From assembly GCF_964213995.1 (NCBI RefSeq), contig NC_135801.1:30628001-30692000 (forward strand): a DNA stretch of 64,000 bases. Reading direction: 5' to 3'. A program made the translations under genes and the position numbers. Below are positions 1 to 64,000 of the stretch, piece after piece (within the stretch, counting starts at the first letter, position 1; each line of letters starts with the position of its first letter). Below the pieces are notes generated by a model. The model saw nothing but the letters and a program-made list of their open reading frames with translations, did no database searches and was not told the DNA's origin. The stretch is from Mustelus asterias. Its lineage: Eukaryota.

Positions 1-985
1 AGCCAATGTTGGAAATCTATTGATCTGCAATACAGCTGTTTGTAAGGGACTGAAAATCTGTACCTCTCAATCACTTCCAATGTAAGCATGCTGGAAATGC
101 AGCAGAAGACCTGAAAATTGAGCTAAGACTCCGAATCAATTTCTTCTAAAAATACATCCATTGAGACAGCAAATTCCTCCATGATCTGTTAGGTGTTTCT
201 CCTACTTGCATATGGAAGCTTCAAAGATGCTGGTGCTGAATAGGCTGCAGAAACATAGGACAGGATTTTCCACTCCCATTCTTCTTGGGCGGGTCAGGTG
301 ATGGAAGTGGAAAAAATCTCGCAAGGCGCCCAAATCACCTTTTATGTCAGGGGCCGAAGTCTTGCCACGATTGTCCTCATCCCCAGCAGTGACATAATAG
401 GAATCCTGACAATCAAAGTCGGGAATCCCATTATAATAAATTTGATATAGCTGTGGTTAGGGATGAGGAAAATGAAGAAATACAGCCACCAGACCCTCAA
501 CACATCTCTTGGGCAGATTCCCACTGTGCCGAGCATTGATTTTCCTGATGTTACAACAAATTAGTTCTGGTTCAACTGCAGTTACTCACTTTCATGGATT
601 TTCTTAGAACTTTGTTTCTACCTGATGTACATTTGTGTTGAGTTGTTAGGTCAACTTAATCTGGTTCAAGGAGACAAAGGTCACCTTTGCCTTGTTGGGC
701 TAACCAGTGGTCTTTCACAAGAAATACCTGTGGAGAATGTTATAAAACTGAAATCTTACTGTTGAGAGGGAGGTCGGGAACTTCAATTCTTGACAGACTT
801 TGGACTTTCCACATGTGCAGTCAGGAGGCAGCCTATACCTGTGCAAATTGCTTTTCGGCCTTTTGGCTAAGATCAAGCCCAAGAGGGGGGTGCAATGTTT
901 TTTCTTGTCAGCTTGGATTTTGTACGTCTCTCTTGTGGAGACCATGAATTGAATTCAATTAGAATTTGGTTTTTGGAGCAAGCAA

Positions 986-1283
986 TGGGTGGCACAGTGG
1001 TTAGCACCGCTGCCTCATAGCGTCAGGGACCTGGGTTCAATTCCTAGTTTGGGTCACTGTCTGTGCAAAGTCTGCATATTCTCCCCGCGTCTGCGTGGGC
1101 TTCTTCCGGGTGTTCCAGTTTCCTCCCACAGTCCGAAAGACGTGCTGGTTAGATGCATTGGCTATGCTAAATTCTCCCTCAGTGTACCCGAACAGGCGCC
1201 GCAGGGTGGTGACTAGGGGATTTTCACAGTAACTTCATTGCTGTGTTAATGTAAGCCTATTTTTGACATAATTAAACTTTAAA
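986..1283 (+). mobile_element. HE1-related tRNA-derived SINE with variant 3' tail
   Basis: Box A/B-like head GGTGGCACAGTGGTTAGCAC...GGTTCAATTCC and V-SINE core TTTCCTCCCACAGTCC. The tail differs from HE1 and is shared with the copy at 44205-44512. Confidence 0.85.
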
Positions 1284-1679
1284 GATGGATTTGGGCTCGC
1301 CTGGTCTACTCTGTGCATTGACTTTGTAACTTTAAGAATGGAGTAAAAATTAACACCATGTGTCTGAGCATTTCACTAGTCGATTACCTCCTAAAGTCTG
1401 TAACCATCTTCCTCTTCCTGTTTACTACATTTGAGTTTTGTTTCATATGCAAACTTTGAATTTCTGCACTATATACCAAGTCACTTGTATACATCAGAAA
1501 ACATAATAGTCCTAATACTGACCCCTGGGTGTCTGTCTCCATTCTTAAAAACTATTCACCACTACTACGTTTTCTGTCCTGTAGCCAATTCCTTATCCAT
1601 GCAGCCACTGTCCCTTTAATCCACTGGACTTCAAATTTGCTATCAAGACTATTTGGTGAATTAGACATGCTTGTTTAAA

Positions 1680-2100
1680 ATCTATTGTAGGTAAGTTATT
1701 GGAATCTATAATTAAAGGCAGAGAGTGCTGAGAAGAAATTTGAGCTGATGAGAGAAAGTCAACACGGAAAGAGTCATTTTTTAAAAAACCTAATTTAATT
1801 TTTTGAGGAAGTACCTAAAGTAATAGACTGGAAATGTTATCGATGTATTTTGTATGTAGAAGACTTTAGATAAGACTCCACATAAGAGACTGTTAACTAA
1901 AATTGAAGCTCATTAAACTGGCAGCAAATTATTGCCCTGGTTAGGAAATTGGTTAGACATTCAAGACAAAGTAGGAACATAATAGTTATGTATTTGAATC
2001 GGAGAGAAATGATTAGTGGTGTCCCACAAGGATCGATGCTGGGGCCTCAACAATTCACTACATTTAATGACTTAGATAACACAACACAGAACCATGTAAC
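1680..2100 (+). mobile_element. Degenerate CR1 LINE RT fragment
   Basis: SGVPQGSMLGPQQF motif in ORF 1949..2143; surrounding sequence has stops and frameshifts. Confidence 0.8.
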
Positions 2101-2114
2101 CAAGCGTGCCACTT

Positions 2115-2465
2115 CTAAACTTGAGCATAAAAATCAAGGCTGACACTCCGGTATCATACTGAGGGAGTACAGAACAATCATAAATGCCAGTGTTTGGCCA
2201 AGATATCCAATGGATATAAAAGATCCCATTATACTATTCTGAAAAAAAGGGTGGTTATCATGTGATCCTGACCAATAATTATCCCTCAAACATCACAAAA
2301 ACAGATAATCTGGTCAATATCACATTGCTGTTTATGGGAGCTTGCTGTGTACAAATGGACCACCATGTTTCTTACACAACAGTAACTACATTTCAAAGTA
2401 CTTCATTAGCCATAAATGTGTCCCAAGGTCATGAAAAGTGCTATATAAATGCAAATATTTTTTTC
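2115..2465 (+). mobile_element. Old Deu-domain-type SINE remnant
   Basis: ACAGATAATCTGGTCAATATCACATTGCTGTTTATGGGAGCTTGCTGTG core and TATATAAATGCAA tail. Related decayed copies lie near 4300-4530 (+), 11130-11480 (-), 23690-23960 (-) and 24720-24900 (-). Confidence 0.65.
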
Positions 2466-3199
2466 TTAGGAGCTCCCACTGAACATTTACTGTTTAATAG
2501 CCAGTTATTGAGTTCAATCCACACTGAAATTAATCCTCCAATTGAGTAGTTTCATATTTGAATGTTTTATGTCCTTTTTGATAAGCACTCTAAAACTAAT
2601 TATACTGTAGTCACTGTTTCCAAATGCTGTCCCAGTGAGCCATAATCCACTTTTGTTCTTATGAGGAAGGAAGCAGTGCTGGATTGTTTTCTGAGGCGTA
2701 TGAGAAATAGAAATTGGAGCCAGACATTTGGCCCTTTGAGCCTGCTCCACCATTCAGCAATATCATGGCTGATTTTCCACTTCAATTCCACCTTCCCACA
2801 CGATCCATGCAGTTCTAGGTCATGTGAGGAGAATTGAAGCCTTCCATTTATATCATTCATTTAAATTTCTGGAATCTTTCTGCAGTTTGCCTGAAAACGC
2901 GTTCCTTGAGCTCCTTTTCATTATTTTCTGGCCGATCCTATACATCTGGAGGTCTTGTGGAGCAGTGGGTCGTACTAAGCTCCACAGGACTTGATGACCA
3001 AGGAAGTTGTATTCATAACACAACCAAAAAAGGTTGAATGTCAAATTTGCTATCTTGGCAATGTATGCCAAGGACAGATGGCAAGAGCGGAAGCAACTCC
3101 TGGCCAGCTTTGTAAGAGATAGAAATTGGAGTCTTCATAGCTTCAGGCTACTACAATGCATGTAAAAGTGTATGCTGCCACAGCAACTCAGACTCCTGT

Positions 3200-4250
3200 G
3201 GGGGTTGGTTAGATGGATATGGATCAGATTGGTGCCAACAGCTCAGGGGTTGCCCTCCCCATTCTGGCTGCAGTGAGTTTAGGACCTCCTTCCTTGCCCT
3301 ACCTAGCATGTAGGCCATGGTGCTGTTAGTTGTACCAACCTTCATTAAGAGAACTGAAGAAGTATAGAAATGTAAATCAATATTGTTCCTTAATTATAGT
3401 CAAATAGATTCTATTCACGTACAGCATCCTGTCCTATTGCTAAAACAGTATATTTGATCAATCCTGCCTTTGTTCATTTTGTTCACTATCTTCCCTGAAT
3501 ATATTGTAACTTGGAATAAAAATAGTGCTCGTACCTCCCCTTGTTTTTGTCAGATCTTTATTTCCACTATAGCAACATCCCATGTGGCTACTTGTGCCTC
3601 CAGCTATAGTATGTTTCCATATTATACAGGCCCCCCCAGCAGCAGAACTGATGCAGATGTCCCATACCAAGACCCCCACAGCCCTTTCCCCTGCATCAGT
3701 CTCCAACCTGTCTTTCCTTACTAATTTGATACTCACTAGAATGAGGCATTAGGAGTGTCCAGAGATTACTGCCTTTGAAATCCTGCTCTTTAGATTCCTG
3801 GACCTCTGCAAGGTCTCAACTCTTTTTGTATTGGCATCATTAATTCCAACATTAAGGACAACTTCTGACTGTTAACCTGCTCTCCCCTTGCCTCCTGCAA
3901 AATATTCTGCACTTGTTCTGTGATGTCCTTTATCCAGGCATTAGGAAGACACCATATGACACATTGTTTATATGAACATTTGCAAAAATACCTGATCATC
4001 AATACTGCTATAGCAATTATGTTTCTAAACTTGTGCAGTAATTTGCTCCATGGTACTATGGATCTGCTTTGAACAGCATTCATGTCATCATCTTCACTAG
4101 TATTCGGCTCCCCACTTATACAAAGCATTCCTTGGCTTGTACTTGAATATTCCAGTCTTGCACCTGGATAATCTACTTGCTGCTCACTCATTCCAGTACA
4201 AAAACATTAAAATACCTTTCTCGTGTATCTACTTGTGGCAAGTTCTTGTT
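3200..4250 (-). mobile_element. Highly decayed CR1 LINE remnant (ORF1 esterase / ORF2 start)
   Basis: IWCLPNAWIKDITEQVQNIL in ORF 3790..4191 resembles the CR1 ORF1 SGNH-esterase motif CLPGARV.DV. Confidence 0.5.
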
Positions 4251-4737
4251 AAGTATATTTTTTCAATTTACTTTTACAGATTTTTTCACACCTGACATAG
4301 TTTCCCCTGGTTAACCTGTCGAATATTTATCCCTCACACCAACAGTAAAAACAGATTATCTGGTAATTTGGTCATTCTTACAGTTTTATTTGTGGGAGCT
4401 TGTTGTGTGCATATTGACTGTCGACGTTTCTACAACAATGACAACAGCTCAAGTGTTTTTCATTGGTTGCAAAGTGCCTTCAAATGCCCTGAGGCTGTGA
4501 AAGGTACTATTTAAATGCAAGTCTTTCTTCTTCCTTGAATACCCTGCTAGCTCCAGCAGATCCATTTACTCTTTTGAACACCCTGTGGCAGACAGTTCAA
4601 GGGAGGCAGCAGATAAATAGTCATGCATTATTCTTGCCCATGTCTTTTTCAAAGATTGTGCTGCCAGCTGACTAAAATCGCCATTTTCTTTGTGCTGGAT
4701 GGTCCACTTTTCAGCATTTCGAATCATTACTGCGCTT

Positions 4738-4810
4738 CAACTAATAGCTCAGTCGGTAGAGCATCAGACCTTTAATCAGAGGATCCAGGGTAAAAGTCTC
4801 TGTTTGAGTG
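4738..4810 (+). pseudogene. tRNA-Lys(UUU) pseudogene
   Basis: ATAGCTCAGTCGGTAGAGCATCAGACCTTTAATCAGAGGATCCAGGGTAAAAGTCTCTGTTTGAGTG aligns with vertebrate tRNA-Lys(TTT). Acceptor stem, anticodon arm and T-loop are mutated. Confidence 0.85.
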
Positions 4811-4814
4811 TGGC

Positions 4815-5092
4815 CTAGTGCCAGGGACCTGGGTTCGATTCCTGGCTTGGCTGACTGTGTGGAGTTTGCACATTCTCCCTGAGTCTGCGCCGGTTTCCTC
4901 CGGCTGCTCTGGTTTCCTCCCACAGTCCAAAGATATGTGGGTTAGGTTGATTGGCTATGCTAAATTAACCCTAGTGTCAGGGGATTAGCAGGGTAAATAT
5001 GTGGGTGTACGGGAATAGAGCCTGGGTGGGATTGTGGTCGGTGCAAACTTGATGGGCTAAATGGCCTCCTTCTGCACTGTAGGGATTCTATA
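4815..5092 (+). mobile_element. HE1 SINE lacking its own 5' head
   Basis: HE1 core and tail (GCACTGTAGGGATTCTA) directly following the tRNA-Lys pseudogene. Confidence 0.85.
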
Positions 5093-6389
5093 ATTGACCA
5101 GATTACAGGATGGGCCTCTGAGTGGACATGAAGTAGATTCAGGAAGCACCAATTTACACAGATATGGTACCTTGAATGTAACACAATATACCAAAGCACT
5201 TTACGTGAGCATCATCAAACAAAATACTACACCAAACCACGTAAGGAGATATTAGCTTAGGTAGAGTTTTCAGGACCATCTGAAAGACAGATGGAAAGTC
5301 AAAATGAAGGGAATTCCAGACCTGTGGAGCTATGCAGCTGAAAGCATCACCGCCAATAGCAGAGAAATGAAAATCAGGGTGTCACAAGAGACCAGAATTG
5401 GAGGAAGACAAAGCTCTTGGAAAGTTGAAGAACTTGGGCAGGTTACAAAGATAGGGACAAAGACATGGAAGGACTTGATAGCATAAAAATTTATAAATCA
5501 GGACATTGGCAGACAGGTGGCTGAGTGAACGCACGGATATGGGCAGCAAAGGTTTGGCTGAGCTGAAGTTTCTGGATGGTGCAAGGTGGGAGGCTAACAA
5601 AAAGAAAGTGTAATCATGCTGGAACAGCAATTCATGGGCTTCTGCCTCCTGTATCAATCTTCTATATTTCATTCTGTATGAGTTTTAATTCTCTATTCAC
5701 TCAATTTCTATCGCAGTTGGTTTGTTATTCTTCTCATTCCCTTTATTTTTAAGAAAAATAGGCAGATGTGTACTTTTAGTACTTCAGCACAACTCTAATG
5801 CGACGAAAGTTGGTGTAAGAAATGTTGGTGCTCCAAATGTTGGTGCTCCAAATGTGTTTTTTTTGGCAACTGTACACACACTATAACAAGAAAACATACA
5901 GAAATAAGATCGAATCCTTATGCCGGAGGGTTTGATACCCAACCATAATGTCCCATGGGAAAAAAACAGCTTGAGGCATTGGCTGAAGTTCCATCCTTGT
6001 TTAAATTGCTGTGAGACCAGCTGTCTGAACAACATTTCCCTTATCACTTGGCAGCTGTCAGGCGTGTTTGCATTCTCCAGAGACTTCGTTTATAGTTATT
6101 TTGAACACAAGTCGTTTCCATTTGCCATTTTATATCAACTATTTAACTAATTGTAAATGACCATAACCGTTATTCACACCAATCTCACCACATTACCCAC
6201 ACCTTGTTAATCTAATGAATACCAGATATTAATTTCTACTAGGAAAGCATAATGGAAGAGTGCCATTAAACAGCAAGATAACTTCTGGCATTTGTATCTA
6301 ATATAGCTTTTAAAGAAAATGCAACTGATTGGAAACTCATTTCTAGGCTGAGAAAATCTCTCAAATGTAATTGTAATAAGACAGATGGA

Positions 6390-7175
6390 AAGATTGTAAT
6401 TGTAAAATGTAATATGTGCGAGGTGATTCATTTCGGTAGGGCAAATTTGAATGCGGATACAGGGTCAAAGGTAGGGTTCTGAGGAATGTGGAGGAACAGA
6501 GAGATCTTGGGGTTCATATCCACAGATATGAAGGTTGCCACTCAAGTGGATAGAGCTGTGAAGAAGGCCTGTGGTGTGTTAGCGTTTATTAACAGGGGGG
6601 TTGAGTTTAAGAGCCGTGGGATTATGCTGCAATTGTACAGGACCTTGGGGAGACCACATTTGGAATATTGTGCGCAGTTCTGGTCACCTCACTATAAGAA
6701 GGATGTGGAAGCACTGGAAAGAGTGCAAAGGAGATTTACCAGGATGCTGCCTGGTTTGGAGGGTAGGTCTTATGAGGAAAGGTTGAGGGAGCTAGGGCTT
6801 TTCTCTTTAGAGCGGAGGAGGTTGAGAGGTGACTTAATAGAGCTTTATAAGATGATGAGGGGGATAGATAGAGTGGACGTTCAGAGACTATTTCCTTGGG
6901 TGGATGTAGCTGTTACTAGGGGGCATAACTATAAGGTTCATGGTGGGAGATATAGGAGGGATGTCCGAGGTAGGTTCTTTACTCAGAAAGTGGTTGGGGT
7001 GTGGAATGGACTGCCTGCTGTGATAGTGGAGTCGGACACTTTAGGAACTTTCAAGCAGTTATTGGATAGGCACATGGAGCACACTAGAATGATAGGGAGT
7101 GGGATAGCTTGATCTTGGTTTCGGAAAAGGTTCGGCACAACATCGTGGGCCGAAGGGCCTGTACTGTTCTATGCT
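6390..7175 (+). mobile_element. 5'-truncated CR1/HER1 LINE 3' end
   Basis: ORF 6486..7112 contains RPHLEYCAQFWSP...LERRRLRGDLIE; 3' tail GGGCCGAAGGGCCTGTACTGTTCTATG. Confidence 0.92.
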
Positions 7176-7262
7176 TGGTCATGTAACTAATCCAATTTTA
7201 CAAATATCTTTGTTGAAAAGCCTCACTCAGGAAATGCAGTTTATCATCTGCTAACATTCGCA

Positions 7263-7563
7263 GGGCGGCACGGTGGCACAGTGGTTAGCACTGCTGCCTC
7301 AGTACCAGGGACCTGGATTCAATTCCGGCCTTGGCTGACTGACTGTGTGGAGTTTGCACATTCTCCCTGTGTCTACACGGGTTTCCTCCTACTGTCCAAA
7401 GATGTGCAGGTTAGGTTGATTGGCTATGGTAAATTGCCCCTTAGTGTCAGGGGGTTAGCAGGATAAATACATGGGGTTATGAGGGTCGGGCCTGGATGGA
7501 ATTACTGTCGGTGCAGGCTCAATGGGCCGAATGGCCTCTTTCTGCCCTGTAGAGATTCTATGA
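7263..7563 (+). mobile_element. HE1 SINE
   Basis: GGGCGGCACGGTGGCACAGTGGTTAGCACTGCTGCCTC head through the GATTCTATGA tail. Confidence 0.9.
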
Positions 7564-7944
7564 TACGAGAGTTGGAACAATATCATGGTACAAGCATCAG
7601 AATGGTATCCTGTAGGGGTGCAAGCTGTTTCTATATCAGATACAAACATCACAAAAGTCAACATTTTGTCAAACATCATCCCTCTAGGGCTGGTATTTAA
7701 TGTTCTGCAAGTACAGGTTACACAAATATTTCAGTCCAAAACCGTCTTTTTTCCAAATGGCAAGTGATGTGGTCCAGAAAATCAGGATGCCTTTTTTGAT
7801 TTAAAAAAGTATTTTTTATTACTGGGATTATTTTTCAATTTGAATTCTTAATAGCTAGTATCAGTGTGCAAAGAGCTAAACACCCTCAGGCACATCAATT
7901 ATTTCTCAAAAGGTAGATCCTGAATCCAGGATCCAAATTGAACC

Positions 7945-8233
7945 TAGCATCCCTACAGTGCAGAAGGAAGCCAATCTACCCAAGAGACTGCACCGTCTCT
8001 CCAAAAGAGCATCCCATCCAGGCCCTCCCCTTTGCTATCCCGTAACCATGTGCATTTACCATGGCCAATCCACCTAACCTGCACATCTTTAGACTGTGGG
8101 AGAACCCGAGAAAACCCATGCAGACACAGGGAGAATGTGCAAACTCTACACAGTCACCCAAAGCCGGAATTGAACCCAAATTCATGGTGTTGTAAGGCAG
8201 CATTGTGGTCCACTGTGCCAGTATGTCGCCCCG
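7945..8233 (-). mobile_element. HE1-family SINE (diverged)
   Basis: Reverse-complement HE1 head, core and tail. Confidence 0.85.
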
Positions 8234-8333
8234 TTAGGCTAAAGCAGTGGAGTTCAAAAAGAGTGATGTGAGCTGTTAAGGAAAGCTCAATATTATGTGT
8301 GAGGTGTTAACTGGTCAAGGACTTCAAAGAAGT

Positions 8334-8681
8334 CATAGAAATCATAGAAACCCTACAGTGCAGAAACAGGCCATTCGGCCCATCGAGTCTGCACCGACCA
8401 CAATCCCACCCAGGCCCTACCCCCCATATCCCTACACATTTACCCGCTAATCCCTCTAACCTACACATCTCAGGACACTATGGGGCAATTTTAGCATGGC
8501 CAATCAACCTAACCCGCACATCTTTGGACTGTGGGAGAAAACCGGAGCACCCGGAGGAAACCCATGCACACACGAGGAGAATGTGCAAACTCCACACAGA
8601 CAGTGACCCAAGCCGGGAACCGAACCCAGGTCCCTGGAGCTGTGAAGCAGCAGTGCTAACCACTGTGCTACCGTGCCGCCC
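8334..8681 (-). mobile_element. HE1 SINE, young full-length copy
   Basis: Near-identical to the copies at 9449-9794, 54295-54617 and 59984-60321; tail repeat TCATAGAAATCATAGAAA. Confidence 0.93.
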
Positions 8682-9448
8682 ATAACTTCTAAAAAAAAAC
8701 TTTCTTTCCATGTTCAAAAATTGGCCATCCTTTTAATACAGATAGAGGCAGGGCAATCTTTTATTTAATTTTTTTTTGCTTGCAAGTCATCAGAAATAAT
8801 CAGGACTAGTCAGAGACATGGGTTAGATTAAGCACATCCTGAGAGAAAATAATAAGTGGTGAATGCTATTGTTAAGGGTTGCTGTACATATTCTTCTAAA
8901 ATTAAAAATTTGAACCTAACAAGGCAAAGTATGAGCACATGGTACAGAAAGTCATTTAGAATGGTAGCATAGATTTATTTGCAGACCTGCAGCAAAGACA
9001 ACATCCTTCATATTCTGATAGAATCCATGGTTTCAAAACTTCTATATTTTTGAAACAGGCCCTAATTGAAAATGGAAACGAAGAATAGAACCTGGAAAGG
9101 TCAGTTTGCAAAGAGACTATAATTGAAACTGAGATTGGAAACCAAAATTTCTGGTACATCTGGAACTTGTTGAAGCCCACTAAGAACAGAGAGAGTGCAA
9201 TAGAGTTCAGATGTTGATTCCAGTGATGCAGTTCAGGCAGGCGAGATCCAGAAGCAGAAAATAGGGTGAAAGGAGGCAGGTGTGGGACATTATATTGAAA
9301 AATTAGTTTAAAACTTTGGTATATGTTTATTATCTTCATTATTTACTAAAGGGGTTGAAATCTTCAGTTTGCTCTGAGAGGCAAACTGTTAGCTGCAAGG
9401 AGACACCTCAATGGCGCAATCAGCCAGGGCTCGGTCCCAGGCAGAACT

Positions 9449-9794
9449 TCATAGAAATCATAGAAACCCTACAGTACAGAAAGAGGCCATTTGGCCCATC
9501 GAGTCTGCACCGACCACAATCCCACCCAGGCCCTAGCCCCATATCCCTACATAGTTACCCACTAATCCCTCTAACCTACACATCTCCCGACACTAAGGGC
9601 AATTTAGAATGGCCAATCAACCTAACCCGCACATCTTTGGACTGTGGGAGGAAACCAGAGCACCCGGAGGAAACCCACGCAGACACGAGGAGAATGTGCA
9701 AACTCCACACAGACAGTGACCCAAGCCGGGAATCGAACCCACGTCCCTGGAGCTGTGAAGCAGCAGTGCTAACCACTGTGCTACCGTGCCGCCC
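9449..9794 (-). mobile_element. HE1 SINE, young full-length copy
   Basis: Same subfamily as 8334-8681. Confidence 0.93.
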
Positions 9795-9883
9795 AAAACT
9801 TCACAGGTATTAGATCTCAAGGTCTATCTTAACAATGTGGGATCTCTACCATTGGCTCTGATAACCAAAGGATCTAAAGATTA

Positions 9884-10435
9884 TGTAGTAAGGTAATACT
9901 ATCTACAGCCCGAACAAAAAAGTTTGTCTATCAAACCTCCCTAGCTTGGGAGAATTCGTTAAGAACCAGGAACCCTGGACAGGGAAGATAATTGAGATCC
10001 ACAAGTCAGACACAACTAATGTTGAGAACAAATTATAGCTGGTGGTAAATCAGACTAGATGGCATGTACAAGCTTTTACATTGATTGGGTATTATAATCA
10101 AGTAGATGTGCACGTCATAATTGGTTAGTTGCACTCGTACCTTATACATTATGTAAACCTAATCGATAGTTGAGTGGATATAGATAACCTCTGAGCAAAT
10201 GTACATCTTTGATTGGTATATGCTAATTTCTTGTAACTGGATATTCACAATAACTGCCTGTACAATCCTTGAATCAGGGCTCTCCCCGATGTGCCACTAG
10301 TTGGAGCACTGGGGCCGTCTGTACTATAGTACATAATAAAGACCTTGTCTGAAACTCCAAGAGTCTTTGTCTGGATTTCTCGAGAGTGTGTGTGAAGTTC
10401 ACTATAACTGAATAGCTGTATTTTTCTCCCTAACA
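9884..10435 (+). mobile_element. Possible solo LTR (5' edge uncertain)
   Basis: AATAAA followed by a U5-like segment ending CCCTAACA, with several ATTGG/CCAAT-like boxes. No convincing target-site duplication found. Confidence 0.35.
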
Positions 10436-11849
10436 TATGGAAATGTACAGTTGATGCGGCTGTTCCAGTTACGTAAAGATAACATTAGTGGATCTATGCC
10501 ACGCAAACCACCATAAGCAGATTTGAAGAGTTTCTGCAGACATGTGCCAATTTCCTCTGCTCTCTGATTAGTTCCTCAGGTGTTTATGTTCACCTGAACA
10601 GCTAGATGGGGCTTTAAGGTAACATCACTTCTAGAAGACAATGCAGCTACCACTCAGTACTGCACTAAAACATCAACCTGGATTACATGCTCAAATTGTT
10701 TCACTCCAACCCAGAGGTAACAGCATCCCATCAAACTGGAATGCTCAAGAGTCATTTACTCGAGTAGACCGAATGGACATTGGCTCTCACCAGTGTCATG
10801 GTACTGTTCAAAAATCTCTTGAAATGAATGGATTCCTGCTAATGTGTTTCCATGTAAATCAATACACTGATCAAAGTTGCTTCTGCAGTTATATGATAGG
10901 CTAGGTTTTACAAAACTAAACACAACCATGCGCTAATTGCATCATCTGTTAGTAAACTGTAAATTAGTTTCATTAGTTTTATGGGATGATGCATTTAACG
11001 TGCATTATTTCAAAATTTCTGACATTAAAATAAAGTTTTTGAAACTACATAAAGGGAACAAGATGTAGTGGTACAGATTGTTCTTTTGTGAAACTATCAC
11101 AGTTGCTCTCTAAAAACAAACAAATGAGCGAGCTTGCAATTATATAGCACATTTCCAACTTCAGGACCTGCCAATGTACTTCCTAGCCAATTATGCACTT
11201 TTGAGCTGTAAGTTATTGTTACAATGCAGCAACATCCCACAACCATAAATGAGATAAATGGCCACATAACAATGATGTTGGCAGAGGGACAAATGTTGGC
11301 CATGACACCAAGACTTTTCTGTGAAGAATACTATTACATCCTCCTGAGAAGGCAGATAGATAGGGCCCAATTCATCGTCTCATCTGAAAAATGGAACCTC
11401 CACCAGTGTGGCACTCACTCAGTAATGCACAGTGGTGTTCAAGTCCACAACCCTCTAATACGGAGGGCACTGCTATGATTGAGCCCAGGTTAACAATGTG
11501 AAGGGTATAGTAAAATCAAAACTTTCCTGATTTATATTACTTCTTGCCTATAAAAATATAATAATTGCAAGATTTAATATTGATCTTGCAAGCTGTACCA
11601 ACATCAGATAACTAGGGAACAAGTATGCCCTGACAGGGCAACTAGGCTCAATGCTATAGCAACTGCATCAGACGCAAAATATTGAGGATAATCTTGCAAG
11701 ACTGCATTTTTAGCATGTAACCACTGTAGAACGGACACTGAAGTATAATAGGGCTGTCTCTAATTCACTTAATTTATTTAATGAGACTCCATACTAACAA
11801 TATTCCTATGGGGTATACTTCAACTGTGGTAAATACAGATGGAATCCTG

Positions 11850-12480
11850 CAGTGGCATGTTAGCCTTTATTGCAAAGGGACTGGAGTCCAGGAATAAAGA
11901 AGTTTAGCACAAGTTGCACAGGGTCTTGGTGAGGCCACATCTGGAGTCATCTGCAGTCTTCGTCTCTATATTTAAGAAAAGAGATACTTGCCTGGGAGGC
12001 AATCCAGCAAAGGTTCACTAAATTGGTCCGTGGGATGAGGGGGTTGCCCTATGTTGAGAGGCTGAACAAGCTGGGTCAATTTTCTCTGGAGTATAGAAGA
12101 ATGAGAAGTAATCTCATTGAAACGTACAAGATTCAGAAGGGGCTTCATTGTGTATGTGCTGAGAGATTATTTCTGCTGGTCAGGGAATCTAAAATGCGGC
12201 GCACAGTCTCAGGATAAGGGACCGATCATTTAGAATTGAGAAGAGAGGAAATTACTTCACTCAAAGGGTAGCAAATCTTTGGAATTCTGTGTCTCAGGGG
12301 GCTGTGGAAGCCCCATCACTGAATTTAAGGCTCGGATAGACAGATTTTTGGTCTCCCAGGGAATCATGTGATATGGGGAATGGGCAGGATAGGGGAGTTG
12401 AAGTCCAAGATCAGCCATGATTGCATTAAATGACAGAGCAGGTTCGAAGGGCCGTATGGTCTACTCCTGATGTTCTTGTT
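11850..12480 (+). mobile_element. Decayed CR1 LINE 3' end
   Basis: GMRGLPYVERLNKLGQFSLEYRRMRSNLIETYK in ORF 12023..12217, followed by a CR1 3' UTR. Confidence 0.85.
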
Positions 12481-14072
12481 TTTGGCTACATGATCTTCAT
12501 TCCTGATTCTGCAATACTCACTTTCGGAAGTATAACTTTGTAAAATCTATTCTCAGATGTCCAATTTTGCATAAATATACTACGGATGCTTTTAAGTATA
12601 AGGTTTGCTCAGCAACTAACTGAAAAATTGAGATTATACATGTTTTAAGGCTTAACTGAACTCGAGAGGAAATGGAAACAATTTAGCAATCACTACAGTA
12701 CACTAATGGACTATCTATTCATGAGAACCCACATTTTTCATCAAACTAAAACTGTACTAAAGCACTTACTACTTCACCATCATCCAAGGACCATCCTTGG
12801 AAGCAAGTGGACTGGATGATGTATAGAACATCATTGGACCAGCTTCCAATTTAAAATGAGAACAGATGAAGTTTACACTGCAGAATGAAGACAAGAGAAA
12901 GTTTAAGAATCTGGTGTGTAATAATTTCATGATGGACAATCATAACCCAGAGGAGACTAATAACTATTCACCACTAGGCATAGGTGAATCAAATTTGAAG
13001 ATTTAAAGCAATCTGAAAACCTATAACTTGCTTTCGTGCACAGAAAATATCCAAGAAGGCATAGAAGCAATCAGAGAAATTTGGATATAATTTGGATTAC
13101 AAGTTATTCCTTATCTTGAAAATGAAGAATAAATGGTGCCTTCTCCACAGGCATTAGATAATGACTTTTATAACGTGCTTACCAAGTGTGTTAACTTTGC
13201 TTATGGGCAAGAAAAAAACAGCAGTGGTATTTTGACCGAACTCATATGTGCAAGAAATCGGAACTAATTTGAATCTTCTTTCACACATTCAAGCAGGTAT
13301 TTTTAAATATCAGGACACGTGACGAAAGATTAAAATATATATGAAACAAACAGCATTAGTAAATTAGCTCAAATGCAACACATCACAATAAAGACAAAAT
13401 GGCATTTTTAGGGAACTTTTTACATAAAAATACAAGGGCACGTAAATTACAGCAGTTCTGTAAACTCGTACAGATTTGTAAAAAAAAACCACATATTTTA
13501 TGTGGACTAAGAAAACTACATTACGTTCCACGAACAATTCAATGTTACTAGGTCCACACTGGATAGTTGGTTGATAACTTTCTAAAATAAATCTCCTCTG
13601 TATCTTCATTGCATTCCATGATGAAGCACTGCTTTACTAAAACCATAGACATTGAAGGCCATTGAATAGAATGTATTACACGCTCAAGTAAATAGAACTG
13701 GACAAGTATCTGGGAATAATCAGATATGCCTGAGGCTTAGACCACAGGTGAGCACTCAAGTCCATCTGTTTCAGCCTGTGGGCCCATTATGACATCCCAG
13801 AACAATCTTTCCTTTCTTCGAGATCAACTTGAGTTACGATCTTTTTACTCCCTCACTATAGCACTGGGTTACTTTCACTTGAAAGATAAGTTGTTCCTAA
13901 AAAGCCTTTTGATTGCCAAGGGAATGGTTCATCAAAATCGGTAGTACGCTGACTAATTCAATTTTTGGAATATGGCTGGAGAAGTTACAGCATGTAGGTA
14001 CTCTAAAGAGGGATGCATTTGGCCCAACATGTATTGGTCATCGGTTGTTCCTACTACAGCTCTGCACCTACA

Positions 14073-14873
14073 CAGAAAAAGTTAAGTAAAGGTCTGTGTT
14101 TGGGTTTTTTGTGGGGGTTCTCTCAATCTACTGCTACAATCAATCATTTACACCAAAGTGTAAGATTAGGCAAACCCATTGGAAATTCCCCCTGGTTCTT
14201 CAACTGACTGCGGGATGGTGCTTAAAACCTTGCAGTTGAACAATTAGCAGTGGGGCAAGTGTTTAAAGCAGGTAAGATATTGAGAATTATAAAATGCAAG
14301 TTGCAATTTAACTGCTTAGTTGAAAATAAAAATGGGAAAAGAACCTCATTTTAATATTTAACAGAACTATCACTTTGAAAAATTAGTTAGTTCCATCTCA
14401 CACAAGCTGCTGTTAAACTGTAAAGAAAACCAAAAGGTTCTCCAGCCTATAGAAAAATATACAATGTTTAAGCTTATGGCAGAGATTGACTCTTTTACAA
14501 ATATCTTATTTGTCTCCCAGAAATGCATTTCTCTCAGATTTCCATTCATGGTAAATAAATTCTGCAAGGGCTAGTTCCACCACTGGAAGGAATTAATTAA
14601 TGTTGCATCGTGATAGAAGAAAAAGTAGTATTTAAAATGCTTTTAAAAAAGTCATTCATTTTAAATGCAAGTTTTAAGTTAGCGCATTCATCTCCATGGG
14701 ACAGAAATAATTCAGGATGAGGTATTCAGTTTGGAAATTGTCAATTAATTGAGCTCTACTGATGGCAGATATTATGGTCTGGAAATTACGCGACTGGAAT
14801 AGTAATTGATCCAGAAAAAGTTAAGTAAAGGTCTGTGCTTGGATTTTTTGTGGGGGGTTCTCTCAATCTACTG
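14073..14873. repeat. About 61-bp direct repeat pair (14073-14133 and 14812-14873)
   Basis: CAGAAAAAGTTAAGTAAAGGTCTGTGYTTGGRTTTTTTGTGGGGG(G)TTCTCTCAATCTACTG occurs twice, differing by 2 substitutions and 1 indel. Confidence 0.9.
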
Positions 14874-14909
14874 GGGCCCACAAATGGGCCCACTGAAGAG
14901 GACCTGAAT

Positions 14910-15013
14910 TTTATTACTTTTGTGTGACGTTTGAATTAAAAGTGATAATGCTAATTTTTTGTTCAGTATGTTATACTGCTGAGAGGACAGGGTTGTAACA
15001 CAATCCTTTTATT
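14910..15013 (-). terminator. Candidate INTS10 polyadenylation signals (two AATAAA)
   Basis: TTTATT on the + strand at 15008-15013 and 14910-14915, about 0.6-0.7 kb past the stop codon. Actual use is unknown. Confidence 0.4.
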
Positions 15014-15593
15014 TAGACCGTCCAGCCAGAGATGGTGAGAAAGTCTCCTATTTCTGTGGCTGTAACAGACCCAGGTCAAATTAGTTTGGAAAACGTCAGC
15101 TCAGCTTCTGATTGGTGCAAGATCCACATCACCAAAATCGCCATACAAATATTTGACCATCTCAGGTTCCCACAAGAACTTGGTGTAACAAATCAGCTAG
15201 TGCAGATTTGTGCAGTATTAAAGCACATTGTTGGGCTAAGAGTACAGGGAGATATTTTTCTCTACACAACTGGCTAAAGCCTTGTCTGCCTGCTCACAAT
15301 ATTCGAAGCTGACAAAAATGACAAAAAAGGAAAATGATTCTAATCTTTTAGCACTGGAATCTCTGGTCTTAATGAATGCAAATATTCATCAAAACTGGAT
15401 TACTTAAGGCATCGATGTTAGTGATTTTTCAGTGGCATTGGAGCGCATCCTTTCACGTCTGTTTTGAGTTCCATTGAGATAGACTCTAAAATCCAATAAC
15501 AAACTTTACCATGCACATGATAGGAGCAGTGCACTTCAGCAGATTGACACAATCTTCCGTAAATTCTAAAAGGAAAATGCTTGCATGTGTCTG

Positions 15594-15750
15594 TCACATC
15601 AGAGTCTGAAGCAATATGATCTTCTCATTAATGCAAAATCTATGCAACACCACCATTAGATTTTCCCCACAGCGGGAAACCTGCCGTTCCATGGCTAATC
15701 GGAAATCTTCTTTCACTCCTTTCGTAATACCTCGGGTTACAGTGTGATGT
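15594..15750 (-). CDS. INTS10: INTS10 terminal coding exon with stop codon
   Basis: tttgtgttgcag|A CAT CAC...[60 protein letters not shown], the conserved INTS10 C-terminus. Confidence 0.97.
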
Positions 15751-16456
15751 CTGCAACACAAATTAAAAAAGCAAATTATCCATCTGGCTACACATTCCTG
15801 TCAACTGTAAATAACTTTTCATCCTTTGGCAATATCCTACCATAAGAAAATTTCAAGTTATTAAAATTTAACTTACTAGAGATTAATAATATTTAAATAT
15901 ATAATGTATGCATAGGAAGATCATCAGTATTTGAAATAATGTTTTAAATTCATTGAATTATTCGATCGAAATACATTTCCATTTATCTAGCCAAATTCCC
16001 AAATTTGTGATTAAATTATTTTGCACTAATTATATAAAAGTTGATTGGTGAATAGTTAAGGACATTTTGAAAAACAATGATTTATGACCCACATGCTTTC
16101 TAACTAAAGCATGCAAATTTGTTGGTTGATTTTAAAAAAAAATAAAAGCAATGGTGCAAATACATTGGAATGGATAACATTGTCGTTATTGTGATAAATG
16201 CTCCCTTGCTGCACTCATTTCATAATAACTTCCAAAATATAGTCAGAGACATCCCTTCAAAAAAAAAGTATTGAAATAATCTCATGGCAAAGTTTGCATT
16301 TTGTGAAGTACAATATACTAAAATGATCACTGTATGGCATGACGCTTAAATCATGGATTGTGTAAACAAAAAATAAAGACATTTTTTAAAATATTTAAAA
16401 ACCCATGGGTTAACATGGTGACAAACACAGCACATGACGAACAGGTCGTGTGGTAC

Positions 16457-16528
16457 CTGTCAGCTGTCTGACTGCTGGGCTGCAGTTTGAACTCCTGCGG
16501 AAGAACCCCCAGTGGAGGGCTAGAATTC
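16457..16528 (-). CDS. INTS10: Probable alternative cassette exon of INTS10, 72 nt, phase 2-2
   Basis: gttttcaag|G AAT TCT AGC...GCT GAC AG|gtacca. A GC-richer island in AT-rich intron with an open frame: (K)NSSPPLGVLPQEFKLQPSSQTAD(R). Confidence 0.75.
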
Positions 16529-17540
16529 CTTGAAAACAGTAAACATCAACAATACATTCAACACTCACACATATTCACCAATAGCACAAAACTTCTACCT
16601 GTTGCCAACAGGAAAAAGATAACTGGAAGGAATTGAACAGAGTACATAATAACTTTCAAATTCATAATTTACTACATGCACAAACTACATAGGCTTTTCA
16701 TTAGTTAAAACATGCAACATAATAAAACGCAAGACGTGCACACCTTTTGAATCACTGGTTTAAAAAAAAAACAGGCGCAGTGAAATTAGGAACTAATGTT
16801 TTTACAGCAGAGAAAATGCGTGCAGGATTTCATCATCATATCTGCTTAAGGTCAAGAAGTCCGATTTTCCCCTTACAGCCTCACCAGGCCATGCATCTCA
16901 CGTGACAGTAAAGACAGATGACTTTATCTCAAACTTCCATCAATGCGCTTTTATTGGCAATTCTTGCCACATTTGCCTGTTTGCTGATTTGCTTTTTCTC
17001 CCAATTACATTTATTACAGTTAATAAAAGGTTTCACCAATGTAGACACATAACTGGAAGCTTGGGAGTACATGACTTCATAGCTCATTTTCTACAAGACC
17101 ATGCATGCATAACGGCCCTTGGAAAAGAAAACTGAAAAGATGTGATAACATGCCAAGTTTTATAAAGAATGGCCAAAGTGGAAATACTTCTTTATTCAAA
17201 TCAGAAACAATCTTTCCTTTTTTAGGATCAGAAGCAGCACTCTAGACTGCCAGAATTAATGTAATAATGGGGAAAAGTACAATACAATGGCAAGTTGGTA
17301 AGATCATCAAATTCAAGGACACAGCACTATAAAACCTACAGATCCTTAACACCTACGACCCCCCTCTCCACTACTAAAACATTTTAATGTCATATTAATT
17401 GGCATGCAGGCCACACTTTTTAAAAGAAAGCAAAAGAAAAGGTTTAACTTTGGGTGATTTTAATAAATCAATAATTTCTGATAGGACACACTAGTTTTCA
17501 GTGCAGCATGAATACATGTCAATGATTTGTTGAAGACTAC

Positions 17541-17660
17541 GGGAGGAATTTTCCCTATCCTCCTGCCACAGGAATTGCAGCGGGCAGTCCATCCAAAGGT
17601 CTGTTGGCCTCGAGCAGGATTTTCCGGCTTTGGGACGAGCACAGTTGGAAAATCCCACCC
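17541..17660. mobile_element. Small MITE-like element
   Basis: Imperfect terminal inverted repeats GGGAGGAATTTTCC...GGAAAATCCCACCC around a GC-rich 120-bp body. Confidence 0.55.
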
Positions 17661-17899
17661 TATATCTCAATCTAGAGTAAGAATAATTAATTAGTGGAGA
17701 GCCATCTTCAACGGGGTGAGAATGCTTCCAATTTATCTGGGTTGGATCCAACATTTGGCAGGCAAAGTTATAACTGAACAGAGAGTTGCCTTTAAAGAGA
17801 TAGTTCAGATGTAGTCAAGGTACATTTCCATGCGGGGAAGAGGTAGAGCAAACAAATCCAGAGCTCTCTGAGTTAGAGCATAAAATGAAACAGCAAAAA

Positions 17900-18525
17900 G
17901 TGTGCATATAACAGATTTCAGTTGGATAATCTAACTGAGAATTATGCTTAATATAGAAGGTTTGGAAGGGAATAAAAAAACCAAATAAGAGTAGCAAACA
18001 GCGGGTGGGGAAGAGACTGATGGTGAACATAAAAAGCAATCTAAAAATCTTCTATAGGTATATAAATAGAAAAATTGGGCATTAAAAGGATTGGGGATAG
18101 TTAGGGAACAAAAAGGGGATTTGCACTTGGAAGCAAGGAGCATGGCTGAAACACTAAATTAATACTTTGCATCTGTCTTTACCAAGGAAGGAGATGCGAG
18201 CCAGGTCATGGTGAAAGAGGAGATAGTTCAGACACTTGTTTAGTTTAAGATTGATAAGGAGGTGGTATTGGATAGACAGGACCGGATGAGATGCATCCAA
18301 GCATACTTAAATGTAGGGATGCTACTAGAGAACTGGAGAATTGCAAATGTTGTTCAAAAGAGGATGGAACGGTAAGTGTAGCAAATACAGGCTAGTCAGT
18401 TTAACTATGGTGGCAGGAAAGCTTTTAGCAACAATGATTTGGGACAAAACTAATAGCCACTTGGACCAATATGGGTTGATTAAGGAAAGACAGCACAGAT
18501 TTGTTACGGGCAAATCATGTTGAAC
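17900..18525 (+). mobile_element. Decayed CR1 ORF2 internal fragment
   Basis: YRLVSLTMVAGKLL...QHRFVTGKSC in ORF 18341..18523. Confidence 0.8.
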
Positions 18526-18529
18526 TAAA

Positions 18530-18726
18530 AGTAAAATACCGTAGATGCTGAAGATCTGAAATAAAAACAGAAAATGCTAGAAAAACTCAGCAGGTCTGGC
18601 AGCAGCTGTGGGGAGAGAAACAGAGTTAATGTTTCAAGTCCCATATGAGTCTCCTTCAGAACCGAACTTCTTCCAAAGTGTCATATTGAACTTAAAATGT
18701 TAACTCTGTTTCTCTCTCCACAGATG
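18530..18726. mobile_element. Penelope-like terminal-repeat remnant in inverted arrangement
   Basis: GAGAGAAACAGAGTTAAT...TTAACTCTGTTTCTCTCTCCACAGATG inverted pair. The same tail family occurs at about 20190-20295, 28530-28625 and 52105-52244. Confidence 0.65.
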
Positions 18727-18789
18727 GAAACACAGCGAGTGGAATTTACTGTCTGAGAATACATTCAATTGTGACATTCAAAACACAAA

Positions 18790-19095
18790 GGAGCAGCATG
18801 GTATCATAGTGGTTAGCACTACTGCCTCACAGCGTCTGGGACCCAGGATCAATTCCAGCCTTGGGTGACTGTGTGGAATTTGCATGTTCTTCCATATCTG
18901 TGTGGGTTTCCTTCCACAATCCAAAGATACGCAGGTTAGATAGACTGGCCACGGTAAATTGCCCCTTAGTGCCTAGCTTAGGTGGATTAGCCATGGTAAA
19001 TGCACGAGGTTGCAGGGATAGGGGAGGGGGAGTGGGTCTGGGTAAGATGCTCTTCAGAGAGTTAGTGCCGACTTGATAGGTTAAAGGCCTCCTCA
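18790..19095 (+). mobile_element. HE1-family SINE (diverged)
   Basis: Head GTGGTTAGCACTACTGCCTCACAGCG plus V-SINE core. Confidence 0.85.
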
Positions 19096-19389
19096 TGATT
19101 CAAAAAGGAATGGGATCAATATCTGAAAAAGGAAGGTTTAGAGGACTAAGAGGACATGGATACGACAGGTATCGACAGATATCCTTCAGGGAAGGAAATC
19201 TGCGATCCTCACCCAGTCTGGCCTACATGCGATTCCAGAGCCACAGCAATGTGGTTGACTCTCAACTGCCCAAAGGCAACTAGGGATGGGCAATAAATGC
19301 TGGCCAGCCAATGACGCCCATGTCCCACGAATGAATAAAAAAAGGTCTCTTTCCATGCTGTAACCAGTCTACGATTCTATATACCAGTA

Positions 19390-20295
19390 ATGCCAGTGCT
19401 AGCTCCATATTACAACTACTTGTCCGGCCCATCTCCCATGTGCCGGCCCTCACCCCTTCCCTTCCCCTCCCTCCCAGAACCAGGATAGGGTCTCCTTGCC
19501 CTCACTTTCCACCTCACTGGCCTCTGCATGCAAAGGATCTGCCAGTTCTGCCAGCTCCAGCACGGTTCCACCATGAAACACATCTTCCCCTCACCCCAGT
19601 GGCAGCATTCCATAGGGACCACTCCCACCGTGACACCCTGGTCCGCACCTCAATCACACCCGACTCCTATCCCCTTCCCACGCAATCACAGAAGGTGCAA
19701 CACCTGCCCCTTTACCTTCTCACTGTTTAAGGCCCCAAATACTCTTTTCAGGTTAAACAGCATTTCACTTGCACTTCCTTCAATTTGGTTTATTGTATTT
19801 GCTGCTCCAAATGCAGTCTCCTCTACAATGGGGAGACTAAATGCACACTGCGCGACTGCGTTGCGGAACCACCTTCACTCAGTCCGCAAGCATGACTGCA
19901 ACCTTCCTGTTGCTAGCCATTTTAACTCAGCACCTTGTTCTCAAGTCCACATGTCCGTCCTTGGTCTGCTGCAATGCTCCAGTGAAGCCCAGCACAGGCT
20001 GGAGGAGCAGCATCTCATCTTAAACCTCCCACTTTTTTTTCATATTCCATATATGCACGGTCTTAATACAAACACTTCCTCCCCCTCTCGCACCAGCCCA
20101 TCTGTTGTTTGCACTTAAAGTTGCTACTTTTTGTTGTAGTTTCTATAGCTCTAACACATTCTCCCTTCCTTTCGATTCTGACAAAAAGTTAACTGTTTCT
20201 CGCCTGATAGATGCTGGCAGACTTGCCGAGTTTTTCCAGCATCCTCTGGCCTGGTTTCAGATTTTAGCATCCGTAGCATTTTCCTTATTTCAGTA
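19390..20295 (+). mobile_element. Penelope-like element 3' fragment (GIY-YIG region and tail)
   Basis: ORF 19528..20118 contains CNTCPF and HLHSVRKHDCNLPVASHFNS...RLEEQHLI, typical of a PLE endonuclease C-terminus; frameshifted. Confidence 0.8.
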
Positions 20296-21321
20296 GATAC
20301 TTTAATCCCCTTTTAACTTTTTTTCCCCCCCATGTTTATCCAAGAGTTCAGAAAATATCTCGTTTTTGGGGGAAATTGTAACATCTAGAGTAGCTAAATG
20401 CATCATTTAGAGATTCAGCTCTTGAAAAGTGGATAAATAAATAAAACTGTAAAACATTTTTTACATTAAAGTGTCTATTTTGTATAACAGGCCAAGATTT
20501 TTTTTTTGATTTTAATCTGTCCAATATAAATTCCAAATCTTTCTGTAATATAGGAGGGGAAATTATTTCCAATTAGTTCAATCATAGCTCCTGACTTCTT
20601 TGCCAGTTAAAATACATCAGCAACATGTGTATTACAAATGTTGATTAAATCTAATTTCTCAAAAAATAGTGCTGTTCGGTTTACACAGTCCAGCTAGCTA
20701 CTTGAACTGCCCAAATGTGAAAATGAAACAGTAGGTTAGCACAACTGGCCACAACAGAAAGATGTTTTTAATAAGACAATTATTTTCCACATAAGAACAA
20801 TTCCTCAAGTTCCCCATTGACTAAAACAATTTCTCAGCAGGAAAGTTAATTATTGAAGTGTTGTTTATCTCGGAAATTCTCAGAAGAAAAGATAATTTAG
20901 CGATCGAGAAAACTGGACCTTACCTGCAATTCCAAAGATTCTTGGTTCCAGTAATCATTATTATAATACACACACTCATGCGCACGCATACATCCACACA
21001 CAAATCTATTGTACTTTACCATGGCATTTAAATAGAGTTCTACCTCAGTTGTTAGTATCTGAGTCAGTGGGACAATAATGAGAAACAATGTAAAGGAGTG
21101 GGGGAAAATCGTTTTTTTTTTCTTTTTCGTCTCTTATTACCTCCTCCCATTTTAAAAATGTGATGCCTTACTGAAACCAGGCAAAAGGAGTGCTAATTGA
21201 TCTCCCTCCAATGCAAGTCGACCCCAATGATGGCCACCAATACACTGGTCCACATGTGCGCAGAAAACCAATAACACTGCATCCAGTGTACAGCCTTGAA
21301 TTATGGCCATAGTGCAGAAAG

Positions 21322-21492
21322 AAGTTTAACAACACCAGGTTAAAGTCCAACAGGTTTATTTGGTAGCAAAAGCCACACAAGCTTTCGAGAGCTTGTGTGG
21401 CTTTTGCTACCAAATAAACCTGTTGGACTTTAACCTGGTGTTGTTAAACTTCTTACTGTGTTTACCCCAGTCCAACGCCGGCATCTCCACAT
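21322..21492. mobile_element. Palindromic Penelope-derived mini-element with 14-bp target-site duplication
   Basis: About 65-bp inverted arms centred on GCTTTCGAGAGC. CATAGTGCAGAAAG is duplicated at 21308-21321 and 21493-21506. Confidence 0.85.
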
Positions 21493-22494
21493 CATAGTGC
21501 AGAAAGCAGGAGCAAGAGAGACAGTGTGGATTTATTGTATATTCTAAATATTTGAATATACTGTACCAGGATGATTAAAGTTTCACCTTGTCACTTTTAA
21601 CAAGAAAGAAAAGAGGCATTTTGGAGTTTGTGAAGGAAAATAACCCTGCTCTTTGCTTGCTTTTTATTTATCAGCCTTTTGTGATGCATAAGAGGGCAGC
21701 TCATTACTGCTGTCGAGAATCCGATGAAAACAAGGGAACTGTATGAACTTTTGAACCAAGGTTAGACAACTTCAATTTGATGGCTGTTTCACTGAAAAAC
21801 AGTGTGGTGTACACAAACATCACCAGCAAATGGAGCCCATCATTCACAATGATGTTATGCCAGTATAACTACTGCATTGACAGCAAACGCAACCCATCAA
21901 AAATATTTTCATTCCACCATCAGATGCCTATTCAACAACAGGCAGAAACACAATCAAACCTAATCTTGCACTCATCTGATGTCCATGTGTACACTTTCAG
22001 TGGAAGTACTGGATAGTGATCAGAACTGACAACCTTGGTCAAGTGTCCCCTCCCTAATCCAAGTACATTGTGACAAACTAGAAGTACAAAACCTGGATTT
22101 TCCAGATCCGGATGGTAACAATAATCACTGGATAAACATAATTAACCATCCAGAGATTTTAAAACCATCACTAAATTGAGCAAAAGAAAAACAACTTAAC
22201 TGATGTTTAAAAGAAACTTTAAAATCTAACTGTTCCAAGGACATTCAAAATCTGAAAAACTTAAATGCTTAAAGAAATGTTAATTATTCACTAATCTCCC
22301 AAGATACTTCAAACTACTGTTGGCCTTCTCAGAGATTTAACACCTTCCAGCATCTTTTTCCCTTAGCAATTGCAACACATATTCCTTGTAACATGCTGTA
22401 ACAAAGCAAGGAGCAACATGAGCTACTCAAACAACGAAATTCCAATATGAGTCACAGTATGCACCAATAATCATTTTACAAGCTTAGTACTCAC

Positions 22495-22588
22495 TTTATT
22501 AGAAGACCTTGATTTGGCAAGAGCTCTAGATGAATTTTACCACCTTCTGTAGTTCTGAGATAAGCAAATTCTTCCAACATGTCAATGT
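22495..22588 (-). CDS. INTS10: INTS10 coding exon (probably exon 16), 94 nt
   Basis: ctgtcg|AC ATT GAC ATG...CTA ATA AA|gtgagt. (N)[30 protein letters not shown](K). The exact 5' edge depends on a non-canonical acceptor. Confidence 0.93.
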
Positions 22589-24051
22589 CGACAGATGTGA
22601 TTAAGGACAAGTTGACTATTGTTATTTTAGTACAACACTATTAGTTCAGTTTTAATAAATTCACAAAAGGTGCAGAATGTATTCTTCTACCACCAATCTG
22701 GGAGCACATTCAGAATTCAATCTCATCTGATTAATTTATTCCGATGCAAGAATATCACGTCTTGTACAACTCTTGAGGTATAAACAAACTACACAGAATT
22801 ACAGCGAACATACAACATAGAAGGGGTCACTCAGCCGCAGTGATATTTATGCTCCACGTGAATCTCCTCCTATTTCATCTATAATCACCTTAGCTTTACA
22901 GCATATTTTTCTACCCCCTTTTCTCTCATGTACTCTAATTGGTAGAAGTTATAGCTAGATTACAAAATGTTACTTCAGTACAGAGATATTCCATTTTAAG
23001 AGCGTTCTAATAATGCATTTTCGTTTTAATGCGATGCGAAAAGTAAGCATATACTTGGATACTGCTGCCTCCATTTTCACTTGTGTGGTTACTGCACATG
23101 GGCCCAGAACTGCATTGTAACTATGCATGTTCTGTCACAGACTACAGTAACATACTGGAGCCAAATGAATGCACAATTCAGTATTTTTCTTTTCAGTTCT
23201 TGGTGTGCTTCACCTGAAGTTCAAGATACGAGATCTGACTTTAGTCTGTTGAAAATACAAATTGCAGCACAATCAACGCTGAAGTCACACTCAAACTGGA
23301 ATGATTTCAGTGGCACCAGGGCTCCCTTAACTAACTGTTCAAATAAGGCAAGAAAGTTTGTTTCAAGTTAAAGAATTAGACATGCGCACAGCCAGAGGGA
23401 ATGTACAGATATTATAGTACAATATCCAATTAAATGCTTTTTAACATAGTAGAAACAAATGCTGTAACAACAGAATAACACAGAAGTTCATTAACACAGG
23501 TGTTATTGACCTCCAAATACTTTTACACACTTCATTTGATACTAAATCTAAAGGGGATAGACACTTCGGTTTCTGATCTCTTGAACTCCTGATTTCTGAG
23601 CATAACAGTTGAAAATAACAGATATATATGAAGCTCCAAATGCTTTTCAACTAATTAAGTTTAAGCACTGTCGTGAGTGTGCCAGAAGCTACCAGTCAAT
23701 TTGTGCAGTCAGATTACACCGGCAGCAAATAAAGTTGAAAGGCAAATTCATCAGTTCTGCTGGTGTGGAGTAATGTTGGCCGACACACCATTAGAAACGG
23801 CCTGTTCTTCACAGTGCAGACACATTCTTTATACCCACCTGGTCGACCAGACAGGACCTGAATTTAGCATCCAATTCAAAAATGGCCCCTCCACCAATAC
23901 AGCAGTCTCTCAATACTGCAACAAAGTGAAGTCTTTGGAACAGAATTTGAATCCATTACCTTCTGACATCAAACTCACAAATAAAGGTGATTAATAAACA
24001 GGATGGCATCTTAGAACTTCCGAGCAAACAATAAAAAAGGTAAAAGGATAC
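22589..24051 (-). other. INTS10: U12-type (minor spliceosome) intron of INTS10, apparent GT-CG termini
   Basis: 5' splice site GTATCCTTTT. Branch box TCCTTAAT at 22607-22600, with the branch A 12 nt before the intron end. No polypyrimidine tract and no AG between branch box and exon. Confidence 0.88.
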
Positions 24052-24214
24052 TCGTGACATAATTGAAGAAGTTTTCATACTGAAATGATCCTTGCTGACA
24101 GATTTTATCAACTGCTTTGAGAAACAGGTTCTCTCCACGAGGCCAGTCCAGCTGGAGCAGTACAATCACGTGACCTAAAGCTAGATCATCTCGTATGTCT
24201 GTGAAGGCTCTCAA
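24052..24214 (-). CDS. INTS10: INTS10 coding exon (probably exon 15), 163 nt, ending at a U12-type donor
   Basis: tag|TTG AGA GCC...GTC ACG A|gtatcctttt. [54 protein letters not shown]. Confidence 0.96.
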
Positions 24215-26393
24215 CTACAAAAAGCAAAGTTATTTGTTAAATCTCCCTGAAGGAAACAAGAAATTGCAGAATTATTTTTCTGTACTTTGGTTTTATTTTA
24301 TGTTGCCAAAGGCTGATTATCTCAATGAACAACTGAAAAAACTTAAATGATGATGAGATGACACAAAGCATTGGTGCACAAATGTGTATCTCCAGTGCAA
24401 TACAAGATACTAATTGATCCCCAAATGACTTATTTGTCATTTTAACCCAGCACTTCATTTGAATTATTTATTACTGTTTGGTATTGTTTACTAATAATTC
24501 AGGAGAGATTACCTGTCACCCTTACACCTCTTTCAGAGGTTCCCCACTGGCGAGCTCTATTCCACCAGGCATTACACTCACTTTCTATTTACTTGCGCAT
24601 GCAGGATCTTGCATATCAAAATTGAACATTTGCCAAGCCATATAAACAAACTTGTATGCACATACCTCCTCATCACATCTTCAGCATGCCCTAAAATAAT
24701 TTATAGCTTGTTATTTTTGAAGTAAATTCACTTCTATGTAGGAAAACCGAGCAACAATTTGCACACAGCAAGTTCCCAAAATTAGCAAATGACAAATAGC
24801 GAGTTTGTATTTTTGGTGGCGTTGTTTATAGCAGATGAAACGTTGGCCAAGCTACTGAAAAAATTCTCTGTTTGTTTTTCAAAAAGGGCTTAGGAACTTC
24901 TATATCATCTAGCAGTTGGATGGGATTTTTTATTTAATACCTGTTCTGAAAGATGGAAAGATAAAATATATGCTACATAAAATATACTAGATAAAATTCT
25001 TAAGAGCTTGACAGGGTAGATGCTGAGAAAAAACCCTCCTCTGGCTGTGAAGTCTTCAAATACCATAACCAATAGAACTAGTAGCCTCAGCCACTGTTCG
25101 GTTCTCCACACTCTCCATTTACCTACCAACAATCTCAAACAATCAGGTTTCATGCCTAGTATTCATATACTTCACTTTATCCTCACCCACTTGACACTAT
25201 TGCATGCCTCACATCCACGGCTCACAGATTACACACACACTGCCAACTATTCAACCATGACAGCCTTTTCACCCATATAAAATGCACAACTCTTACCGTC
25301 TCCCATGCCTCTCTCTGGCAGGACAACATGGTTGGCACTTGACTGGAAACAGCAAGAGCTAACTGGAGAGGCCAGCACTGGATAAGATGGCCTCTGGTCA
25401 TTATTGGGATGGCAATTGCCGAGGCCATGGCCAGTGGCAAGCTGAAATCATCAAAAACGGCAGCCTCATACTCAATTCTTTTTTCGCAAACCGCACTTCC
25501 CTCTTAATTTACACATTATTCTGATTTACAAGTAGATGCTGGAAATACTGCTTACTTTTCCCCTACTCTCCACATCACAACATTGCTCGTGTCTTTTTCC
25601 TTTCAGATATACAAGGAACCATAGGGAAACCTGCAATCCTCGCAAAGTTGTGTGCTCCTTCTCACTCTCTGCCTGCCCCTATGGAGAATGAAATGTAGTA
25701 ACCTTTGTGGCCTCCCTCAAGTAACAGTGGACAGCAAGCTGTAGGATATTGCAAAAGTCAAATGGATTAAAATTCATTACCTTCTTTCCCCCTCCCCTGC
25801 CTGTTTCAGTAACTTGGCCTGCTCTTCATAGTCTCTGCTGACTCTCCAAGTCACACTGCATTCGAAGGCAAATGCCTACAAGTGCATCCATGTGGGCAGC
25901 ACCAAGTTTGTGCAAAAGCTTTGAAGTAACAAAAAAGTGCTTAGCATGACTTCCAGGATACTTTTGCTCTTGAAACAACTATAGAAAGTACCACTTATGG
26001 AATTAGAGCAATAATCAGCAACTAACCTATACGCAATTGATCATCCCTTGAAAAGCACAAATAAGGTGCCCTTCCTATTGCTGAATGTGTGCTCAGTGGT
26101 GTGAGGTTAAAAGGCTGAAGTATCAACCTCCAAAATGGCATCAGAAACATCACAATCTGCTTGCTGTGTACCTCCAGCAGATGTTCATTGTGTGTGGTAA
26201 CATCTTTATCAATATGACATCGGGCGTGATTCACTCCTCAAGTGTGTTGCCATGCCTTGGATATCATTTGGAGCTCTAAGGGCACTTTGTGGTGCCCAAA
26301 AAAATAAGAGGCCAATGTGCCCAACTTATTACCCAGTATGTTTTGTGTCCACAATTCCCCATGTAACGACCTGGTGACTTTCTCTGAACAAAC

Positions 26394-26982
26394 GGCGACA
26401 TGGTGACACAGTGGTTAGCACTGCTGCCTCACAGCGCCAAGGACCTTGGCTCGATTCTGGCTTAGGGCGACTGTGTGGAATTTGCACGCTCTCTGTGTCT
26501 GAGGTCACGTACCAACTGACTCAAGAACAGCTTCTTCCCTGCTGTCAGACCTTTGAATGGACTTACCTTGCATTAAGTTGATCTTTCTCTACACCCTAGC
26601 TATGACTGTAACACTACATTCTGCACTCTCTCGTTTCCTTGTCTATGAACAGTATGCTTTGTCTGTATATCACGCAAGAAACAATATTATTCACTGTATA
26701 TTAATACACGTGACAATAATAAATCAAATCAAATTACGTCTGCATGGGTTTCATCCGGGTGTTCCTGTTTTCTCCCACAGTCTAAAGATGTGCAGGTTAG
26801 GTGAATTGGCCATGCTAAATTGTCCCTTAGTGTCCCAAGGTGTGCAGGTTAGGAGGATTAACAAGAGAATGTTTGGGGTTACGAGGACAGGGCAGGGTGT
26901 GGGCTTAAGTAAGATGCTCTGTCAGAGAGTCAGTGCAGACTTGATGGGTTGAATGGCGGCTTCTACACTGTAGGGATTCTGT
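26394..26982 (+). mobile_element. HE1-family SINE interrupted by a Rex/Babar-like LINE 3' end (about 26501-26733)
   Basis: SINE head at 26394-26500 resumes at about 26738. The insert matches the 3' end of the LINE at 38515-39930 and ends in (AAATC)n. Confidence 0.85.
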
Positions 26983-27661
26983 GGATTGGATGAAACACCA
27001 GTAAAAGGCCAGATAAATCCTTAATAAATAGAAACATAGCCAGCACTAAAGTGCATACTTCCAGCAATCAGTTGCCCAACTGTTTTTCCTCTAACCTGGA
27101 GTTAGGGTGGGAATATCAGAGTGAAAAAGGGCTAATAATCCAGATAATGGTAAATAAAATCTTCCCCGATTGCCTACTGGATGAATGCGCAGCCAATTGA
27201 TCCAGATACTCATAGTTTTGACTTCCAGTTTATGCTATGTCAACACAACTCAACCAAACAGCAAATGAAACACTGCCATTGGTTTCAGTACTTGAGGATG
27301 ATGGAGGGGCAGGGGAGTGGGAAGTATGGTTCTTGATCATGATTATTATAATGACCCTTAACTGAATACATAAATGCAATGGGGAACACTGAGCTCCTGA
27401 AAGCTACTACACAAATGCAAGTTCCTCCTTTCTTCCTTTTTATAGTTAACCATCAAACTGGCACTCGTTCCCCTTGCTCACAAACAAGGACAATTTAGGT
27501 GAATAAAGTCATCAAGATTCAGCCTCCAAGAAAAGAGGAGGAAAAATCTATTGCACTTCACATAGCTTTTTTGTGTTTACCAGAACTGACTCAAGTTTTC
27601 CATTATAAATGCTGTAATTTACTAATGTTAACAAAGAGATTCAGTCAGTCAATTGACTTAC

Positions 27662-27741
27662 CTTAAAACAGGCCAACATTAACTGAAGACAGTATGGCAT
27701 CATAGCTTTGCTTGTACAGGGCAACAGTTTAAGGTCTAAAG
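27662..27741 (-). CDS. INTS10: INTS10 coding exon (probably exon 14), 80 nt
   Basis: cag|CT TTA GAC...TTT AAG|gtaagt. (A)[26 protein letters not shown]. Confidence 0.95.
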
Positions 27742-28949
27742 CTGAAAGTAAACGGGGTAAAAAAACTGAAATTGGCACCATTACAACTGAATTTTTTAAG
27801 AAATTAAGCAGAATTATAATTTCTATAAATTCAGATTATTTATTGCATATGTTAAATTATGCCACATATAACATTTGTCAGGAATTAATACAAATGATAA
27901 TGTACTTAATTAGAATTTTAAAAAATGCACACAGGAATAATCCCATGCTTTTTCCTTTCCTACTTTTGAATGGCAACAAATGAAACTCAGTTAAGATGCT
28001 TGGAGGGCAACCATTTCCTAGGCCTCCACCATGCTGCTATTAATCAAAGACCCAAGTGCAGTTCAGAAGCAGTACTGGTTGTTTCCTCTATTTGCTGTCT
28101 TTCTATAATGGTGCGAGTTCAGGAACTGAGCAACATGTGGTTAGGCAATCTACACCTTTGGGTTATACGTGCATTCATAATTATCACAAAAATACAGGGC
28201 TCTAACATGCTCCATCTTACAAGGAGATTTGTGTCAATATCTTTATGCAAGTGCAGGAACAGAATTCATGGTGCAATATCTATTATTTTAATGTCTTCCA
28301 TCACAGTCACTAAAATTCTATAGATAGGAAAGAACACAAAATCCTGACAGCATCAGCATTGGCGTTGTTAGTAGAAGTTCTAAGGTTTTAGAGGGGCACA
28401 GACAATTTGAATATTTAGATTTGGAACAGGTGGCAAGAATCCACTTGTCCCAATGACATTTCATGTGTGAAAACAAAAAGACATCTTTCACAGGCTTTTC
28501 TAAGCTTATAAATGAGGTTAATCAATCTGAAACCTTAACTCTGTTTCTCTCTCAAAGAGTGCTGAATACTTCCAGCATTTTCTGTCTTTAGTTGAGAGTT
28601 CCAATATCTGCATCGTTTTACTTTACTAGAAATTATTCAATTGCATTCCAAACTATATCATACATTACAAAAGGAAGTTGGAAAATACAAATCACAAATA
28701 CCTACTTTTGAGTCAAACTAATCGTGCACCTCACCCTAATATATTTTACCTATGTTGAACAGGGAAACAGGCTACTGTGATCAAACACTGTACTGTGTAT
28801 TTGGATCAAAGCATTCCAATCAGGCAACATATAATTAGTACTTCTGTGTGATTAGTTTAGAAGGAAAGCAGGCCCTGCCAAATCAGATCTTCTTCATAAA
28901 CTAGGAAGATAAAATAGTACATATCTGAATATTTCACTGTAGTCCATAC

Positions 28950-29058
28950 CTTTCCTAAATCTAGGTTTCACTTTTGGAGCTTCCTCCTGCAATTTCACTA
29001 CATCTTGTGTACATGGAATGACACTGCACATAACATCCAACACCTTATCACATGTCAT
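28950..29058 (-). CDS. INTS10: INTS10 coding exon (probably exon 13), 109 nt
   Basis: tag|ATG ACA TGT...AGG AAA G|gtatgg. MTCDKVLDVMCSVIPCTQDVVKLQEEAPKVKPRFRK. Confidence 0.94.
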
Positions 29059-29294
29059 CTATGGAAGGAAAACAAGAGGTCAGATTCACAATTGACTTCA
29101 TTACACTGTCAAATGGTGAAAAAATAAATGACAAGGTCATATACTCAATTTATCAACTTAAATAATATAGGGACTTCAGAAAAACAGCAAAGGCTAGAAA
29201 ATCTAAATAAACTATGCCATTTTTGACAGATCAAACTAGTCTACCCTTTCTCGTCATACTTCTCATTTTCAGAGATATATCCAATTGCATCTTG

Positions 29295-29366
29295 AACTCA
29301 ATTTTATGGTTTGTTTTAGTGGTCTTCCCAACTCATTTTTATGGTTTGTTTTAGTGGTCTTCCCAA
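29295..29366. repeat. 35-bp tandem duplication
   Basis: AACTCAWTTTTATGGTTTGTTTTAGTGGTCTTCCC repeated twice. Confidence 0.9.
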
Positions 29367-29973
29367 TCATTAATGGCAGAAGTAAATTTAAATACTTGTT
29401 TTAAAAAGAAAAAAAACGTTCATGAATGAATCAGATAGTGCAGTTCATCCCAAAGAGTGTGGTCAAAGCAGAGGATTCCTCAATTAACAAATCCTCATGT
29501 ATTATACTTTTTTCATTTAACTTTTACACTGCCCATAAAGGAGCAGCCAACTTAGTTTCATTCAAGAGCAGTGGCAGCAACCAGCTCATCCTACTTTACA
29601 GAAGGAAGTTACAGAACAGCAACAGTTTGATGCTGTCTTGCGATCTTTGAAGGAATAGCATTTCATTTTCACATTGTGTTCATTACTTAGATCAGAAACT
29701 AACTGCGTGAAAAACTCTCAGCTGAGTTCCAGCAACCCACCACACCATTAACCCAGAAGGTCACTTAGATCAAGCAACTCTACTGTCCCTTTTGATGAAT
29801 AATATGCAAATCAAAAATGTGCAACCAAGTTGATCACGTTTTCAAAGATTAACAAGATTTCCCATATCTTATCAAAAATAATCAATTATGCAATAGAAGG
29901 TTTGAAGTTTGTAAAATGGACAGGCAAAAGTCAATTTTCAAGTGCTCAGAATGTATTACCATTGTATACTTAC

Positions 29974-30120
29974 TCTATATTCTCCTAATGCAAAGTGACA
30001 GGCAGCCATTTGAATTAATGCTCTCTGTTGTTCGAGTGTACCTTGATTCATGACATGTTGCTGGGCTCCTTGAAGAGCACCTAACTGATGAAGACTGTTT
30101 ATTGCTTTTCTATACTGGCC
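29974..30120 (-). CDS. INTS10: INTS10 coding exon (probably exon 12), 147 nt
   Basis: ttctttgaag|GGC CAG TAT...TAT AGA|gtaagt. GQYRKAINSLHQLGALQGAQQHVMNQGTLEQQRALIQMAACHFALGEYR. Confidence 0.95.
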
Positions 30121-30419
30121 CTTCAAAGAAAAAAATCAATTACATACTAAGGCAATAAAATAAGGAAATATATCACTTACAGTATTTATATAATCCCATC
30201 CTACATAATAAAAAAGTCAAAAATTTATGGCCTATTTTTAAGCCAATTCAATAATCCTGCTTTCCCTTAATCAGCAAACTAACATTTGAATAGATCACAG
30301 AAACTGCAACTGTTTTCCTTTTTCTGATAACTAATATGGTGTCATGTTTACTTTTTATCCAGCATCCTCCATTCTCTACCCATTACCATTCTTCCTCTCC
30401 CCTCAGCAGCACAGAAGGC

Positions 30420-31700
30420 AATGTCATGTGTTTTGCTGAAAAAAATTGACATGTCAAAGTTTGTTGGATTCTATGAGAAACATGTTTTCGATGGAATGAC
30501 ACCTAACCTCCTGCCACTTGCATTTTTCCAAAATGTGGATGATACATTTGCTATATTTAAATCTGCAGCTGCACATAATTTCCTTGTATGTTTTAATGTC
30601 CTGTTCTCAAGTTCACATTTGAAATGGAACTGTCAAATTAACTCCTTTTCCTTGATGTATTAATTGAGAAATCTGTCAGGGGTTTCTCTACCAGTCTACT
30701 GCAAGTCTACCTTCACTTGTCAATACACGCATTGAGATTCTTATAGTTCCATACATAAGATTAGTGCTTTCGTCAACCTTGTATAAAGGGTTTGGGCCAT
30801 TTGCCCACCATGCAAGCCTGATGCCGAAATAGGGCGCATCAAAGACATTCTTCTTGATAATGGATATACTGATCAGATCATTTCGTGCTATATACCACGC
30901 AAACTCATGAACGGGACTAATGTCCTCACTTTCGCTCCTGAAAAATGCCTAGTCTGCCTCAGATTATCTTGGAAGGGTAAGGTATGTCAAACATTTGAGC
31001 AACAGGTGAAGTTAATTGTTTCACACTGCTACAATGCAGTAGCAACACAGGTGGTATTTGCCTAATAGGATGCTGCCGACAAGCCAAAAAATGTTCTGCC
31101 CATCACACAAATGAGTAATCTGGTATACGAATTCAGTGCTACCGTGATGCTAGCTATGTAGGCTGTATAGCTCAAATCATATCAAACAGCATGTCCCAGC
31201 TGCTGTTCGCAATGGGCAAGGTACAGGCTATACCCAACCAGCCAATGCTTACAAAACTCAAAACAGTGAGTTAAAAAACAAAACATTGGATGTGATTCCA
31301 CGATGATTGGACAACATTTGCTAAGAATTTAAGATTGTAAATTGGGCTCGCAGTGTGCTGTGTGTGTGCATGTGTACTGGAAGGCACATATATTAATACA
31401 CAAGGTCCTGCTCTTAGCAAACAGAAAAAACACATACACGCATTGCATCTATTTCAGCCAAACAAAATAAGTGATAGCCATTTGCTGATTCATTCTCCCA
31501 GGGCAATATCTTGAATCAAGGTCAAGCTGCTTGGTTTAAATTTTCAACAACGCTTGGCAGTTGTCAGTCACTGTCAACTAGTGCATTTTCCATGGCAATG
31601 CCTCTACCAGAGTTCGCTTGCCAACCAATCAGCATTCTTGTGAAGTGTCCTGATGAGTGCAAGGTACAAAGCTTCAACGTCTCTTTTTTCAACAAAACTC
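30420..31700 (+). mobile_element. Decayed Penelope-like element (RT, GIY-YIG and hammerhead remnant)
   Basis: FVGFYEK...NVDDTFAIF (YVDD motif), an NGY thumb motif, VYEF..YVG GIY-YIG-like motifs, and CTGATGAGTGCAAGGTACAAAGCTT near 31650. Confidence 0.75.
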
Positions 31701-31799
31701 CACCAAGCTACTATATTGTCATGTGGGGAACTACGTCACAGCACGATGCTTTTGTGCCAACAAAGGATACCATTGAAATGTCAAATGGTATATTTCTAA

Positions 31800-34755
31800 A
31801 GGAAGCGTGGATTGTAGCTCCGGTGTACAGAAGGTTGAGAGTAGTGAGGTCATGGATGAGGTTTCAGAGTCGCAGGAGTGTACTGGCAGGCAGGAAGGCG
31901 GTTTGAAGTGTGTATACTTCAACGCCAGGAGCATCCGGAATAAGGTGGGTAAGCTTGCAGCATGGGTTGGTACCTGGGATTTCGATGTTGTGGCCATCTC
32001 GGAGACATGGATAGAGCAGGGACAGGAATGGTTGTTGCAGGTTCCGGGGTTTAGATGTTTCAGTAAGTGCAGGGAAGGTGGTAAAAGAGGGGGAGGTGTG
32101 GCATTGTTAGTCAAGGACAGTATTACGGTGGCAGAAAGGACATTTGATGAGGACTTGTCTACTGAGGTAGTTTGGGCTGAGGTTAGAAACAGGAAATGAG
32201 AGGTCACCCTGTTGGGAGTTTTTTATAGACCTCCGAAAAGTTCCAGAGATGTAGAGGAAAAGATTGCAAAGATGATTCTGGATAGGAGCGAAAGTAACAG
32301 GGTAGTTGTACTGGGGGACTTTAACTTTACAAATGTTGACTGGAAAAGCTATAGTTCGAGTACTTTAGAGGGGTCGGTTTTTGTCCAGTGTGCGCAGGAA
32401 GGCTCCCTGACGCAGTATGTAGATAGACCAACAAGAGGAGAGGCCACATTGGATTTGGTACTGGGTAATGAACCAGGCCAGGTGTTAGATTTGGAGGCAG
32501 GTGAGCACTTTGGTGACAGTGACCACAATTCGATTAAGTTTACTTTAGCAATGGAAAAGGATAGGTATATACCAAAGGGCAAGAGTTATAGCTGGGGGAA
32601 AGGAAATTATGATGCGATTAGGCGAGATTTAGCTGGCATAGGTTGGGAAAGGAAACTGCAGGGGATGGGCACAATTGTAATGTGGAACGTGTTCAAGGAA
32701 CAGCTACTACGCGTCCTTGATAAATATGTACCTGTCAGGCAGGGAGGAAGCAGACGTGTGAGGGAACCGTGGTTTACTAAGGAGGTTGAATCTCTTGTGA
32801 AGAGGAAGAAGGAGACTTATATTAAGATGAGACGTGAAGGCTCAGTTAGGGCGTTTGAGAGTTACAAGTTAGCCAAGAAGGACCTAAAGAAAGAGTTAAG
32901 AGCCAGGAGGGGACATGAGAAGTCTTTGGCGGGTAGGATCAAGGAAAACCCTAAAGCTTTCTATAGGTATGTCAGGAGTAAAAGAATGACTAGGGTAAGA
33001 TTAGGATCAGTCAAGGACAGGAGTGGGAAGTTGTGCGTGGAGTCTGAAGAGATAGGAGAGGCACTAAATGAATATTTTTCGTCGGTATTCACACTGGAGA
33101 GGGACAGTGTCGTTGAGGGGAGTACTGAGATGCAGGCTGTTGGACTGGATGGGATTGATGTTCATAAGGAGGAGGTGTTAGCAATTCTGGAAAGGGTAAA
33201 GATAGATAAGACCCCTGGGCCGGATGGGATTTATCTGAGGATTCTCTGGGAGGCTAGAGAGGAGATTGCAGAGCCTTTGGCTTTGAGCTTTGTGTCGTCA
33301 TTGTCTACAGGAACAGTGCCAGAAGACTGGAGGATAGCAAATGTTGTCCCCTTGTTCAAGAAGGGGAGTAGGGACAACCCTGGTAATTATAGACCGGTGA
33401 GCCTTACTTCTGTTGTGGGCAAAGTATTGGAAAGGATTATAAGAGATAGGATTTATAATCACCTAGAAAGGAATAATTTGATTAGGGATAGTCAGCACGG
33501 TTTTGTGAAGGGTAGGTCGTGCCTCACAAACCTTATTGAGTTCTTTGAGAAGGTGACCAAAGAGGTGGATGAGGGTAAAGCGGTTGATGTGGTGTATATG
33601 GATTTCAGCAAAGCGTTTGATAAGGTTCCCCATGGTAAGCTTTTGCAGAAAATACGGACACATGGGATTGAGGGTGATTTAGTGGTTTGGATCAGGAATT
33701 GGCTAGCTGTAAGAAAACAAAGGGTGGTGGTTGATGGGAAATATTCATCCTGGAGTTCAGTTACTAGTGGTGTACTGCAAGGATCTGTTTTGGGGCCACT
33801 GCTGTTTGTCATTTTTATTAATGACCTGGATGAGGGCGTGGAAGGATGGATTAGTAAATTTGCGGATGACACTAAAGTCGGTGGAGTTGTAGACAGTGCG
33901 GAGGGAAGTGGCAGGTTACAGAGGGACATAGATAAGCTGCAGAGCTGGGCTGAGAGGTGGCAAATGGAGTTTAATGCGGAAAAGTGTGAGGTGATTCACT
34001 TTGGAAGGAGTAACGGGAATACAGAGTACTGGGCTAATGGTAAGATACTTGGTAGTGTGGATGAACAGAGGGATCTGGGTGTCCATGTGCATAGATCCCT
34101 GAAAGTTGGCACCCAGGTTGATAGGGTTGTTAAGAAGGCGTACGGTGTGTTAGCTTTTATTGGTAGAGGGATTGAGTTTCGGAGCCAGGAGGTCATGCTG
34201 CAACTGTACAAAACTCTGGTGCGGCCGCATTTGGAGTATTGCGTACGGTTCTGGTCGCCGTAACATAGGAAAGATGTGGAAGTGTTGGAAAGGGTGCAGA
34301 GGAGATTTACCAGAATGTTGCCTGGTATGGTGGGAAAATCGTATGAGGAAAGGCTGAGGGGCTTGAGGTTGTTTTCGTTAGAGAGAAGAAGGTTAAGAGG
34401 TGACTTAATAGAGGCATACAAGATGATCAGAGGATTAGATAGGGTGGATAGTGAGAGCCTTTTTCCTCGGATAGTGTTGGCTAGCACGAGGGGGCATAGC
34501 TTTAAATTGAGGGGTGAGAGATATAGGACAGATGTTAGAGGTAGGTTCTTTACTCAGAGAGTAGTAAGGGCGTGGAATGCCCTGCCTGCAGCAGTAGTGG
34601 ACTCGTCAACATTAAGAGCATTCAAATGGTTATTGGATAAACATATGGATAATATTGGAATAGTGTAGATTAGAGGGGCTTTAGATTGGTACCACTGGTC
34701 GGCGCAACATCGAGGGCCGAAGGGCCTGTACTGCACTGTAATGTTCTATGTTCTA
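31800..34755 (+). mobile_element. Young CR1/HER1 LINE with near-complete ORF2 (APE endonuclease and RT)
   Basis: ORFs 31807..32199, 32212..34263 and 34276..34668 are one frame broken by only two stops. Motifs: YFNARSI, GDFN, SDH, QGSVLGP, FADD; 3' tail ATGTTCTATGTTCT. Confidence 0.96.
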
Positions 34756-35050
34756 ATATCAAAAATAAAGTTCAAACTTAATCTAAATAAAATGTTTCAG
34801 ATTGATCTATACAAAATGTTTTGAGAGAATGAATACAGGATTTGCCTTCTGACTGGGTTACAGTGGTAGTCACAGCCTCCTGGAAAATTGATTTTTTGGG
34901 TCAGAGATGGATTTTACACAATACATTTTCTTTATTACATTCAGCATATTGCATTAACATCCAAACATAGGAATCAACTTCACAAAAAATAGCTGCGTGA
35001 GAAGGGGAAGGGAGCAGATTTCACCTTGGGAGAATGGCACTGTACTAGGA

Positions 35051-35449
35051 TGTGGAGATGCCGGCGTTGGACTGGGGTAAGCACAGTAAGAAGTCTCACA
35101 ACACCAGTGTTTTTTTTCCTATTTTATTATTTTCTACTTTCCCATTCGTATTTCACCAAACACATACACAATCGCATTCAAACAAAAATTCTCCAATATC
35201 CAGCTGCTATTAAAATTCCTCATCTACCCCACTATACACATCCTAAAAAATAAGTTTCGCTTAACAGGATTCTCAGATGTGTTATTAAGCTTGGATTTTC
35301 CATCGTAATCTGTCCCCCACAGTCCACTTAGCGTCTGAGTATCCTCTTTTTAAACACTCCATCTGACGAAGGAGCATTGCTCCGAAAGCTTATGGTATTT
35401 GCTACCAAATAAACCTGTTGGACTTTAACCTGGTGTTGTGAGACTTCTT
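35051..35449. mobile_element. Penelope-derived insertion containing captured inverted intron DNA
   Basis: Ends belong to the same family as 21322-21492, in inverted orientation. Flanked by ACTGTACTAGGA at 35039-35050 and 35450-35461. Confidence 0.8.
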
Positions 35450-35943
35450 ACTGTACTAGGAACCAGGGATACACTGAGAAGTTTCCCAATGTGACAAGTC
35501 AAAATATGACTAGATAAAAATGTACATAAAAGCTGCCGGATTTTCATAAAAAAACCTAACTGGTTCACTAATGTCCCTCAAGGAAGGAAACTGCCACCCT
35601 TACGTCTGGCCTACATGTGACTACAGTTCCAAACTACATGGTTAACAATGCCTTCAGGCAACTAGGAATGGGGAAGATATGTGATCAAATTTGTTTAAAA
35701 AGAGGATACTCAGACGCTAAGTGGACTGTGGGGGACAGATTACATTGGAAAATCCAAGCTTAATAACAAATCTGAGAATCCTGTTAAGCGAAACTTATTT
35801 TTTAGGATGTGTATAGTGGGGTAGATGAGGAATTTTAATAGCAGCTGGATATTGGAGAATTTTTGTTTGAATGCGATTGTGTACGTGTTTGGTGAAATAC
35901 GAATGGGAAAGTAGAAAATAATAAAATAGGAAAAAAAACACTG
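35105..35943. repeat. 252-bp inverted repeat (35105-35356 versus 35692-35943)
   Basis: The arms are near-perfect reverse complements with only a few mismatches; spacer 335 bp. Confidence 0.95.
35359..35395 (+). ncRNA. Minimal type-I hammerhead ribozyme motif (Penelope type)
   Basis: CCAT-CTGACGA-A-GGAGC-ATT-GCTCC-GAAA-GCTT-ATGG. Stem I CCAU/AUGG, core CUGANGA and GAAA, stem II GGAGC/GCUCC, palindromic stem III AGCU. Confidence 0.75.
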
Positions 35944-36142
35944 ACTGAAACATTTAACCAAGAAGAGATTCAAAGTCACAAGGTAATAGACACACGATAA
36001 GAAATGTTATTGTGAGGATAACTTAATTAACTTCAATCAATAAATTCAGAATAAGCCTTTAGTTAATAAGACTAAGCAAATATATTTGGCAGCAAAAGAT
36101 CTTTCTGTGCTTCCACAGTCAGTGTGACCTCAAATAACTTAC

Positions 36143-36225
36143 CTGGTATACAATCATGTCGGTTATGAATATCCTCAACCACAGCCAAGTTTCAGTCTTC
36201 CAAGACATGCAGATTCGCGTGAATT
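36143..36225 (-). CDS. INTS10: INTS10 coding exon (probably exon 11), 83 nt
   Basis: tag|AA TTC ACG...TAC CAG|gtaagt. (E)[27 protein letters not shown]. Confidence 0.96.
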
Positions 36226-37015
36226 CTAAAGAGTGAAAGATAATCACAAATAAATTCTACAATATATCATAACGCAATGCATCTCAGTTGAAAAAAAAAG
36301 TAGAAAAAGGTTTTTCAGTATTTGTAATTCCAGAATTCCAATACATCAGCAACTCTGGAATATCAATGGCACAAGTAATTAATATAAAAGGACCTACAAT
36401 TCTAGGTCAATCAATCCCATGCCTCATGTCACTGTCTGGTGACAAAAATGGACCCGAATCGTCCCTAATTTACGGGTTCTCTTTGTACTACATTTCTGAA
36501 CATAATAAACTACCTCTTCTGAAATAGCACCCTCAAAATAGTTTCTGAAATTACGTGCAAAGAAAAATTATTTTCTATTATTTTGACACTGCATTAGTTT
36601 GCCAAAAAGTTAGTCAAGCCAATATTGTTGATTACTAATGGACACTCCTGCTCCTAATTTATATGTTTGTCCACAATGGCGTCAAAGGGTATAGGAGGTA
36701 GGAAGGAAAGTGGAGCTGAGGACACAACCAGATCAGCCATGATGTTATTGAATGCCGGAATAGGGTCGGGGGCTGAATAGTCTACTCCTGTTCCTAATTT
36801 GTATGTTCACATATTTGACATGTGTCTGGAAAAACCATAATCAGAGCACATCCAAGTGCGAGAAATAAGGCGTACCGTCAAAGTATTAAGCCACAGAATC
36901 AGAATAGCCTTAACATAGACTGTTGTGTGGCCATTAGAATATTTTTTTATTTGTATTATCGCTGTTTGCGATTTGAATAAACTTCCTATTTGCCAGATTT
37001 TCTTCTAAAAGTTGA

Positions 37016-37344
37016 CAGTGGTTAGCACTGCTGCCTCACCTAAGGGACCTGGGTTCAATTCCGGCCTTGGGTGACTGTCTGTCTGGAGTTTGCACATTCT
37101 CCCCACGTCTGCGTGGGTTTCCCCCGGGTGCTCCTGTTTCTTTCCACAGTCCAATGATGTGCAGGTTAAATGGATTGGCCATGCTAAATTGCCCCTTAGT
37201 GTCCCAAGATGTGAAGGTTAGATGGATTATCTATGGGAAATGTATGGGGTTAGAGAGATAGGACTAGGTTAGATACTCTGTCAGAGCATCGGTGCAGACT
37301 TAATGGGCTGAATGGCTTCTTCTGCACTGTAGGGATTCTTTGAT
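37016..37344 (+). mobile_element. HE1-family SINE
   Basis: Head, V-SINE core and GCACTGTAGGGATTCT tail. Confidence 0.88.
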
Positions 37345-38514
37345 TTTTGACAAACCAGCTGGTTAAGGTTTAGATCCAACTCTACGGTTTTTCTGATAAA
37401 GATAGTAACCAACAGAGAATTTAGAAACCACACTCTTTCAAAGATGTGCTGATTTATCACTTGGGCTTCTTGGACAACCTTTCAAACATTTAAAAGAGCA
37501 GTTTTCATTTTGATAACTATGAACAAATCCATATCCTCGGAATTAATTTCTTCACTATCACCAGATATTTAAATAAAAAGGCTTAAAAATTGAAACCCAA
37601 GTGTGCAGCTACAATTCTTCCCCAAAATTATCTTTGAAGAAAATTGTAAAAGACCCTTGTTTAAAACAAGATATCGACTTTGAATATTTCCAGTCCCTTT
37701 CAGGTGCTTTGATACATGTAAACCAAGTCCATCATTTATAGCTAATTATCCACAAACGTTTCAGAACTTTAGAGAGAACTAAAAAAGAATTGTTGTGCAA
37801 AATAGAAGTTATTATATCTGATAGCTCCTCAGATACCCTGATAAGTTCAGGGAAACACAGAGATGATCTAAATTGAAGAACTTTAAAAGGAAGTTCACAA
37901 TCTGCTGTCTATTTGCCAACCCCTGACCTGTCTGAAATTTTGCGGAGAGCACAGGAGGGATCAGGCAGCACAGCCACCTTTGGACTTACGGAATACCTTA
38001 AGTGGTCAATTAACATCCAATTAAGGGCTTCATGCCATTGCCGCAGGTATTTTACCACCCCATACGGGAAGCCCAGCAGTTTTAGCTGTGCGGTCTAGTG
38101 TCGGGTAAGGATGGGGAAATCTCCTTTGGGTCCCCATCCCAAAGATAATCCAGTCTTCACTTGCCGCTTGAAGCGCAGCCCCTCCCACACCACAACCCTG
38201 GACTGATCTGTCAGTCCAGGCTCCTCAGTAATGGGGACTGCTTGCAGACCCACCTGTGGTTCCCAGTGGCTAATAATCCGATTGGCTGGCTGCTCTCAAT
38301 GGCAGGAGTCATTCCTCCTGAAAAATGGACAGAAGTCTGACCTTAAAATAGTCAACATTGCTCCTAGCGTCAAATGCAGGGCAGCTGTTGGGATTGTGGA
38401 TGGGCATCCCTCTATCCCTCCAACCTTTTAAGCAGAATGGGCAAGATCCACAGCAGTAACCAGCCCTTGGTTAGCATTCCATGGAACGATCATTGGAACA
38501 TTCATCTGCCTCTC

Positions 38515-39930
38515 ATTTGATTTGTATTATTGTCACATGTATTAACATACTGTAAAAAGCATTGTTTCTTGCGCGCTATACAGACAAAACATACTATTCA
38601 TAGAGGGGGAAACGAGAGAGTGCAGAATGTAGTGTTACAGTCATAGCTAGGTTGTAGAGAAAGATCAACCTAATGCAAGGCAAGTCCATTCAAAGGTCTG
38701 ACAACGGCAGGGAAGAAGCTGTTCTTGAGTTGCTTGGTACATGACCTCAGAGTTTTGTATCTTTTTCCCAAAGGAAGGTGGTGGAAGAGAGAATGTCCGG
38801 GGTGCATGGGGTCCTTAATTATGCTGGCTGCTTTGCCGAGACAGCAGGAGGTATAGACAGAGTCAATGGATGGAAGGCTGGTTTGCGTGATGGATTGGGC
38901 TACATTCACGACCTTTTGTAGTTCCTTGCGATCTTGGGCAGAGCAGGAGCCATATCAAGCTGTGATATAACCAGAAAGAATGCTTTCTATGGTGCATCTA
39001 TAAAAGTTGATGAGAGTCGTAGCTGACATGCCAAATTTCCTTAGTCTCCTGAGAAAGTAGAGGCGTTGATGGGCTTTCTTAACTATAGTGTCGGCATGGG
39101 GGGACCAGGACAGGTTGTTGGTGATCTGAAAACCTAAAAACTTGAAGCTCTTGACCCTTTCTACTTTGTCCCCATTGATGACAGGGGCATGTTCTCCTTT
39201 ACGCTTCCTGAAGTCGATGACAATCTCCTTCATTTTGTTGATATTGAGGGAGAGATTAACGTTGCCACACCAGTTCACCAGATTCTCTGTCTCATTCCTG
39301 TACTCTGTCTCGTCATTGTTTGAGATCCGACCCATTATGGTGGTGTTGTCAGCAAACTTGAAAATCGAATTGGAAGAGCATTTGGTCACACAGTCATAGG
39401 TGTACAAGGAGTGTAGTAGGGGGCTGAGAACATAGCCTTTGAGGGGCACCGGTGTTGAGGATGATCATGGAGGTGTTGTTGCCTATCCTTATTGATTGTG
39501 GTCTGCGAGTTAGGAAGTTCAGGATCCAGTCGCAGAGGGAGGTATCGAGGCCCAGACCACGGAGTTTGGAGATGAGTTTCGTGGGAATAATAGTGTTGAA
39601 GGCTGAGCTGTAATCATTAAATAGGAGTCTGATATAGGTGTCCTTGTTATCTAGGTGTTCCAGGGTTGAATGCAGGGCCAGGGAAATGGCATCTGCTGTG
39701 GACCTGTTGCAGTGGTAGGCAAACTGTAATGGATCCAGATAGTCCGGAAAGCTGGAATTGATTCATGCCATGACTGACCTTTTGAAGCACTTCATAATGA
39801 TGGCTGTCAGAGCCACCAGCCAATAGTTATTAAGGCACGCCGCTTGGTTTTTCTTAGGTACCGGGATGATGGTCGTCTTCTTGAAGCAGATAGGGACCTC
39901 AGATTGGTGTAAAGAGAGGCTGAAGATGTC
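38515..39930 (-). mobile_element. 5'-truncated Rex1/Babar-like LINE
   Basis: [13 protein letters not shown]...KFADNTTIMGRISNNDETEYR...IVIDFRK...KKAHQRLYFLRRLRKF...YRCTIESIL in ORFs 38955..39449 and 38670..38909; (CAAAT)n tail. Confidence 0.88.
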
Positions 39931-41102
39931 TGGCAATAGCTCGGGATGTTTGCAGACTTGTTATCACTGACCCATGACTGTCATTTAATGGTTCAACAAT
40001 TTACCTCTGCAAGTTTCAGCACTGCCTGTAAGTTCCCCGTCATCTTTTTTAACTTGCAATTCTTTTACTTTTATTCTCCTGTCAAATTTTAAAGTTTAAA
40101 TTTGAGGCCAGGTCATATACAGTATTATACAAATGAAATCCACTGACACTTTTTATTTTAAACTTAAAACGTTGTTGTATCCATTTCAAGCTCAGCGCAA
40201 GCTCATGAAAAAATATGAAGCAGGATTTAAAATCTGAATACACATTATATAGAACATGTGGTTGGCATCTTAGGAGTTATCTGCTTGAGGCCAATTTAAT
40301 CAGGTCATTGCAGTTCTGCTTTATTCTGACTACTGGTTTGACGCTCTTGAAAAGACCTCTTTAAAATGTGGCCTCACCTATAATGGGGACTCAAGATATA
40401 GGCCCTTTAGACCACATAATAGCAGGGTTCCAGTGTAGTTTACACAGGCATAGCTGATTCTCAAAAAAATTAAAACTTGCCCTTTGCTTTACTAACAGCC
40501 CCAATCGCAATTACTGGAGAAAAACCAAATGGATGAACAGCAGTAAGACCATGTAGCTCACTGTACAGATAAGACCAGGAATATTTCAGCTGCAGGGTAT
40601 GTTAGTAATCATGCTTTTATTGTTTGCACCTTTGGCATCAATACAATTTTAGTTTGCAATGGCACTGATATGACAAGAAGGACTTCTGTCATCAGGAAAT
40701 CAGTCATCAAGCAAATCTCCACAAAATCAAAGGCAGCAATCATATTTTAAATTTGTCACAGACTTTAACCAACCAGTGGCAGAATTGTACTATAAATGGT
40801 ATAGAATTTATAGCATAATACAATTATGAGTAAATTAGAGGACAATTCCCTTATGGAAAACCTGAAATGGGATTGAATTGTTCAATGCTTTCACACTGCT
40901 ATTAGGCCAGGAATAAGCTAACCAAGTCAGTAATTTGATGCAGCAACTGTTAACTGCAAATCTCTAAAATATAGCAAGATAAAGCCTTGTGCATTTGCAC
41001 AGATATTTTGAGGGAAAATAAGTCACAAAATCCTCTCCTCACAAATAGGTCCTAACAGAGTAAGAGAATTTAATTCCCACTATAAGATGGGATCAGCCCT
41101 AC

Positions 41103-41256
41103 CTTTTTCCAAAGCCTCTTGAGAATGAAGCAACTCCCAACTTTCTCTTGCAAGCTTAAAGTTCTCAAGTGCATCAATTGAGTTTGGCAGCTCAATCTTA
41201 TTGACAACAATGTGACGATTACGCCCTTTCCCAGAACATTCTTCATCATCGGAACT
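41103..41256 (-). CDS. INTS10: INTS10 coding exon (probably exon 10), 154 nt
   Basis: tag|AGT TCC GAT...GAA AAA G|gtaggg. SSDDEECSGKGRNRHIVVNKIELPNSIDALENFKLARESWELLHSQEALEK. Confidence 0.95.
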
Positions 41257-44204
41257 CTAAATTATAAAGTGAAATAAAGTTAGCGTCTTTAAAATTTAAA
41301 TGTTAAACAATTAATATTGCTTTATGAGTTATACTTTCCACCAATTTTCCCACTTCTGGATAAGTTAACACTTTCAATGGTCTCTTGTACCTTGCACAAG
41401 TGGTTGGTTCTCATGTGTGAGCCTCAACAACGAACATTTCCAGACTACTCAGCCATGAAAGACAAGGATTACCACAGCTCCTAATTCTCTGTCCTAAGAC
41501 AATATCCACACACACACTTCCAGCAGGGATTGCTAGATCTTACTTTCTCGAACGATCTACCAGATGTGGAGAGCACACATGAAGGAGCACTGAATGAGGC
41601 AGGAAGGTCATCAGGTAGACCCGCAGTTACCAATGCAAGTTCAGCCTTGCTCGACAGAGGGGAGTTTTTAAATTAATTAAAATTAAAATCAAAGAAAGGA
41701 TACCCAAATACAAGTTCTCCCAACTATCGAGTATTATTTAGATTGGGGTGTGGGGGTAGAACTTGTGATTATTAATCCATTGGAAGTGATCAACTGAAGA
41801 GAACGACTGCACCAGGCACCAGATAACAATTTGGGATGGAAAATGTAGCTGATTTTTCTCTCTCCTTCAGGTGGGCTATGGTTAATTGCAATGCCTACCA
41901 CTGCCCAAACAGAAATCAGCCAACTTGGAGGGTGCTGAACTTGAAGCTACCGTAGTGACATGGCTCAGCTACACATGGTCGTGCCCTGCTGTGTCACTGG
42001 GAAACCATTAGTATTTTCAAAATAATCATTCCATTTAATCACATTAATATAAAACCGCATTTACTGTCAGTAAACTGTCAGCACTGGCTCAGTTGGTAGC
42101 TGTCATGATGAGAGAGAAAGGAAAGGTTCAAAACAGAGTAACGCTTGGAGAAGAGAGAGGTTATGGGTGCTATGCTTGAGAAATCATAATAATCTTGAAA
42201 TGGGAGACTGATGGTAGCAGGCAAAGGGTTGAAGAGGAGGAACTGAATGATTGAGGGCTGAGGGAAAGATGATCAGCTGGTAGGCTTTATGAATGTGATA
42301 GATATATTCAATTCTGAAGGCGAGCAAAAATATGAACTAACAGATTACACAGCAGAGAGCCAGATTTGTCAATCATCTAGTGATTACCCGTTCACGGCCT
42401 GAGAATTTGAGGCCGTGGAAAAGGCCAACATCTGGGAGAAGGACATCAAACACAGAGGCAAAATTGCTGGGAAAAGGTTAATATAAATATAAATGCCATC
42501 ACAGATGGCAAACCACTGGAGGGAAGTCAGAAACTACCTGCACTTGAAAACACCCCTTAAATAGATTCCCTACAGCCACCATCTTGTTTGATAGTTCAAT
42601 CCCCAGAGCATCTAACAGGTCTGTTCAAATCAATATGATTTGCCCTCCATATACAGACAGTATATTTTCTATCTGCGAATGAACTACCTGACCTCACACT
42701 AAATGTATCAAGATGCTGATTTGAGTTGCAAACAGCTCATGGAAATTTCAGGCAGCTTCAGTTAGTCATCTGCACTGTTAACTTGTAAAGACTACGGAAT
42801 GCATTTGGAAAGCAGAGACTTTGCTTTTTCACAACCCAAACATTCATAAGTATGATTCTATTAACTCAAGCCATGCAGGCAGTATTCACACATCTACAAT
42901 GAATCTCCATCTACGTGCCTCATTAAAGCAAGCATTTGCTAGCTATGTCAATGTATAACTGCTCCTTTAGTTGATGGTCATCTAATCATAATTCTATTGC
43001 TGACTAGTTCTATATTGCAGCCATTTGATCGTGTGTGGAGGCAACAGCTAGATTCGACAGCCAAATACAAAACCACATTCACATAGCAATATATGACCAT
43101 GAAAGTTACGAAGTTGCTGTTCATCAGATGGTGTAAGAAACAGTCTCTGAATAAGCTACTTTAACTGAAATTGTGGACTTGAGGTTTTTGATATGCTATA
43201 TAATTCTGTAACTATTAGTAGCATCTATTTTGCTACTGTGTAATAATAACTTGTGAATAATTCACAAGTTTATTTCAGCCTTTACGATACAGTGTTTGTC
43301 ATTTATCGGAGAACTCAGAAGTGCATAGTGGACATCTCTGCAATTTCTGATGTACAAAAACTTGGTAAAAGGATCATCATTGATTCTGTTGCATACATGT
43401 AATAGGAAATTTATAGCCTAATACAAGATGCCTGAGTTGCAAAACAAATTATGCAAGCTACAGAGAGCATAAAATACCAGATCCTCCCAGTGGTCCAGAA
43501 GGTTGGTGTTGGTGTTTGGGGCGGGGGGGGGGATGGGCTATGCAGGTTAAAAATGGCATGAGATCACTAGTGATGTGTAGGTCAGTAGTAGTTGACCCCA
43601 CCCTTTAATTTAGCAGTGTAGTCAGGCCAGTTGAAGGATTCATAGTTGATGGCGATATTTGCAGCTGATGTAAATAGACTGCTAACTAGCACAGCGATCA
43701 AACAACTTTTTGTCAAATGAGAAAGGAGTCAATCAAGTATTATGTAGCTGTCAAGAGTTTTTTTTAGCTCCCAGGTCAGTGGACAAATTCAAAATAGCAA
43801 TAATATCCCATTTTAATCAGGCCACATAACCAAGAAATTGATTGATCACAGAGTTCTCCAATAACCCACTACTCTCAAACTGGCATCCAGTCCAGGTACA
43901 CAAAGTTCTGAGGTTCAACTTTGGCTCAAGTGAAATCATTTGGTCTTTCATCAGCACAAGTTCTTCATGAATTGTGCAGCTGATCTATGCCTGGGGCACT
44001 CATTATATTCACCCTAATTTAGACAACTGATTCTTAAGTACTTCATCACACAAGGCTTCATGTGATGTGGCCTGGTCGACAGTAAATTAGTATATAAGAA
44101 CTAATATTGTTGGATACCTTAGTGACAGAATCAACTTTGCACGATATTAAAGGATAGCAGATTAAGGATCGTTGCCTTCAATGTCAATCCGGAGTAAAAG
44201 TTCA

Positions 44205-44512
44205 AAGTTTTAAAGTTTATTTATTAGTGTCACAAGTAGGCTTACATTAACACTGTAATTAAGTTAGTTACTGTGAAAATTCCCAAGTCACCACACTCCA
44301 GCACCTGCTTTGGTACACTAAGGAGAATTTAGCATGGCCAATGCACCTAACCAGCACAGCTTTCAGACTGTGGGAGGAAACCCAAACACCTGGAGAAAAC
44401 CCATCCAGACACGGGGAGAACATTCGGATTCCACACAGATAGTGACCCAAACCAGGAATCGAACCCAGGTCCTTGGCGCTGTGAGGCAGCAATGTTAACC
44501 ACTGTGCCACCC
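44205..44512 (-). mobile_element. HE1-related SINE with variant tail
   Basis: Same subfamily as 986-1283. Confidence 0.85.
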
Positions 44513-45859
44513 ATAACAGAACGTGAGCCAAGAATGGGAAAAAGTCATTTGGATCTTGTACGTTCCTTTAGCACTGTAACTCTCCAAGGTAAGTGATCAT
44601 TTTGGATATCTTTAATATCTTTTCCTCTACTATTATGTTGGGCAAATCCAAGTACTTGAAATCAATATTAATAATAAACACATTTTAGTTGTAGAGTGCT
44701 CACATACTGTGATACTCAGGTAGAAGTGGACAGTGATAAATTCAACGACGAACAAGCTGCTTATAAGGCAGAAAACACACATGACCAAGGTGTCTTAAAC
44801 TGAAAGGTCTTCCATATAGCTGCAAAGCTTTAGTATGCGGAAATATTTAATCATAAGTCATCTTTTCTATTCAAGATAACTTTTGGTAATCTTCTCTATA
44901 ACCATTCCAATGTGCATATGTCTTTTTTGTAGTATAGTGAAGAGAATTTAGTGTATTAAATCAATCTGCACTCTGATCAGTATTTGTAAAGCCATAACAC
45001 ACCAAGGGATATGTTCCATAATCCTGAAAATATACCTCAACATCTATCAACATTATTTTGGGGGGGGGGGGGGGGGGAAGAAAAAATCACTTATGAATGT
45101 CTTGAGTATTATTTGGAAGAGTGGCTTGTCCAAGGAATACATAAATAAATTGAATAATGATTAAACTACATAACTACATACTGGTCTGACCACCAAAGCT
45201 GTTGTTTTGTGAAGCTAATTAAAATACTAGAATATCATTGCATTAACCAGATTTTCCCTGCCTGGAAGAAATAGTTTCCAACCAGCTTCTAGATCTTAAA
45301 GTGTATAATTAACCAGGAGAAAGTACTCTCATTGTCTAACTTCCCTCTTCCACAACAGTCATGTGTTATCCTGGATACTTTAAATCATGAAGGGTGTTCC
45401 AAGAATGTAATAAATTACATCAGACATCCTATATACAATAATAAGTTGAAGTGAGTTTGATGAGGGAAAGAGAGGCTGTAATAGTTTTGGTCATTTGAAA
45501 TAATTTAAATCTTACAATAGCACATGGAAAGCACAATTGGAAACAAAGCATTTACCTGAAAGGCAACAAAGTATGGGGTAGTTTGCGGTACTTTGATTTA
45601 CCTTGCTTGATGTTTCATGCAAGAATGGACCTTCAGCCTATGCACGAGGATATTCCCTATTGGTTCAAGTGATAGCAAATTCCTCAACTAAAATCAGAAA
45701 AATACTTCCGCGGACTACTGGAAAAACCTTTATAGGAATGTTCTCTTTTAACCAAAGTACAGTACAATCATATAGATGAACTGGAAGAAAGAAAACTTAC
45801 AAAAAGCAAAAAAAGACTAGCACAAAGATACAGGAACTACATTGAGAGAAAAGAGGTGG

Positions 45860-46385
45860 TAGCCATACTGGACAGAATCTTTCAGATGTGCACTGAAAAT
45901 GCAAACAGGAACTTAACCCCACTCCTGATGGCTGCCCAACAGCTAGTTAATGCTCTGTGGATTGTAAATTGGCTGGAGTTAAGTCTGGAGGTAACAAAGA
46001 TACAGAGGAGAGTTTCAGCAGGTGAGCTGAGCAAGGGCCGGATGGGTGTGGTTATGGAGGTGGAACCAGGCAGTCTTTGTAATGGGGAGGACATGAGATC
46101 AGAAACTGAGCTCAGCATCAAAGATGGTAGAAAAGTTTCAAACAGTTTGTTCAACATGAAACAGTAGCAGGAGAAGAGGATGGAATCAATAGCAAATTTG
46201 TGACGGGAGTAAAAGATGATGGCTTCAGATATGCTGGTGCTGGTGACAATGGCTTCACCCATCCCAGGGCTTACCTGCAAGAAATTGCAGCTCATCCATG
46301 ATTGGATATCAGCTAAACATGCCAATAACACAGAGGCAGTTCTGGAGTTGGGAGGGAAAGCGCTGGGTGTATACATGTGGAACCT
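45860..46385 (-). mobile_element. Decayed L2-clade LINE fragment
   Basis: LLACLADIQSWMSCNFLQ and LLCIFVTSRLNS in ORF 45882..46376 resemble L2 RT C-terminal motifs. Confidence 0.7.
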
Positions 46386-46584
46386 GTATATTAATAAGGG
46401 GATCAGGGGTTATGGGGAAAAGGCCAAGTGGCCTAATTCTCCTCTTATGTGAAAGCTGATCCATGGCTGCGGATGGTGTTTCCATGCATAATATTACAAA
46501 AGGTCTGACACCTAGTCATTTACAGTAGGCAAAAGAATAACTTTCCAAAAATAATGAAAAATTTAGGAGGTACAGATTACTCAC

Positions 46585-46721
46585 CAGTGTTTTTTCCCTT
46601 CCGTCTCCAAGTTTCCGTCTTTTATGAATGTGTTTACCCCTATCGATGTCCACGTCACCATAGGTATTTGACAAGTCATCCAACAAAATAAGAGGAACTT
46701 GGTTGTTGGAAGGGCTTGATG
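46585..46721 (-). CDS. INTS10: INTS10 coding exon (probably exon 9), 137 nt
   Basis: tag|CA TCA AGC...ACA CTG|gtgagt. (A)[45 protein letters not shown], including a basic KRRK patch. Confidence 0.94.
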
Positions 46722-47189
46722 CTAAAAATAAAATTCGTTTAAGCTATTAATCAATATGCATAAAAGAGCATTAGCATTAACAATAACATATATACATTAC
46801 AAAGTACTCTGCAGCAACTCAGCAAGGTTTCTTCAACTGCACCCGTCAAACCAATAATCTCTACCACCTAGGAGGAAAAGAGCAGCATGTGGGAACACCA
46901 CAGCCTGCAAGTTCCCTTCCATGTCACATCCCATCCTAATTTGTAATATATCACCAATTCTTCATCATCGCTGGATCTAAATCCTGAAACTCCCTGAACA
47001 GCACAAGGGGAATATCTGAGAGAGGTTAACAAATGCTTTCTGAGAGGGAAAAGACATTTTTGCTCACAAACAAAGAAAAAAGTCATCTTGCTTTGAGTAT
47101 TCAGAATTAATTCAGCAGTCCATCATAAACTGCTTTCATAAATGCTGAATGATAGCATCAATGTAAATCCGCCTAAAATGTGCCAATTA

Positions 47190-48000
47190 ATGCTAACATA
47201 GCTGGCTTACCTATGGAAAGTTGCTGAGGTATGTCCAGTCCACAGAAAATAGGTTCAATTACATAAATCCTACCAATTTGCATCTTATCAGCCTACACTC
47301 AGTTATCGGCAAAGTGAAGGCATCAACAACAATACTAAGCAGATCTTACCAATAACCTCCATTCTGATGCTCAGTTTGGATTCTGCCATGGCCACTCAGC
47401 TCAAGGCCACATTACAGCCTTTGACCAAACATGAACAAGAGCTGAATTCCAGAGGTGAGGTAAAATTGACTGCCCTTAACAACAAATAGCATTTGGCCAA
47501 GTGTTATATCAAGCAGCCCTAGCAAAATTGAAGTCAATGGGAATCACAGGTAAAACTGTCCACTGTTTGGAGTCAACACAAAGGAAGATGTTTGTGGACG
47601 TTGCAGGCCAATCATCACTACTCCAGAACATCGCTGCAGGAGTTCCTTTGGTAGTATCCTAGGCCCAACCATCTTCAGTTGCTTCAATGACAATCCCACC
47701 ATCATAATGTCAAAAGTGGGGAAGTTCACTGATGATTGCACAATGTTCAGTACCATTTATGACTCCCCAGATACTGAAACAGTCCTGTCCATATGCAGCA
47801 AGTCGTGGACAACATTTAGGCTTGGGCTGACAATTTCTGAATCCCCTCCTACCAACATCTTGGGGCTAGCATTGACCAGAAGCTCTGCACCATCCATGAC
47901 AAAGCAGCTCACTTGGTCATCACCCCAGCCAACATCTTAGAAATTCACTCCTTGCACCACTAGTGCACAGTGTCAGTAGTACATAGCATCTACAAGATGA
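47190..48000 (+). mobile_element. Decayed CR1/L2-group LINE RT fragment
   Basis: Remnants of GVP.GSILGPTIFSCF and KFTDDCTMF. Confidence 0.7.
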
Positions 48001-49437
48001 ACAAATAAACAATAAGTGTGGTCTGTAATGTAGACAAATGGAACATCCATGAAGTGAGGTCCCAATGAACTGGCCAGTTGGTTTGGTTCAGTGATGTTGG
48101 TTAAAGGGGAACTACTGACCAGATTAAAATTGAACAATGGTTAGATTGTTATAACACAGACAATAAAGGGAAGATTCATAAGAAATTTTATTGTAAAAGG
48201 TTCCGAAATTCCTTGAATGAGACTATGCTGGTGGAAGTATGGCAGGGTGATCCCTTCCAGTCTCCAGTTGTGCTCGTATTATCTCTTTCCCAAATCCTCA
48301 TAATAGGTTCAATTACATAAAAAACGAGCACTAGTACCATTTACAGTGCTCCCTGGGCATCCACTCCGTTGGGGTCAAAATTATCAGTGGCATCTCACAA
48401 TTCCACTGATGTGGATGGTGTGAAGAGGGTTGGGCACCTTGACTAACTTATGAAATCTCAATTTTAAAAACCTAAAATATTTCTGTCACTGCTTTTCTAA
48501 TGGTAACCAATCACTCTAGCATTAGTCATCCACTTCCTCATCTGCATAATATGCTTGCAGGATGCAAGGTACACCATTCTCTTGTCCTGAAAAAAGATGA
48601 AATTTCTGGTAGACAATCCATCACTCAACCACCTCTAACTCTTCTAACGATTGGTTTGGGTAGAGCATGGAGAATAGTGAGGAGAAAAGGTTGGAGTCCA
48701 ACCAGAACCAGATGCATGCGAACCTATCTCCCATCCATTCTCCTGTATGGCTCTCCCAGCCCTAGGAAGTTCAAAGTCAAAGAGCTTGAAATTTAGTTTC
48801 ATTAAAAAGTCAATTCTTCCACCACAGATCTATGTTTTTAAGCTAAATTGAGATCCGAAGTTTGGAATCTGTTACGTTTCAGCAATCCTGAACAATGAGA
48901 CTTTTCCTGTCAGCTGTACTTACTAAAATAAATTATGTAATTTTATTTTCTTCATGCTTGAATAAAATAGTGTTCAAGATTACATTTTTCTGTACTTTTA
49001 AGAATTTTTTGAATTCTGTGAAACTGATTAACTTACAAGAGACACTTCCGCAATAGGTCAATATAGTAACGTCTGGAAAGATGCAGGGATCTTCTAGTTT
49101 TGTTTCACACAGTTTTAAAACAATTACAACCTGCCAACAAAACACCAGTATATGGACTGCAGTGATTCAAGGCGGCGGCTTATCATCATCTTCTGAAGAG
49201 CAGTTACAAATGGGCAATAAATGCTGGCCTACCCAGCGATGCTCACATCCTGTGACATCATTTTTTAAAAAACATTTATTCTCTCTTTTGACCAATTACC
49301 AGCTTTCTTTATTTTCCTCCCTGCATTTTCATACAGGTGAAATGTTACTGTAAGATATGGGAATTCCTGTAGATACAAGAGCTGTAATTTTGATCTACTT
49401 GAGACAATATTATTTTCTTAAGAACCCCTTAACTAAC

Positions 49438-49607
49438 CTTGAAATAGAGATGGCTGGATACTGCCGACGTATTGGAATGCATTCTTGAAGAAAACCAGTA
49501 ATGTAGAATAAACAACTTGATGCTTATACTTCCTGTGGCCCTCATCATCAAAGTTGTTTATATATCTGCATAAATCTTTCATCCTATGCAGAATTTCACC
49601 ACAATTC
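49438..49607 (-). CDS. INTS10: INTS10 coding exon (probably exon 8), 170 nt
   Basis: cag|G AAT TGT...TTT CAA G|gttagt. NCGEILHRMKDLCRYINNFDDEGHRKYKHQVVYSTLLVFFKNAFQYVGSIQPSLFQ; also in ORF 49433..49687. Confidence 0.96.
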
Positions 49608-51040
49608 CTGAAAGATAAAATCGAAGAAAATCTGGAACTCAAGGATGATTGAAATACTTGGGAAAAAACACACAAAACAACCCTCAATATTACATTGAAC
49701 TGTGGATTTAAATCTCAGGCTGCAATATCTGTCACACCATTGATTTTTAATAAATGTATGTTTGTGTTACATCTACAAAAGTGAGCACAGAAAGAAAGCT
49801 GTGTAATAACAGTATTATGTATGGACTGATTCTGAATTAAAAGATCAATGTTTTCTCTACTTCTTTTGATCTTTACATCTATAGATGGCTACCCATGTCA
49901 ACGGAGTAGGAATCAGCTTCAACCCAACCAAAACTTTTTTTAAAGTCAAGAAGCTAAGGCATGGGAGAGCACTACTGTTCAATACATCACAAGGAAGAAA
50001 ATATGGATTAGTTAAAGCAGGTTATTGAAACTTGGAGGAAGGAAAGGCTGAAATGAGATAAGGAGTTCAATAGCTTTGAGCTTCGAGAATATGCTATGTG
50101 CTTTGAAAAAACAACGAGGGTTGTAAGGAGGATAAGCATGCAGATTGAAATGTTAATATGAGGAACAAGAAACAAAAGTTCAGAGGAGCAAGGAATATAG
50201 AAACAATGTCAAAATGTCAGGTTGTAAGCATTTCTTTTCAGCTAGCAGAATTTCCATAATGTACTAGTAAGAAATCGGATTTGAATTTCTACCTTGGTTA
50301 ATTCAAGATTATTTCAAAAATGTATTCATTCAGTGTCTTCAACTTTTATTAAGATAGGGCAACTTGACACCAAACAAAGGACAGTGGTGCAGCTAATAGG
50401 GAATAATTTGTTGCTTGATTCTAGAGTTTATTCAAACTTAATGTTAATAATAATAGTTAATATTAATTTACTCATTTTTGTCAAAAGGCCATTTTGCCAG
50501 TCCTATACCGATTGGAGCGGCCTTATCCCCACCTGGGATTAGGAGGATAGCTGACACTGATTGGAGGAAGGAGGCAAGTGAATAAAGGGAAACTGTTCCC
50601 AGGAGATCCTCTTTCATACATAGACAATAGAAGCAAGAGTATGTCATTTGACCCCCTTTTGAGCCTGCTCAACTGTTCATTATGATCATGGCTGATCAAA
50701 TTTAATACCCTGATCGCATCTTCACCCCCATATCTCTTTAGCCCCATATTATTCAAGTGTGCTTGCCCCAGAATAGCCTTAAAATATCTTTATGGAGAGG
50801 TCTATGCATTGGACAAGTCTACTTAAACAACGTTGGAAGACAGCCTAGAAATCAGTTATCTTATAAAACGACTAAAAGCTTTATATTAGATTATTTGAAA
50901 CAGTCTCCCCACCCATCAGCCCCACAGATAAAAGGTGAAAGAGTTCCCTCCTTTGATTATAATAGCCTGTAATTTGGGGTATTTTCTACAATGCTTATCC
51001 CAGGAAACAGTGGGCAGAAATGTTCAATCAGAATTCTAAC

Positions 51041-51212
51041 CTGTTTGATTTGTCCATCTGCCACTCACACCTCATTGCGACAATAGACATGATTTCAAAT
51101 AATCTGTCCCATGGTTCCATTATCAATGACGACTTCTCTGTCAACCCTTCTATGATATACTTCTGAGTGCTTCGCTTGGTGGGTGACTTTATATCAGCTG
51201 CGTCTTGGGAAC
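51041..51212 (-). CDS. INTS10: INTS10 coding exon (probably exon 7), 172 nt
   Basis: tag|GT TCC CAA...TCA AAC AG|gttag. (G)SQDAADIKSPTKRSTQKYIIEGLTEKSSLIMEPWDRLFEIMSIVAMRCEWQMDKSN(R). Confidence 0.95.
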
Positions 51213-51756
51213 CTAGCAGAAGATTGGAGCAAACTCATTTTTGTGTGTTAATTGGCTAAAACACAAACAGGGAAAATACAGCCTTTTCATCCACTGTGGA
51301 TCATTCTTTTAATTTCCTTAGTTTAATTCTGAAAAATCCATCCATTTAGAACTTACACGAGGATCCATTTAATATTTCAAAGTCAAATCATTTCCATCAA
51401 AACATTTCTGACAGGTTTCATTTACCAGGTAAAATTACAAAACTAATTTACTTTTCAAATTCCCAATTATAAACAGTCCCCAGAATTTGCCAATTCTGGT
51501 TGACCGCATGTCTCAAAATTAAAGGATATGTCCATTATATTAAGTACATACAAACATGACCGATGTGCTCCTTCTCCCCACTCAAAGTGTCTCCAAATAT
51601 AACAGTGATCAATAATTTTGCTGCATTACAGGTACCATTTAGTTGCCTAAGAAATACAACATCAGTTGAAAAGCAATATTAGGTTAAAAAGGGATGATGA
51701 AATCAAATTATCCCAGGGAGTAACAGGCACCAGGATTTCAAATAAGGAGGAACCTC

Positions 51757-51805
51757 TGAGTCAAGCAGTACTGTCAGTGAGTCAAGCAGTATTGTCAGTG
51801 AGTCA
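51757..51805. repeat. 21-bp tandem repeat containing three TGAGTCA (AP-1 consensus) sites
   Basis: TGAGTCAAGCAGTAYTGTCAG repeated twice, followed by TGAGTCA. Confidence 0.8.
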
Positions 51806-52887
51806 TAGCATAAATCAGGTACTTTCCCCAAAGTAATAATGAAAAATAACAGGGGTGGCAAAATTTCCTGCCAAGTTGTGTCAATCTTCTGGCATGAGCA
51901 GAGAGGAAACTTAGACATACAAGCATGCTGCCAGGTCCTACCCACTTATCTCATAGCAATCTTCCAAAATATGAACGTAAATATGGGTAAGAATACTTTA
52001 ATAGGTTGATACTGAAGTAACTTCATGTGTCACATAAATCTCATTAAGATCTTAGCCATACTTAATATAAACAACGGCTGTACAAAACAGACTGGGAGTG
52101 TTAAAAACAAATTACTGCGGATGCTGGAATCTGAAAGCAAAAGAGAAAATGCTGGAAAATCTCAGCAGGTCTGGCAGCATCTGTAAGGAGAGAAAAAAGA
52201 ACTGGCGTTTCGAATCCAGATGACCCTTTGTCAAAGCTTTGTCAAATATCAGGACATATATCCTAACCTGATAAGGGTAATTTGGTGGATCAGAGGCATA
52301 TTCATTTACAACACCGAAGGAAGCCATTCGGCCCATTGTATCAATGGATAGACCATTAAATACACTACAATGAGTAGATTAGTGTCAGTTTCTCTAAGCC
52401 AGAGCAAACCATTTGTATTTTTTATGGTTGCCAGTCCCTTTAATCTGATGCAAATGCTGTAGTCCACAAAAAAGGATTCACAAACCTGACTATGGAAACT
52501 TCACCAAAGTTAATCATGAAGAAGATCTCTTTGTCTTCTAGTGGTGTTGTGTCCAGAGTGGAAAGTCTCACTGGTAGTCACTCTGAGCCATTCTAGTAAT
52601 ATTTTCTAGCAGTCAACAATAGGGTAAGGCCAATGCCTAGTAGGCAGTGCTTCAGCCTATCTTTTTTCTCATGAGGATGATGCTTGGAACAAGGAGACTT
52701 AAATGAAGCAAAGCAAAAAAAAAAATACATTGGATGTGCTGCAAAAGTCCTTTTCGCACAGGTTTACATAACTGATTGTTAATAAATTAAGAGATCACCT
52801 TCTGGCAGCTATTTAAGCAATTCTTTCTCTTACAACTGGTCCTGTGATCACGCAATACTGGGCTCTTAGGAGAGTACATTGCATTAC

Positions 52888-53028
52888 CTTGATGCTGGTT
52901 TTCCAATGAAGGAGATCTGGTAACGTAACCAATATAAAACTCTGCTGCCTTGTGGAGATACTGATACAACAGATTTGCAGGTAATCTCACGTCGGGGTTA
53001 TTAATAATTAGAGGTAGGACATCACACA
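52888..53028 (-). CDS. INTS10: INTS10 coding exon (probably exon 6), 141 nt
   Basis: cag|TG TGT GAT...CAT CAA G|gtaatg. (V)[46 protein letters not shown]; also visible in ORF 52787..53029. Confidence 0.96.
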
Positions 53029-53765
53029 CTGTAGATACAAAAAGTACACTGAGTTATAGAAGCATTTATGTTACCACGAGAAAAAAGGTTTCATGTCATT
53101 TGGCAGTACAGGTATTATATTGGATTCGAAACTACAGGCATACAAACAGTTCAATTATACACTGCCCTCCTTCAAAAAAAGTACAGCTTAAGGAAAGGAA
53201 ATATATTATTAACACCTTTTTATGTTAAAGGAGAATAAATAATCTAAAAAGAGTATTTTTTGGAAATCAGAAATCATAGGAAGACATGATGGACCTCAAT
53301 TCTTGGATTATAACACAATGTAACAACACCTCAAGAATGACAAATACACTCAAGGGATTTTGCCAGATATTCAAATAGTACAGGGAGCAGCAGTCACCTG
53401 ACACCTCACCCAGCCAAACTTCCTCATATATCCACTTGCCACAAGCATCAGCCAATATCAAGAGCATCGCATCTGAGTCTGACCAATATCCACACACATG
53501 CACACTGCATTGTGAGCAGCAATGAGAAATAGGATCCTGGTTTATTATTCTCCTACCTCACCTAGGGGCAGTAAAGTGCACTGCAGTACTACTCTGGTTG
53601 TGATGAACTCAGAAAAAGTCAAAAATACTGAGATTTTACAAATCTAGATAACCCAGAACCATACCATATGGTGTATTTACCCATGCATCCATCAGCAAGT
53701 TCCAACTCAAAACAATCCAGGCATTGTTAGAAACTCATATTTTCATAAAGACTTTGCTTTCTTAC

Positions 53766-53847
53766 CAAATAACTTTCTAAAACAGTTGACAGGCGAGTCT
53801 TGATCATCAAGGTTTTCAGCTTCCAATAATGTTTCACCAAGGCTGAC
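53766..53847 (-). CDS. INTS10: INTS10 coding exon (probably exon 5), 82 nt
   Basis: tag|GTC AGC...TTA TTT G|gtaag. [27 protein letters not shown]; phase 0 to phase 1. Confidence 0.95.
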
Positions 53848-53949
53848 CTAATTTATGAAACAAAATAAACAAACCCAAAATATTTATCAGCATTGATTCA
53901 TTCATACTCAAAAACATTTCCAAGTTCCTAAAATCCCATTCTTAAAAGT

Positions 53950-54012
53950 CTTGCATTTAGCACACATTATATTTAAAGCCCTCAGCGTCACACATGCAAA
54001 GGTCACTGTAAA
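53950..54012. repeat. 63-bp element, copy A (copy B at 62250-62312)
   Basis: CTTGCATTTAGCACACATTRTATTTAAAGCCCTCA..GTCACACATGCAAAGGTCACWGTAAA; 59/63 identical to copy B. Confidence 0.9.
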
Positions 54013-54294
54013 CTGCACAATTATCAGTACAAATGAGGGAAGCCATTTGCCCCATTTAGCTCATTCTCTTATAAAAACCCACAACCTTCTCCCCTAACAC
54101 AATATCTAGCCACCTCTTAAATGCTTCCACCATGCTTCCCAGAAGACTATTCTACATATCAATCACTATGAAGTGCTTTATAACCTTAGCCCTAAACATA
54201 CCTTTCAACAGTATGCTCTAAGGTTCTTTGTTTAGCAGTCATGGTGAAACATGACAAATATGCCAGATTAGCCTTTTCTATTTCATCTAGCCTC

Positions 54295-54617
54295 GTAGAA
54301 ATCATAGAAACCCTACAGTGTAGAAAGAGGCCATTTGGCCCATCGTGTCTGCACCGACCGCAATCCCACCCAGGCCCTATCCCCATATCCCTACATATTT
54401 ACCCGCTAATCCCTCTAACCTACCTAAGACACTAAGGGGCAATTTTAGCATGGCCAATCAACCTAACCCGCACATCTTTGGACTATGGGAGGAAACCGGA
54501 GCACCCGGAGGAAACCCACGCAGACACGAGGAGAATGTGCAAACTCCACACAGACAGTGACCCAGGTCCCTGGAGCTGTGAAGCAGCAGTGCTAACCACT
54601 GTGCTACCGTGTCGCCC
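54295..54617 (-). mobile_element. HE1 SINE, young copy with small internal deletion
   Basis: Same subfamily as 8334-8681; lacks the box-B segment. Confidence 0.92.
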
Positions 54618-55839
54618 CTTAAATGTATATTCCTCCAAAAGATCCCCCTCTTATTCAACCCCTTTAAGACTGAAGAATCTAAGGCTTGATTGTTGGAATC
54701 AATCACTGTTAAGTAAACATTAACTGCCAGAAAGAACATTTAACACTGGCAATGTGGCCGACTCCATTTTGACTGGGACCTACCACAGGGATGCGAAGCA
54801 TCTACTCTTTTTAGGTGTTAGGCCCTTTTTAATATGGAAGGATATTTTTAATATGCAAACTGGAGTCCTATGATGCCAATTGAAATCAGAACTAGCCAAG
54901 GCCTATCCCTTGCACACTTTAACCAGCTCCATACACACGGCAACAGAAGCAGCTGAGGAACGGTTAGGTGTTAAATTATTTTTTTGTGAGCCCCAGAGGC
55001 ACAGTAAAGACCTCTGTCTGGCCCTGCAACTTTCATTGATGGCCCAAGCTGATCAATTAGGCAAGTTGCATTAGAATGATGGTTTGGCAGCACACATCTT
55101 GCCTGTAAAATTTAAATGGGGCTCTGCCTTCAAATCACAGAGTCTTCTTCTTTGCTGGAATGAGAGGCCAGCTAATTGTCCATCAGTCAAAGTCAATTCC
55201 ATTATCTCATGTTCTCTTTCCAATCATGTCTATATTGTTTTTCTTGCATTCTCTAGTCTATTCTTTTTCTTCTTTCAGTTGCTTTTCTCTCATATCAATT
55301 TGAGTGGATAGTGCAGCATGGAAGGAGATACTGCAGGCTGGCAAACTGCATTTTGTTATAGCACTTCCCTTGACATCTCCTACTTCTACACCCTCACATA
55401 TTGCTTCTTCCCTTTATGTCAGGTCACTTCCATTCCCAGTATCCACTCTCAGTTATAGTGACTATGCCCATTGCACTAATCCCTCAAGCCCTGTACAACC
55501 ATTAACCCTTACAGTGACATCAGCTTTCACTTATTCCCAAAGGTCTGAAGTCACCTTCTTCCCCCACCACCCCCACTCCTAAAATTCCCCTTTGTGTTCC
55601 ATCCCCTTCACCACCATTTCAATCTCTTATTGTTACCTCTCCAATTTGATCACCCGACCCAAGTTATTAAATTCTAATTGCCCTCCCACATTTCCTTATT
55701 TCACCACCATATCCTGTTCTCATTCCCCACAGTCCCTCTACCTGTAACTCTTCATTATTCCAGTTCACTCTCAGTGCCATACACCTACAACCTCAAACCA
55801 CTTCCCTCCACAATGCTCACCTGAAAAGCACAATCTATA

Positions 55840-56420
55840 GAATGGTTAAACGACAGGAGGCAGCCATTTGGTCTGTTGTGCTCTTGTCAGCTTTCTACAA
55901 AAGCGACTCTCCCAATCACACTCTCCTGTCCTTTCACCATAGCCCCACAAATTTCTCACAATTGGCCCTGCTTCCACTACACTCTTGGGTATTACATTCC
56001 ATATCCTAACCCTCACCGGGTAAAAAAGATTTTCCTCATGTTGTTGACAGTTCTTTTACCATTCATCTTAAATGTGTCCTCTGTCTTGACCCTTGTGTGA
56101 ATGAAAACAGTTTCCCTCTCTTTTACTCCATGCAAACCTCTCATGATCTTGAGCACCTCTTTCAAATCTTCCCTTAACCTTCTCTTCTCTATGGAGAAAA
56201 ATCCCAGCTTCTGAAATATATATGCAACTGAAGTCCCTTTTGCCTTGTAAATCTTTTCTGCATAGTCTTTAATGCCTTCATATCCTTCCTAAAGTGTGTT
56301 CCCTAGAATTGGATGCAATACACCAGTTAAGGCCAAACCAGCATTTTATAAAGATTCAACATTTCTTCCTTACTTCTGCACTCTATGTCTCTAGAAAACC
56401 CAAGATCCAATGTGCCTTTT
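55840..56420 (-). mobile_element. Decayed CR1 LINE 3' end
   Basis: Reverse complement of CR1 C-terminal and UTR motifs (e.g. TTCCCTTAACCTTCTCTTCTCTATGGAGAAAAATCCCAG). Confidence 0.7.
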
Positions 56421-56589
56421 TAACATAACGTTACATGGCATCTCCAAAATAAACCTGTAAAGATAGTCAGGCTTTTGCTAAAACAACTGCGATTGCAACC
56501 TCCTAGCAACATTGGGAAGTCAGTACTATTAAGCAATTTGTGCTGTCTAGATTTCACAGCCATCAATTTAAGGCCCAACTGAACAGTAA

Positions 56590-59500
56590 ATACATGCGAG
56601 TATGACTTAGTGGCTATTACAGAGGCATGGTTGCAGGATGGTCATGACTGGGAGTTAAATATCCAGGGGTATCAGACTATTTGGAAGGACCGACAGGTAG
56701 GTAAGGGAGGTGGTGTAGCTCTGAAATTTAAGGATGACATCAGGGTGGTAGTGAGAGATGATATAGGTTCTATGGAGAAAAAGGTTGAATCCATTTGGGT
56801 GGAAATTAGAAATAATGTGAAAATTTCACTGATAGACGTTGGCTATAGGCCACCAAATAACATCATGGTGGGGCAGGCAATTAGCAAAGAAAGGGCGACA
56901 CAGTGGCTAGCACTGCTGCCTCACAGTGCCAGGGACCCGGGTTCGGTGTGTGGAGTTTGCACGTTCTCCCCGTGTCTGCGTGGGTTTCCTCCGGGTGCTC
57001 CGGTTTCCTCCCACAGTCCAAAAGGTGTGCGGATTAGGTTGATTGGCCGTGCTAAAATGCCCCTTAGTGTCTGGGGGACTAACAGAGTAAATATGTGGGG
57101 TTCCAGGAATAGGACCTGGGTGGGATTGTGATCAGTGCAGACTCAATGGGCCAAATGGCCTCCTTCTGCACTGCAGGGGTTCTATGAACTGATGCATGTA
57201 AAAATGGTACAGCAATCATGATGGGGGATTTTAATCTATATGTTGATCGGTCAAACCAGGTCGGTCAAGGCAGCCTTGAGGAGGAGTTCATAGAACGTAT
57301 CCGCAATAGTTTCCTCAAACAGTATGTAATGGAACCTACAAGGGAGCAAGCTATTCTAGATCTCCTCCTGTGTAATGAGACAGGAATAATTAATGATCTC
57401 ATAGTTAGGAACCCTCTTGGAAGGAGCGATCACAGTATGGTTGAATTTAAAATACAGGTGGAGGGTGAGAAGGTAAAATCCAATTCCAGCGTCTTGTGCT
57501 TAAACAAAGGAAACTGCAATGGGATGAGGGAGGAGTTGGCTAATGTAGACTGGGAGCAAAAACTTTATGGTGGGACAATTGAGGAACAGTGGAGGACTTT
57601 CAAAATGATTTTCCACAGTGCTCAACAAAAGTATATACCAGTGAAAAGGAAGGCCTGTAGAAAAAGGGATAATCAGCCATGGATATCTAAGGAAATAAAG
57701 GAGGGTGTCAAATTGAAAGATAATGCATACAAAGTGGCAAAGATTAGTGGAAAACTGGAGGATTGGGAAATCTTTAAAGGGCAGCAGAAAGCCACGAAAA
57801 AAGTTATGAAGAAAAGTATGATGGATTATGAGAGCAAACCAGCTCAGAATATAAAAACAGATAGCAAACGTTTCTACAAATATATAAAATGATAAAGAGT
57901 GGCTAAACTAAACATTGGTCCTTTAGAGGATGAGAAGGGGGATGTAATAACTGGAAATGAGAAAATGGCTGAGGCATTGAAGTAGTACTTTGTGTCAGTC
58001 TTCACAATGGAAGACACAAATAATATGCCAAAAATTAGTGACAAGGCGGCTATGGCAGGTGATGAAAGAGGTAGTGTCGGGCAAGCTAATGGGGCTAAAG
58101 ATAGACAAGTCTCCTGGCCCTGATGGAATGCATCCCAGGGTACTAAAAGAGATGGTGGGGGAAATAGCAAATGCACTAGTGGTAATTTACCAAAATTCGC
58201 TGGACTCTGGAGTGGTTCCGGCAGATTGAAAAACAGCAAATGTGACACCACAGTTTAAAAAAGGAGTTAACTATAGGCCAGTTAGCTTAACTTGTGTAGT
58301 GGAGAAAATGCTCAAATCTATCATCAAGGAAGAAATAGTGAGATATCTGGATAGAAATTGTCCCGTTGGGCAGACACAGCGTGGGTTCATGAAAGGCAGG
58401 TGATATTTAACTAATTTACTGGAATTCTTTGAGGACATTATAGCATGGTGGACAATGGGGACGGTGGATGTGATGTATCTGGATTTCCAGAAGGCATTTG
58501 ACAAGGTGCTGCATAAAAGGCTGCTGCATAAGATAAACGTGTACGGCGTTATAGGTAAGTAATTGCATGGATAGAGGATTGGTTAACTAACAGGAAGCAA
58601 AGAGTGAGGATAATTGGGTGTTTTCTGGTTGGTGGTCATTGACTAGTGGTGTGCCTCAGGGATCAATGTTGGGACCGCAATTATTTACAATTTGCATAGA
58701 TGATTTGGAGTTGGGGACCAAGTGTAGGGTGTCAAAGTTCACAGATGACACCAAGATGAGTGGTAGATCAAAGTGTGCAGAGGACACTGAAAGTCTGCAG
58801 AGGGATATATATAGTTTAAGTGAAGGGACAAGGGTCTGGCAGATGTTGGTAAATGTGAGGTCATCCATTTTGGTAGGAATAGCAGCTAAATGGCTTATTA
58901 TTTAAATGGTAATAAATTGCAGCATGCTGCTATGCAGAGGGACCTGGGTGTCCTTGTGCATGAATCGCAAAAAGTTGGTTTACACGCACAGCAGGTAATT
59001 ATGAAGGCAAATGGAATTTTGTCCATTGCTAGAGGGATGGAGTTTAAAAACAGGAAGGTTATGTTGCAGCTGTATAAGGTGCTGGTAAGGCCACACCTGG
59101 AGTACTGTGTACAGTTTTGGTCTCCTTACTTGAGAAAGGATATACTGGCACTGGAGGGGGTGCAGAGTAGATTCACTAGGTTGATTCCGGAGTTGAGAGG
59201 GTTGGCTTATGAGGAGAGACTGAGCAAACTGGGACTATACTCATTGGAATTTAGAAGAATGAGGGCGGGGATCTTATATAAACATAAAATTAAGATGGGA
59301 ATAGATAAGATAGAAGCAGGGAGGTTGTTTCCACTGGCAGGTGAAACTAGAACAAGGGGGCATAGTCTCAAAATAAGGAGGAACCTTCTTCACCCAAAGA
59401 GTTGTGAATCTGTGGAATTCCCTGCCCAGTGAAGCAGTTGAGGCTACCTTGTTGAATGTTTTTAAGGCAAAGATAGATAGATTTTTGAACAGTAAGGGAA

Positions 59501-59630
59501 TTAAGGGTTATGGTGAATGGGCAAGTGGAGCTGAGTCCACGAAAAGATCAGACATTATGTTATTGAATGGCGGAGCAGGCTCGAGGGGCCAGATGGTCTA
59601 CTCCTGCTCTTAGTTTTTATGTTCTTATAT
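56590..59630 (+). mobile_element. Degenerate CR1 LINE ORF2 with nested HE1 SINE
   Basis: AITEAWL, GKGGGVAL, GDFN, SDHSMV, SGVPQGSMLGP, KFTDD and RPHLEYCVQFWSP spread over several frames, with many stops. Confidence 0.93.
56892..57188 (+). mobile_element. HE1 SINE nested in the CR1 endonuclease region
   Basis: The SINE interrupts the CR1 sequence, which resumes at AACTGATGCATG. Confidence 0.9.
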
Positions 59631-59983
59631 TGTTATAACCTACACCAGAGAATTTAATAAAATTTGCACAGAAAGTAGCATTGTAAACTTGAAATACTGA
59701 GCACAGGAGATGAAACTGTGACTCATAGTAAATCATCAGTAACAGCCACCCCTCATGTAAAATTCCTTCAGTCACTTGCCCTCCTCTGTCCCCAATAAAC
59801 GAAGCAATAATTATTCGATCACAAACTTCTGTTCACCCTTCCCCAATCCCCATGAAAACAAATCTAAGAAGTTCAAAAATCCTGTCTTTTCTCAGGTCTC
59901 CTACATTTGATAGACCAGAAAACAAGTCTAATTCAGCAAGCCGCCCAACAAAATTACTGAAATTGTAGGATCCTAGTATATTG

Positions 59984-60321
59984 TAGAATCATAGAAACCC
60001 TACAGTGCAGAAGGAGGCCATTCGGCCCATCGAGTCTGCACCGACCACCAATCCCACCCAGGCCCTACCCCCACATATTTACCCGCTAATCCCACTAACC
60101 TACGCATCTCAGGACTCTAAGGGGCAATTTTTAACCTGGCCAATCAACCTAACCCGCACATCTTTGGACTGTGGGAGGAAACCGGAGCACCCGGAGGAAA
60201 CCCACGCAGACACGAGGAGAATGTGCAAACTCCACACAGACAGTGACCCGAGCCGGGAATCGAACCCGGGACCCTGGAGCTGTGAAGCAGCAGTGCTAAC
60301 CACTGTGCTACCGTGCCGCCC
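59984..60321 (-). mobile_element. HE1 SINE, young full-length copy
   Basis: Same subfamily as 8334-8681. Confidence 0.93.
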
Positions 60322-61977
60322 TCATATTATATTCCCTCTAGCACCTCTCTATTTCAGCTGTAACGTGGGGCTCAATACTACTCACATTACTCATACTACG
60401 GCCTAATTCATTTCATATAGGCTCTTCATTATCTGTTGGCTTTTATTTTTCATATTGTGTGATAAAATCAAGAATACTTATCTCTTCTGCAGCCCGATGT
60501 GCTACCTTTAAAGTCCTGTAACATATACTCTAAATTGATTTGCACTTCCACGTTATCAATCCTACTTCAAATTTGGGTATACTTTCTGCTGCTGCTTTTT
60601 ACTAAGATGTATCACTTCACAATTAAAGAGCAAAGACAGAAATTCTAAGGTAGAGGACATGTGAGCAAATGGAAGGGAGACAATAATGCCATCTAATGTC
60701 AAGATGCCTGCAATTACAACTCAACAGTCAAATGTCAAAATGGGTTCTTGCTGTTATGCTGTGATTGAAAACTGTGACTTAATATTCATGACACAGAAGC
60801 ACAGAGAATGCACAATGGTCACAAGACATAGTTATAAAATCTTTAGAATGAAGGTCGCAGCTATAAAACTAACACTGTGACACTAAGTGCAAACCCTAAT
60901 TAGTACATCAGAACATCTATTTTAGCATTACAAACATTTGCCTCTTTTATTATTTGGACTTTTCATTTCAAGAATTTACATGATGGTGGCCTGCTCTTTC
61001 AGAAATGTCCTGTGATCTACTTTTATAAAACCGAATGAGATTTTTATTTCAATTCCCAGTGAAATTCGACAGAGGATAAGCATTTTTCTCACAAATTGGT
61101 AATCACCAGAACTCCAGCAGATCAACCACATTAAGTCATATCTCAGCTTAATGAGTTTTATCAGTTCTTGTCCCGAACACTAGACAGGAGCGCGTACAAC
61201 GGTGCATTTCTACTCACTCCCCTGCCTCCTGTTGACCAACATTTGAAGTGCTGTTGGCTGGTGAACACGTGGCATTCCAAAACCTAGATCACATTCAAAA
61301 CTGCTGGCTGCAACAGGATTGATTACAGTTGGCAGACACCATCTTTGTATTCCCGTTAGAGTAAAATCCAGATTTCACCAGAAAAAGGAAAAATAATCTA
61401 TCATTTGTTTGCAATCTTTGATTTTGAACTTTTAGGTGGGGGAAGGCGGAGTTATTTCATACCATTCTTTCCTTCTCCACATTTTCCATATTTTGTTACA
61501 TTATGTACTGGTCCCGACCAAGGTAGGAAGGAAACAAAATTGCTCCCAGATACCTGACAATGCCACTGTGCACTTTCCACTAGCTGTTGTGGACTTTGAT
61601 TTTTCCATTCTGGCCTATAAGGAAATGTCCAGTCTCTGCGAAGCATCACCCTCCACAAAACTACTGGGGTCAGGACTCACCAAGTGGTAAATCTTGGGAC
61701 TTGACCTCTTATGCTCCAGCTTGTCACTAAACGCTACAGGTTTTAAAATTTGTAGAAAACACCACATACAAAACCAGCAGATTATTTTGGTTCAGGAACA
61801 ATTTCTTGAAGTGAGAGAAACTACTGCATTAATTTTAAACTTTTTTTTTAATTAACCAACAGAACAGATCCATCGTAATTGCTGAAACAAAATACATGAC
61901 TCCAGCACAGTGACAATATACGGGTTAGTTAACAACAGTAAAATAACATTAGATTGGTATTATAAGAATATACATAC

Positions 61978-62117
61978 CCCGTGCTGTACTACAGATTCTG
62001 GAAACCGTCTTAAGAGCAGCAGCAACATTTCTGCTCTCTCTAATGTGTTGAAGCACTGCTCTGTTGCTTTAAGAAGCATTTCACATTGTATTCGACCTGG
62101 AAGGGTCTCAAACAATC
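61978..62117 (-). CDS. INTS10: INTS10 coding exon (probably exon 4), 140 nt
   Basis: cag|GA TTG TTT GAG...CAG CAC GGG|gtatgt. Translates (G)[46 protein letters not shown], matching the recalled vertebrate INTS10 sequence. Confidence 0.95.
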
Positions 62118-62249
62118 CTGAAAAGTAATTTAACACAGTTTTAAATCTCAGAAATGTACATTATATTATTTTGTACTTCAAAATTTCTTAAAGGATTCAT
62201 ATTTGGTTCTTGCAGATCTTTCAGAGCAGGCACATAAGGTCAATCAATA

Positions 62250-62312
62250 CTTGCATTTAGCACACATTGTATTTAAAGCCCTCAATGTCACACATGCAAA
62301 GGTCACAGTAAA
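62250..62312. repeat. 63-bp element, copy B
   Basis: 59/63 identical to 53950-54012. Confidence 0.9.
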
Positions 62313-62314
62313 TA

Positions 62315-63120
62315 GTTTGGAGACAGAAAGCAGTGTCTCTTGTTTTCCCCTCTCTGGAGTTGGAAATTCAGTTGCTGTTAGAAGCTGGTGGAAACAGACA
62401 TTGTCCCTGTCTCTCTCTCTCTCCAGAGGCTTTTTGGAAAGTTCCAGGACTGGAAAGCCTCAGAGACTTAATCCACCATTCAAAAGCCCAATTCACAGCA
62501 GGTGTTAAAAAGTTGAAAATCCAGCATCACATGAGCATACTTGCTTTTTGTGCCAAGTCTAGAAAGGGGTGCGTGTTTGTGGGATGGTTCTTGACTTGGA
62601 ACAACATAGATAGCTAGCGGTTAAGGTTTATACTGTATCTTGTTTGAATCTTATAATTGATAAAAGTTATGCTGATTCTTTTTATTATATTTTAACTGTG
62701 TTCTTAAATAAACTTTGTTTGATAAAAGCTTCCTAGTGGGTCACTTGAATCATACCTGAAGAGACAGACCTTATGCTCACCCATGCCAAATTGAAATGTA
62801 AAACCTTAGGATCTAGGCTATCTTCTTAAAACACCTTGGGGTTTCTGACCTGGGTCTTAACAACTGGGGGCTCTTTTGCAGAATTAAAATCTATATTCCT
62901 TGTCTGGTTTAAGATTATTGGACTCAGAAAACAGTGAGTGGTGAGTATACTTGTGGTTTCTTTTCAGGTGTTGCATTCAGTTTACATATCAATGCCTTGT
63001 GGAATAATGGCTCTTACAGTGGCTAAAAGTTTCCTGGGGATGGAAGAAGTTACTCAGGGTGGTTTACAAAAGGTGGTTAAAACAAAGCTTTTGGAATTGG
63101 CAAAATGCTGCAGTTGACAG
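62315..63120 (+). mobile_element. Gypsy-type LTR retrotransposon 5' remnant (LTR end, PBS, gag start)
   Basis: AATAAA, then LTR end ...TCTTAACA (62862), then TGGGGGCTC (62865-62873, tRNA-Pro primer-binding-site-like). ATG at 63007 gives MALTVAKSFLGMEEVTQGGLQKVVKTKLLELA, then the frame is truncated. Confidence 0.65.
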
Positions 63121-64000
63121 GTGAGAAATGCAGACAGCTCAAATACTACAGAAGGAAGCATCAAAGAGGAACCAGGGTATAATTGCCGGCATCTGCAGAA
63201 GCACACACATCTCACAGCCAAGAGGCCATTTTAACATCGACAACCCAGAGAGGCCAGTTTATAACTCAGAGCCTGAGAAACAGTTTATTTCAAAGTCGTC
63301 TTAGAGCCAAGATTGTGCAGAAATCTTCACAAAGGCAATTTAAATATCTTCGCTGAACCAGGAAAGAATATTTCCCAGACTTGATCATCTGCCTTGTATT
63401 GTATGGTAATTATGAGCTGTATTTGACTTATAAGTTTATTTAATTTGGATGCTGTTTGGGAACGGGAAAGTCTTAAGGAGTTCACGATCACATATATTTC
63501 AGAACAAGGGGCAATTTCTATATAAACTGTGGATGTGTTTAGTAATTCATATATTTAATTGTCTTTGAGTGTTATAGTCCTATTCATGTATGTTTATCTT
63601 TTAATTTAATAAATAGTCTTAGTAATTGTTACAGGATGATTGGGTGGTTATTCTTACTGGGGGTTTCACATGATTCCTCACACCATTCCAAAAACAAAAC
63701 TAAACAAACCGGCATTTCAAGTTGAAACACCCTCATCGATAATAACCGCACGGTTCATGTCACTACCTCTACAATTAACTGGAGGAAATGTTATGCCTTT
63801 TAGCATTTGGTGAAGGCAGCTTTGAAATTTCTCTGCCAGCAACTCGGGTTAGAAATAAGAGACTTAAATCCATTTTAAGAGATGTTCATATTAATTTAAA
63901 GCAGGATAGTGTCCAGCTCAACAAGCAAAGCTCACAAGGATGGCAGGAGTCCGAGACAACACAAGTGAATTAGCACTTTAACAGGAGCAAACAGCTGCTT

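Follow-up and report, generated by a model that had tools for sequence, protein, structure and literature searches.

Minor introns with CG ends and the INTS10 minor intron

Non-canonical ends account for ~3.8% of conserved animal minor introns, and the GT-CG pair, which a sequence-only reading of the locus described here had called a very rare terminus, is indeed catalogued among the rarest listed, with 46 introns (0.062%; PMC10639083). INTS10 is not named in the searched supplement of that work, and GT-CG is absent from Table 2 of PMC1557818, which reports that non-canonical minor intron ends switch frequently between human and mouse. The non-canonical introns that these two papers describe are one base off a canonical pair, as in the shark case. 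The closest individual precedents are the human POLR2E, OCRL, and NAPG U12-type junctions, which combine a U12 donor with a CG 3' end as the shark intron does. The POLR2E junction has been documented by an RT-PCR figure and a table, and is a minor form beside a dominant AG junction (626 versus 9018 reads; PMC4176328 supplement). The OCRL junction has a second entry as GT-AT, where its length differs slightly, and the NAPG one is based on a predicted transcript (PMC8280824). In Drosophila, eight GT-CG introns are annotated, each with a similar alternative splice (PMC4528330). Neither GT-CG nor INTS10 is named in the searched passages of PMC7367187, and a search of open-access papers found no published work on this shark intron.

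The INTS10 gene itself is known to carry a minor intron. In human, it covers hg38 chr8:19844239-19845703 (1,465 nt; PMC6717393 supplement), is also listed in the PMC6800510 and PMC10853781 supplements, and depends on the minor spliceosome for its removal (PMC9881141). INTS10 returned 0 matches in the three searched supplement files of the human non-canonical junction survey PMC4176328, and its being missing from these files suggests an AG 3' end; the human intron probably ends in AG. The human and mouse introns resemble the shark one in their gene, their U12 class, and the cryptic sites that surround them (PMC6717393, PMC9881141). The human donor context reads CAA/GTATCCTTT (PMC6717393) against CGA/GTATCCTTT in the shark, the slash marking the exon-intron border. 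The branch scores of the mammalian introns are low, 63 in human and 57 in mouse (PMC6717393), and the mammalian branch sites (TTAACCTGAATC, TTGACCTGAATG) are weaker than that of the shark. We infer that the shark GT-CG intron is orthologous to this human INTS10 intron, and take the near-equal lengths (1,465 versus 1,463 nt) as a coincidence.

Position and reading frame of the shark intron

The window analyzed here is a 64,000-nt stretch of the Mustelus asterias genome (NC_135801.1, positions 30,628,001 to 30,692,000), and its INTS10 features are listed below, with the runs X1, X3, and X4 described in the next section.

15594-62117, minus strand: 15 INTS10 exons, the 5' exons lying outside the window (tblastn, junction fitting, 632/632 identity to P0121)
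24052-24214, minus strand: INTS10 exon before the minor intron, human residues 574-627 plus base 1 of codon 628 (Pfam INT10 574-627 of 710, E 6e-29; 8rbx_j; junction fitting)
22589-24051, minus strand: U12-type intron, 1,463 nt, phase 1, GT...CG (joint 22588/24052 in X3 and X4; single fitted solution)
24042-24051, minus strand: U12-type 5' splice site GTATCCTTTT (sequence; predicted U11 and U6atac pairing)
22600-22610, minus strand: U12-type branch site TTGTCCTTAAT with presumed branch A 22601 (U12 complementarity; branch A placed from the consensus)
22589-22590, minus strand: non-canonical CG 3' splice site (X1, X3, and X4 contigs across the site agree with the assembly)
22495-22588, minus strand: INTS10 exon after the minor intron, remainder of codon 628 and residues 629-658, containing D630, E633, and E634 (Pfam INT10 629-658; role of E633 from PMC10312363 and bioRxiv 2024.01.30.577955)
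22547-22548, minus strand: in-frame exonic AG, +42 nt (position; matching isoforms annotated in four shark species; no such joint in X3 or X4)
22559-22567, minus strand: putative weak U12-like branch motif in the exon, TTGCTTATC, whose A lies 14 nt 5' of the +42 AG (sequence only)

Joined together, the 15 exons form an open frame whose product is identical at 632 of 632 residues to the NCBI M. asterias INTS10 isoform X1 (P0121), identity to the 17 other compared proteins being at most 97.9%. The product matches the INT10 profile (Pfam PF21045) with the frame intact across the joined exons, and the exon upstream of the minor intron has a single match in the 3.68-Gb genome, hence one INTS10 copy. 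This exon matches residues 574-627 of human INTS10 (PDB 8rbx, chain 8rbx_j). As the two flanking exons match INT10 positions 574-627 and 629-658, exactly one profile position (628) is left between them and one codon spans the junction. The 5' end of the intron at 24051 is GTATCCTTTT, and its 3' border reads TTGTCCTTAATCACATCTGTCG/ACATTGACATG, where 22589 is the final intron base. Fitting of all 14 window introns of INTS10 to the M. asterias protein gave a GT-AG solution for 13; the minor intron is the one case in which the single solution is GT-CG. A GT-CG junction is thus implied by NCBI's own M. asterias INTS10 protein.

The sequence-only reading had proposed a GT donor and a 3' end devoid of AG, had derived the CG end from a conserved YVT-N-IDML peptide, and had held that the nearby AC would shift the frame while TG or AT would stay in frame and add one or two residues. 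The letters at 24051 and 22589 and the fitted frames bear it out on all these points: among 45 candidate 3' ends, CG at 22589 is the sole one that yields T-N-I-D-M-L, the AC ends do shift the frame, and TG (22592) and AT (22595) add one and two residues, respectively. Around the CG end, the first AG on the upstream side is 27 nt away, ahead of the branch site, and the first on the downstream side is 18 nt away. The acceptors AC (22597 and 22587) were ruled out by the shifted frame, TG (22592) and AT (22595) by the altered peptide length, and AG -27 and AG +18 by altered frame or peptide length; none of them has a joint in the contigs.

Among the best 120 of 401 homologs, 99 contain T-N-I-D-M-L, and 15 continue into the intron with S-I (S-I-L in 14 of these). 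Since S-I is the translation of the GTATCC donor, these models indicate the same donor and phase in other species. Five of the 120 read T-K-G-G-K and one reads T-K-E-F. The Chiloscyllium gene model P0152 starts inside the intron and agrees in its branch spacing; its end is N-G, a fourfold-degenerate valine codon hiding whether N is A or C.

The window also contains several repeat-like elements. An open stretch of 687 codons (32200-34263, plus strand) contains endonuclease and reverse transcriptase domains and corresponds to a LINE-type retrotransposon lying antisense in an INTS10 intron, and partial RVT_1 and ALKBH8_N Pfam matches at 38955-39464 (minus strand) likely mark another LINE remnant. 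A 20-mer at 35339 (plus strand) recurs in inverted orientation ~370 nt away at 35709 (minus strand), and the two copies may be the termini of a small DNA element. A weak tRNA match (4740-4810, plus strand; 36 bits) is possibly the head of a tRNA-derived SINE. Within the minor intron, 22842-22935 is a short repeat-derived segment that unrelated contigs match with loose ends.

The junction in sequencing runs

Four of the 22 listed sequencing runs (X1, X3, X4, and X9) were compared as contigs over 22250-24450. X1, X3, and X4 all come from one study, X3 and X4 being different samples. No run is recorded as RNA; X3 and X4 were taken as RNA because spliced joints are present there and absent from X1. 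Contigs drop rare forms, and their depths show presence rather than splicing level. In both X3 (depth 11.2) and X4 (depth 10), 24052 is joined to 22588, skipping 1,463 letters with 0 ambiguous letters and a shorter arm of 30 letters. No joint other than 22588/24052 is listed in the contigs over 22250-24450, and the DNA-like X1 has no joined form. The use of a different acceptor, which the sequence-only reading had named as what would overturn it, is therefore not seen: the RNA-like contigs hold only the predicted joint. The upstream exon beyond 24081 is nearly uncovered in X3 and uncovered in X4. The GT-CG intron of INTS10 is real and supported by RNA, and it occupies an ancient intron position that was already known.

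U12 signals and mode of splicing

The donor GTATCCTTTT fits RTATCCTT and is the only one to do so among the 14 INTS10 introns in the window; with the genome's own snRNAs, its predicted pairing reaches -9.1 kcal/mol for U11 and -8.1 for U6atac. The branch motif TCCTTAAT at 22607-22600 fits TCCTTAAY and is predicted to pair with the genome's own U12 in a duplex of about -8.8 to -8.9 kcal/mol in which one A is bulged and the terminal pair is G-U. Across the entire intron, it ranks second among U12 duplex loci, the top one (-9.0) being near the 5' end. Under a base-composition model, both strict U12 signals would occur by chance at the protein-fixed positions with a probability of ~3.2e-4 x 1.5e-4. 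The genome contains U12, U11, and U6atac genes, all over the cut-off. The motifs, the pairing with the shark's own snRNAs, and a position matching the human minor intron support the U12 signature that had been read from the sequence, and the claimed distance to the branch point is exact, 12 intron bases following the presumed branch A22601. The claimed lack of a polypyrimidine tract stands in part: no separate tract fits the gap between the branch site and the intron end, but the pyrimidine fraction at -20 to -4 (0.69) is typical of the other 13 INTS10 introns (0.56-0.94).

In the reading that we regard as very probable, the intron is removed at the exact GT...CG boundary. The minor (U12) spliceosome likely performs this removal, the cut being likely placed by the distance from a strong branch site and not by an AG. 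The donor would be read by U11 and U6atac, and U12 would pair at TCCTTAAT, bulging A22601. The second step would then take place at the G located 12 nt past A22601, within the published optimum of 11-13 nt between U12 branch point and 3' end (review PMC3584512). Because the intron/exon sequence offers no AG at 11-13 nt from the presumed branch A, the minor spliceosome would cut by branch-point distance. Introns with non-canonical termini can also be spliced, though often with lower efficiency (PMC3584512). Most likely, the CG goes back to a tolerated change of a single base, presumably in the direction AG to CG, that is buffered by a branch site nearer the consensus than the human or mouse one.

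As for the snRNA genes, 22 U6atac-like matches are found across the genome, including head-to-head pairs on C25 and C20. On C21, two U12 genes of identical sequence are located 18.5 kb apart.

Splicing speed and intron retention

The CG end might slow the intron enough to limit INTS10 levels, a rate-limiting splicing step having been suggested by the sequence-only reading, and might so establish a feedback between the minor spliceosome and the snRNA-maturing complex; we consider this unlikely. In X3 and in X4, a single contig runs through the unspliced intron from end to end and includes 30 nt of each exon, yet contigs report presence and not level, and the following intron, an ordinary GT-AG one, likewise has its beginning covered by long contigs in both runs. 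In cells of human RNU4ATAC patients, the INTS10 minor intron is retained (delta-PSI 20) and the INTS10 protein falls (PMC9881141). This sensitivity, however, concerns a probable GT-AG intron and thus needs no CG end.

The +42 AG isoform and the INTS14 contact

Use of the exonic AG at +42 would replace residues 628-642 by one lysine, a net loss of 14 residues, the product reading YVT-KGGK. Such isoforms are annotated by NCBI in Mustelus asterias, Scyliorhinus canicula, S. torazame, and Heterodontus francisci, each time together with the normal form. Among the cartilaginous-fish proteins listed, 9 of 65 carry YVT-KGGK, and none does among the listed, incomplete isoforms of rays, skates, Lamniformes, Orectolobiformes, Heptranchias, Pristiophorus, and Callorhinchus. 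The deleted segment includes E633, which in human binds the metal of the INTS14 MIDAS site (bioRxiv 2024.01.30.577955); the E633A and E633A/E634A mutants lose INTS14 or INTS13/14 and keep INTS15 (PMC10312363). The short form is therefore expected to uncouple the arm module.

From these data, the CG end could be viewed as a selected switch, in which some transcripts slip to the +42 AG and INTS10 without residues 628-642 would keep INTS15 and lose INTS13/14. The paired isoforms of the four sharks, the loss of INTS13/14 with INTS15 retained in the E633A/E634A mutant (PMC10312363), and the role of E633 as INTS14 MIDAS ligand speak for such a switch. However, no +42 joint is found in the X3 or X4 contigs, the isoforms are automatic annotations, and human INTS10 has cryptic sites around its intron, so a bypass need not depend on CG. 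A selected switch thus appears quite improbable, and splicing at the CG end, placed by the branch site, remains the preferred reading.

Other INTS10 isoforms are annotated as well. The Heterodontus isoform X5 and the Heptranchias isoform X3 (P0122, P0144) contain ...GSFQ-NSSPP, as expected if a cryptic GT donor within the upstream exon were spliced to the next acceptor; the minor intron and all of the 22495-22588 exon are then skipped, with 41 residues lost including E633. The window carries a GT at the matching place, ~24080. Further downstream, a 72-nt cassette exon (NSSPP...; 16457-16528, minus strand) distinguishes 733-aa from 709-aa isoforms in many cartilaginous fishes, and the end of a contig of run X3 matches this exon.

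Authenticity of the CG site

An assembly error or a private allele at a true AG site is extremely unlikely and largely refuted, although the informative runs share one study and one of them is possibly the source of the assembly. The X1, X3, and X4 contigs cross the CG with zero differences from the assembly, while they differ from one another elsewhere (e.g., at 22500, 22704, and 22912), and therefore three distinct genotypes carry CG; X9, from another organism, has no coverage at the site. At a distance of ~90 nt, X1 splits heterozygous sites between two contigs with depths of 8.6 and 9.6, and yet it has one contig at the CG (depth 18.4). No AG allele at 22589-22590 is present in the contigs of the three genotypes, from which rare variants drop, so the genomic AG that the sequence-only reading had set against itself is not seen in the DNA-like run.

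A spliced sequence arising from a paralog or retrocopy, or from reverse transcription, template switching being often behind non-canonical junctions (PMC4176328), is disfavored to the point of being scarcely credible, given the one genomic match of the exon, a DNA-like run without the joined form, zero repeated letters at the joint, and a junction that restores the conserved peptide exactly.

Significance of the shark INTS10 intron

The shark INTS10 intron adds to a rare but already catalogued class. It is a natural, RNA- and DNA-backed minor intron with CG as its main 3' end in a conserved single-copy gene, whereas the human GT-CG cases cited above are side products or rest on predictions; in contrast to these, the shark intron has CG as the sole detected junction and is without an AG at the right distance. 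It thereby offers a substrate for asking how far the branch-point distance alone fixes the U12 3' splice site, and annotation restricted to canonical ends will mis-splice INTS10. In galeomorph sharks, the CG end might even be a conserved switch, weak minor splicing leading to use of the exonic AG and to an INTS10 without the INTS14 metal ligand, which would uncouple the Integrator arm module that helps mature snRNAs; this is a very speculative and improbable proposal. If the +42 isoform is real and regulated, the efficiency of minor splicing would be linked to Integrator assembly via one structurally defined contact.
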